DNA of 64,000 bases from Bacteriovorax stolpii. Its GTDB lineage: Bacteria; Bdellovibrionota; Bacteriovoracia; Bacteriovoracales; Bacteriovoracaceae. A program made the position numbers and the translations under genes. Where the stretch lies: the NCBI GenBank assembly GCA_945883845.1, contig CAMCYI010000004.1, forward strand, positions 1,475 to 65,474, read 5' to 3'. Position 1 is the first letter of the stretch; every line of letters begins with the position of its first letter. Under the pieces are notes generated by a model. It was not told where the DNA came from, made no database searches, and saw nothing but the letters and a program-made list of their open reading frames with translations. Positions 1 through 64,000 of this stretch are shown here, piece after piece.

Positions 1-1288
1 TCCTGAGTCTCGGAATTTCACGATCCATGGACTTACAGTACTGAGCATAGTCAGCAACACAAGCTGCGAAATTCTGTGTGAGATCTCTGCAGTTCGTTTC
101 CATACCCGCAGGAGTGAAGTAAAATGGATTGGCGATGCGCTCTCGCGCACGTTTCGCTTCATCAAGCAGCCCTTGCAAAGCTCCCTCACCTACTGACTGA
201 ACTTCACCCATGACAATTTCATCTGCAAAGATGGCGGCACTTTCCTGAGTTAAGCGCTCGAGTCTCGCCTGACTGACAAAAGCCTCGCGACAGTTATCCA
301 TATTGGCAGCAGAACACGCAGTGTCCGGCAGATTATAGGCCGTCTTGAGCTTTTCAAAGAGTGCGGTTTTGGCATTCATAATCGCAGGCGTAGTAGCACT
401 CGACATGAAAAGGTTCTTATAAAGAGGATTGTTGTTGAGGAACTTCATCCGCGAGAAGTACAAAGCTGCACTTCTATTTTCTTCCTCGGAAATCGAATCA
501 GGGTCTCTATATTTTCTCGCGAGGTATTCACGGACGTGGGTTACCAGTGAATTGTAATTCCAGTCTCCATCGTTGAACTGAGAATTTGTGCGTGCCAGGA
601 TCTGCATATTTTCGTAGAAGACAAAGTCTCCCGGGCCACCTGAAGGAACCTGGGCAAAATTCATTAGATCTCTTGTCGTCGCACATGAATTGAAATTCTG
701 GGGAGTCTGGAGAAAAGATGTATCCAGGTCAGCATTGAATCTATCCTCTGTGCCAGAGTTGCGTAAAAGGTTGTTGGCTTCTCTGAGTTCGCTCTGAAAG
801 TTAGCATCAAAACGCCCGTCCCGAAGGTTATAGCTTCGCACGAGTTCATCAGAGGATTGGCCTCCAGGCCTGAACAAGGAAGCCTGAAAAAGCATCCCAT
901 TTCTCGCAAGAGATAGTTCTCCTGAAATTCTGCTGATATTAGCTCTGAGCTCGGGGATTCGCTCCCTTTCTCTATTGAGAGTGGGATTCACTGTCGGAGA
1001 TGAACTTCTCATGATCGGGCCGGTGATTTCATTTGCCTCAAGGCACTTACACACTTCCATGTCACGATAGAGAACTATATTTGCTGATGAAGAATTAGAA
1101 TCGGTTATCGAGACGTTATTAAAAGCCGAGTCACGTTCTCTCATGAGATCAGCATTGTTTCTCATGCAACCAGTTGTGAACTGCGAGATGAGCGAAGTCA
1201 TCTCATCTGCCGGCAGATCGCACAGTCTCGGAGTCTGCGAAAACGCAGAAAAACTTGTGAGAATGAATAAAAAGGCAAACTTCTTCAT
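1..1288 (-). CDS. Large secreted Cys-containing hypothetical protein, partial (runs off left edge); paralog of 1425..4274
   Basis: Not in ORF track. Manual translation from ATG 1288 (GGAG upstream) is open to base 1: MKKFAFLFILTSFSAFSQTP...ARNGMLFQASL...GDWNYNSL...RMKFLNNNPLYKNLFMS...YAQYCKSMDREIP. These motifs match the neighbouring gene. Confidence 0.9.
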   Translation of the reverse strand, partial: MKKFAFLFILTSFSAFSQTPRLCDLPADEMTSLISQFTTGCMRNNADLMRERDSAFNNVSITDSNSSSANIVLYRDMEVCKCLEANEITGPIMRSSSPTVNPTLNRERERIPELRANISRISGELSLARNGMLFQASLFRPGGQSSDELVRSYNLRDGRFDANFQSELREANNLLRNSGTEDRFNADLDTSFLQTPQNFNSCATTRDLMNFAQVPSGGPGDFVFYENMQILARTNSQFNDGDWNYNSLVTHVREYLARKYRDPDSISEEENRSAALYFSRMKFLNNNPLYKNLFMSSATTPAIMNAKTALFEKLKTAYNLPDTACSAANMDNCREAFVSQARLERLTQESAAIFADEIVMGEVQSVGEGALQGLLDEAKRARERIANPFYFTPAGMETNCRDLTQNFAACVADYAQYCKSMDREIPRLR

Positions 1289-1424
1289 GACGGTAGACTC
1301 CAATCAACGTTTCGGTCTGGAGATTCATTGTCTTGAACAAGATTAACCTAAATGCTCGGGATCTCTTACTGCATCAGAAGTTCAACGACTTAGCTTATAG
1401 GGTGTACCACTTAACGGAAGGCAC

Positions 1425-4274
1425 CTACCTCGTCGCTCCACCGATGGCGCCATTCAAAGCTGCCAGCGTCCTGATCGGTTGAAACAGAAGTCTTCCGTTA
1501 TTCTTCACTACGATCATTTCAATTCGCGGACGGCCCGGAACACTTGCGGCGACACTGATGCGAACGATGTCACCAGGTATATTGCGGATACGATCAGCAA
1601 ACTGTCCGAGAATTCCGAGATCCCGATTTTCAAAACCAGAATATGTCTCCGGTGAAACAGCTCCAAGATCCACCGAAGGATTCTGTGCAGCTGCAGAGAC
1701 AAGACCGGCATCAACTGAACCTGGACCTGAAGAAGATCTATCAGTGGCAACAATGAGAGAACCGTTAGCACTCACTCGTGCTAAGTCATACTTCACCATC
1801 ATTTCATGTGAACTTCCGGGAGACCTTGCGGCTGCACTTCCACGTCCTATACTACCGGCAATTCCTGCGAATCCTCCTCCATTACCACTGTCTAATCCAG
1901 AGCGCGTATTCCCAACCGGGAAAGCAGAAGTCCCGGATCCTACGATCTGAGGAGCAATTGGTGCCACACGCGGAGAAAAATCCTGAGGCACTGTTGGGCC
2001 TGGAAAACGCCCGGTGCCCTGGTCAGCAACACTGGCCACCGATCGACCGGCCGCCGGGGTTTCGAGCCCTCTGATCCTGTCTCTTAGAGAAGAAGCCTCT
2101 GCTCTTTCTGTTTCAACAGTTCTTGTGAGTGATGAAATGAGGGAACGCAAATCAGTTAAGTCCGTTGCCGGCGTCTGAGGAGCTCTTGCTCTCGCACGTG
2201 CATCAGCAAGGCGAGTTTCAGCTTCCTGTGCAGCACGCTCAGCTGCTTCTTCTCTTTCCCGTAAGGCAGCGATCTGATCTGTAGTCGCTGCATCCAGAAT
2301 TGCTCTCGCAGGAATAATCGCCACCGCTGGAATGGCCGCAGAAGGAGAAAGAAGTGGATTAAAATTTAAAAGAGGATCAGACCCCTGTGGAGAGGTAACT
2401 GAACGAGGAGATGCCTCAGGTCTGACTGCCCTCTTACCTTCATCTGAAATGCGCGCAGCAGATTCAGCAACACTGCTTGAGAAATTTCTCATGGCCGTGC
2501 CTGTGCTCGACCCGGCCATCATCGCTTCAGCGGCTGCTTTCGTTGATGAGCCAGAATATCGGCTTCCGTATCCCGCAGAATTCACCTGCCCCACGTCGAC
2601 ATCGGCAACAGCAGTTTTTGCTACAGCAGATTCTGGCTGACCAGCGTCTGGCTCAGTTGTAATTGTATTAGAGATGTAATTAAAAAACACCCGAACCTCA
2701 GCGCTCATTTCCTGATTTCCGGAATTAGGTTCCCCGGGATATGCCTGGAGGTATGCGATCAGCATCGTCTTTCTTCCCTCTTCAGTGTTCTGACACATGA
2801 GGGCCTCAGGGCCGGCAGAACAATTGTTCGTTTTGAAGGTCATCGCATCCATGGTCGCAGGAGTTCTTTCTGGATTCGAGCGCGGAGAATTGCACAGGGC
2901 CTGTTCGATATAATCAGCTTCAGTACTCAAGGCTGGACCATTTGATATCGGTCGGGCGAGCTGGGGATAAACATGGGAATTGATCGCAGATTCAAATTCG
3001 TTACCCGAGTAACTCGGAAGCATTCTGTCCATGTTCCTGCAATACTCAGCAAAGAGCGCAAGACAATTGGCAAGATTTTCGCCAGTTCTGTCGCTGCAGT
3101 TTTCACTCAGGCCCTCAGGCAGAAAATATTCCTGGAAAGGGATCATTCTGTTGATCGTTGATTCGGCCGTATCCATCAGATGATCAATCACTTCACGTCC
3201 GGTTGCCCGGGCAGCATCAATCACTACGGAGTTAGCGAGAATCTTCGCCGCTTCCCTTCTTAAGTCCTTATGTCTTTTCTCTCCGGCAAATGCCTCTGCA
3301 CAGAGATTCAGCTGAGGATTCGTGTTATTACACTTATCATTAGGAAAAGTTACCGAGCGCTTAATAGCATCAAAGAGGTCCGCCTTCGCACGGGTGACAG
3401 CAGGTCTATTTGAATCCGACATAAAAAGATTTTTATAGAGAATATTGTTATTGAGAAACTTCATGCGCAGAAAAGCATCATGCAAGTCACTTTCCTGAGC
3501 GGGCGAGACTCCGACCATCGGGTCGCGCTGCAGGTAGGTGTCAACCTTCTCCATGAGCTTCGAGTAGTTCCAGTCGTCAGGGTCAAAAGTCATGGAAGCG
3601 GTTTTGATATAAAATTCATTTTTTTCGGGAACCTGTCTGGTGTAGCCAAGAATCTCCCTGGGAGAGATACATGAAGTCATAGGAACAGGATCCTCCATGT
3701 AGGATCTCGCAAGAGTAACATTCACCTGGTTAACTTCTCCAGGCCGGTGACCACGGGATAGGGACTGGTTCAGAGAACGGGAACGGTTTGCAATCGTAGA
3801 ATCGAGTTCATTAAAATTAAATGCACTGATAAATTCATTCACGCCATCAGTGTCTGACATGAGAAGCGTTGCCTGGAGAAGCATGCCGTTTCTTTCGTTG
3901 GCGAGCTGGTTATTGTAGGTCGTGATGTTATTGTTTTTTTCAGTCAACGCCATATCTGCTGATCTTGTATCTACTGTCGGAGTTGGAGTCTGCGGAAGGA
4001 TCCGCATGATCGGAGTTGTGATCGGGGCCCGGCGAAGACATGTGCAGATTTGTCGATCGACCTGCATGAGCTGAGATGAGTTAACATCTCCCCGCTCGGC
4101 CATGGCCTGTCTCTGTTCCGAGCGCCAGCATTGATTCGTCATCTGCGTGACAAGTTCTTCACCTTGGCGTGAAATTTCCAGTCGGGCCTGCTCACAGGGC
4201 TGCTCTCCAGTCCGCTGGGCAAACGCCAGATGCGTGTTTAAAACTACCGCCAGAATGGGGAGAACAAACTTCAT
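1425..4274 (-). CDS. Large secreted hypothetical protein (~949 aa): Cys-rich N-half, Ala/Ser/Pro linker, coiled coil, C-terminal domain
   Basis: ORF 1425..4313; start moved to ATG 4274 (GGAG RBS, signal peptide MKFVLPILAVVLNTHLAFA). No family recognised. Confidence 0.85.
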   Translation of the reverse strand: MKFVLPILAVVLNTHLAFAQRTGEQPCEQARLEISRQGEELVTQMTNQCWRSEQRQAMAERGDVNSSQLMQVDRQICTCLRRAPITTPIMRILPQTPTPTVDTRSADMALTEKNNNITTYNNQLANERNGMLLQATLLMSDTDGVNEFISAFNFNELDSTIANRSRSLNQSLSRGHRPGEVNQVNVTLARSYMEDPVPMTSCISPREILGYTRQVPEKNEFYIKTASMTFDPDDWNYSKLMEKVDTYLQRDPMVGVSPAQESDLHDAFLRMKFLNNNILYKNLFMSDSNRPAVTRAKADLFDAIKRSVTFPNDKCNNTNPQLNLCAEAFAGEKRHKDLRREAAKILANSVVIDAARATGREVIDHLMDTAESTINRMIPFQEYFLPEGLSENCSDRTGENLANCLALFAEYCRNMDRMLPSYSGNEFESAINSHVYPQLARPISNGPALSTEADYIEQALCNSPRSNPERTPATMDAMTFKTNNCSAGPEALMCQNTEEGRKTMLIAYLQAYPGEPNSGNQEMSAEVRVFFNYISNTITTEPDAGQPESAVAKTAVADVDVGQVNSAGYGSRYSGSSTKAAAEAMMAGSSTGTAMRNFSSSVAESAARISDEGKRAVRPEASPRSVTSPQGSDPLLNFNPLLSPSAAIPAVAIIPARAILDAATTDQIAALREREEAAERAAQEAETRLADARARARAPQTPATDLTDLRSLISSLTRTVETERAEASSLRDRIRGLETPAAGRSVASVADQGTGRFPGPTVPQDFSPRVAPIAPQIVGSGTSAFPVGNTRSGLDSGNGGGFAGIAGSIGRGSAAARSPGSSHEMMVKYDLARVSANGSLIVATDRSSSGPGSVDAGLVSAAAQNPSVDLGAVSPETYSGFENRDLGILGQFADRIRNIPGDIVRISVAASVPGRPRIEMIVVKNNGRLLFQPIRTLAALNGAIGGATR

Positions 4275-4431
4275 TAAAATACTCCAGACAGACCTATCGG
4301 AAGCGCCGCGCAAAAACGTTAGATTAGGATAACTTAAACACTTTCCCTGAGGAAATCCTCATGGGGATCAAGGACTTACCTTTTAGCTAATGCCTTGAAA
4401 ATATGCCCCCATTGAGGTTTCATGCTGTTAC

Positions 4432-5184
4432 ATGAATCAAAAAAAATCTCCTCCGAATTACCATTGGGTCTCCACAGAAGACGGAAGCCAGACACTCTTC
4501 TCTGAAAGATTCCAGGAAGCATGTCATTCGACTTCGGGAGCTCGTTCAGAAACATTGCTCCACTACATTCACGGCTGCAAAATTCCAGAAAAAAGTTCGG
4601 CAAAAGAAATGACCATTCTCGAAGTTGGTTTTGGTCTCGGCCTGGGATTTCTCACAACTCTTGAAGTATTGAAAAACTCTCCACATCAGTTTCATTTTGT
4701 TTCTCTGGAGATTGATGAAGGCCTTGTCCGCTGGTTTGTCGAAGAACATAAAACTCTCCTGCAAAACATTCAGTGGACGGAGCTGTCGCTCAAGGCCAGA
4801 CATGAAAATGGAACACTCGAAGTTTTAATCGGTGACGCCCGTCAGATACTACCACCATACTCTTCACTTCAATGGGATGCCATTTATCAGGACGCATTTT
4901 CACCGAAAAAAAATCCGTCGCTTTGGACAGTGGAGTGGTTCGAACTTCTGAAGAAACATTCTGCTCAGGATGTCCTGATGTCGACGTATTCAGCATCAAG
5001 CTCCATCCGCAAAAGCATGATCGCTGCGGGCTGGAAAATTCACAAGGGTGAAAAGTTTGGCCCCAAGAGAACATCTACCAGAGCATCTCTCACTGGTGAG
5101 ACTGATTTCGACATCTCTGAGCATCTCGCGCGATCACCCTCACCTGCACTTACAGACGCCAACATGGAACAATATGGAAAATAA
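4432..5184 (+). CDS. mnmD: tRNA mnm5s2U34 methyltransferase (stand-alone MnmC methyltransferase domain)
   Basis: TEDGSQTLFSERFQEACHS, ILEVGFGLGL SAM motif, YQDAFSPKKNP, TYSASS.IR motifs. Confidence 0.85.
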   Translation: MNQKKSPPNYHWVSTEDGSQTLFSERFQEACHSTSGARSETLLHYIHGCKIPEKSSAKEMTILEVGFGLGLGFLTTLEVLKNSPHQFHFVSLEIDEGLVRWFVEEHKTLLQNIQWTELSLKARHENGTLEVLIGDARQILPPYSSLQWDAIYQDAFSPKKNPSLWTVEWFELLKKHSAQDVLMSTYSASSSIRKSMIAAGWKIHKGEKFGPKRTSTRASLTGETDFDISEHLARSPSPALTDANMEQYGK

Positions 5185-6112
5185 AATCTGCAAACTCCTT
5201 CACATCCCCCATCCGATCATCCAGGCCGGCATGGTCTGGGTCTCCGGTGGAAAACTTGCGGCCGCAAGTGCGAACGCCGGCATTCTCGGAGTGATTGGTG
5301 CTGGTTCCATGAAACCTGATCTTCTTGAACTTCATGTTCAAAAAGCAAAATCCCTCACATCTCACCCCGAGCGTCTCGCCGTAAACGTTCCTCTTCTTTA
5401 TGAAAAAACAAAAGAACAACTCGAGACAGCGCTCAAGCTGGGAATAAAAACGTTCATCACGTCTGCAGGGTCCCCAAAAACATACACGCAGTGGCTGAAA
5501 GATCAGGGTTGTGTTGTGATCCACGTCACCTCGTCACCAGAACTCGCATTGAAGTGTGAAGCGGCAGGATGTGATGCCGTCATCGCAGAAGGATTCGAGG
5601 CCGGTGGACATAACGGGAGAGATGAAATCACAACTCTCGTTCTTATTCCTCAGGTTGTTGATGCCGTAAAAATTCCTGTCATCGCCGCCGGTGGCATCGC
5701 TGATGGCAGGGCCATGGCCGCAGCCTTTTGTCTTGGTGCTGGAGGTGTTCAGATGGGAACACGGTTTGTAGCAACAAAGGAATCAAGCGCACACGACCAC
5801 TTCAAGGCGGCCGTCATCGCTGCGACTTCGTCGAGTACCATGCTGATGATGAAAAATGTCGTGCCGGTCCGCTTGCTGAAAAATAAATTCTTCGACGAAA
5901 TAAAAATGATGGAGGATCGCTGTGCCACTCCGGCAGAACTCATCCAGCACCTGGGCCATGGACGCGCGAAAGAAGGAATGCTTGACGGAAACATGGAACG
6001 CGGAGAACTCGAGATCGGGCAGATCGCGGCACTTATTCGCGACATTCCTACAGTTGAGGTCCTTGTGAAAAGAATCCTTGCTGAGTATGAAAGTGCGAAG
6101 CTGCGCCTTTAG
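5174..6112 (+). CDS. Nitronate monooxygenase / FabK-like flavoprotein
   Basis: PIIQAGM, AEGFEAGGHNG, PVIAAGGIADG, GVQMGTRF; start reassigned to ATG 5174. Confidence 0.85.
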   Translation: MENKICKLLHIPHPIIQAGMVWVSGGKLAAASANAGILGVIGAGSMKPDLLELHVQKAKSLTSHPERLAVNVPLLYEKTKEQLETALKLGIKTFITSAGSPKTYTQWLKDQGCVVIHVTSSPELALKCEAAGCDAVIAEGFEAGGHNGRDEITTLVLIPQVVDAVKIPVIAAGGIADGRAMAAAFCLGAGGVQMGTRFVATKESSAHDHFKAAVIAATSSSTMLMMKNVVPVRLLKNKFFDEIKMMEDRCATPAELIQHLGHGRAKEGMLDGNMERGELEIGQIAALIRDIPTVEVLVKRILAEYESAKLRL

Positions 6113-6113
6113 A

Positions 6114-7433
6114 TCAGTAGGCCGTGCCCCGGTAGTATTCAGCATCAGAGCATTGCGGAGGAATTTGACGGCAGCGTGGATCCTCGTTGGAAATTTGCGA
6201 GAACTGAGAGCAAACTGCATAGCCGGGTGCCTCTCTCGCGCAATACCCAGAAATGATTTTTGCAAAATGAACGTCTGTCAGAAGATTTCTCATCGTCGTT
6301 TTTGAAACATACGTCACAACGTTATTGGCATAAGTCACTCCAGGAGTGGCCCCCGGTCTGAACGTCGTATCAAGAAGCTTTCCGTTGCATGTTGAACAAG
6401 GGTTCCCCATCTGAGCGTACCCCTCTAAAAGATCTGGTCTAAGTTCCGTCGTTCTTCTGCAGATGTCATTATCACAAGAACAGCGGGTCACCCGTGGGAT
6501 CACCTTTGGAAAGAACTCAAAATGATTTCCCATCTGCGTCTCTCCAGCTGGAACGATCCGGCAAGACCACTCGGCTACAAACACCCCATTCTCATGGTAC
6601 TCGTCACAAAGACCGAGCAAATGCAAAATCTCATGAGTGATCGTTTCGCAGCCCCAGCTATTACGATAGAAAGTTGCATTTCCTCTTGTCTCAGTATCAG
6701 GAGCAATTGAAATATTAACCTGCTGAGGTCTTTGGTCTTCTGGAAGGGCAGCTGCCTGTTCAGAAGAAAGTGCTGTAATGGTGAGTGATTTTCCGTCAGG
6801 CCCTTTAAGGTAAGGTTGAACGAGGGCCATGCACCCGCGGATTTTTTCAAGTGTCGCAGGCCCGTTTGATGGGTTGGCAGGATCAGTGACGTTAAGGTTA
6901 AGAACGGCTTCGTATGAAGTGTCACTCACCCGTTTCATCACATGGTACGCAGGTATCTGCAGACGACTTCGATGGTTGAATTTTTTGGATTGCCCGGGTT
7001 GCAGAGGAATGTTCCTGCAATCATCCTCCTCACTCTTTTCATCAACCACCTTGATGAGCTCGGCAAGGAGATTAGTAGGGTTTTGCTCGCAAACAGTCAG
7101 CATCTGATCATCTGTAATTGTTATCGTTCCACGCAGTCTGGCGAGCAATTCTTTGGCATCTGCAATAACTGGCGCGCGCACTAACAAGAGGTTCGCGCGA
7201 TCACTTGAACGTGTCCCTCTTAAATACTCTGCTTCAGTGACGAGATAATCCGCATTGGCGAGCAGAAAATCCTGCGTGAACTGTGCTTGTCCGGCGTCGT
7301 CTAAGATTCCCCTGCCGTTGGGGGCGTATTGCTCTCTTTCAACATCTGTCAGCAAACGCGGCAATGCCATCTGGGCATGGGCGAGAGGGAAATTCAAAAG
7401 TAACAATGCAAAGAGGACAATGAATTTTATCAA
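6114..7433 (-). CDS. Secreted zinc metalloprotease (HExxHxxGxxDEY), paralog B
   Basis: THEILHLLGLCDEYHE; signal peptide; TTG 7433 overlaps the upstream TGA (TTGA), with GAGG RBS. Confidence 0.75.
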   Translation of the reverse strand: MIKFIVLFALLLLNFPLAHAQMALPRLLTDVEREQYAPNGRGILDDAGQAQFTQDFLLANADYLVTEAEYLRGTRSSDRANLLLVRAPVIADAKELLARLRGTITITDDQMLTVCEQNPTNLLAELIKVVDEKSEEDDCRNIPLQPGQSKKFNHRSRLQIPAYHVMKRVSDTSYEAVLNLNVTDPANPSNGPATLEKIRGCMALVQPYLKGPDGKSLTITALSSEQAAALPEDQRPQQVNISIAPDTETRGNATFYRNSWGCETITHEILHLLGLCDEYHENGVFVAEWSCRIVPAGETQMGNHFEFFPKVIPRVTRCSCDNDICRRTTELRPDLLEGYAQMGNPCSTCNGKLLDTTFRPGATPGVTYANNVVTYVSKTTMRNLLTDVHFAKIISGYCAREAPGYAVCSQFSQISNEDPRCRQIPPQCSDAEYYRGTAY

Positions 7434-8764
7434 CGTACAGTGCCTCTGTAATAATTTTCGTTCGAGCATTCAGGTGGAATATTCCGGCACCGTGAATCCT
7501 GACTGGATATTTGCGAGAACTGTGAGCAGCGGGCGTATCCCGGAGCTTCCCTCTGACAGTAACCGGAGATCATTTTCGTAAACTGGACATCAGTCACGAG
7601 AGAACTGCGTATTGGTCTGGTCACGATCACAAGATTGTTTCCCACAGGCCCGCTTTGAGTTTCTGTTGAAGCAGATCCGTACCTGACTTCAAGGGGCATT
7701 CCTGAGCCCAGCTGCATGCAGGGATTTTCCATCCTGATCCGAGGTTCAGTATATGAGCGGGGAAGACGGGTCAGGGCAGCTAAGCATTCAGCGTTTCTGC
7801 ACGGGCAGACCACAGTTCTCGCAACAGCAGTTGGAAAGAAATCAAAGTGATTCCCCATAATCGACGGCGTTTCCGGAACCACACGACAAGACCACTCGGC
7901 CACGAATCCACCATTTTCGTGATACTCATCACAGAGCCCAAAGAGGTGAAGGATTTCGTGAGTGATCGTGTCGCACTTCCAGTCGTTGTGGTACGAAAAA
8001 GCGTGTCCCCTGCCGGCCTCTTGTGCGACGGAAATATTCGCCGGCATAGGGCGCTCTGCTTCAGGTAGGAGTGCTGTTTGCGCCGGAGTCAAAATTCTGA
8101 TTTCCATCGTCTTGCCATCCGGACCTTTCAAATACGGAGCGATGGTATTCATGCACCCTCTGATTTTTTCCAATGTTCTCGGACCGTTCGCAGGGTCACC
8201 AGCGTCAGTTACATTTAAATTCAGAGAGGCCTGATATCGATTAGCGTCCAGTCTTTTCACCACCTGATACGCAGGAACCTGAAGCCTTGAACGGTGATTA
8301 AATCTGGCCGACTGACCTACTTGCAACGGAATATTTCTGCAGTCTTCTTCTTGAGTTTGATCATCCGTTCTGGCCACGAGGGCGGCCACGAGATCAGACG
8401 GTCTATCTTCACAGACATCAAGCATATTTTCCTGGGTGATCTCGATCGTCCCGCGAAGTCTCTGAGTGAGGTCGCGCGCCTCTGCGAGCACCTGAGTCCG
8501 CGCCCGGTTGTATTCCGCCTGTTGCTCCGGTGTAGCCGATCTGATGGCCGCTGCAAATGATGGGTCGCTCACCAGGAACTGCTGGTTGGAAACAAGATAA
8601 TTCTGAACAGAGTTTGAATAATCTGTGTCGTCCATGACCGCTACGCCTGAGGGGATCAGACGTTCCCGGTCGGCCGGCGAGAGCAAGTTTGGCCTGAAGG
8701 CCTGGCCCATGAGCTGAGAGGATAAAATGAATAAAACCAGAATGAGATATTTTCTAGCGAACAT
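7430..8764 (-). CDS. Secreted zinc metalloprotease (HExxHxxGxxDEY), paralog A
   Basis: THEILHLFGLCDEYHE; signal peptide; Cys-rich C-terminus closely similar to paralog B. Confidence 0.75.
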   Translation of the reverse strand: MFARKYLILVLFILSSQLMGQAFRPNLLSPADRERLIPSGVAVMDDTDYSNSVQNYLVSNQQFLVSDPSFAAAIRSATPEQQAEYNRARTQVLAEARDLTQRLRGTIEITQENMLDVCEDRPSDLVAALVARTDDQTQEEDCRNIPLQVGQSARFNHRSRLQVPAYQVVKRLDANRYQASLNLNVTDAGDPANGPRTLEKIRGCMNTIAPYLKGPDGKTMEIRILTPAQTALLPEAERPMPANISVAQEAGRGHAFSYHNDWKCDTITHEILHLFGLCDEYHENGGFVAEWSCRVVPETPSIMGNHFDFFPTAVARTVVCPCRNAECLAALTRLPRSYTEPRIRMENPCMQLGSGMPLEVRYGSASTETQSGPVGNNLVIVTRPIRSSLVTDVQFTKMISGYCQREAPGYARCSQFSQISSQDSRCRNIPPECSNENYYRGTVR

Positions 8765-9320
8765 AGATCACTCCGTAAGGCTCAAATATGCAGGCAGTGG
8801 CACCGTCCATTGGCAGGCACTTGTTCGTCGGCACTGTCTGATACGGACCCGGTTTGCCGTCTGTGTAAATGCGCATCTTCTTGAGATCATCGGTGACCTC
8901 AATGCCATTTTCGAGTTTCCATTCTTTCTTCTGGAGATTCTTAAAAACACTTTGCAGATCTTTATCAAGAACAGAATTATCTGTGATCCGGAATTCATCC
9001 ACTAGCCAATGCGGCCGATGAAGCGGATCACCAGTGAGCTGGTTGAAGGTGAGTTTTTTTTCGCGAAGGAACCTGTCCGTCGTGCGGATTTTTCCGGCGA
9101 TGACTTCTGTCTGACTTGCTTCCGGTTTGCTGTTGACGGCCTTCATCGTCCCGACACGCAGATCTTTTTTTTGATCAAAGAAAGTCGACCGTTTCTCATA
9201 AATCACAGAATTTTTTTGAATCAGGAATTTCTGGAGGTGTGAGGCCCGCGCATCGGACTGGAACCTTGAGAGGTCCGTGGCACTCGCAAACGTGGCGGAA
9301 AAGAGGAGAAGAAAAAGCAT
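8754..9320 (-). CDS. Secreted hypothetical protein, first gene of the metalloprotease operon
   Basis: GGAGG RBS, signal peptide, 11-nt overlap with next gene. Confidence 0.75.
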   Translation of the reverse strand: MLFLLLFSATFASATDLSRFQSDARASHLQKFLIQKNSVIYEKRSTFFDQKKDLRVGTMKAVNSKPEASQTEVIAGKIRTTDRFLREKKLTFNQLTGDPLHRPHWLVDEFRITDNSVLDKDLQSVFKNLQKKEWKLENGIEVTDDLKKMRIYTDGKPGPYQTVPTNKCLPMDGATACIFEPYGVIYVR

Positions 9321-9396
9321 AGGACCTCCTCTCTTATTTTACGTCGTTTACGAGGGAAACTCCCCGATCGGTAGAATTTACCTCTACTTAAACAAT

Positions 9397-9415
9397 GGGC
9401 CCCAAAAAGGGGCCC
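9397..9415. terminator. GC-rich hairpin downstream of htpX, possible terminator
   Basis: gggcccc-aaaaa-ggggccc; U-tract weak. Confidence 0.35.
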
Positions 9416-9445
9416 CTCAAATAGCTGACAGTTTTAAGATAAAAG

Positions 9446-10339
9446 TTAAATCATCGCCCTTTCCAGAGCGTTGATACGGTCATCCAGAGATGGATGGGTC
9501 GAGAGGAAGCTCATGACCCCTTTTTTCGAGGAAATCTTCATCGTATTCAGGGCCTCGTGTGAATCGTCCACGTACTCGATGCGGGCCTTGAGCTTTCGGA
9601 GGGCCGCGATCATTTTCTGTTTACCTGCAAATTTCGCCCCGCCGGCATCGGCCCGGAATTCCCGCATGCGTGAAACATAGGCGACAACAAACATCCCGAG
9701 AAAAGAAAAAGCAATTTCAAAAACCATCACCGTCATGTGATAAGCAAAGCCCCCAGCGGCCGGACGATCATCATCCTGGTCACCTTTCATGGCCTGCGAT
9801 AGGGCAAAGGCAGCAATGCGCGCGAAGAACATAACAAAGGCGTTCACAACACCCTGAACGAGGGCCATCGTCACCATGTCACCATTGGCGACGTGAGCGA
9901 TTTCGTGAGCGAGAACACCTTCAACTTCTTCTGCATTCATCTGCTGAAGAAGACCACTCGAGACAGCAACAAGAGCATTATTTTTTGAAGGCCCTGTGGC
10001 AAATGCATTCACTTCCTGGGATTGATACACACCCACTTCCGGCATTTTCTCAATTCCGGCCGAACGCGCGAGCATGTGAACTTTGCGGACGAGATCGCCA
10101 TACTGGCCTCGATCATCCACGATCTGCACACCCATCATTCTTTTCGCCATGAACTTCGACAACAGGAGGGAAATTCCTGAACCGGCAAAACCCCAGATCA
10201 AGCAGAAGACCATCAAGGCCTGGTAGTTCATTCCGGCGGCGGTAATATATGAGTTGAGTCCCAGCACAGACATCACAATCGAAACAGTGACCATCACTAA
10301 AATGTTAGTTAGCGCAAAAAGAAAAAATCGTTTAAACAT
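9446..10339 (-). CDS. htpX: Protease HtpX (M48 membrane zinc metalloprotease)
   Basis: NAFATG, GVLAHEIAHVANGDMVT, SRMREFRADAG, STHPSL..RI; start ATG 10339 with GGAG RBS. Confidence 0.95.
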   Translation of the reverse strand: MFKRFFLFALTNILVMVTVSIVMSVLGLNSYITAAGMNYQALMVFCLIWGFAGSGISLLLSKFMAKRMMGVQIVDDRGQYGDLVRKVHMLARSAGIEKMPEVGVYQSQEVNAFATGPSKNNALVAVSSGLLQQMNAEEVEGVLAHEIAHVANGDMVTMALVQGVVNAFVMFFARIAAFALSQAMKGDQDDDRPAAGGFAYHMTVMVFEIAFSFLGMFVVAYVSRMREFRADAGGAKFAGKQKMIAALRKLKARIEYVDDSHEALNTMKISSKKGVMSFLSTHPSLDDRINALERAMI

Positions 10340-10591
10340 AAGCATTCTCCATTCGAAAAACATTCTCTTATCCAAGATGGGATCGAGATTTTGAACGTCA
10401 AGGTTTCGGCTACTTATGAAATTTACCATAGACGACAGACAAGATTAATGTTTTTTAGGGAGCTCACAGTGGCAAAGTGTGCTCTTGCGCGACGCAGTTA
10501 TGAGCGTGCAAATCTGTTATTGTCTTACATGATATTGCCTCTTTCATGTTGAAATTGTTACGCTTTGGGCAAGAATAAAAGGATTTATTTT

Positions 10592-11821
10592 ATGAAAAAA
10601 ATTATCGCTCTGTTGGGCCTATGTCTTATTAACTCAGCCTTTGCCGCACTCGATCCGGTCATTGAAGAATCTCTCTACTTAAAATACCAGGAAAGCATTC
10701 TCAGTAAGAACCATCATAAGAACGCCATGGTTGGATTCACTCACCTAGAGCAGGAAATATTTGTCGATGCTGTGGAAACTCTCGCTCTGGAAAATTCTCC
10801 GGAAGCACTTGTTGCTCTCGAAAACATCAACACGATTACCTTCGGCGTTGTGGAAGATCTTCGGGTTTCAATTCTTCGCCTCAAGTATGAAACACAAACA
10901 TCTCTCCCGGAAGCTCTGGTCAACGAACTCACAACGTTACTTCTTGACCGGGAAGTTGATGTCAAACTCATCTATACTCTTGCTGCTTACGAAAAAATCC
11001 TCATCAAGGCGGGTGCTTCAAACATCATTGAACTCGCAAAACGCCATCCGCAGTACTCGGACGTATCTGATGATGATGATTTCAGGCAGACTCTCTCTGA
11101 CGACATCTTTTCTGATCTCGTTTACAAAAATCCCGATGTCACTGACTACATGAATGGTGAATACGTAAACTCAGTGAAAATTTTCATGTTCTGCCGCGAA
11201 AACAGACTCTATCCATGCCTCATGGTGATGAAAGATGTTCATGGCCAGCTCGTTCGCGAAGCTAACGGTAAGCTCTGGACTCATCCCGCACTCGCCTCTT
11301 CAAAACAAGGACTTCCAAGTTACTCACGTAACGGAAACACGCCCACTGGAGTCCTCACAATTGATTCTGTTATGCCAGCTGCAGATCAGGTCACTTCATT
11401 CGGAAAATACCGTCGCATGATCCTCAACTGGGTGCCTAAATCTAAAGATGAAGTTCTCATGCTCTCTCTTCTTCCGGAAAGTTCAAAAAGCAAAGACTGG
11501 TGGAAAGAAGCTCAGGTGTCTCGTGACATCGGCCGGAATTACCTTCGTATTCACGGTTCAGGAAAATTGAATCCGGATCCTAAGACTCCGTACTTCCCGT
11601 TCAACCGTACAAGTGGATGTATCTCTCAGAGAGAAAACACTTACAACGGAGTGACTTATAAAGACCAGCGCGAGATCCTCGACTCCGTTATGGTTGCCAT
11701 GAATCTCAAGCCGGTATTCGCGAATGAACTTGCAGTTAAAGGGATTCTCTACGTCACAGAGATCAACGATATTCAGGAACCAGTATCACTCGAGGCACTC
11801 AACCAACTCGGGATCGAATAA
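10592..11821 (+). CDS. Secreted L,D-transpeptidase-like (YkuD-type) protein with N-terminal extension
   Basis: GNTPTGVLTI and LRIHGSG...TSGCI (H-G...S/T-x-G-C); signal peptide from ATG 10592. Confidence 0.6.
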   Translation: MKKIIALLGLCLINSAFAALDPVIEESLYLKYQESILSKNHHKNAMVGFTHLEQEIFVDAVETLALENSPEALVALENINTITFGVVEDLRVSILRLKYETQTSLPEALVNELTTLLLDREVDVKLIYTLAAYEKILIKAGASNIIELAKRHPQYSDVSDDDDFRQTLSDDIFSDLVYKNPDVTDYMNGEYVNSVKIFMFCRENRLYPCLMVMKDVHGQLVREANGKLWTHPALASSKQGLPSYSRNGNTPTGVLTIDSVMPAADQVTSFGKYRRMILNWVPKSKDEVLMLSLLPESSKSKDWWKEAQVSRDIGRNYLRIHGSGKLNPDPKTPYFPFNRTSGCISQRENTYNGVTYKDQREILDSVMVAMNLKPVFANELAVKGILYVTEINDIQEPVSLEALNQLGIE

Positions 11822-11827
11822 GGCCTA

Positions 11828-12718
11828 ATGCTCACTCAGAATCTTCCTCATTACGAGCTTCTCGACTCAGGATTGGGTCGGAAGCTCGAAATTATTTCCG
11901 GCATCACTGTCGATCGTCCATCACCTCAGGCCATCTGGAAGCCACTTCTTAAAGAAACTGATTGGGCGAAGGCCAATTCAGTCTGCGTGCGGACTAAAGA
12001 TGGCGGCGGAAAGTGGGAACACAAAAAACTTCCGCCAGAAGACATCACTCTCCCTTTTAAAATCGAAAATAAGACTCTGCAGTTTCGTCTGAAGTTTACT
12101 TCGTTCGGGCATTGCGGTGTTTTTTTCGAGCAGATACCTGTGTGGGAGTGGCTCTACCAGGAAGTGAAAATCCTTAAAGAAAAACTCGGTCGTGCTCCCA
12201 AAGTGGTTAACCTTTTTGGCTACACTGGATGTGCGAGTATCGTGATGGCAGCTGCCGGTGCAGAAGTTTTTCACGTGGACAGCTCAAAAGGTGTTCTTGA
12301 TTGGGGTAAAGAATCCCTCGCCCTTTCGAAGATGGATGGAAAGAGTGTCCGCTGGGTGCAGGAAGATGCGCAGGAATTTTTACGCCATTCCTTTAAGAAG
12401 AACTTCATCTACGACGGAATTCTCGCCGATCCTCCGAGCTGGGGCCACGGTGTAAAAAAAGAAGTCTGGGATTTTGAAAAACATATTCATCTTTTGATTG
12501 AGCTGATGCTCTCGACTCTCACAAAAGAAAATAGCTTCCTCTTCCTTTCAAGTCACACCCATGGAGTTCAGCCCGAGGCCTTGAGAAATATTCTTTTTGA
12601 TAAGCGCTGGAAAGAGTTTGGGCCTGGAGAACTGGGTGTCAAACATCAAAGAGATTCACGGATTTTACCTGCGGGAATTTTCTGTACGGCGAGATCTTAT
12701 TCCGCGGTGGAGCGCTGA
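11828..12718 (+). CDS. Class I SAM-dependent methyltransferase (RlmI/RlmK-like catalytic domain)
   Basis: ELLDSG.GRKLE, FGHCGVFFEQ, VVNLFGYTG, ILADPPSWG. Confidence 0.8.
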   Translation: MLTQNLPHYELLDSGLGRKLEIISGITVDRPSPQAIWKPLLKETDWAKANSVCVRTKDGGGKWEHKKLPPEDITLPFKIENKTLQFRLKFTSFGHCGVFFEQIPVWEWLYQEVKILKEKLGRAPKVVNLFGYTGCASIVMAAAGAEVFHVDSSKGVLDWGKESLALSKMDGKSVRWVQEDAQEFLRHSFKKNFIYDGILADPPSWGHGVKKEVWDFEKHIHLLIELMLSTLTKENSFLFLSSHTHGVQPEALRNILFDKRWKEFGPGELGVKHQRDSRILPAGIFCTARSYSAVER

Positions 12719-13617
12719 AAAAAATCTGCATTCATGCGGTTGTCCTGAGTGTTAAAAAAACGCTGAAGATAATCCACTTTATTTTTAAGAATCGGATCAT
12801 TCAAAGTCCAGTTTTGCACTCTTGATCCGTAACCTTTCGTCATCATCCACGCAAAGACTTCGGCCTTATCTTCCTCGATCGCCGTCGTCGCGTATCGGCT
12901 CACAAATCCAGGTTGGCTGTGTCCTGTATTATGAAATCCACCTGCGCAGCTGTAAGTCTGAGCAGCATTGCTCGAGTATTGGTGCTTGCTATCATTCATC
13001 GCGGCCCAGGACGGATCATTAAAATGCATGTCTCCATTTTTTTTCCCTTCAAGGAAATGATAAAACTCGTGGTGAACTCTGAGTTCCATTCCGGGTTCAC
13101 ACTGAAGGTCGTTGTTGTCGGCATAGATCAATGCGTTCGATTCAGGGGCAGGCATGGCCTTTCTCATCTGCCCGATGACCTGGAGATTTTTAGCAAAGTA
13201 CACTCTCCGAAAATTCATGTTGCGCAGAAAATTTCGCGGATACTGTGAAAGGGCCGAGTAAGTAATGTTAGCAAGTCGCTTCAGCCTTGCGCGATCTTCC
13301 GGATTATTTCTGAATCTCTCCCAGGTCCCCGCTCCAAGATGATCACCCCAGCGAGGATTAATCCCTAGTGCCCGAAACTTGATTTCAATTTCCATTTTCA
13401 GATCATGGAGATTGTTGATCCCACTGAATTGATCCGGATACGGGGGCCGCTTTGGGCATTCTTCAGCAAGACTGTCGTAGAGCACTTTGTTCGTGATATT
13501 GGTGATTTCAGAAGCAAGATCAGAAAGTTCTGTCACGGGCATCACAGTACAGACGAGACTATCCTCCTGTGCCCAGGCGGAAAACATAGAGAACAGGATG
13601 AAAGGAAGCATCCACAT
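12697..13617 (-). CDS. Secreted putative zinc-binding metallopeptidase
   Basis: VHHEFYH plus GFVSRYATTAIEEDKAEVFA (third-ligand region); signal peptide. Confidence 0.65.
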   Translation of the reverse strand: MWMLPFILFSMFSAWAQEDSLVCTVMPVTELSDLASEITNITNKVLYDSLAEECPKRPPYPDQFSGINNLHDLKMEIEIKFRALGINPRWGDHLGAGTWERFRNNPEDRARLKRLANITYSALSQYPRNFLRNMNFRRVYFAKNLQVIGQMRKAMPAPESNALIYADNNDLQCEPGMELRVHHEFYHFLEGKKNGDMHFNDPSWAAMNDSKHQYSSNAAQTYSCAGGFHNTGHSQPGFVSRYATTAIEEDKAEVFAWMMTKGYGSRVQNWTLNDPILKNKVDYLQRFFNTQDNRMNADFFQRSTAE

Positions 13618-13657
13618 AGGATGATTTTCGGTATTTTCGTGAGAAGATGAAGGGAAA

Positions 13658-14398
13658 TCAGATTCCTTGACGGTACCACTCGGTTAAGAGCGAAGCCGTA
13701 GCATTGGAAACGTTCAAGCTCTCAACTTCACCAGAGCCGGGAATCGAAAGGAGCTTACTCATCCGCTTAAGCATGGGAGCTGAGAGGCCCTCACGTTCGG
13801 CCCCCAGGAAAACGATCGCTTTCTCCGGAAATTTTGTCTTGAACAGGGACTCCCCTTGATGACTAGAAGTTGCAAAGAACTCGTAGCCCAATTTTTTAGC
13901 TTCTTCAAAAACCGGGGCCCACTTGTCGAGGTGCAAGGCCGGTACTATTTCCGCTCCACCTTCGGCTGTTCTCATGGCAGAAGCACTAAGTGCCACCGGG
14001 ACTTTTGCTTCATAGAGAATTCCACTCACACCAAAGTGCGCGGCCGTTCTCATGATGGCACCGAGGTTATGGGGATTTTCAACTTCCTCAAGTGCCAGGA
14101 TCAGCTTGCGGCCTGCACCACCCAGCATCTCTTTAAGCTCGGGAGCTTTTCTCGTTTTCACGATCAGGGCCACACCTTCGTGATGGGTCGACTTCGTGAT
14201 CGCCTCGAGTTCTTCGAGAGTCACAACGTGGTAGGCGAGCTTTTTATCAACACAATGGCGAACTATGCCTTTGAATTCAAAAACTCCATCTTGGGTCACA
14301 TAGGCCCGAATGATGTCATCTGCACGTTTCTGGAAGAGAGTCTGGCAGGCATGACGGCCGTAGACCTTCATTTCCTGGTTTTTTTTCGTCTGTTTCAT
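13658..14398 (-). CDS. TrmH/SpoU-family RNA methyltransferase
   Basis: LEEVENPHNLGAIMRTAAHFG, LGAEREGL, ESLNVSNA. Confidence 0.9.
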   Translation of the reverse strand: MKQTKKNQEMKVYGRHACQTLFQKRADDIIRAYVTQDGVFEFKGIVRHCVDKKLAYHVVTLEELEAITKSTHHEGVALIVKTRKAPELKEMLGGAGRKLILALEEVENPHNLGAIMRTAAHFGVSGILYEAKVPVALSASAMRTAEGGAEIVPALHLDKWAPVFEEAKKLGYEFFATSSHQGESLFKTKFPEKAIVFLGAEREGLSAPMLKRMSKLLSIPGSGEVESLNVSNATASLLTEWYRQGI

Positions 14399-14442
14399 GA
14401 GTTGCCTTTTAACACGCCACACTTTTAGTGTATAGAGTCTCT

Positions 14443-15363
14443 ATGAATCATTTCACCGGATATCTTGCCATTCATCAGCTGGAGGCCGAACTCGAGCGCG
14501 AGCTGGAGATCCGTAAAATCCCGTTGAAAGAAAGGAAAGGCCGCTTATTCCTTGTGGAAGGCGATGCCCCCGATATGATCTGGGCCCAGGTCACAGCAAG
14601 AAATCTACAGTTCATCGACATCACGAGTATTGGCGACGGTGCCAAAAAACTCAAAGCTCTCGGCAGGAACTGGGGCCTGTTTACCGTCGATCATCATCGT
14701 CGAGCCCAGCTGATTCAGGATGAGCTTCCGAAGATCAATCAAAAGCCAATTCCTTTTCGCCATCCCCTGCCTTCTCTCCCGATGGGATTCTGGACACTTT
14801 GGGAGCCGAACCGCATTCTTGCGACTCAGGAAACAAACAATCCTTTTCCTCTGGGTGAAATGGATTTTCAGGAAGACAAGGTCATGCCTCCGTCCCGTGC
14901 CTACCTCAAGCTCTGGGAGTTTTTCACTCTCTACGCTCCTGAAGAGATTCTGGGAGGAAGATCCATCGATGTCGGTTCTTGTCCCGGCGGATGGACATGG
15001 GTTCTTCGCACACTGAATTTTGATCACACGATATCAGTGGATAAAGCTCCTATTGAAAAACGCATCATGGATCTGGGTCAGATAGAGTTCCGTCAGGAGA
15101 GTGCTTTCGGGCTTGACCCTGCTGCGGTCGGTGAGCTCGACTGGTTCTGCTCCGATATTATCTGTTATCCTGAAAGACTCCTGAATCTTGTGAAGAGATT
15201 TATGGAACATGGTCTCGTGAAAAATTTTGTCTGCACGATCAAGTATCAATCTGAAACCGACTGGGAACAGACGCTGAAATTTCTGGAAATTCCCGGATCG
15301 CGTATCGTCCACCTTCATCACAATAAGCATGAAGTAACCTGGTTTTTAAAAGGGGCCCTTTAG
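14443..15363 (+). CDS. RlmM-like 23S rRNA 2'-O-methyltransferase (FtsJ fold)
   Basis: PPSRAYLKLWE, DVGSCPGGWT, WFCSDIICYP. Confidence 0.75.
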   Translation: MNHFTGYLAIHQLEAELERELEIRKIPLKERKGRLFLVEGDAPDMIWAQVTARNLQFIDITSIGDGAKKLKALGRNWGLFTVDHHRRAQLIQDELPKINQKPIPFRHPLPSLPMGFWTLWEPNRILATQETNNPFPLGEMDFQEDKVMPPSRAYLKLWEFFTLYAPEEILGGRSIDVGSCPGGWTWVLRTLNFDHTISVDKAPIEKRIMDLGQIEFRQESAFGLDPAAVGELDWFCSDIICYPERLLNLVKRFMEHGLVKNFVCTIKYQSETDWEQTLKFLEIPGSRIVHLHHNKHEVTWFLKGAL

Positions 15364-16565
15364 TGAAATATTACAACGCCGAGAAACCCGTCAGACTTAA
15401 ACTGACAAGAGATGTGGTGAAGCACTTAAAACGTGGCAACCCTTGGGTCTTTTCAGACGCCATTGAAAAAGTAAAAGTACCGGAAGGAAGCTACGCCATT
15501 CTCTCGAGCCACAAGAATGAAGTCGTGGCCCACGGATTCTACTCTCCATCGATCAATCTATCGTTTCGTGTCCTGAACCTTGGCGATAAGAAATTTAATG
15601 ATACAGAAGTTGTGGCGAGACTCAGACGCGCGATTGCCAACAAAAAACACCTCCTCACCCTCGAGAACAAATGCTTTCGTGTCCTCAATGGTGAAGGTGA
15701 TGAGCTCCCTGGAGTTGTAGCTGATTTTTATCAGGGCACAGTGGTGATGAAGCTGGATGGTACTGGTTCAGAGAAGTTCTGGAACAAAGAGGCCCTCGCC
15801 AATTTCTTCATGGAACAAGACGAGATTCCGGTGAAATGTGTTTACTACAAACGCAAAAACAATGAAGAAGATAAGGGGATGATTCTCGCGGGCCAGTCAG
15901 ACAGCTTAGGCGATCATGAATTCATCGAGCACGGAGTAAAATTCCGTACGAACATCATCGATGCCGCTAAAACCGGATTCTTTCTTGATCAACGTGAAAA
16001 CAGAAATTTCATCCGCACAGTCTCTAAAGATAAAACGCTCCTCAATTTGTTCGGTTATACTGGAGGTTTCTCCGTTTATGCGGGCCTCGGCGGAGCAAAG
16101 ATGGTGACAACTGTCGACATTGCTCCTCAGGCCATCAAGGCCTCAGAGCTTAACTGGCAGATCAACCTTCTTTCATCAGACCTTCACACAGCTGTTTGCG
16201 AAGATGCCTTTCTTTTCGTAGAGAACGCCATCAATGAGAAAAAGACATGGGACATTGTGATCACCGACCCACCTAGTTTTGCTCCCAATCAAAAGGCAGT
16301 AGCTAGTGCTCAGGAAGCGTATACAAAAATATTCTCTGACTCGCTCCGCCTCGTAAAAGACGGTGGATATTTCGCGGCTTCAAGTTGTTCGGGTCATATT
16401 ACCTTTGAAAATTTCCTTGAGATTGTTCAGGAAGCGCTGGCAAAGGCGCGACGTCGCGGCAAAGTTCTTCTGATCAAAGGACAACCTGAAGACCATCCAT
16501 TCCCTCTCGCTCTCCAGGACATGAGGTATCTTAAGTTTGTCTACCTTCAGGTCTTCAAGGACTAG
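15363..16565 (+). CDS. rlmI: RlmI-family rRNA methyltransferase (PUA + class I MTase)
   Basis: GNPWVFSD, GEGDELPG..AD.Y, KTGFFLDQRENR, LNLFGYTGGF, ITDPPSF, QPEDHP. Confidence 0.8.
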   Translation: MKYYNAEKPVRLKLTRDVVKHLKRGNPWVFSDAIEKVKVPEGSYAILSSHKNEVVAHGFYSPSINLSFRVLNLGDKKFNDTEVVARLRRAIANKKHLLTLENKCFRVLNGEGDELPGVVADFYQGTVVMKLDGTGSEKFWNKEALANFFMEQDEIPVKCVYYKRKNNEEDKGMILAGQSDSLGDHEFIEHGVKFRTNIIDAAKTGFFLDQRENRNFIRTVSKDKTLLNLFGYTGGFSVYAGLGGAKMVTTVDIAPQAIKASELNWQINLLSSDLHTAVCEDAFLFVENAINEKKTWDIVITDPPSFAPNQKAVASAQEAYTKIFSDSLRLVKDGGYFAASSCSGHITFENFLEIVQEALAKARRRGKVLLIKGQPEDHPFPLALQDMRYLKFVYLQVFKD

Positions 16566-16611
16566 TTGAAAACCTCTTTCTCAAATTTGTTAAGTATGAT
16601 TTAACTATTTC

Positions 16612-18033
16612 ATGTCGAAGAGGTCCGTTTTCGTATTCTTCAGTGGTTTTATTTTGTCCGTGCTTTGCATACAGGGGCTCTTCTATTTCCTTAAAGAGCG
16701 GGAGAAGATTTCTGACGCCCGAGAAATCAAGCTCATTCATGAAACTGTTAAAGACCGCTTCAGACTTTTCCTCAACCTTCCTCGCACTGTCACTCTCCTT
16801 GGTGCCGAATATTTCTCTGAGGGAGATTTCAAGACAAAAAGCTATGGCCCGTTCAATCTTGATCTTTTAGAAGGGAACAAAGAAATTCTGGGGCTCAATC
16901 TCGTGAACGAGAACGGCGAGATCATCAGAGTGTTTCCACAAAAAACTAACCAACATGCCATCGGACGCATTACACAGAATTATCCGGCACTCATCGATTC
17001 ATGGAACGAGAAAAGGGCCTACTGGCTTTCCTCACCATTTGAGCTCTATCAGAAGCAAACCGGATTTGCTTTCTACGCACCCATCATTGAAAAAGAAAGA
17101 CTTCAGGGTTGGTTTGCCACCGTTATCAGCAGTCATGAATTTTTCAATCAGTTTCGACTCACTGAGGTCCTTGATATCTACGAACTCAATATAAAAGATG
17201 CAGAAACCGGCAAGTCCTATTTCTCCAGTGGGCTTGATGAACAAACAGAGGGACTTAAATCCACTGTCATGATCGAAAACAGGACCTTAATCTTCAAATG
17301 CTGGAGAAAGAAAAATTTCGAAACATATATCATTCCCTGGTACGTTTGTTTCATCGTGAGCACACTCGCTGGTTGCGTTGCTCTTTTCATCTTCCATCTT
17401 TGGGAACATAGAAGACGAATCAAGCATCAGTTGAGGGATATCCGGATCCTTTTGAAACTCACTTCCCGTGAAGCTGTGACAAAACTCATTGAGTTGAAAA
17501 CTACACCAGGAATCGATCAGAATGACCTTTCATATCTCAGTCATCTTCTGGAGCAGGTGGATCTCCTGCAAACAATGGCAAGCTCAGAATTAAAACATAA
17601 AAATCAAAAATTTGAACTCTTTCCACTTATCTTGAATCAGCTCGATGAACTCAAAGTTCCTCTGGAGAAAAAGAACATCCGGATCATCTTTGACCGCAAG
17701 GCCATGGAGAACCTAACCGTCCTCGTGAATCAAAACCTGATTGAAGACAGCGTTCTTCATCATGTCCTCGTTCATCTTGCCGTCTATACTTCAGAGAAGT
17801 CTGCCATCGAAATTTTTAGCATCGAGAAACCTCAAAAGTATTTTCTTATTTTCCATTCACATCACATCACAGGTCCGGAAGCTTTTCAGACCGATCGACG
17901 TTTTGAAGTGGCAAAAAAAGTCATGAATCTTTGTGGAGGAAGTTTAACTCTCGAGAACAGCGATTCTCATGGCATGCTGATCAAGCTAGAGTTTCCTGTC
18001 ACGATGAAAGTCGATCGTAGTCTCGAAAAATAA
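16612..18033 (+). CDS. Membrane sensor (CHASE-like periplasmic domain) with degenerate histidine-kinase-like C-terminus
   Basis: Two TM segments flank a periplasmic domain; the C-terminal AKKVMNLCGGSLTLE...LEFP resembles an HATPase end, but N/G1/G2 boxes are eroded. Confidence 0.55.
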   Translation: MSKRSVFVFFSGFILSVLCIQGLFYFLKEREKISDAREIKLIHETVKDRFRLFLNLPRTVTLLGAEYFSEGDFKTKSYGPFNLDLLEGNKEILGLNLVNENGEIIRVFPQKTNQHAIGRITQNYPALIDSWNEKRAYWLSSPFELYQKQTGFAFYAPIIEKERLQGWFATVISSHEFFNQFRLTEVLDIYELNIKDAETGKSYFSSGLDEQTEGLKSTVMIENRTLIFKCWRKKNFETYIIPWYVCFIVSTLAGCVALFIFHLWEHRRRIKHQLRDIRILLKLTSREAVTKLIELKTTPGIDQNDLSYLSHLLEQVDLLQTMASSELKHKNQKFELFPLILNQLDELKVPLEKKNIRIIFDRKAMENLTVLVNQNLIEDSVLHHVLVHLAVYTSEKSAIEIFSIEKPQKYFLIFHSHHITGPEAFQTDRRFEVAKKVMNLCGGSLTLENSDSHGMLIKLEFPVTMKVDRSLEK

Positions 18034-18037
18034 AAAA

Positions 18038-18727
18038 TTACTGAACGGATTTTGAAGAAAGTTTGCGAAAGTTCATCCAGAGCTGGGATTTCAAAAATTC
18101 CAGATCCATTTTAATAAACTCGGCAGTGCGGACGTAAATCTCATGAATATCGAGATGTTTTTGATTGTCAGTTTCCAGGAAAAGGTGCTCAACAGGAATC
18201 AGTGGAAGAAGCTCCCTGATCTGAGGCGAGTTATCAACCGAGAGACCAAACGAAAAGTAACTCTCAGGATGAAGCCGCATGAGATCTTTCATCAATTGCT
18301 CATTGCCTCTGAAGTCGTGAAAGATCCATGGAACCTGGGCCGTTCTTTTTTTAAGAAACCCAAGAAAGTCAGAACCACTTCGCACATTATGAATCACCAG
18401 AGGCAGATGATATTTTTCAGCAATGTCCCAATGCCAGAAGAAAAGCTCTTCCTGAAACTCCAGAGTCTCCGGCAGTGTCCGATCAATACCAGTCTCGCCG
18501 ATCAGGGCGAGCTTACCTTTTTGAGCTAGACTCTCCACCAGGGTCTTGAACGCTTCAATTTCATCTCTCGTGAAATCTTCCGTCCACCACGGGTGAATAC
18601 CGGCAGAAGTGTACTCACCAATCGTCTTCTCCTGATGAAGCTCATCCATGGATAGGCAGGAAACGGCAAGGGCCCCTTCGAGAGGGGCCCTGCGGTGTGT
18701 ATGAATATCAAGATAGGGAGCGTTCAA
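18038..18727 (-). CDS. TatD-family hydrolase
   Basis: DIHTH, GIHPW, IGETGID, HNVRS, FHDF, LFLETD; TTG start. Confidence 0.9.
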   Translation of the reverse strand: MNAPYLDIHTHRRAPLEGALAVSCLSMDELHQEKTIGEYTSAGIHPWWTEDFTRDEIEAFKTLVESLAQKGKLALIGETGIDRTLPETLEFQEELFFWHWDIAEKYHLPLVIHNVRSGSDFLGFLKKRTAQVPWIFHDFRGNEQLMKDLMRLHPESYFSFGLSVDNSPQIRELLPLIPVEHLFLETDNQKHLDIHEIYVRTAEFIKMDLEFLKSQLWMNFRKLSSKSVQ

Positions 18728-18730
18728 AAC

Positions 18731-19057
18731 TTAGTGGCACCAGATGTTATGAGAAATGTTTCTAATGCGGTAAGGGCTGTTTGGACGGTAAGTCTGGTTC
18801 ATCCATCCACGTGGGTAAACATGAATGCTCACTTGAGCAGTGTGAACGCGGGCATCAGGGCCATCCATGTACATAGAAAGTGAACCTGTACACCAGACGT
18901 AGTTTTGATTCGGGTTAGAGACAGAAACTTGTGCGTATGAACCGTAGTTGTTGACGAACGGATATACCGGGCGGGGAGGTTGAGGATATGGATTCCATTG
19001 TGCAAGAGCTGCTGTAGAGGACACAACGAGAGCGATTGCCACGAAAAAATTTTTCAT
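18731..19057 (-). CDS. Small secreted protein (Pro-rich N-terminus, two Cys)
   Basis: AGGAG RBS, signal peptide. Confidence 0.75.
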   Translation of the reverse strand: MKNFFVAIALVVSSTAALAQWNPYPQPPRPVYPFVNNYGSYAQVSVSNPNQNYVWCTGSLSMYMDGPDARVHTAQVSIHVYPRGWMNQTYRPNSPYRIRNISHNIWCH

Positions 19058-19143
19058 AAAAACTCCTTTTGTGATATTTAACCAGCATCGAACATCATGT
19101 GTCTATTTGACAAAACCTTGCAGCACACAAAGGAATTGCCCCT

Positions 19144-19785
19144 ATGGGATTCGTACCGGCCGAAATTGAAACTTATTGCATAGATCATTCCACACGTCCG
19201 GGCCAGGTAGCGAAGGATCTTCAGCAGCATACACTCGCCTCTGTCCACGGGAGCAACATGCTCATTGGAGAAATGGAGGCCTCCGTTCTGGGTTTTCTTA
19301 TTCGTTTGGGGAAAGTTAAAAACATTCTGGAGTTCGGCACGTACACGGGATATTCCGCCCTCGCAATGGCCGAGCATTTACCTCAAGATGGTTCGGTGAC
19401 GACGATTGATCTCAATCCTGAGACTTGTAAGATTGCTTCCGAATTCTGGTCGCGGTCACCTCATGGAAAAAAAATTAAGCAGATTTTAAAACCGGGCCTT
19501 GAGGCGATGAAAGATCTCCCCCAGAAATTCGATTTGATTTTCATTGATGCTGATAAAAATAATTATTCAAATTATCTCACCTGGGGTCTTGAGCATCTTT
19601 CTGAAAATGGACTTATTGTTGTCGATAATACTTTATGGTCTGGAAAAGTTCTTGAAGCATCTGGCGACAAGCAAACAGAATCCATCAAAGCTCACAACGA
19701 GCTGGCCAAAAGTCTGGAGGGATACACGAAAACACTTTTACCGATTCGTGATGGAATGTTTCTTATTTCGAAGGTGACTGGTTAG
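19144..19785 (+). CDS. O-methyltransferase (Methyltransf_3 / CCoAOMT-like)
   Basis: ILEFGTYTGYSAL, FDLIFIDADKNNY, VVDNTLWSG, LPIRDG. Confidence 0.9.
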   Translation: MGFVPAEIETYCIDHSTRPGQVAKDLQQHTLASVHGSNMLIGEMEASVLGFLIRLGKVKNILEFGTYTGYSALAMAEHLPQDGSVTTIDLNPETCKIASEFWSRSPHGKKIKQILKPGLEAMKDLPQKFDLIFIDADKNNYSNYLTWGLEHLSENGLIVVDNTLWSGKVLEASGDKQTESIKAHNELAKSLEGYTKTLLPIRDGMFLISKVTG

Positions 19786-19969
19786 TCGCAGGCATCACCT
19801 CCGGAAACTGATCTTTCGTCGTAGCATCTCTCTCTGTCATACCTTCTTCCTGAAAAGACTGTTTCCGGTTAGCTCCTGAATCCCACGTCTCTTTCTTATC
19901 AGGAGACTCGGGAGTTGATTTACACGAACTTAAGATCATCATAAGAAACATGAAAAAAATTGTTTTCAT
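19763..19969 (-). CDS. Small lipoprotein
   Basis: GGAGG RBS; MKTIFFMFLMMILSSC lipobox. Confidence 0.7.
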   Translation of the reverse strand: MKTIFFMFLMMILSSCKSTPESPDKKETWDSGANRKQSFQEEGMTERDATTKDQFPEVMPATNQSPSK

Positions 19970-20108
19970 CTGCCCTCCATAGCTCACTTTTAGTTCTATC
20001 ATTTTCACTTGGACCATTGATCACAAGTCTTCCTAAAAAAGTATTTAACTCTCTTTTTATTAATCCGGATTGGCCCTTAAATGAGTCATGCATTCAAGGA
20101 GGAATGTG

Positions 20109-20510
20109 ATGAAACTATGGCAAATTATCGGTCTCTTCGTCATTGGGCTCCTGTTCCTCTACCGCGGACAGGATCAGAGTCATCTCGCTCAAAGGCAGGA
20201 GCAACAGGAAGATCCGCGCGTGATGGAAGAGTCACTCGAGCGTCTGTCCTGGCGTGTGGTCTACCAGTCTGCAAGTCCTGCAGAAGATAAACTTGCAGAT
20301 ATCCACTGGCTGAAAAAAGCCGCTGCACTCGCCCTCCAGAAAGGTCATCCTTACTTCAATGTGATGGAGCAAAGACTGATCCGTTCTGCCAAGGTGACTA
20401 AAGGTCATGGAAAAAATCGCATCGAAGGTGTGATCCAGCTCTCATCTGATCCCATAAATGCTGAATATGATGCCCGGGAAATTTCCGCCCTAATCATGAC
20501 CGAAGATTAA
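20109..20510 (+). CDS. Membrane-anchored protein, CC0125/CC1285-like
   Basis: AGGAGG RBS; AAALALQKGHPYFNV and terminal YDAREI recall that family (by eye). Confidence 0.5.
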   Translation: MKLWQIIGLFVIGLLFLYRGQDQSHLAQRQEQQEDPRVMEESLERLSWRVVYQSASPAEDKLADIHWLKKAAALALQKGHPYFNVMEQRLIRSAKVTKGHGKNRIEGVIQLSSDPINAEYDAREISALIMTED

Positions 20511-20620
20511 AGATAGTCACCCTGTAAACAAGTACTACGCAGCGCATTCGCCTCATCTCCTTCTGGTCATTTAACATCCACTGTTTTAGTAAGCACCCAC
20601 ATCTTTAATTGTGGAGGCAT

Positions 20621-21703
20621 ATGAAAACGTTTTTGTTCCTTGCTGGTATGACTTTGATGTCATCTCTGGCCCATGCAGTTCTAATTGACGAGCCATGGAG
20701 AAACATCTCTGATCCAGCAATCATGAATCCTGCTTTCCTTAAAAACTTCTACACTCTTCCACTTGAAGCTCGCGCGACTGGCGAAAATAAGTTCTGGTCT
20801 GGTGACTACTGGGCACTCGAGAAAGGAAACATCAACCTTCGCTGGAATTCAAACCGCCAGAGAGGTTTCAAGCTTGATTCTCCGACACGTGATCAGGCAC
20901 TCAGAATGTCTTCAAAAGATATTTCTCAGCTCGCACCTACAGAAAAACTCGACATCCTCATGGGCCGCTACGACTACCCTACAGTTCAGAAAGTTTATAC
21001 GATCGCTAACAAGCGCGCTGATGAATGGGAAGGGATCTGTCACGGCTGGGCACCAGCTTCAATCAACCACAACGAGCCGACTCCGAAAGATTTCGTGAAC
21101 GCTGACGGAATTAAAGTTCCTTTCGGCTCTTCCGACATTAAAGCTCTCGTAAGCTTCTATTACGCTCACGGTTTTGAGGCCCTCAACACACACCAGATGG
21201 GAAGCCGCTGTTTCAAAGAAGATTCAGATATCTTCAGAAGTCGCCGTGATCGTCAGGACAACTGTGAACAGGATCTGAACGCTGGTGCATTCCACATTGT
21301 TCTCGCTAACCGCATCGGTCTTGAAGGCAAAGCTTTCGTCGCTGACCTTGATCGAAAAGATGAAGTCTGGAACCACCCGGTCTGGTTTTATAGCTCGCAA
21401 GTGGAAAAAGATAATATGAAGCCTGATCGCAGGTCTGCTCCGGGAACTGCTAAAGTTATCCGCATGCGCACGACGATCAACTACACGAATGAAACATACA
21501 ATTACTGGGAACCGGTTATCGGAACTCCAGACCAGATAGTTGATAAGAAAAAATACGAGTACGAACTCGATCTTTCTGCTACGGGAGAAATTCTCGGTGG
21601 TAAATGGAAATCAGCTGAGAGACCAGACTTCCTTTGGATCAAGGATCGTCCGGTCCAATTCGAAGGCCTCTTTACCCGCCTTCCGGAACTTCTGAACGAC
21701 TAA
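20621..21703 (+). CDS. Secreted GP42/transglutaminase-elicitor family protein
   Basis: WSGDYW, PTEKLD, WEGICHGWAPAS (Cys-His), SSDIKAL (Asp), EVWNHPV (Pep-13-like). Confidence 0.75.
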   Translation: MKTFLFLAGMTLMSSLAHAVLIDEPWRNISDPAIMNPAFLKNFYTLPLEARATGENKFWSGDYWALEKGNINLRWNSNRQRGFKLDSPTRDQALRMSSKDISQLAPTEKLDILMGRYDYPTVQKVYTIANKRADEWEGICHGWAPASINHNEPTPKDFVNADGIKVPFGSSDIKALVSFYYAHGFEALNTHQMGSRCFKEDSDIFRSRRDRQDNCEQDLNAGAFHIVLANRIGLEGKAFVADLDRKDEVWNHPVWFYSSQVEKDNMKPDRRSAPGTAKVIRMRTTINYTNETYNYWEPVIGTPDQIVDKKKYEYELDLSATGEILGGKWKSAERPDFLWIKDRPVQFEGLFTRLPELLND

Positions 21704-21706
21704 AAT

Positions 21707-21736
21707 AAAAAAGGGCCGCGAAAGCGGCCCTTTTTT
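21707..21736. terminator. Bidirectional rho-independent terminator
   Basis: aaaaaa-gggccgc-gaaa-gcggccc-tttttt between convergent genes. Confidence 0.95.
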
Positions 21737-21765
21737 ATTTCTCAAATCTACCAGAATTTAAAAAA

Positions 21766-22197
21766 TTAGAGATTTACGATAACTTCAGACTTGCGGCCTG
21801 TTTTTACGATATCGAAAGGAACGTTGTCCTGAGCGAAGAATACAGAATCATCTCCATCACCACAGTGTGAACCGAGATCCGTGATCGCGATCTTAAGGGC
21901 GCCTTCAGTTGGAACTGAATAAGCTTCCATCGAAATTGACTGTGGGTCAGTTGAACGATCGATATCGAATTGGTTTTTCGTCATGCACTCATCAAGAAGT
22001 AACGTGTCGTTAATTTCCACACGAGCTTTTGTTGGAAAAGATCTTCCCTGAAGATAGATTTTCCAGTCGATGGATGTAATTCTGTCTCTCTGTTCCTGAC
22101 GATCGTCAGAAGAGTTAGAGTCTTTATTTCCACAGCTCACGAGAGCGAGAAATACTGTTGAGATACCGGCAATTTTCAGGTTCTTGATGATGCTCAT
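21766..22197 (-). CDS. Lipoprotein of unknown function
   Basis: Lipobox LALVSC; AAGGA RBS. Confidence 0.75.
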   Translation of the reverse strand: MSIIKNLKIAGISTVFLALVSCGNKDSNSSDDRQEQRDRITSIDWKIYLQGRSFPTKARVEINDTLLLDECMTKNQFDIDRSTDPQSISMEAYSVPTEGALKIAITDLGSHCGDGDDSVFFAQDNVPFDIVKTGRKSEVIVNL

Positions 22198-22451
22198 TAC
22201 ATAATCCTTTTCATAATGGGTTGAAGGAACGTCGCGTGAGCCATTATGAACAAGTTTTATAACAAGAAAAGACCACCGACATGATGAAGATGGCCTTTTA
22301 ATGCCTAAAGTGGAGACTTCATGCGCGCCGACAAAAAATGCAATTTCATGGACTTTGAAAAGGAAGATGAAGCGGGAAAACGATTTTGCTTAATTTTTTA
22401 TGAAGAAACAGAGTATGATGTGAATCGATATTATCAACTAACGGATGATCA

Positions 22452-23504
22452 ATGAAAATTTTAATGAAGTATTTCTCGGGCTCAATTTTGTCTTCATTCC
22501 TCGGCTTCGGCATGGCCGCAGGAATCGGTTACTACTACACAGGAAATGTGGGCGGAGCACTCAGCGCACTTTTCCTCGCCGCCGTTCTTTCAGTTCTTGA
22601 AGTTTCGCTTTCTTTCGACAACGCCGTTGTGAACGCGATCGTTCTAAAAAAAATGACTCCGCTATGGCAGCACAGGTTTCTGACATGGGGTATGCTTATA
22701 GCTGTGTTCGGGATGCGACTAGTTTTCCCGCTCATCCTTGTTGGAGTTGTCGCTCATATTAATCCCTGGGATGCCCTTGTTCTTGCAGCGACAAGACCAG
22801 ACGACTACGCCCAAATCATGATGTCTGCTCACGTGAGTATTGCGGCCTACGGTGGTGCTTTCCTCATGCTTGTAGCATTGAAATATTTCTTCGAAGAAGA
22901 AAAAGAAGTCTTCTGGGTGAATGCGATTGAAAAACCAATCAGTAGTCTGGGAAGAATGGACGCTGTGGAAATCGCTTTCACACTCATCTTCCTCTACATT
23001 TTTTCAAGATTTCAGGTTGAAGGCGATAAACTGACTTTCCTTGTGTCGGGTATCTGGGGAATTGTGACGTACGTAGCAGTTGATGGAGTCGGTGCATTTC
23101 TTCAGACACCTGAAGACGGAGAAAAAGCAATTGATCTCAACAAGGCGAGCATGGGAATGTTCCTCTATCTCGAAGTTCTCGATGCATCATTCTCGTTCGA
23201 CGGAGTTGTCGGTGCTTTTGCAGTGACAAATAATCTCTTCATCATCATGATCGGTCTTGGAATCGGTGCCATGTTTGTACGAAGCTTGACCATTATGCTG
23301 GTAGAAAAAGGAACTCTGAATGAGTTTCGTTATCTAGAGCACGGTGCTTTCTATGCGATCGGTGCACTTGCGATGATTATGTTTGCCGGTACTGTGAAGC
23401 ACATCCCCGAAGTTTTTACTGGTCTCATCGGAGCAGCACTCATTGGGGCCGCAATCTGGTCATCAGTCCGATACAACAATAAGCACAAGCATAATCAGCC
23501 ATGA
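22452..23504 (+). CDS. DUF475 / TerC-superfamily membrane protein
   Basis: LEVSLSFDNAVVNA, FLYLEVLDASFSFDGVVGAFA, LEHGAFYAIGAL. Confidence 0.9.
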   Translation: MKILMKYFSGSILSSFLGFGMAAGIGYYYTGNVGGALSALFLAAVLSVLEVSLSFDNAVVNAIVLKKMTPLWQHRFLTWGMLIAVFGMRLVFPLILVGVVAHINPWDALVLAATRPDDYAQIMMSAHVSIAAYGGAFLMLVALKYFFEEEKEVFWVNAIEKPISSLGRMDAVEIAFTLIFLYIFSRFQVEGDKLTFLVSGIWGIVTYVAVDGVGAFLQTPEDGEKAIDLNKASMGMFLYLEVLDASFSFDGVVGAFAVTNNLFIIMIGLGIGAMFVRSLTIMLVEKGTLNEFRYLEHGAFYAIGALAMIMFAGTVKHIPEVFTGLIGAALIGAAIWSSVRYNNKHKHNQP

Positions 23505-24421
23505 ACCAGATTCAGGAAGTCATCAATAAGCTTCTTGAAAAGTACCGCTCTCTGGAGAGCGGTAGGCCTGCGAGCTATATCCCGGAACTTGCGAAAGCAA
23601 ATCCGAAGGACTTTTCCATCGCTGTTGTAACTGCTGAAGGTGAAGTCTACAAAGCGGGAGACCACACCCGTCCGTTTAGTATGCAGTCAACGTCGAAACC
23701 TTTCAGTTACGGCATGATCCTTGAAGATTTCGGCCGGGATTTTATACATGCGAAAGTCGGAGTTGAGCCGACTGGTGAAGCTTTCAATTCTATCGTCGAA
23801 CTGGAAAAGCACACAAACCGTCCGTTCAATCCGATGATCAACTCCGGTGCTATCGTAGTTAGTGGCCTCATAAAAGGTGAGACTCTCCAGGAGCGGCAGA
23901 TTAACGTACTCGCCCGCTTCAGTAAGTACCTCACTCATGACATGATGGTGGATGAAAAAATCTATCTCTCTGAGAAGAATACGGCCCACAGAAACCGGTC
24001 GATCGCTCACCTTCTGCGCCACTTCGGTGTTTTTGATTCTGACATCGAAGCAACTCTGGATATCTATTTCAAGCAATGCTCGATCATGGTTAACACAGTT
24101 GACCTCGCCATGATGGCCGCCACTCTCGCCAACGGAGGCAAACAGCCGATCACAGGTGAAATTGCTCTCAAAAAAGATTACGTGGGAGACATGTTGTCAT
24201 TGATGTTTACGTGCGGAATGTATGATTCATCAGGCGAATGGGCCTACTCCGTCGGCATTCCGGCGAAGAGTGGTGTCTCTGGTGCTATTTTTGGAGTTGT
24301 TCCGGGTAAACTCGGGATTGCTGTCTACTCTCCACCTATTGATGAGAAAGGAAACTCGATCCGAGGTCTGGAAGTCTTCAAGGATCTCTCCCGTGAACTT
24401 AACCTCAGCATCTTCCGTTAG
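23501..24421 (+). CDS. glsA: Glutaminase A
   Basis: ASYIPELA, QSTSKP, NPMINSGAI, TCGMYD.SG.W, PAKSGVSG, GNSIRG. Confidence 0.95.
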   Translation: MNQIQEVINKLLEKYRSLESGRPASYIPELAKANPKDFSIAVVTAEGEVYKAGDHTRPFSMQSTSKPFSYGMILEDFGRDFIHAKVGVEPTGEAFNSIVELEKHTNRPFNPMINSGAIVVSGLIKGETLQERQINVLARFSKYLTHDMMVDEKIYLSEKNTAHRNRSIAHLLRHFGVFDSDIEATLDIYFKQCSIMVNTVDLAMMAATLANGGKQPITGEIALKKDYVGDMLSLMFTCGMYDSSGEWAYSVGIPAKSGVSGAIFGVVPGKLGIAVYSPPIDEKGNSIRGLEVFKDLSRELNLSIFR

Positions 24422-26073
24422 AGTTCGCCGTCATCTTCACCATCATTGATGGGAGTGACATTTCTCTTTTGTGCTTCAGCGGCCACTGTGCCGGGACTGT
24501 TCTCAACCATAAATTTCACCATACCGCTGACAATTTTCGAAAGTCCTGAATCACGGATGACGAGAATCTGCTCGTTGTTGCTTTCTGCACCTTCAGAGAA
24601 ATTAAATGACGTTCCAAGAATTGCAAAATTCGGAGTCGCCAGAACCTTGTGATGAATCTTCGCATTCACTTTTGTGTTCTTGCCCGCTACTTTCACCCAG
24701 TTGTTTCCGTAAATTTTTGGAGCAACGTAAACTTTTGAGCGCACTTCATTGAGTTGTGGTTTTGAGAGACCTTTCACCCAAGGATTACTTTTATCTACTG
24801 AATAGACTTTGGTCTTCTTCGCTTTATCAATCGTGAGCTTGTATCCAGACATACCGAGAAATCCACTCCACTCACGTAGAGCGAACGGAGTATCGCCGAC
24901 ACTCATAAAATCAAATTTTCCTGTTTCCTGAAAATCTTTCTGCGCGCGGAATAGGAGTGCCTGATCCACGGCCACTGAAGAGTAAGCAAACTGAAGCATC
25001 CGGATAGAGCCTTTCTCACGCTTGATGAGATCAGCAATGATGTTCTCACCGATCTTGCGCATTCCTCCCCCCGGAGAGAAAGTCACAACAAGGGACGGCT
25101 CAGGATAAGCTTCAAGTGTATTCGGATCAACACCAGGACCTGTGACCTGATAGGCACCGTTCAATGGATAGTCTCTTCCGCGAAGGAGAAACCCTTGATC
25201 AAGGGTCTTCGTCAGTTCGTGGTGAACCACATTGGCGAGAATCCAAGATTTCATCGTTAAGAAATGGTTGGCATTCGGAACCGATTCCGGTGGAAGTGGA
25301 TCAGTACCTTTAAGATCACCTTCGGGGTCAAGACAAGAGCGCGTAAGGTTACCAGATGAGAAGAGAACTTTGGCCTGATCAGGGAGGGACCAGTCGAGGG
25401 CCGTCATTTTCTGGTGATTGAGGCCAACAGGCATCACACCTGTGAAGTCAATTCCGTTTTCTTTCATGTGCTCAACAAGAGCGGCAACTTCCGGACGAAG
25501 GCTAACAACGTTCTTTTGATCGACTCCGATTTTAACAGTCACGCCAGACTTTGATTTTTCAATTAAGGCCTCAGCGATCACATCAAGGTCGAAATCAAAA
25601 ACGTTAAGGATAATTTCTTTCTTCGCACTCATGATAAACTTGCGCCAGATTTCGATCATGTTACTGGCAGGGACAAGTTTGTCATCAGCATAATATGGGT
25701 GATTCACGAAAATTTTGAGATCAGAATAACCTGGTTGACCGATCGGAGGCATGAGACGTGTGTGGCCCTTTACTGGAGCAAAAGAACGGGCACTGTTCTC
25801 TTCAAGGGCCTTGAGGAGATTAGCGCGGTCTTCGCCGATCAGACTATTTTCTTCCATGAGCATGCGGACAACTTCGTGTTCCGGCATCTTCTTAATGGCG
25901 GGCCGAAGGGCCTTATCTCCAGGTTTTACTACCAGTGCCTCACGGGCCTTCTGGAAAATCGATCCGTAATCCGGAGCCGAATCAATCGAAGACGGTGTCC
26001 GATTGTTCATGTTCGAACAGGAAATGAGGGCGAGAGCTAAGAGACTTAAGAATTGAATGGATAATTTTCTCAT
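24418..26073 (-). CDS. Phospholipase D-superfamily lipoprotein (two HxK half-sites)
   Basis: Lipobox LALISC; HQKMTALD..SSGNLT and HHKVLATP..SFNFS...NNE. Confidence 0.75.
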   Translation of the reverse strand: MRKLSIQFLSLLALALISCSNMNNRTPSSIDSAPDYGSIFQKAREALVVKPGDKALRPAIKKMPEHEVVRMLMEENSLIGEDRANLLKALEENSARSFAPVKGHTRLMPPIGQPGYSDLKIFVNHPYYADDKLVPASNMIEIWRKFIMSAKKEIILNVFDFDLDVIAEALIEKSKSGVTVKIGVDQKNVVSLRPEVAALVEHMKENGIDFTGVMPVGLNHQKMTALDWSLPDQAKVLFSSGNLTRSCLDPEGDLKGTDPLPPESVPNANHFLTMKSWILANVVHHELTKTLDQGFLLRGRDYPLNGAYQVTGPGVDPNTLEAYPEPSLVVTFSPGGGMRKIGENIIADLIKREKGSIRMLQFAYSSVAVDQALLFRAQKDFQETGKFDFMSVGDTPFALREWSGFLGMSGYKLTIDKAKKTKVYSVDKSNPWVKGLSKPQLNEVRSKVYVAPKIYGNNWVKVAGKNTKVNAKIHHKVLATPNFAILGTSFNFSEGAESNNEQILVIRDSGLSKIVSGMVKFMVENSPGTVAAEAQKRNVTPINDGEDDGEL

Positions 26074-26225
26074 TCTTTAATTGTAGACTATTCTATTTCT
26101 CATCTCATCAGTGGCAGAAATTGCCATCTCAAGATACATCCTGACACTGCCACTCTGCTCTCAGTGACCTCTTAGCACCGTGTAAGGATTGACATGATCC
26201 ACACTCATTCTAACATCTTAGCCAC

Positions 26226-26241
26226 TGGCACGACTTTAGCA
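26226..26241 (+). promoter_or_regulatory. Sigma54 (-24/-12) promoter
   Basis: TGGCACGACTTTAGCA = GG-N10-GC, one mismatch to TGGCACG-N4-TTGC. Confidence 0.7.
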
Positions 26242-26285
26242 TTAAGGGACTCGTGGCACGAAGCCCATCCCCCAGGAGGGAATCT

Positions 26286-26516
26286 ATGAAATCACTCTTA
26301 CTTATAACCATCATGACTCTTTCAACTCAAGCATTTGCTCACATCCATGAACTTCCGTTCGGCGATATGATCAAGGAAAAGAAAGTCACAATGATGAAGC
26401 CGATGAAGGCAAATCTCTACTCAAGCTTCAAAGGAATCAACCTTGAAGGCAACAAGACTGAGACCAAAATTGCGATGAAAAGTTCTACTCGTTCGCCGGC
26501 CCTCGAACAGAACTAA
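26286..26516 (+). CDS. Small secreted protein (76 aa)
   Basis: AGGAGG RBS; signal peptide ending AFA. Confidence 0.7.
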   Translation: MKSLLLITIMTLSTQAFAHIHELPFGDMIKEKKVTMMKPMKANLYSSFKGINLEGNKTETKIAMKSSTRSPALEQN

Positions 26517-27180
26517 AGATCGATGAAGCCTGAAGAATTTGATGGATCGACTTCTTCATTTCGGCTTTGCGGTTCTGCATGAGTAAGTTGTTTGCAAGTC
26601 TCTTGCGCTTGCCCTGGTCAGTCTCAAGAATCATCATCCGGTCCAGGGCCGCAAGTTTGAGATTCTCCGAAATTAACGGGGATCGCGACGGAATAACATG
26701 CGATGGTTCAGCATAAGTGACAGCAGCGATGAAGAAACTTTTTGCTTCCATCACAGCTTCTGTCTTTTGCTCCGGATCTGAGCAGAGGGCCAGATCCACA
26801 ATTATCTGCTGGAGGACAACTTTCTCTTTGTGGTGAGAATCGGGCATTGAAAAATAAGCTGAAGAAACAACATGCATGGCCACAACTGGTTCTACGATCA
26901 AAAGATCAATCGCATCCGTATACCGATCATGTTTGAGTTTATGTACCATACTTTCCAAGGCCCATTTATCTTCCTCTGAATCTCCGAAATAATTCTGGTA
27001 ACCCTTATCAACTTTCACCATCACAACTTTTTGATCACTTTTAATTCCAGCAACTGGCCCTGCTGTAGATAATTTTTTAGTCTCAGCTCTTGATTCAACC
27101 GCAGGCTGAACATTCTCAGGCTTAATACTGAAAATCCCTATGCCTACCAGTAAACTAACGATCATAAAAACTTTCATCAT
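26485..27180 (-). CDS. N-anchored helical hypothetical protein, paralog 3 of 3
   Basis: N-terminal TM; ILETDQGKRKRLANNLLMQNR motif. Confidence 0.75.
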   Translation of the reverse strand: MMKVFMIVSLLVGIGIFSIKPENVQPAVESRAETKKLSTAGPVAGIKSDQKVVMVKVDKGYQNYFGDSEEDKWALESMVHKLKHDRYTDAIDLLIVEPVVAMHVVSSAYFSMPDSHHKEKVVLQQIIVDLALCSDPEQKTEAVMEAKSFFIAAVTYAEPSHVIPSRSPLISENLKLAALDRMMILETDQGKRKRLANNLLMQNRKAEMKKSIHQILQASSIFSSVRGPANE

Positions 27181-27183
27181 ATG

Positions 27184-27759
27184 TTAGTCCTTATGGAAAT
27201 CCTGATACGAGGAGTTGACCATACATTGCTCAATTTTTTTCCTGGATGCAGGTGAACGATATTTGCTCAAAACGATATTCGCAGCTTTTTTTACTTCAGC
27301 AGGATCACTTTCAAGTCTTCCGTAAACTCTCAAGGCCACGTAGTGCATGGAATTGTCATCAATGTCGCCTTCTGTTTCTCTGGCCGTGGTTTCAATCTCA
27401 GAAAAAACAAAATCTTTAACAACAGTTTCAGCTTCGGGCCACTCTTTGCGGGACATGTTTGCTTCTATAAAAAGATCTTCCAGGATCTGGTGGGACATGG
27501 GTGGAAAATTATCATGAGGAAGCTGTCGATACTTTGCCATCATTTTTTCGATGCGGATCTTCGGATTGGGTCCTAAGAATTCTGAATCCTTCATTTTTTT
27601 TTCGGCTTGCAGAGGTGCAGGGACTACAGTCTTGGTGATGTTTGATGCAACAACTGACACGTTGATTTTTTGATGATCATGTATGAGGGGTTCATCTTTT
27701 AAGAAAGATCCTGCAATGCTGATGAAGATGACTAATGTAATAAAGAGACCAAGTTTCAT
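27184..27759 (-). CDS. N-anchored helical hypothetical protein, paralog 2 of 3
   Basis: N-terminal TM; RLESDPAEVKKAANIVLSKYR motif. Confidence 0.75.
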   Translation of the reverse strand: MKLGLFITLVIFISIAGSFLKDEPLIHDHQKINVSVVASNITKTVVPAPLQAEKKMKDSEFLGPNPKIRIEKMMAKYRQLPHDNFPPMSHQILEDLFIEANMSRKEWPEAETVVKDFVFSEIETTARETEGDIDDNSMHYVALRVYGRLESDPAEVKKAANIVLSKYRSPASRKKIEQCMVNSSYQDFHKD

Positions 27760-27871
27760 AGGGAGATTTTACTTCTGTTCCCCTTGAGATAACGAAATCT
27801 ATTCTGGGCCTTTGAAATCAAGTGACTGTCTAAGTTATGGACACCTCTCAAAGCAGGCAATCCAGCTCAAA

Positions 27872-28555
27872 CTAGTGCTTTCCAGGATACGTTTCAAGCA
27901 GTCGTTGGATTTCAATTTTTACAGCAGGTGTGCGGTTCTGATCAAGCAGCATGTTGGCGACGCGCTTTCTCTCGGCCTCATCTTTTTCAAGAGTGAGAAA
28001 GTGTCTCAGGGCATTGAAAGACGGACTCGCCAGGGGGTCATGATTATCAATGGGGTCAGTTTTCGTTTCGATGACCTGAAGAAAAAACTCCTTCGCCTGA
28101 TCTCTTGAGGCATCCCTGCTTCTTTCGTCCATCTCTGCAGTCTGCGAGATCATATCGAGCATGACGGTGCGGTCTGTTTGGTGGTGATAGGCCGGCATTT
28201 TCAGATAGGCATCCCCGATGGTACGGATGGTCAGATGAGGATCTTCCAGGAACTGAGGATACTGAGAAGGAAACGGTTTTGAATTTCCGGAGTTCACCGT
28301 CAAGGCCGCCATCACAGCAATGCTGACAGCATTAGGGTTGAAGAAACTCGCAAGAGGTTTATCCGGCGGAATGACTTTCGGCTTATTCTTTTTATGAATG
28401 ACGTCACTTAGAAGGGACGGATTCTCATCAAAGATCATCCCCAGCCCTTTGGCCATCTGAGCGTCAACTGCAGGTGAATATCCCCTGAAGAACCAGGCAG
28501 CAAGGAATACCAGAAGGATAAGTGGAACAGTGATTTTTAAAACTATCTTCATCAT
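27872..28555 (-). CDS. N-anchored helical hypothetical protein, paralog 1 of 3
   Basis: N-terminal TM; TLEKDEAERKRVANMLLDQNR motif. Confidence 0.75.
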   Translation of the reverse strand: MMKIVLKITVPLILLVFLAAWFFRGYSPAVDAQMAKGLGMIFDENPSLLSDVIHKKNKPKVIPPDKPLASFFNPNAVSIAVMAALTVNSGNSKPFPSQYPQFLEDPHLTIRTIGDAYLKMPAYHHQTDRTVMLDMISQTAEMDERSRDASRDQAKEFFLQVIETKTDPIDNHDPLASPSFNALRHFLTLEKDEAERKRVANMLLDQNRTPAVKIEIQRLLETYPGKH

Positions 28556-29004
28556 GATTTTTTATTCTCGAGAGTTTTCAGGGCCTCGTTAATGACAGGG
28601 GGAAGATCCGTGAAAAAATCATTCTGACGAAATTTTATTTCCGGATAGCTCTCACCTCTTGCAATTTGCGCGAAGTAACCTTTCAGTCTCAGGATGGGCC
28701 CCGCAAGACGATGGGAAAGAATCAGCATCCAAACTGAAGAGAGAACAAATCCCAGCATGAAGGAATAAAAAATGTAGCTGTTAATGGTGGCCATCTGATA
28801 TTCCAGGAACTGAAAGTATGCGTGCTGCTGGTCGAGACCCGCAGCAATTCCATCAGCGATAAGTTTGGCGAATGCCTTGTTTACGAAAAAATAAACGCTT
28901 CCGAAGATTGATCCCGTCACGATGAAATTACCGATAAGCAATGTCAGCTGAAACTTCGGATACGTTATAATTCGTAATCGATTTTTAAAACTCTTCTTCT
29001 CCAA
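28552..29004 (-). CDS. Small two-TM protein with HAMP-like linker
   Basis: AAGGAG + TTG; SHRLAGPILRL...FRQNDFFTDL. Confidence 0.7.
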   Translation of the reverse strand: MEKKSFKNRLRIITYPKFQLTLLIGNFIVTGSIFGSVYFFVNKAFAKLIADGIAAGLDQQHAYFQFLEYQMATINSYIFYSFMLGFVLSSVWMLILSHRLAGPILRLKGYFAQIARGESYPEIKFRQNDFFTDLPPVINEALKTLENKKS

Positions 29005-29015
29005 GACTGACTCCT

Positions 29016-29438
29016 TCAGTGACTTATGGGATTAGTTTGATGCTGGAAAGCTCGCTCAAGGGCCAGCCATCCGACGAGAGTACACGGAATTTTCATCGGA
29101 CTCTCGCGCATACGCTTTAGTGGTGAAAGAGCGATCAGTTCTTGCGGCCATTCACTCTGGCCTGGCTTCATGCTCTCACGCATGAGTTTGATGAGTTGAA
29201 AGATTTCCGTCTGAGGTTTTCCATTCACAAGTTCCGACATAAGAGATGCCGAAGCAACACAGATCGTACATCCAGTTGCCTTCATCTTTATCATCGTTCC
29301 TTTATGCCAGATTTTAACCAGATCACCGCAGACCGGATTTTTGCACTCTCCGACTCCATCGGCATCGGCGATCTCTCCTGAGTGGCGGGGATTTCTGACG
29401 TGATCGAGAAGGAAATCTCTCTCTTCGGTGTCAGTCAT
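29016..29438 (-). CDS. SufU/IscU-like scaffold or sulfur-transfer protein
   Basis: LDHVRNPRHSG, NPVCGD, GCTICVASAS, PCTLVGW; ATG overlaps xdhC stop (ATGA). Confidence 0.85.
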   Translation of the reverse strand: MTDTEERDFLLDHVRNPRHSGEIADADGVGECKNPVCGDLVKIWHKGTMIKMKATGCTICVASASLMSELVNGKPQTEIFQLIKLMRESMKPGQSEWPQELIALSPLKRMRESPMKIPCTLVGWLALERAFQHQTNPISH

Positions 29439-30433
29439 GCTTTCAATCCAATGATCTGAGCAATACATGAAAGGGCAATTTCTGTGGGGTTCTTGCAGTT
29501 CATCTCGAGACCGGCCGGAGCAAAAACTTTTGCGATGTTTTCGGCAGGGAGTTTCATTTCAGAGAGATGCTGCAGGATAATTCCTGAGCGCTTTGTGCTG
29601 GCAATGAGACCGACCCACGAGGCATCTTTCTCAGTCGCAATCCGGATAAAATCATGATCACCTTTGTGGTGACTCGCTACGAGGACAGCAGAATCTTTTT
29701 TAACGGAGAAATTTTCAAACCCTGCGTTCGACTCCTCGAGAATCACACCAGTGGGATAATTTTTTGGATCAAGATTCCAACCGTAGACTCTCGTTTTCCA
29801 TTTCAACATTACTCCAAACTTCGCCATCTCTTCAGTGATTCTGGAAGTTCCAATGATCAGAAGCTCAGAAATTTCCTGACGAATTTTTTGATCACCGAGG
29901 CCTTGTGGAAAAACCTGCCGCGCTTCCTTGAGGGAAGTGAAAGGAATCTGGCGGCTTTCAGCAATCGAAGCAGCAAGAGTATAAAGTCCGCGCTCAATCG
30001 CTGTACCAGTGACTGAAGACTCTCCCTTTTTCCATTCCGGGATAAAACCCATTGAAATGGCCAGATGGGTAACCATATTTTCAAGTTCTGTAGCTTCAGT
30101 GAGACAAATTTTTTCACATGGAAGTTGAGGTTCAATATAAACACTCATGATCCCACCGCAAGGCATACCAAGACCAAAGATCTCATCATCCAGATCAGCT
30201 TCGATGATTCTGGTTTCTCCTGACTCCATACTCTCGACGGCGTTCTTGCAGACAAAACTCTCTGCGCATCCACCACCAACCCAACCGAGAATATTTTTTC
30301 CTTCAGCAGAAATAATAGCTTTAGAACCGGGTCTGGCACTCGCGGAACCCTTCACAGCAATCACAGTGGCCGTGGCAAACTTCTGATTTTCAGATTTCAG
30401 TTTTTTTACAAGTTCGTAGTAGTCAGCAGACAC
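29435..30433 (-). CDS. xdhC: XdhC/CoxI-family Moco-insertion chaperone
   Basis: ATVIAVKGSA, GWVGGGCAE, GMPCGG, GLIASTKR, PAGL...P.EIALS. Confidence 0.85.
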   Translation of the reverse strand: MSADYYELVKKLKSENQKFATATVIAVKGSASARPGSKAIISAEGKNILGWVGGGCAESFVCKNAVESMESGETRIIEADLDDEIFGLGMPCGGIMSVYIEPQLPCEKICLTEATELENMVTHLAISMGFIPEWKKGESSVTGTAIERGLYTLAASIAESRQIPFTSLKEARQVFPQGLGDQKIRQEISELLIIGTSRITEEMAKFGVMLKWKTRVYGWNLDPKNYPTGVILEESNAGFENFSVKKDSAVLVASHHKGDHDFIRIATEKDASWVGLIASTKRSGIILQHLSEMKLPAENIAKVFAPAGLEMNCKNPTEIALSCIAQIIGLKA

Positions 30434-31020
30434 TGGTAATCCTCTTGTGTATCGATGTCCGTCAGGATGGAATCATCCTGCATATCCACCTTCAATATGA
30501 AGTCGGGATATTTTTTCAAAAGATAGGAGCAACCATAATCATCGTCTGGATGAGCAAGAATTTCAGATTTTAATGCCAGAGAAATTAAGACAGGATTTCC
30601 CTGCTTTTCTCCATAGGTCGGAGCGATAATTTTCGCGTCGGGATTTCGGCGCGCAGTCTCGATCAGTTTCTGGTAATGATTTTTGTTGAGCAACGGAAGA
30701 TCACCCAGACAGATGGCCACGAATCCCCCGGTCTGCCTGAGAGCAAGAAGACCAGTGCGTATGGAAGCGTGCATTCCTGCTTCGTACAAAGGATTAAAAA
30801 CAGTTCTCACTCCCAAGGGGCCGAGAACAGACTCCATTTTCTCCTGCGCAAAACCGGTCACAGCGATGAGTTCATCAAAACTGCTCGCGTGAATTTCCCG
30901 CACGACTTTGGTGATGACGAGATCATCACCGAAAGGCAGTAAGAGTTTAGGCGAGGAGCGCATGCGCTGACCTTGACCGGCACACAGCAGCAAGCAAGCA
31001 ACGGGAAGAGAGTCATTCAT
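30406..31020 (-). CDS. Molybdenum cofactor cytidylyltransferase-like NTP transferase (MocA-like)
   Basis: LLCAGQGQRM..PKLLLPF, LGDLP, GNPV, DIDTQEDY. Confidence 0.85.
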   Translation of the reverse strand: MNDSLPVACLLLCAGQGQRMRSSPKLLLPFGDDLVITKVVREIHASSFDELIAVTGFAQEKMESVLGPLGVRTVFNPLYEAGMHASIRTGLLALRQTGGFVAICLGDLPLLNKNHYQKLIETARRNPDAKIIAPTYGEKQGNPVLISLALKSEILAHPDDDYGCSYLLKKYPDFILKVDMQDDSILTDIDTQEDYQCLLTTTNL

Positions 31021-31126
31021 AAAAAAAGATTTTCACACTTCCCTCTTTTGGACAAGATTTTTACTTGTCTTGGATCACCTTCACCCCGAGAATTTAGGAA
31101 GTAAAAATTAATCATCGGAGCGGTCA

Positions 31127-31579
31127 ATGGAAATCAACGTCAACGGAAAAAATATGACCGTCACTTCGGACGGAAATACACCTCTGTTGTGGGTGCTTCG
31201 GGATGAACTCGGTATGGTCGGTACAAAATACGGTTGCGGTAAAGGTCTCTGCGGCGCCTGCACAGTTCACCTTGACGGCGAACCCACCAGGTCTTGCTCC
31301 ATCACCGTCAATGATATCCAAAAAGGGAAAGTCGTCACCATCGAAGGGATGAACACGAAAGTGTCACAGGCCGTCCAGTCAGCGTGGGTAAACAATCACG
31401 TTCCACAATGTGGTTACTGCCAGTCAGGTCAGGTTATGTCAGCGTGCTCTCTTCTTGCTTCCACACCGAAGCCCAGTGATAAGCAGATCTGCGATGCCAT
31501 GAGCGGGAATATCTGCCGCTGCGGAACCTACGCACGGATCAAGACAGCGATTCACGAAGCTTCAACGAAAATTTCTTAA
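31127..31579 (+). CDS. 2Fe-2S subunit of an aldehyde/isoquinoline oxidoreductase (IorA-like)
   Basis: GTKYGCGKGLCGACTVH, QCGYCQSGQ, NICRCGTY. Confidence 0.95.
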   Translation: MEINVNGKNMTVTSDGNTPLLWVLRDELGMVGTKYGCGKGLCGACTVHLDGEPTRSCSITVNDIQKGKVVTIEGMNTKVSQAVQSAWVNNHVPQCGYCQSGQVMSACSLLASTPKPSDKQICDAMSGNICRCGTYARIKTAIHEASTKIS

Positions 31580-31589
31580 GGACCACCCT

Positions 31590-33770
31590 ATGAACGATAT
31601 GGAAAAAAACTCTGCTCTTAACCGCCGCGACTTTCTTGTCAGTGGCCTCACTGGACTTGCCGGTCTTGTTGTTGCGTTTCACCTTCCGGTGGGAGCACAA
31701 AAAGCTTTCATGGCCGAAGCAGCGACTCCCCTGGCAGCTTCAGCAGTACCGAATGCTTTCATTCACATCGCCCCCGACAACACCATCACAATGATGATTA
31801 ACAAACTTGAAATGGGCCAGGGTGTGAATACTTCTCTCGCACAATTAATTGCCGAAGAACTTGAGTGCGACTGGAAAATGATTCGTTCCGTTTCTGCCCC
31901 GGTGGCCCCTGTTTATAATCACACTGTTTTCCAGACGCAGATGACGGGTGGTTCTTCTGCTCTTTCTTCGTCTTGGCAGCAGCACCGTAAAATTGGTGCG
32001 GCCATGAGAGAAATGCTCAAAACAGCAGCTGCGAACCGCTGGAAAGTTCCTCTGAGTGAAGTGACTGCAAAAAATGGTCACGTCCTTCACAAAACGAAAG
32101 GATCGCTTTCATACGGCGAGCTCGCCACTGAGGCCGGAGCGCTGAAACTTCCACAGGATCCACCACTAAAGAATGCAAAAGATTTTAAAGTCATCGGCCA
32201 CTCGATGAAGCGCGTGGATGCTGCCGAAAAATCTAACGGCAAAGCGATCTTTGGTATGGACGTGAGAATTCCGGGCATGATCTATGCCTGCGTCGCCCGT
32301 CCGGATATGGACGGACAGAAGCTCGATTCATTTGATGAAAAAGCGGCAAAAAAAATCCCGGGTGTCATAGACGTTGTAAAATTCCGTGACAACCATATCG
32401 CTGTCCTCGCAAAAAACACTTTCGCTGCCATAGAAGGCAAAGATGCCCTCAAGGCAAAATGGAAGGACAATCAGTACTCGACAGCGTCCACTGAAAGTAT
32501 CTACAAGGAACTGAAAGAGGCCACTCATAAAAAAAGTGTGGTTGCCAAAACTATCGGTGACGCTGATGCCGGAATGAAAAATGCCTCAAAACAACTCGAA
32601 GCCGTTTATGAATTTCCTTACCTCGCTCATGCGCCGATGGAGTCGATGAACTGTACGGTCAACTACGACGGAGAAAAAGCAGAGATCTGGTCTGGCCATC
32701 AGATGCCGACGATTGACCAGGGCGTGGCCGCAGGAATTCTCGGGCTCAAACCTGAAGAAGTTAAAGTGAACACCGTCTATGCTGGCGGAAGCTTCGGTCG
32801 ACGTGCCAGTAAAGCTTCTGACTATGTCGTCATCGCCTGCCACCTCGCCAAGGAAATCAAAAGGCCGCTCAAGATGGTTTTCTCCCGTGAAGATGATATG
32901 CATGGAGGGTACTACCGTCCCATGAACGTCCACCGTGTGGAGCTCGGTTTTGATGATAAGAAAAATCTTCTCGCCTGGAGACATTATATTGCCGGTCATT
33001 CGGTAATCGCAGGTTCAGTATTCGAGGCGATGATGGTGAAGAATGGCCTTGAATCAACTGTGACAGAAGGTGTTTCAGATACACATTACAACATCAAAAA
33101 CTTTCACTGCGAGCAGACTCGCGTGTACTCACCTCTTACAACTCTCTGGTGGAGAAGTGTTGGACACACGCACACAGCGTACGTCATGGAGACGATGATC
33201 GACGAAGTGGCCGTCGAAACCAAAACAGACCCGATGACTTTGAGAGAACAACTCCTTAAAGATTCTCCCCGTCACTTGCAGGTTTTAAAAATTCTTAAGG
33301 GTATGACTGGCTGGGGAAAAAATAAAGCTCCGAAAGGCCGCGCCTGGGGCCTCGCAGTTCATGAATCTTTTAACACCGTTGTCGGGCAGGTGGTAGAAGT
33401 TTCTATCGAGGAAAATATTCCACGCGTGCACAAAGTATGGGCCGCCGTTCATTGTGGAACTGTCGTAAACCCGGAGGGAGCAAAGACTCAGGTTGAAAGT
33501 TCAATCGCCTACGGTCTGGGAGCTTTCCTTTACCAGAAGATTGACCTCAAGGACGGAAAAATTGTACAGACGAACTTCGACGATTACGAAGTCCTGAAAA
33601 TTGAGAACATGCCGGAAGTAAAAGTTGAGTTCGTTAAAACTGATGAACCACCGACGGGCCTAGGTGAACCAGGCCTTCCGCCGATTGCCCCGGCCGTGGC
33701 AAACGCTCTCTTTCGCCTCGATGGAAAACGTGTCCGTTCTCTCCCTTACCTGAAAGGAAAAACCGCATGA
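31590..33770 (+). CDS. Tat-exported molybdopterin-binding subunit (IorB-like, xanthine dehydrogenase family)
   Basis: LNRRDFL Tat motif; EMGQG, TGGS, GGSFGRR, WWRSVG, GLGEPG.PP. Confidence 0.95.
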   Translation: MNDMEKNSALNRRDFLVSGLTGLAGLVVAFHLPVGAQKAFMAEAATPLAASAVPNAFIHIAPDNTITMMINKLEMGQGVNTSLAQLIAEELECDWKMIRSVSAPVAPVYNHTVFQTQMTGGSSALSSSWQQHRKIGAAMREMLKTAAANRWKVPLSEVTAKNGHVLHKTKGSLSYGELATEAGALKLPQDPPLKNAKDFKVIGHSMKRVDAAEKSNGKAIFGMDVRIPGMIYACVARPDMDGQKLDSFDEKAAKKIPGVIDVVKFRDNHIAVLAKNTFAAIEGKDALKAKWKDNQYSTASTESIYKELKEATHKKSVVAKTIGDADAGMKNASKQLEAVYEFPYLAHAPMESMNCTVNYDGEKAEIWSGHQMPTIDQGVAAGILGLKPEEVKVNTVYAGGSFGRRASKASDYVVIACHLAKEIKRPLKMVFSREDDMHGGYYRPMNVHRVELGFDDKKNLLAWRHYIAGHSVIAGSVFEAMMVKNGLESTVTEGVSDTHYNIKNFHCEQTRVYSPLTTLWWRSVGHTHTAYVMETMIDEVAVETKTDPMTLREQLLKDSPRHLQVLKILKGMTGWGKNKAPKGRAWGLAVHESFNTVVGQVVEVSIEENIPRVHKVWAAVHCGTVVNPEGAKTQVESSIAYGLGAFLYQKIDLKDGKIVQTNFDDYEVLKIENMPEVKVEFVKTDEPPTGLGEPGLPPIAPAVANALFRLDGKRVRSLPYLKGKTA

Positions 33771-34501
33771 AATTTCTTGGTTTTATTTTTATGATCTCCA
33801 TCTTCCCGGTGGCACTGGCGTCACCCTTCGATGTACTCAAGGAAGAAGTTGGCAAGAAAGGTATTGAAGGAAATCCGAAATTCGTGGGAGACTTCCTGAG
33901 CGTTTCTGAAACTCTGGGAGTGGCACGAATCTTCAAACTGCCACCTTGTTCCTACAAGGATTGCTCGTTTGATTTTTCCAGCAACACAAAGGTCACTGAT
34001 GAGCTCTTCACCTGTTCCCTGCCTGCAAACCTCAAAATCAACTATGCCAACAACGATAAGGGATACATCTTTATTGAAACTCCCGGCGTGAAAAAACGCG
34101 TTCTCAAGTGTTCGATCCGCCTTGAAATGGAAGGCGAGAACAATCTTAAAGTGAACGCCATCTCCTGTCCGCAGACCAAGATCGGCGACTGCCAGACCGA
34201 TCACTTCCTCGGCGAATTTAAACGCATGGGACGCCCGAGCTTTGACTGCGGAGTGCTGACACCGTATTTTGAACTGACACCAGCGCGAAAAACGATCTGT
34301 CAGAATCTCGAGCTCTCGGCCATCGATCACGAAGTAGAACTGATGTACGAAGGAACTGAATCAAAGGATGAACTCCATAAGAGCGAGAATAAATTCAGAC
34401 GCGCACGGGAAGCCTGCGGGACGAATGTTCAGTGTCTTAAATCGCTGTATGTTCAGTGGCGGAAAGAAATAGAATTGCTTAAACAGAAGAAGACTAATTA
34501 A
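33767..34501 (+). CDS. Secreted Cys-rich protein with C-terminal LprI (lysozyme inhibitor)-like domain
   Basis: PSFDC...ICQNLELSAID...Y and REACGTNVQCL..LY. Confidence 0.6.
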   Translation: MKFLGFIFMISIFPVALASPFDVLKEEVGKKGIEGNPKFVGDFLSVSETLGVARIFKLPPCSYKDCSFDFSSNTKVTDELFTCSLPANLKINYANNDKGYIFIETPGVKKRVLKCSIRLEMEGENNLKVNAISCPQTKIGDCQTDHFLGEFKRMGRPSFDCGVLTPYFELTPARKTICQNLELSAIDHEVELMYEGTESKDELHKSENKFRRAREACGTNVQCLKSLYVQWRKEIELLKQKKTN

Positions 34502-35247
34502 TTACAGCTCGCACCGTTGAATCTGTCTTTCAGTGCGAGACAAGTTTCATTGATCTCATCATCGGTCAGGACTTTCGGATAGACGGCAACCCAGCCGATG
34601 TCACCGTTGAAGAAAAGAGCATTTGCTCCCGGAGATTTTCCGATGGTGAAAGTCTCTGTATTATCCACATAGGCCGCCGTACTTGTCGAAAACTTCGTTC
34701 CATTTTTACTCAGTGTAATGCTGCTTCCACTCATGGTCACTGCGATGTACTGCCAAGTTCCTGTCGTCGTCACATTCGCTGTTGAGTTCCACAGGGCCGT
34801 CCCATTGGCAACCTTGTAAGTCGTTTCAGTGACAAGTGCACGGTTGAAATCTGAATCATCAAGAGACAGGATATGTGAAAGGCCCGACGCCGCTGGCTTA
34901 ACCCAGGCAATCCATGTCGTCGCTGGCATAGTCAGCGAATCAGCATCTAATGCTGTCGTCACAAAAGTTGTCGCTCCATCGAAGGTCACTACTTTCGGAT
35001 CGATCGCAGTTCCTGTTCCATCAGTACCGCCACCACCTGTGCAATTAAGTGCGCCGTCATTGTTCGCTGCTGAATCCGGCCAGGTAACGTTGGCCGCAAG
35101 ACACGTCGGCGCATCCTCTGCATCCAGGATCAAACTCGCACCTTCAGTGATCTGAGCTTCCGGAACAAGCTGAGAGTGATCAATCAGACCATCGCCGCAA
35201 CTCGCGAGAAGAAACGAAGAAAAAATTATCAGTGTTTTAATATTCAC
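34498..35247 (-). CDS. Lipoprotein with LamG-like jellyroll domain
   Basis: Lipobox LLASC; TFDG, TWIAWVK, WQYIAVT, FFNGDIGWVAVYPKVLTDDEI. Confidence 0.8.
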   Translation of the reverse strand: MNIKTLIIFSSFLLASCGDGLIDHSQLVPEAQITEGASLILDAEDAPTCLAANVTWPDSAANNDGALNCTGGGGTDGTGTAIDPKVVTFDGATTFVTTALDADSLTMPATTWIAWVKPAASGLSHILSLDDSDFNRALVTETTYKVANGTALWNSTANVTTTGTWQYIAVTMSGSSITLSKNGTKFSTSTAAYVDNTETFTIGKSPGANALFFNGDIGWVAVYPKVLTDDEINETCLALKDRFNGASCN

Positions 35248-35255
35248 GTGTCACC

Positions 35256-36422
35256 TTAAAATTCCAGTCCCAGTCCCACAGAGACAAGACGATAATCAAT
35301 TTTTTTATAAGTCCATACCTGTGCACTTCCGAGTACGGAAACAGGCATCGCATTCATTTTAAGCTCGACCACTCCGCCGTATGAAGAATTGTTCCCGAAC
35401 TTCGACCAGCCATGGTAGCCGTAAGCGGGTTGCAGGGTCAGTCTTCCCTTTGACGTCTGGATATTCACCGAGAGATGAACATCTGCTTCTATGGCCGTGA
35501 TGTTTTTCCCTTTCGCCTGTTTCCACTCGGTCCCACCGATCCTTCCTCCGAATCCCCAGAAGGATTCAGAACGGAACTCCGGCGCGTAGTAAGGAATGAC
35601 AGTATAGCTGGATCCGGTTTTTTCCTGGGTGACGTAGCCGCCGTGAATTTCGATTCGTTTCCACAAGAGACCTGTTTCATCTTTGTCCGCCACGGTTTCC
35701 TGAACCGGATCACGGTCAGCGACTCTGCCTTCAACGGCCTTTCTCGTTTCTTCCAGTGTGACGTCTGCATCCGGGAGGTCACCGCCTTCTTTGGCCATTT
35801 GTGAAAGTGCGGAGGCGGTGTCATCTGTTTCGATATGATCGAGGGCCGGCAGATCGTCCTGCATAACCTTTTCGGATTTTTTTGCTGTGACTGGTTTTTC
35901 CGGGAGTTCTGCGGCCGGTGCAGAAGTCACATCAGCTTCAACGATCGCAGCAGTGGCGACAACCGGAGCAGCAACTTGGGCCGGCAAAGCTTTGACCTGA
36001 ACAGTTTCTTTCACCTCGGTTGGTGTCACCAGGTGGGCCGAAACTGATAACGGCCCTCGCGCCACTTCCATGGTCTTAGAATCAACTTCTGACCCATCAG
36101 TATCCGATACGGAAAACACCACGACACCCGAATGTCCCTGAGGAACGGAAAAAGTAGAAATGAGAACTCTTCCCTGATCCAGGGCGATGACTTCAACAGC
36201 ACGGGCGCCGTTCCAACGATGCTCAAAATTACGCGTGCGAAATCCGCGCTTCATCTTGGTGATACCCAGAAGTTTCGTTGTCGGAAAACTCTGCTTATCT
36301 GATGACAGACATTTCGAAGATTTGTTTTCATGGAGAACAGTACAGACTTTAATCTCGGCAGGTACAACCGCCAGAGCATTTGTTGAAAGTGCAGTAAGAA
36401 TGGCCCACAGGAAAAACGTCAA
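35256..36422 (-). CDS. Secreted protein with acidic linker and probable C-terminal outer-membrane beta-barrel
   Basis: AAGGAG + TTG; signal peptide; amphipathic strands ending VSVGLGLEF. Confidence 0.6.
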   Translation of the reverse strand: MTFFLWAILTALSTNALAVVPAEIKVCTVLHENKSSKCLSSDKQSFPTTKLLGITKMKRGFRTRNFEHRWNGARAVEVIALDQGRVLISTFSVPQGHSGVVVFSVSDTDGSEVDSKTMEVARGPLSVSAHLVTPTEVKETVQVKALPAQVAAPVVATAAIVEADVTSAPAAELPEKPVTAKKSEKVMQDDLPALDHIETDDTASALSQMAKEGGDLPDADVTLEETRKAVEGRVADRDPVQETVADKDETGLLWKRIEIHGGYVTQEKTGSSYTVIPYYAPEFRSESFWGFGGRIGGTEWKQAKGKNITAIEADVHLSVNIQTSKGRLTLQPAYGYHGWSKFGNNSSYGGVVELKMNAMPVSVLGSAQVWTYKKIDYRLVSVGLGLEF

Positions 36423-36485
36423 GAAAACTCCTTCGGAATCAGAGCTTTCAGTATAAAACGTTCCCGGAATTCATGCCCCCGGAAA

Positions 36486-36526
36486 AAGAGGACAAGCCCG
36501 AGTTCTTACGTCGGGCTTGTCCTCTT
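36486..36526 (-). terminator. Rho-independent terminator of the 40219-36525 operon
   Basis: Perfect 16-bp stem aagaggacaagcccga/tcgggcttgtcctctt, 9-nt loop, short T-run on minus strand. Confidence 0.8.
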
Positions 36527-36704
36527 AAAACCTTTTTCTTTTGAGATGGGCCCGGAGTTTAATTTCCGTCCACCCGCACTCCACCCTGAGCTGATGAGAT
36601 TTGATGGCCAGCTCCCGAAACGAATCCTTCTTCGAAAGGGTTACCGGACAGATTTCAGCAGCAAAGACCGTCTTGATCATAAACAGAAAACCCAGTATTT
36701 TCAT
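36525..36704 (-). CDS. 59-aa secreted-type small protein (below ORF-track cutoff)
   Basis: MKILGFLFMIKTVFAAEICPVTLSKKDSFRELAIKSHQLRVECGWTEIKLRAHLKRKRF*; ATG overlaps upstream TGA; stop abuts terminator. Confidence 0.75.
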   Translation of the reverse strand: MKILGFLFMIKTVFAAEICPVTLSKKDSFRELAIKSHQLRVECGWTEIKLRAHLKRKRF

Positions 36705-37309
36705 TCTGTCCTCCTCTTCAAATAACTTAAACCCACTTGCCTCGATCTGGTGATACCAAGCTGAGAAAAACGGATCCGGATAACGATGAATAATGAATGC
36801 CGAAGGTCACACCACTCCAATGCGCTCGCCTTTCGTAAAAAGCTGAGCGAAAAGTCGCGGCCATTCTCTTCCAAAATCATCGACGCCATGAGATCTTCTC
36901 TTTCTTGACCCATGTAAAAAACTTTTTCAATTTGCGCAGATTGAAGAATTACCGGCGCAGGTACATTCCCTGTCAGCTGTTTACCTTTGATGCGCCAGAA
37001 AAGTTCGTAGTCCCATTTTTCCTGAGTCCACTCATCCCGGGTAACAGTTCTTACCCTCGAAGCACTCTCTTGAATTTCCTGCGCAAGTTGATGAATCTCT
37101 TCTTCGTGGCGCCAGGGATTTTCTTCATCCAAAAGAACCATGATCGCCTCATGATTTTCCCTGATGACCCTGAGCTCTTTCATGATGTCTGATTCTCCCT
37201 GGATGCTCTGGCAAATTTCAACAGGCGAAGAAGTTTTCGGAATATCCGATCCTCTGATCGAGTAACAGGATTGAAACAAAAGTAGAATTCCCAAGAGCAA
37301 CCAGTTCAT
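36701..37309 (-). CDS. Lipoprotein of unknown function (operon gene 4)
   Basis: Lipobox LFQSC; ATGA overlap. Confidence 0.8.
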   Translation of the reverse strand: MNWLLLGILLLFQSCYSIRGSDIPKTSSPVEICQSIQGESDIMKELRVIRENHEAIMVLLDEENPWRHEEEIHQLAQEIQESASRVRTVTRDEWTQEKWDYELFWRIKGKQLTGNVPAPVILQSAQIEKVFYMGQEREDLMASMILEENGRDFSLSFLRKASALEWCDLRHSLFIVIRIRFSQLGITRSRQVGLSYLKRRTE

Positions 37310-37692
37310 AAATGTTTCTCTTCAAGAGATTCAAGCTTCTTCTCTACAAGTGCATGGGCCAGAAGACTTCTCTCTTTGAGATATACTCTCAGGAAGATTG
37401 TTTCTTCACTTGTTAAAGGCCCCAGATTTGCTCGTGCCATGATCCCCTTAAGCTGTGGACGATCATCGAGTTTTTTAATTTTCTCTCTGATTTCTTTCTG
37501 AGAGAATCTGTCATAAGTTTCTGCCTCTCTTTCAGGCACGCTTTCAGGTACTTCAGGAGAAGCTTTGGGCAAAGATTTTGATTCTCTTACTTCCGCCGGA
37601 GGAAGTGATTCTATATCTTTCTCCGTTTTAAAAAACTGACTCCCGAAGATTCCAGTGATGAGAAATAAACTAAAAAAAATGATGCCCTTCAT
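37306..37692 (-). CDS. N-anchored small helical protein (operon gene 3)
   Basis: N-terminal TM; ATGA overlap. Confidence 0.8.
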   Translation of the reverse strand: MKGIIFFSLFLITGIFGSQFFKTEKDIESLPPAEVRESKSLPKASPEVPESVPEREAETYDRFSQKEIREKIKKLDDRPQLKGIMARANLGPLTSEETIFLRVYLKERSLLAHALVEKKLESLEEKHL

Positions 37693-38585
37693 CTGTTACC
37701 TCCCATTCCGATAGTTATCTTAACAGATGCTCCTTCACTGGTCGGATCAAGCTTGAAGTATCTCTGGCGATCACTCAGGACAGTGTGCGATGAAAACTCA
37801 AAGGTTTCTGATACAAACGCTGCATCCATGATTTTTCGGAGAACGTCTTCAGTCTGATCATTTAAAATCCGGGGATATTCATTCTCAATCATCAGGCCCA
37901 GCCTGAATCCCATGCGGGCAGCCTTGCTCGGCTTCGAGACTTTGGTATTCCAAACCTCGTTGATGACCGGAGAAACCTTTCGCTGGTAGAAATTTTCCAT
38001 CTGTTCAAAATCTTCACGCACGAGTGTAATGTAAGAAGAAGCAAGGCCGTAAAGTTCCAGTTCACCATTCAGAAGATCGCAGGCAACATCACGACCGTGT
38101 ACAACGAGTGACTGCCCGGACCATTCGACAAGTGAATCTGGAAGTCCATACTTCCGGGAAACAGCTGTCAGTGAGTTTTCAGACGGCAGGATCTTTAATA
38201 CGGCGGTCGAGGGAGCAACGGTAGTCGTTGAACGATTGAAACTGAGAGGCGAAAAAGGTTTTTCGGGTTGGGAAACATCGTACTCAAGTGTTTCATCATC
38301 TTTCCAGTTACCCTCAAGTCTCATTTCTCGTCTGAATGTCAGAACCTCGATGGAAGAATCACGAAGAGGCAACTTTCGCAATTTATCGAGCCGCTGAGAA
38401 TCCATGGATACTGATTCAGACACCATTTTGCGATAGGTTTTGCAGCCTTCTCTCATCGTCTGGTCATTCTGAGAGACAGTGAGAAATGACTCTGTCACCT
38501 GAGGCGCAGACCATAATGCCGTGTGAACCATGGCACTCGCCGAAGAGATCATACTGGTAACAACCAGATAAGCTAAAAATTTCAT
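37689..38585 (-). CDS. Secreted hypothetical protein (operon gene 2)
   Basis: Signal peptide; ATGA overlap. Confidence 0.8.
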   Translation of the reverse strand: MKFLAYLVVTSMISSASAMVHTALWSAPQVTESFLTVSQNDQTMREGCKTYRKMVSESVSMDSQRLDKLRKLPLRDSSIEVLTFRREMRLEGNWKDDETLEYDVSQPEKPFSPLSFNRSTTTVAPSTAVLKILPSENSLTAVSRKYGLPDSLVEWSGQSLVVHGRDVACDLLNGELELYGLASSYITLVREDFEQMENFYQRKVSPVINEVWNTKVSKPSKAARMGFRLGLMIENEYPRILNDQTEDVLRKIMDAAFVSETFEFSSHTVLSDRQRYFKLDPTSEGASVKITIGMGGNR

Positions 38586-46974: not shown

Positions 46975-48642
46975 ATGAAACAGCTATTTACCATTCTTAT
47001 GAGTCTCAACTTAATTCTCGCGCCTGTGGCGTTAGCTGCTGATGGTACTCAGAAAACAGGGGATGAGTTCAGGGCGAATCCGAATGCGAAAGGTGGCATG
47101 GATTTCATGAAGAACATCATGAGTATTGGTACGGGTATTATTGGCGTGAATGCTTTGATGACCTGTAAGACAGCAGTAGGGACTGCTCCGTCAATCTACG
47201 TCCTGGCGGCCGGTTCTGCGATCTTCATCATGAGCGAATTACTCGGTGGTAAGGCACACAACGATTACCTAAGAAAAAGTGCCGCTGACTTAAAAATGGT
47301 TGAAGAGAAATTGAAAAAAAGCGGTGGCGGTGGAGAAGTCCAGCTTGCATCACTGGAAGCTGCTTTGAATAACGAGAAAGAAATTCTTAAATTCATCAAC
47401 AAAAGAAAAATGTGGGCCACCGCTACGATGGCCGTGTATGCGGCGGGGATAGCTGCCGTCATTATTGAGAATGCGAATTTTTATAACGTGGCACCAGCAG
47501 GTTGTACTGGCGAAGGGATTATTAAACATAGGCTTACTGGAGTTGCCATTGGAGCTGCCTATAGTTTCATGGCCGGAGGTATGGCCTCAGGATTGGTTAC
47601 TGGTCTCGGTACTTACTTGATTGGGCCTGGTGCTATGTCTCACATGCTCCTTAATACGAAGTACACAAGAGGCGCATTTTTTGGCGCAGCTACGGCCATT
47701 CAACTGTTCACAGTTATGGATCTTGGAAAGAAAGCAAAAATTGCTCAAGAAAATATCGGGAAGCTTGAAAAGGCCATCACTGAATTCAAAGCGACCAGTG
47801 GATCCACAAATGGACTCATTGCCGAAGCAACCAGTGGTGTGGGAAGCGGAATGATTGATCCCAACGATGGTCGAGAGTTCGCAGTTAAACCTCTACCTCA
47901 AACTGATGAAAATTCGATAATCTGTGCCAGTAATGCTGGAGGGAGTGTTGATATCTCCAGCAAGGCCTGTGCTCAACCTATGCGTCTTGCTGCTGCGAAA
48001 TTCGATCCTCGGTTTAACGTTCCTTCTTTGACTGCATTTAACCAGCAAGCCGCAGATGTCGGGAATGCCTTAAATAGCGGTGACCTCGCAGGCGCAGAAA
48101 TTGGCGCCGCCGCACTTGCTTCTCAAGCAGGTCGTATGAATCAGATCAAAGACAATTTGTTAAAGCAAACAAATGCAAAACTCAAAGCGCAGGGTAAGAA
48201 GCCTATCGATTTTGATGCAGACACTCGGAATGCTCTTCGTAGCATGGCAAGTGCTTCGAAATCCAGCAATCCATCGATGTCGGCCGCCCTTACGTCTCTG
48301 GCTGAAGGTAAAACAGAATTACCAGATGACCTCAAAGGCTCAGAAAATCTCGGCACCTCTCAGAACATCATCGCCAACGCTCCAGCTGCTGCACCAGAAA
48401 CAGCAACACCTAATCTCTCAGAAGGTCTGAATGAAGGTATTGAACCAACGCCGACACTCTCTAAAGTCGATGACATCATGAAGTCCGATGATTTTGAATA
48501 TGATAAGAATGATATCTCCAAACAAAAAGAGACATCTCTCTTCAACATTGTTTCTTCGCGCTACCTGATCAGTTACCCGAAGATCTTTAAGCTTGAAGAA
48601 CCTGAGACTGTACCAGCTAAGCCAGTTCCACAGAAGAAATAG
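46975..48642 (+). CDS. Secreted coiled-coil protein with long hydrophobic core, paralog 3 of 3
   Basis: Same architecture; SLFNIVSSRYLISYP. Confidence 0.85.
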   Translation: MKQLFTILMSLNLILAPVALAADGTQKTGDEFRANPNAKGGMDFMKNIMSIGTGIIGVNALMTCKTAVGTAPSIYVLAAGSAIFIMSELLGGKAHNDYLRKSAADLKMVEEKLKKSGGGGEVQLASLEAALNNEKEILKFINKRKMWATATMAVYAAGIAAVIIENANFYNVAPAGCTGEGIIKHRLTGVAIGAAYSFMAGGMASGLVTGLGTYLIGPGAMSHMLLNTKYTRGAFFGAATAIQLFTVMDLGKKAKIAQENIGKLEKAITEFKATSGSTNGLIAEATSGVGSGMIDPNDGREFAVKPLPQTDENSIICASNAGGSVDISSKACAQPMRLAAAKFDPRFNVPSLTAFNQQAADVGNALNSGDLAGAEIGAAALASQAGRMNQIKDNLLKQTNAKLKAQGKKPIDFDADTRNALRSMASASKSSNPSMSAALTSLAEGKTELPDDLKGSENLGTSQNIIANAPAAAPETATPNLSEGLNEGIEPTPTLSKVDDIMKSDDFEYDKNDISKQKETSLFNIVSSRYLISYPKIFKLEEPETVPAKPVPQKK

Positions 48643-48644
48643 TA

Positions 48645-48666
48645 TCACCGCCACCGGTGGCGGTGA
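48645..48666. repeat. Perfect 22-bp palindrome 3 nt after the paralog 3 stop (hairpin)
   Basis: tcaccgccacc/ggtggcggtga; no U-tract. Confidence 0.7.
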
Positions 48667-48800
48667 ATATGCGTACTACGGTTCCTTTGCATTCATGTAT
48701 GTGAGTCGAGTCTGTTTCTGAGAAGGCGATGAAAACCAACGCTTCTCAATTTTTACTGAACTCGTTAAATCCTGATGAGTGCATGGCTTCGTTGCCCAGA

Positions 48801-49856
48801 CTATCCGTGAAAAGGGTAGTCCGTGTATCCCTCTTTTCCACCACCGTAAAACGTCGCCATTTCCTGAGGCTGGTTGAGGGGCAGATTTTCAAGAAAGCGT
48901 TTTGGTAAATCGGGGTTGGTGATAAAATTCACACCCCAGGCAACAGCATCGGCATCACCGCGCTCGATGATTTTCTCTGCTTCTTCTTTTGTTACTTTTT
49001 GATTAGCGATGAGGACTCCACCAAATTCTTTTTTTAGATAAGGATAAAGTGCATCATCGCCCTGAGCTTCGCGGGTAAAAATGAAAGCAATCTTTCTTTT
49101 TCCAAGTTCGCGCGCCACATATCCGAACGTTGCTTTTGGATCCGAGTCGCCCATGTCGTGCGCGTCCATACGGGGCGCGAGATGCACACCGACGTAGCCT
49201 GCACCCCAAACTTTGATCAGTGCATCCGTGATGTCGAGAAGAAGTCTCGCGCGATTTTCAATGGGACCGCCATACTTATCTGTACGTCTATTTGTTTTAT
49301 CCTGCAGGAACTGATCAATGAGGTATCCGTTGGCCGCGTGGAGTTCAATCCCATCAAAGCCTGCGCGCTTGGCGTTCTCAGCACCTTTTCTAAAACCTTC
49401 AATGATCAGATCGACTTCATGTGTTTCAAGGGCACGGGGTGTGACGTAATTTTTCTCGGGACGAACAAGACTTACATGACCGGCCGGTTGAATCGCACTT
49501 GGTGCCACAGGCAGTTCACCGTTTAAAAACATGGGATCAGAAATGCGACCGACGTGCCAGATTTGAAGAACAATCTTGCCGCCTTTCGCGTGCACAGCCT
49601 TGGTGATTTTTTTCCATCCTTCAACCTGGGCCTCATTATAAATTCCCGGCGTGCCAGCGTATCCGGCACCCATGGGATCCATGATCGTGGCTTCCGTAAG
49701 AATGAGGCCGGCAGAGGCCCTTTGAGAATAATATTCGGCCATGAGCTCATTCGGAACACGGGATTCACCGGCGCGGGCCCTGGTTAAGGGCGCCATGATC
49801 ATGCGGTTTGAAAGCTCGAGAGATCCGGCCTTAAGTGGTTTTGCGAGAATACTCAT
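48801..49856 (-). CDS. Alkene reductase (Old Yellow Enzyme / NemA family)
   Basis: MAPLTRAR, YYSQRASAG, QIWHVGR, GIELHAANGYL.DQF, NRRTDKYGG; start ATG 49856 with AAGGA RBS. Confidence 0.95.
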   Translation of the reverse strand: MSILAKPLKAGSLELSNRMIMAPLTRARAGESRVPNELMAEYYSQRASAGLILTEATIMDPMGAGYAGTPGIYNEAQVEGWKKITKAVHAKGGKIVLQIWHVGRISDPMFLNGELPVAPSAIQPAGHVSLVRPEKNYVTPRALETHEVDLIIEGFRKGAENAKRAGFDGIELHAANGYLIDQFLQDKTNRRTDKYGGPIENRARLLLDITDALIKVWGAGYVGVHLAPRMDAHDMGDSDPKATFGYVARELGKRKIAFIFTREAQGDDALYPYLKKEFGGVLIANQKVTKEEAEKIIERGDADAVAWGVNFITNPDLPKRFLENLPLNQPQEMATFYGGGKEGYTDYPFHG

Positions 49857-49881
49857 AATAGATCCTTTAAAAAATTTGGGA

Positions 49882-49957
49882 TGGAGGAGATGGATGGATT
49901 TGAACCACCGAATACCAGTTTTGCACACTGGTCCCTTGAACTCTCGGGCACATCTCC
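49882..49957 (-). tRNA. tRNA-Cys(GCA), 76 nt, CCA encoded, with atypical G32 and U19
   Basis: Folded by hand: acceptor GGAGAUG/CAUCUCC, D stem CCC/GGG, anticodon arm CCAGU-GUGCAAA-ACUGG, T arm GGUGG-UUCAAAU-CCAUC, U73, CCA. Confidence 0.85.
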
Positions 49958-49962
49958 CCAGA

Positions 49963-50029
49963 TAAATGCAATCTTGATTGTTACATTAAGACCATTTATG
50001 TCTAAATGCAACAATTAAAAATGCATTTA
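49963..50029. promoter_or_regulatory. Two tandem 27-bp imperfect inverted repeats, probable Rrf2 operators
   Basis: TAAATGCAA-N9-TTACATTAA (49963-49989) and TAAATGCAA-N9-ATGCATTTA (50003-50029), 40 bp apart. Confidence 0.6.
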
Positions 50030-50054
50030 ACGTTATTTATGGTAACATCTTTAC

Positions 50055-50468
50055 ATGGTCGATACCCGCTTTTCTGTATCAATTCAGATTTTGTTGACCC
50101 TGGCCTATCATGGCGAGGAACTCTCCCGTTCTGAAATGCTGGCAAAGGCCGTGAAGTCTCATCCGACATTTATTCGTAAACTAGTCTCGCGTCTGGTGGC
50201 CGGTGGACTTGTACAAAGTGTGCGCGGCAAAGGAGGCGGTGTGAAACTGGCCATTGATCCGCAGGACATTACACTAAAAGATATTTACCTCGTTGCCCTG
50301 GATGAGAAGCCCATCATCTGCACTCATAAGAACACTGTGACCAAATCCTGTGCTGTCAGCTGCTCCATGAACGATATCCTGAAGAAACTGGTTTATGACA
50401 TGGACGCAAATACTCAGACTCATCTTGAAAAGACACGTTTAAGTGATCTTTTGAAGAAAATTTCGTAA
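50055..50468 (+). CDS. Rrf2-family transcriptional regulator (YwnA/HypR/SifR-like)
   Basis: RFSVSIQILL, HPTFIRKL...L...GLV.S.RGK.GG, ITLKDIY, Cys cluster CTH...SCAVSC; TGgTAACAT 6 nt before ATG. Confidence 0.9.
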   Translation: MVDTRFSVSIQILLTLAYHGEELSRSEMLAKAVKSHPTFIRKLVSRLVAGGLVQSVRGKGGGVKLAIDPQDITLKDIYLVALDEKPIICTHKNTVTKSCAVSCSMNDILKKLVYDMDANTQTHLEKTRLSDLLKKIS

Positions 50469-50491
50469 GATTCTTCCATTCCGGAGGAATC

Positions 50492-51169
50492 TTGAAATTC
50501 ATCATCATTGCATTGCTTTTTTGTGCAACATCCGTGTTCGCTACGCCAATGGCGATCAGTGTTCTTTTTACGGCCGACGAAGATAATATGTTGTGGGCCA
50601 CGAAGATCAACAAAGAGCTTCATGACAAATATCCTCAGGGTTTTCGTTTTGATGATTCTCATCTCTCTCATGTAACGATTCTCCAGGCCTATGTTGATAT
50701 CTCATGCCTTGATGACAAATGGGACGACATTGAAAAAGAAGTAAAGGCGAGCCGCCTACTTGGTGAGAAGATAGAAATCTCTGGGGTCAAAGCAGAGGCC
50801 CTTCCCTCACCTTCACCACTCTCTCTAGTGAACTTAAATCTCTCAACTTCCGGTAAGGCCCTGTCACTTCAGAAAAAAATTCTCGATCTCCTCGCTCCTT
50901 GCCGGGTTGAAACAGAAACACCGAAAGCATTTTCAGGATTGATAGCACCAGGTGATTTCATCATTCAGTATGTGAAAGATTATCCAGCTCAAAAAACCAA
51001 AAATTTTTACAGGCCACACATGACATTGGGTCTTGCTAAAACTGCTGACAGCGAAAAGATTGCAGCGGCGGCGGTGCCTCTCTCACACATGACCGTCAAA
51101 CGTATCGGTGTTTTCAAATTGGGAGCATCTGGTACTGCACGCGAGCGTCTCTTCTCTTTCGATAAATAG
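50492..51169 (+). CDS. Secreted 2H phosphoesterase (2'-5' RNA ligase superfamily)
   Basis: GGAGG + TTG; signal peptide; HxT motifs SHVTI and PHMTL. Confidence 0.7.
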   Translation: MKFIIIALLFCATSVFATPMAISVLFTADEDNMLWATKINKELHDKYPQGFRFDDSHLSHVTILQAYVDISCLDDKWDDIEKEVKASRLLGEKIEISGVKAEALPSPSPLSLVNLNLSTSGKALSLQKKILDLLAPCRVETETPKAFSGLIAPGDFIIQYVKDYPAQKTKNFYRPHMTLGLAKTADSEKIAAAAVPLSHMTVKRIGVFKLGASGTARERLFSFDK

Positions 51170-51213
51170 CCATTCTTGTTCCTGGGCTTCTTCTTCTCTT
51201 ATAATACGTGATC

Positions 51214-52095
51214 TCAGAATTCATAGCCGGTAGAAAAGCTGAAAGTGAGACCCAGGTTATTCTTACTATCGAGAGTGCCTTGATGGTCCTTAACGTTCAT
51301 ATAGATCGCACCAATGGATGGGCCGAAAGTAATTCCGGAATCAAGTCTCAGGTTCAGAGAAAAATCTGCTTTTGTTATGAGACCCAGGTCCTTGTCAAAA
51401 GATGTACCGGCCATCAAGTCCGCTTTTCCGTAAAAAGAATCTGCTCCCAATAGAATTGAAGGACCTAAAAGGAAGTAGGCCCCTTCCCTACGCTCATGCC
51501 TGTCAGCAAGGCCCTGCTCTTTTGTGAGATAATATCCTGACTCAAAGGTCAGCCCGTTAATCAATAAATCATCTTTGTCTTTTTCCCGGGCATAAAAACT
51601 GTAGCGTCCACCGGTAAAGCTTCCTGATCGCTTGTTGGTAAGGTGAGTATATTGGGTCGAGATGATATGTCTGAATTCGTATTTGTCTTTTCCGTTCGTG
51701 ATCACGTCGTGAATGAGAATAGGAAAATACGGAAGCCAGGCGATGACGACAACGAGTCCCATGACGGCAAAAATAACAAGAGCTGCTTCGCTGTCTGTGT
51801 TACCACTGAAGGCACCGGAGAGATTCTCTCCCGTCCAGTTGCCAGACCTGAATGTCTCCCTTGAGTCTTCCTGAATCTTTTTCTGTTCTTCTTCTTTTTT
51901 CTCTTTCTCTTCATCACTGAGCTTTTTTTCTTCAATGCGCGCAATCCGCAGGAACTCAGGATTTTTCAAAAGTTTTTCCATCATCTCTGGAGAGACCTCT
52001 ATGATCTCTGGAAGCTCTGGTGAAGCCATGGCATGAGCTGAAGGCGCATTGATGATAAAACTCAGGACGAGGCATGAAGAGAGAATAAATTTCAT
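51214..52095 (-). CDS. Secreted or membrane protein with probable C-terminal beta-barrel
   Basis: Signal peptide, charged helix, hydrophobic segment, strands ending FSTGYEF. Confidence 0.6.
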   Translation of the reverse strand: MKFILSSCLVLSFIINAPSAHAMASPELPEIIEVSPEMMEKLLKNPEFLRIARIEEKKLSDEEKEKKEEEQKKIQEDSRETFRSGNWTGENLSGAFSGNTDSEAALVIFAVMGLVVVIAWLPYFPILIHDVITNGKDKYEFRHIISTQYTHLTNKRSGSFTGGRYSFYAREKDKDDLLINGLTFESGYYLTKEQGLADRHERREGAYFLLGPSILLGADSFYGKADLMAGTSFDKDLGLITKADFSLNLRLDSGITFGPSIGAIYMNVKDHQGTLDSKNNLGLTFSFSTGYEF

Positions 52096-52136
52096 GAAAA
52101 AGATGTAATCGCAGGGCCCGCGAAAAGTAAAGACGA

Positions 52137-52826
52137 TCAGATATCTTTTCGAAAGTTCTCAATCAATTGGAGATACTCTTTTTCTTTGACGGGATTCTTA
52201 CCTCCGGCCTTCATGAAACTCTTTAATACCGGATCTTCAGAACTCAATTCTTTCAGGTAAGTTTTCTGAAGCAGGAACTTACTACGAACCGCATTCAGCC
52301 TGCCATGAATTGATCTTGCCTTTGATGCAATATCCGCATGTAGAATTTTATCAATCTCTATTCCCTCAGCTATCGGACGTGTTTTTTGCTGAATGCTCTC
52401 AAGCTGCTTATAGAGTAATAAGTCTTCTGTCGCACGTGCCATTCTTCCCACACGACTTTTCGGAAGTGGCCCTGCGTAGGCCCAGTTCTTACTTAAAGAA
52501 AAACTCTCCAGGTAAGTAAGGAGTGCATCCATGAATTGAACGTGATTATCGTTCTGACAGATGCGGGCGCAGCCATCGGCCTTAAGTTTTCTTTGCAGAA
52601 CATGAGCAAGGATATTTGATCCAAAAGAAAGATCATTGCTGCTGTTGATTTCGAGTTTGATCAGCTCAGCAGTCACACACTGATAAGTCATGCCGAGACA
52701 TTTCTTCTCACTCAAGAGATCGCTCTTAAGTGTTTCAAACAGATTTTTTCGTTCACTGACGGGAGAAGGCAGTTGAGCAAAAGATGAAAGTGAAAAAAGG
52801 ACGAAGAGAAAGAAAATAAATCTCAT
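52137..52826 (-). CDS. Secreted hypothetical helical protein
   Basis: Signal peptide; 1-nt (TAATG) overlap with upstream gene. Confidence 0.75.
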   Translation of the reverse strand: MRFIFFLFVLFSLSSFAQLPSPVSERKNLFETLKSDLLSEKKCLGMTYQCVTAELIKLEINSSNDLSFGSNILAHVLQRKLKADGCARICQNDNHVQFMDALLTYLESFSLSKNWAYAGPLPKSRVGRMARATEDLLLYKQLESIQQKTRPIAEGIEIDKILHADIASKARSIHGRLNAVRSKFLLQKTYLKELSSEDPVLKSFMKAGGKNPVKEKEYLQLIENFRKDI

Positions 52827-53221
52827 TATTGTTTTGTGGCCCGTCTTCCAAAACGAGGAGGAGAACCTGCACTTCCAACAGGAGCATTTTCCGGAGCGGC
52901 GGGAAGAACTTGAGGCACAGGAGGCTGCTCAACCGGTGCTGGTTTACCAAGAACGGGCTCTACTCTTGAAACGAGAGGCTGTTCTTCAGGACCAGTCAGC
53001 GTGTTTCTCAATGACTCTTTAAATTCATTATTCAGGCGTTCAGCTTCTTCGCGCTGAGCTTCAGCAATGCGGATGGCGTTTTCCTCATCACTCAAAACTC
53101 CTCCCTTTGAATCACCACTTTCGATGGAGGCAGAGTCATAACCGTGAATGAAATCGGGAAATTTACCGTAACTCAGGGGTGCATACAGAAAAGTCATCGA
53201 GAGTAGGAGTGCGAACTTCAT
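52826..53221 (-). CDS. Secreted Pro-rich small protein
   Basis: GAGG RBS; signal peptide. Confidence 0.7.
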   Translation of the reverse strand: MKFALLLSMTFLYAPLSYGKFPDFIHGYDSASIESGDSKGGVLSDEENAIRIAEAQREEAERLNNEFKESLRNTLTGPEEQPLVSRVEPVLGKPAPVEQPPVPQVLPAAPENAPVGSAGSPPRFGRRATKQ

Positions 53222-53433
53222 AAAAACCTCTTTGAACCATTTTACATCTTATCGGAAAATCAGAGGGAAACTTCAGTCTGAAGGGCCTATCGTGCTGATT
53301 TCACGAATTCATCCGTGCCAAGTATCCCGGGCATTTCCCTCGCTATGCTTTGAGTGAGTGAGTGACTGACACTTCCTCCTGCCTCTGACATGTAGAATTT
53401 TCATGAATCCCCATTGGGACTTTACGCCATGGT

Positions 53434-54156
53434 ATGAAAGTGGACATGAAAACTTTTAAGCCTATATTCATTCTTTTCTTCTTCGCTATTTCGCTCTCGT
53501 CACAAGCTGCCACCTCGTTTGTGATGAAGCTTGTTTCAGAGACCAACACACGCACTGTGATCCAGGATCGGGGCGGAGATGATCTCGTAAAACCAGCGTC
53601 GACGATGAAACTTTTCACTTCATGGATCGCCTTGATTGAAGGTGTGCGCACGGATACGTACTTGAGTCAGATGTTGCGGATGAGCGATAATGCCATGGCA
53701 GATTCCACTGTCAGAAAACTTGGTGGCGTGGTGGCGCTGACGGATTCTCTTTCCCGTGACGGAGTGCCTGTGACAGCAGAAAACTTTCGTGCTGTTGACG
53801 GGTCTGGACTGAGTAAATCAAACCGCGCAACCTGTAATCTTGAAATCGATCTCCTCGAACACATCTACGATTCAGCAGAATTCGAGCGTTATAAAAACCT
53901 TCTGGCCCAGCCGGGCAAGGAAGGAACTCTTGATAAAAGACTTCTCGCTTACAAAGGTAAAATCTTCGCCAAGACCGGAACACTCAAGACGACTTCGGCC
54001 CTCGCTGGTTATGCATTAACGTCGAAAGGAACAGTCTTTTTCTGCATCATCTCCGAGGGATTCACAGGAACATGGGTACAAGAACGCGCGAAGATCGATG
54101 CCCTTTTAGCCCGAAATATCCTCGCTGTTGAGAGCGCACGTACCAGATATCCCTAG
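53434..54156 (+). CDS. Compact D-Ala-D-Ala carboxy/endopeptidase (DacB / peptidase S13-like)
   Basis: PASTMK (SxxK), SDN (SxN), VDGSGLS..NR, AKTGTL; signal peptide; start could be 53446. Confidence 0.85.
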   Translation: MKVDMKTFKPIFILFFFAISLSSQAATSFVMKLVSETNTRTVIQDRGGDDLVKPASTMKLFTSWIALIEGVRTDTYLSQMLRMSDNAMADSTVRKLGGVVALTDSLSRDGVPVTAENFRAVDGSGLSKSNRATCNLEIDLLEHIYDSAEFERYKNLLAQPGKEGTLDKRLLAYKGKIFAKTGTLKTTSALAGYALTSKGTVFFCIISEGFTGTWVQERAKIDALLARNILAVESARTRYP

Positions 54157-54220
54157 GCAGTTTTTTCCCACTCACCTTTTTACAACCGAAATTCTGAGGG
54201 CTTAAGTCCTTTTAGGAAAA

Positions 54221-54236
54221 TGGCATGGCCTTGGCA
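54221..54236 (+). promoter_or_regulatory. Candidate sigma54 promoter
   Basis: TGGCATGGCCTTGGCA = GG-N10-GC. Confidence 0.45.
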
Positions 54237-54265
54237 ACTGATCATGGTAAGAGATCGTCGAGAAG

Positions 54266-54820
54266 ATGATCCTATTTCCACAGGATGTGACCATGATTGA
54301 TTTTAAAAGTGACCTGATTGTTTTTTCTCTCGATTCCTACCATTCCCCTCAACTACGGACTGCGAATGTTGTGAAGGATCTCATCGGGAAAAAAAGAATC
54401 TTCTTCATTGAGTCACCTGTGTTTGGGGTTTCTTCGCATCCCACATATTTTATCCAGAAAAGTGATGATGACGTTAATGTCGTGAAGCCTTACCTTCCGG
54501 CGGAAATCTCAGTTTTTGAGCAGAAGACCATGCTTGATGGCATTGTCCAGGAACTTATTGAAGATGAAAACATTCACCATTACAGCATCTGGACAGACAC
54601 TCCACGCGCCATGCCCTACATCCGTCACATGAACCCCGAGCTTCTTGTGTATGACTGTCTGGTCGATCATTCCACCTCACACTTGGCCCTTGAACGGGAG
54701 TTGTTTAAGCGCGCTCATGTTGTCATTACCTCCGGACTTTCCGTTGATAACCACGGGCCGGCCCTTCATGGATTCATTGAGCATTCAAAATCAAGCTCGA
54801 CTGAACTCTACCATCGTTGA
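54266..54820 (+). CDS. Stand-alone N-terminal half of a GT-B glycosyltransferase (possibly truncated)
   Basis: RIFFIESP, WTDTPRA, LLVYDCL, ERELFKRAHVVITSG; the C-terminal nucleotide-sugar domain is missing. Confidence 0.55.
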   Translation: MILFPQDVTMIDFKSDLIVFSLDSYHSPQLRTANVVKDLIGKKRIFFIESPVFGVSSHPTYFIQKSDDDVNVVKPYLPAEISVFEQKTMLDGIVQELIEDENIHHYSIWTDTPRAMPYIRHMNPELLVYDCLVDHSTSHLALERELFKRAHVVITSGLSVDNHGPALHGFIEHSKSSSTELYHR

Positions 54821-54832
54821 TATGATGGTCGG

Positions 54833-55435
54833 ATGACTTTTGCTAATAACATCACCAAAGACGAGATCAATCTCCTTCCCCTTTTAGAATATGAAGGTGA
54901 GGCGATATTGATCGAAACGGACCAGGGTTGTATTCGCGCTTTAGGTGAGTTGACCAAGGAAAAAGTTCTGGGCTTTGATACAGAGACGAGACCGAGCTTC
55001 AGTAAGGGGCAATATTTTAAAGTCGCGATCCTTCAACTCTCCGGACCCAAGCGCGCTTATCTTTTTCGTTTGAATAAAATAAAATTCACTGATGAGCTTG
55101 CCGCTCTTCTTGCTGATCCCGAAATTCTTAAAGTTGGAGTGGCCGTTCATGATGATGTGAAGGCCCTGCAGAAACTTCATTCCTTTGAACCAGGTGGATT
55201 CATCGATCTCAATACGGTCGCTGAAAAAAACGGCATCGAAAACCTGGGTCTCCGTTCACTCACCGCCATTTTCCTTCATCTACGGCTTTCTAAAGGTGCC
55301 AAGCTTACGAACTGGGATAATGATGACCTGACTCGTCCGCAGGTTGAATACGCAGCTCTTGACGCTCTGGTGGGCCTTCAGATTTATAACAAGATGGTCG
55401 ATCACAAATTCAATATTTCCATTTGGAAGCCATAA
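54833..55435 (+). CDS. 3'-5' exonuclease (RNase D/WRN-like DEDDy)
   Basis: LGFDTETRP, ILQLS, KVGV...DD...L, GLRSL, TNWD...L...Q..YAALDA. Confidence 0.9.
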   Translation: MTFANNITKDEINLLPLLEYEGEAILIETDQGCIRALGELTKEKVLGFDTETRPSFSKGQYFKVAILQLSGPKRAYLFRLNKIKFTDELAALLADPEILKVGVAVHDDVKALQKLHSFEPGGFIDLNTVAEKNGIENLGLRSLTAIFLHLRLSKGAKLTNWDNDDLTRPQVEYAALDALVGLQIYNKMVDHKFNISIWKP

Positions 55436-55533
55436 CTTTTTTTTCGCCAAAGATTCATTCCTCAAGAAGATTTTAACTTCATCCACGTCCTGAATTCTGA
55501 TGTAATGAGTGCAGATTCATCGGAGGAACTCTT

Positions 55534-64000: not shown

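Follow-up and report, generated by a model that had tools for sequence, protein, structure and literature searches.

A non-canonical tRNA-Cys paralog between an Rrf2-type regulator gene and an old yellow enzyme gene: a candidate specialised tRNA of Bacteriovoracaceae

Introduction

What is a tRNA-Cys gene with highly unusual bases doing in the leader of an old yellow enzyme (OYE) gene? The question arose from a 64-kb stretch of DNA (the window; C4:1475-65474 of a 3.6-Mb host assembly that is 93% complete), for which the original prediction described a 76-nt cloverleaf with a GCA anticodon, U73 and an encoded CCA, which carried an unusual G at position 32, lacked G18-G19, and ended 25 nt from the OYE start with no terminator between them. 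Three readings were offered: a specialised second tRNA-Cys, a tRNA-like processing or regulatory leader, or a decaying copy.

The choice between these readings matters, as extra-translational tRNA paralogs are known from very few systems, chiefly the cell-wall tRNA-Gly of staphylococci. In the full-text literature (searched for tRNA-Cys with Rrf2, tRNA-like RNA with OYE, and tRNA-mRNA leaders), we found no description of this element, nor did we find any specialised tRNA paralog under a dedicated redox- or electrophile-type repressor, and none for cysteine.

Results

The window encodes a tRNA-Cys without a complete elbow

ARAGORN called a single tRNA in the 64-kb window, a 76-nt tRNA-Cys(GCA) with the sequence GGAGAUGUGCCCGAGAGUUCAAGGGACCAGUGUGCAAAACUGGUAUUCGGUGGUUCAAAUCCAUCCAUCUCCUCCA:

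49882..49957, minus strand: tRNA-Cys(GCA)-derived paralog (ARAGORN, Rfam, MFE fold, covariation, EF-Tu T-stem calculation)

The element matched the Rfam tRNA model at 56.6 bits (E 1.5e-9), and its MFE and centroid folds in ViennaRNA were both cloverleaves (-26.6 kcal/mol, z = -2.5), a fold that was retained when the leader sequence was included. Like a canonical elongator tRNA-Cys, it has a 7/5 acceptor/T architecture, a GCA anticodon, and U73 and CCA, both of which are gene-encoded; its variable loop has 5 nt, its T-loop retains U54-U55-C56, and its 7-nt anticodon loop reads G32-U33-G34-C35-A36-A37-A38. ARAGORN, Rfam and the MFE fold thus all bear out the cloverleaf, anticodon, U73 and CCA that had been described.

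The element departs from a canonical elongator in two places. Its D-loop (AGAGUUCAA) contains no GG, so that the G18-G19:Psi55-C56 elbow pairing is lost; one G may serve as G18, and position 19 is a U. It also carries G32 where a pyrimidine is expected. Among the 31 tRNAs that ARAGORN found in the genome, 30 have a pyrimidine at position 32, the element being the only one with a purine, and it is likewise the only one whose D-loop lacks any GG. Both oddities named in the original prediction are therefore real, and unusual for this organism.

The element directly precedes an OYE gene

Downstream of the element, on the same strand, we found the following features:

49857..49881, minus strand: A/U-rich spacer of 25 nt from the CCA end to the OYE ATG, with the Shine-Dalgarno sequence AAAGGA (sequence, scan)
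48801..49856, minus strand: NemA-like old yellow enzyme (FMN oxidoreductase), 351 aa (Pfam PF00724, E 2e-70)
48645..48666, minus strand: terminator-like hairpin 3′ of the OYE gene, the sole one in the unit (consensus scan)

The OYE ATG, at 49856, lies exactly 25 nt past the CCA end, and a consensus scan of this spacer, which has no room for a promoter, found no promoter-like or terminator-like site, in agreement with the gap as first described. The tRNA thus stands directly upstream of the mRNA, on the same strand and across a clean gap, as in a tRNA-mRNA co-transcription unit. In orthologous loci the spacer is 16-31 nt long and poorly conserved, and we take it as the putative site of 3′ endonucleolytic separation. 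The best NCBIfam match of the OYE is the N-ethylmaleimide reductase subfamily, at 352.7 bits, which is under the 403-bit cut-off. The hairpin at 48645-48666 is GC-rich (TCACCGCCACCGGTGGCGGTGA) with 9 bp, lies between the OYE gene and a convergent 555-aa ORF ending at 48642, and is likely a shared bidirectional terminator.

A canonical tRNA-Cys coexists with the odd copy

Searching the whole genome for another tRNA-Cys, one of the checks proposed with the original prediction, returned a second, canonical gene of 78 nt at C21:3-80, with GG in its D-loop (AGUGGUCCAA) and U32 in its anticodon loop (UUGCAAA). This gene lies 2 nt from a contig end, the assembly breaking at the gene. The 5′ third is near-identical between the two genes (GGAGA[U/C]GUGCCCGAG...AAGGGA), which indicates that the odd copy is a duplicate of the lineage's own tRNA-Cys.

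In the same GTDB genus, BLAST together with a covariance model built from the family placed the odd copy in 18 of 51 genomes. The canonical and odd copies occur together in 15 of these 18, including both complete genomes, and in the other three (G002, G030 and G069, all fragmentary MAGs) the canonical gene is unassembled. Each genome has one canonical tRNA-Cys gene and one CysRS gene, and a second CysRS as a dedicated partner was accordingly rejected. The element is thus an extra copy beside a normal isoacceptor with its synthetase identity kept, as is typical of non-proteinogenic tRNA paralogs.

An exact-pattern scan of approximately 185,000 species genomes gave 22 matches, all of them Bacteriovoracaceae/Peredibacter-type and one of them in the complete genome of a cultivated strain, Peredibacter sp. 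HCB2-198. A metagenome scan added 15, for a total of 37 public contigs, all Bacteriovoracaceae-type; the scans demanded the acceptor stem of the family, so that more divergent members may have escaped, and many of the surveyed genomes are fragmentary MAGs. U6-A67, the T-stem and the loss of G19 are derived characters common to all elements, which makes a single origin with repeated loss the simplest history. The OYE tree, too star-like for dating gain or loss of the element, requires six or more state changes, yet its well-supported branches permit a single origin.

Cysteine identity elements are conserved while the elbow and a predicted weak T-stem mark the family as unusual

We compared the distinct variants of the element position by position. 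The seven acceptor pairs (GGAGAUG/CAUCUCC) are near-invariant, with one double change, as are U8, A14, G15, the CCC/GGG D-stem, A37, C48, G52-G53, T54, A58, C61-C62, U73 and CCA, and U33-G34-C35-A36 is present in 27 of 28 variants. This set unites the tRNA core (8-14, 15-48, 54-58) with the known CysRS determinants, which are the GCA anticodon and U73 (Pallanck 1992; Komatsoulis 1993; both cited in PMC5389517). Other positions drift: the D-loop GG is lost in 26 of 28 variants and kept in 2, C56 is lost in 13 of 28 and a UUC T-loop kept in 15, U33 is preceded by G in 13 and by U in another 13, and 11 of 28 variants have an 8-nt anticodon loop with compensatory changes in the flanking stem. The G32 of the window copy is therefore not a family-wide trait (13/28 variants). 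What characterises the family in general is that the D-loop has lost its GG and that the T-stem is fixed in a form predicted to bind EF-Tu weakly.

The variants fall into three sequence groups, A, B and C, the window copy belonging to group A. Groups A and B score 47-57 bits as tRNA in Rfam, compared with 58-62 for the canonical copies, and positions 31 and 39 are mismatched (C31.C39) in group B. In group C, the T-stem is extended to 6 bp (7/6) by a pair that covaries, and the T-loops are UGAAAAU or UUAAAAU, without U55-C56; one clade unites an 8-nt anticodon loop with the 6-bp T-stem and the missing U55-C56. Group C members fall below the Rfam tRNA gathering threshold, yet they share the position, acceptor stem and UGCA of the others. 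One metagenome variant (L083:572-650, contig JACCDR011044644.1) has the anticodon loop GUGAAAG, with GAA in place of GCA, yet U73, GG in its D-loop and a UUCGA T-loop are retained. Either the mutation is recent or this member has changed its identity.

We then estimated EF-Tu affinity from the T-stem pairs (G49-C65/G50.U64/U51-A63 in the paralog), taking the ddG of each base pair from Schrader and Uhlenbeck (PMC3239215, Table 2) and summing in a three-base-pair additive model. The calculated sum was +2.0 kcal/mol, to be read as an upper bound because stems of the G49C65/G50U64/N51N63 type are partly non-additive and real binding can exceed the calculated tightness, compared with 0.0 to +0.1 kcal/mol for the genus' canonical tRNA-Cys. 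The paralog T-stem is thus predicted to be approximately 1.9 kcal/mol weaker for EF-Tu than that of the canonical copy and to rank last among the genome's 31 tRNAs. It also lies approximately 1.8-1.9 kcal/mol off the bacterial tRNA-Cys class mean (-9.9, sigma 0.62 kcal/mol), outside the affinity expected of a Cys-class T-stem as far as a calculation with possible non-additivity can tell. A deviation of 1.3 kcal/mol has been used to flag tRNAs for extra-translational roles, for example the staphylococcal cell-wall tRNA-Gly (PMC3239215), and by calculation the paralog exceeds it. The same six T-stem bases recur in 16 of 23 unique variants while the loops and other stems drift.

These data bear directly on the strongest alternative, namely that the element is an ordinary, if sloppy, elongator, an inducible spare tRNA-Cys that raises Cys decoding once Cys-tRNA is damaged or trapped by thiol-reactive stress, and whose odd bases reflect relaxed selection on a gene in conditional use. 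The window copy, with its 7/5 cloverleaf, 7-nt loop, U33, A37, T54-U55-C56 and 56.6 bits against 58-62 for canonical copies, could indeed still decode, and the conserved CysRS identity set and the single canonical tRNA-Cys gene per genome suit such a role, as does the fact that tRNAPyl and mitochondrial tRNAs decode without G18G19/TPsiC (PMC7609411). Relaxed selection, however, sits poorly with a T-stem fixed at a predicted weak-EF-Tu combination in 16 of 23 variants despite drift elsewhere, with 8-nt anticodon loops upheld by compensatory stem changes in 11 of 28, with the 6-bp T-stem, missing U55/C56 and sub-threshold scores of group C, or with the C31.C39 mismatch of group B, and we consider this explanation doubtful.

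A divergent Rrf2-type regulator and two palindromes flank the element

Upstream of the element, we identified a divergent regulator gene and, between it and the element, two 27-bp palindromic operator-like sites 40 bp apart:

50055..50468, plus strand: divergent Rrf2-family regulator, 137 aa, with C99-x3-C103 (Pfam PF02082, E 4.8e-25)
50003..50029, no strand: operator-like site 1, perfect palindrome TAAATGCA-N11-TGCATTTA (repeats; conserved in orthologous loci)
49963..49989, no strand: operator-like site 2, imperfect palindrome TAAATGCA-N11-TTACATTAA (repeats; conserved block)

The regulator has a clear Rrf2 winged-helix domain (PF02082, E 4.8e-25), and its gene is divergent and 87-123 nt from the element wherever the flank suffices. 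Across 33 orthologues, C99 is conserved in 100% and C103 in 97%, and C89 is mostly Ser; with only C99 and C103 conserved, the three-Cys Fe-S ligand set of the IscR/NsrR type is absent. The NCBIfam models for IscR, NsrR, CymR, HypR and RirA all scored far under their cut-offs on the window's Rrf2, RirA and HypR giving weak matches (HypR 49 bits against a cut-off of 180), and unlike HypR the protein has its own C-x3-C motif. Its best structural relatives are YwnA-type (PDB 1xd7/1ylf). Taken together, a sensor of the HypR/SifR kind, responding to redox state or electrophiles through two Cys, appears most plausible, the signal itself being proposed by analogy.

Both operator blocks are conserved across orthologous loci and the surrounding sequence is not; in site 2, which ends 5 nt from the tRNA 5′ end, the conserved block is TAATGTA...ATGCATT. 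The alignment suggests a conserved TTGCAT-17-TAATGT as the promoter, with a putative -35 hexamer (50011-50006) overlapping site 1, and a putative -10 hexamer (49988-49983) and transcription start overlapping site 2; these hexamers fit the E. coli consensus poorly, and a scan with that consensus gave only a weak overlapping candidate, TAGACA-16-AACAAT. Nowhere else in the genome is the operator matched perfectly as it is at site 1, and looser matches are as frequent as chance predicts, which suggests that Rrf2 is probably a local regulator. A wider Rrf2 regulon was rejected, the few 1-mismatch sites being intracoding or unconvincing. One palindrome a single mismatch from the operator pattern, AATTGTAA-N9-TTACATTT (G000:C10:117709-117733), is situated between a SelD-like gene and a divergently oriented gene for a LysR-type regulator, and is probably a LysR site rather than an Rrf2 site. 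Directly after rrf2, the window encodes a 225-aa protein (50492-51169, plus strand) with a signal-peptide-like N-terminus and a weak, sub-cut-off match to the 2H phosphoesterase/2'-5' RNA ligase superfamily (PF13563, E 2.8e-4); it is conserved in the closest relative only (G066/L079, 46% identity) and thus probably lies outside the module.

The element and the OYE gene occur without each other

An OYE orthologue lies 16-31 nt downstream of the element at all loci but three, and 14 genomes of the genus have the OYE orthologue without the element. In G014, G022, G005 and G033, the same operator and promoter blocks are joined straight to the Shine-Dalgarno sequence, indicating that the OYE gene, with the same promoter and a short leader, does not need the element; the mature OYE leader would be similar with or without it. 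Loss from about 14 OYE-bearing genomes also shows that the element is dispensable.

Conversely, the element stands with intact operators and without OYE at three loci, in genomes from which the OYE orthologue is absent. At L070, where Rrf2 is upstream, the remnant of a Shine-Dalgarno sequence comes after the element, and then a terminator hairpin and a convergent gene; at L073 a convergent gene follows; and at L064 (641-717, genome G068) OYE is replaced by a gene for a 159-aa protein with a cyclic-nucleotide-binding domain (PF00027, E 3.4e-11). Persistence under Rrf2 without OYE suggests that the element is kept for its own sake and argues against a purely cis-acting role.

Such a role, in which the tRNA shape recruits RNase P or protects the 5′ end for the OYE mRNA and the released RNA is functionless, would account for the location of the element 16-31 nt upstream of the OYE ATG at nearly every locus, for the gap being free of promoters and terminators, and for the acceptor stem, T-arm and CCA, which are RNase P determinants, being best conserved. 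It leaves unexplained why the element stands under the Rrf2 promoter without a downstream gene in L070 and L073, why U33-GCA-A37 and U73 are conserved though RNase P does not need them, and how element-less OYE genes manage with the same promoter and a similar short leader. A pure processing signal is unlikely, having no need of an anticodon, and we judge the cis-acting explanation as a whole unlikely: of the processing or regulatory leader that was originally envisaged, the placement in the OYE leader, with the co-transcription that it would entail, stands, whereas a function confined to that leader fails on the three loci without OYE and on the conserved anticodon.

Across the family, no third gene that might use Cys-tRNA is conserved beside the module in the locus neighbourhoods, and no dedicated aminoacyl-tRNA-consuming enzyme was found there. 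At group C loci only, a conserved 392-414-aa protein is encoded a few nt after rrf2 (L073:1304-2545, plus strand; orthologues at L067, L090, L071, L061, L051, L053 and L060), and it is absent from the window's genome. It has an invariant GYDFHLT..GP.LIEINTNAGG motif and an N-terminal C-R-C...C cluster, gave no Pfam, NCBIfam or PDB sequence match, and yielded a poor AlphaFold model from 4 sequences (pLDDT 44).

The element is under purifying selection

Conservation in relatives, a second proposed check, extends to the 18 genus genomes noted above. Mean pairwise identities over 29 distinct loci were as follows:

Element: 83.7%
25 nt upstream of the element: 60.6%
Spacer to the ATG: 51.7%
OYE third-codon positions: 39.7%

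By this comparison, neutral sites are saturated and the element is not. The OYE proteins are only 66-83% identical and the Rrf2 proteins 50-74% identical across orthologous loci, so that the loci are old and vertically diverged.

The cloverleaf also covaries. When 23 unique sequences were aligned structure-blind with MAFFT, 95.9% of cloverleaf cells were standard pairs with 8 two-sided changes, none of 500 shuffles matched any of five measures, and sliding the pair partners dropped pairing to 30-56%. A model-based alignment of 28 distinct sequences agreed (95.9-96.4% paired and 7-8 two-sided changes across both). All five anticodon-stem pairs covary, and the closest relative, G066, whose OYE is 83% identical, shows a compensatory change from A29-U41 in the window copy to G29-C41. 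A decaying duplicate or functionless integration-site remnant, for which the non-canonical bases, the loss in many genomes and the one changed anticodon might speak, was therefore rejected as very improbable, given 84% identity where synonymous sites are saturated, compensatory changes in all five anticodon-stem pairs, conserved position and operators, no phage match, no integrase context, and 50-72% protein identity, which excludes recent horizontal copying of the loci.

Discussion

A canonical copy that coexists with the element, purifying selection with covariation, and a retained CysRS identity set together support the first of the three original options, a specialised second tRNA-Cys. We would go further and read the element as an Rrf2-controlled, Cys-accepting tRNA-Cys paralog that works largely outside bulk translation, with a non-proteinogenic or regulatory function in thiol-reactive stress, a reading for which we judge the chances to be evenly balanced.

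In the mechanism that we envisage, Rrf2 would leave the two palindromic operators, and a transcript would start approximately 12-20 nt upstream of the tRNA; in most genomes, the element would be the first gene of a two-gene transcript with the NemA-like OYE. RNase P would remove the 5′ leader and an endonuclease would cut the A/U-rich spacer past the encoded CCA, freeing the 76-nt RNA along with an OYE mRNA whose short leader would resemble that of element-less OYE genes. Since U73, G34-C35-A36, the acceptor stem and G15:C48 are kept, the released RNA is most likely bound by the single CysRS, which would recognise and probably charge it. The missing G19:C56 elbow and the predicted weak T-stem, joined in group C by changes in loop and helix geometry, may then hold the RNA largely out of elongation, and we read this combination, with the altered loops of one clade, as keeping it from bulk translation. 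The RNA may serve to donate thiol or cysteine, to titrate CysRS, or as a low-efficiency spare isoacceptor. More specifically, and tentatively, Peredibacter-type predators may make an on-demand Cys-charged tRNA that EF-Tu and the ribosome for the most part ignore, released from the leader of a detoxification operon upon inactivation of a thiol-sensing Rrf2 and acting outside translation (e.g., as a donor of cysteine or thiol to a transferase, or by CysRS titration); we regard this version as possible rather than probable.

The closest likeness in working is the non-proteinogenic tRNA-Gly of Staphylococcus, a glycine donor for FemXAB peptidoglycan bridges, in which G18G19 is replaced as well. 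Those tRNAs too exist in addition to a normal isoacceptor and retain their synthetase identity, and their T-stems are tuned to weak EF-Tu binding as outliers of more than 1.3 kcal/mol (PMC3239215, PMC7826273), a feature that in the present case is calculated only. In contrast to them, the element is Cys-type, lies in an mRNA leader under a redox-type repressor, and has no linked Fem-type or other aminoacyl-tRNA transferase among its locus neighbours.

In E. coli, tRNA genes are co-transcribed with mRNAs in metY-nusA-infB and thrU-tyrU-glyT-thrT-tufB, units in which the tRNA comes first, has an encoded CCA and is separated by RNase P/RNase E-type cleavage, metY being a minor isoacceptor. The arrangement of the element with OYE, known here from sequence, resembles these tRNA-first operons. 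The metY- and tufB-linked tRNAs are, however, canonical, translational and joined to translation factors, whereas the element is non-canonical, joined to a detoxifying flavoenzyme and placed behind a repressor-controlled promoter.

Two further systems resemble the element in part. Bacillus cereus tRNA-Other is also a tRNA-like RNA, a non-translational one that affects stress and antibiotic phenotypes (PMC3399842). Its gene borders a genomic island, it shows no well-defined identity set, and it affects tRNA-synthetase/T-box expression (PMC3399842), whereas the element described here is cleanly Cys by identity and stands in a fixed regulatory setting. The selC* tRNA-Cys of anaerobic bacteria is likewise an additional, non-canonical tRNA with U73 and GCA (or UCA); its acceptor/T architecture is 8/4, its variable arm is long and its partners are SelB*/CysRS* (PMC5389517). 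Membership in selC* was rejected, as the element has a 7/5 architecture (7/6 in group C), its variable loop is short and each genome has one CysRS.

On the regulatory side, HypR-MerA of S. aureus and SifR of S. pneumoniae are thiol- or quinone-sensing Rrf2 systems beside flavin reductases (PMC6067689, PMC9218516). Together with E. coli NemR-NemA, they share with this locus a small Cys repressor, an adjacent or divergent flavin oxidoreductase, and palindromic operators over the promoter. They differ from it in that no tRNA has been reported in their regulons.

If true, an on-demand, EF-Tu-avoiding Cys-tRNA would be the first stress-regulated non-proteinogenic tRNA-Cys. The family forms a natural series from near-canonical to clearly non-tRNA-like members with the CysRS identity set intact, and comes with natural controls in the form of genomes with and without the element, OYE-less loci and the cultivated, completely sequenced Peredibacter sp. 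HCB2-198, all of which makes a role of charged tRNAs as bacterial stress effectors directly testable. For annotation, "tRNA-Cys" calls in these genomes would cover two functionally different genes, and group C members escape the tRNA threshold of Rfam altogether.
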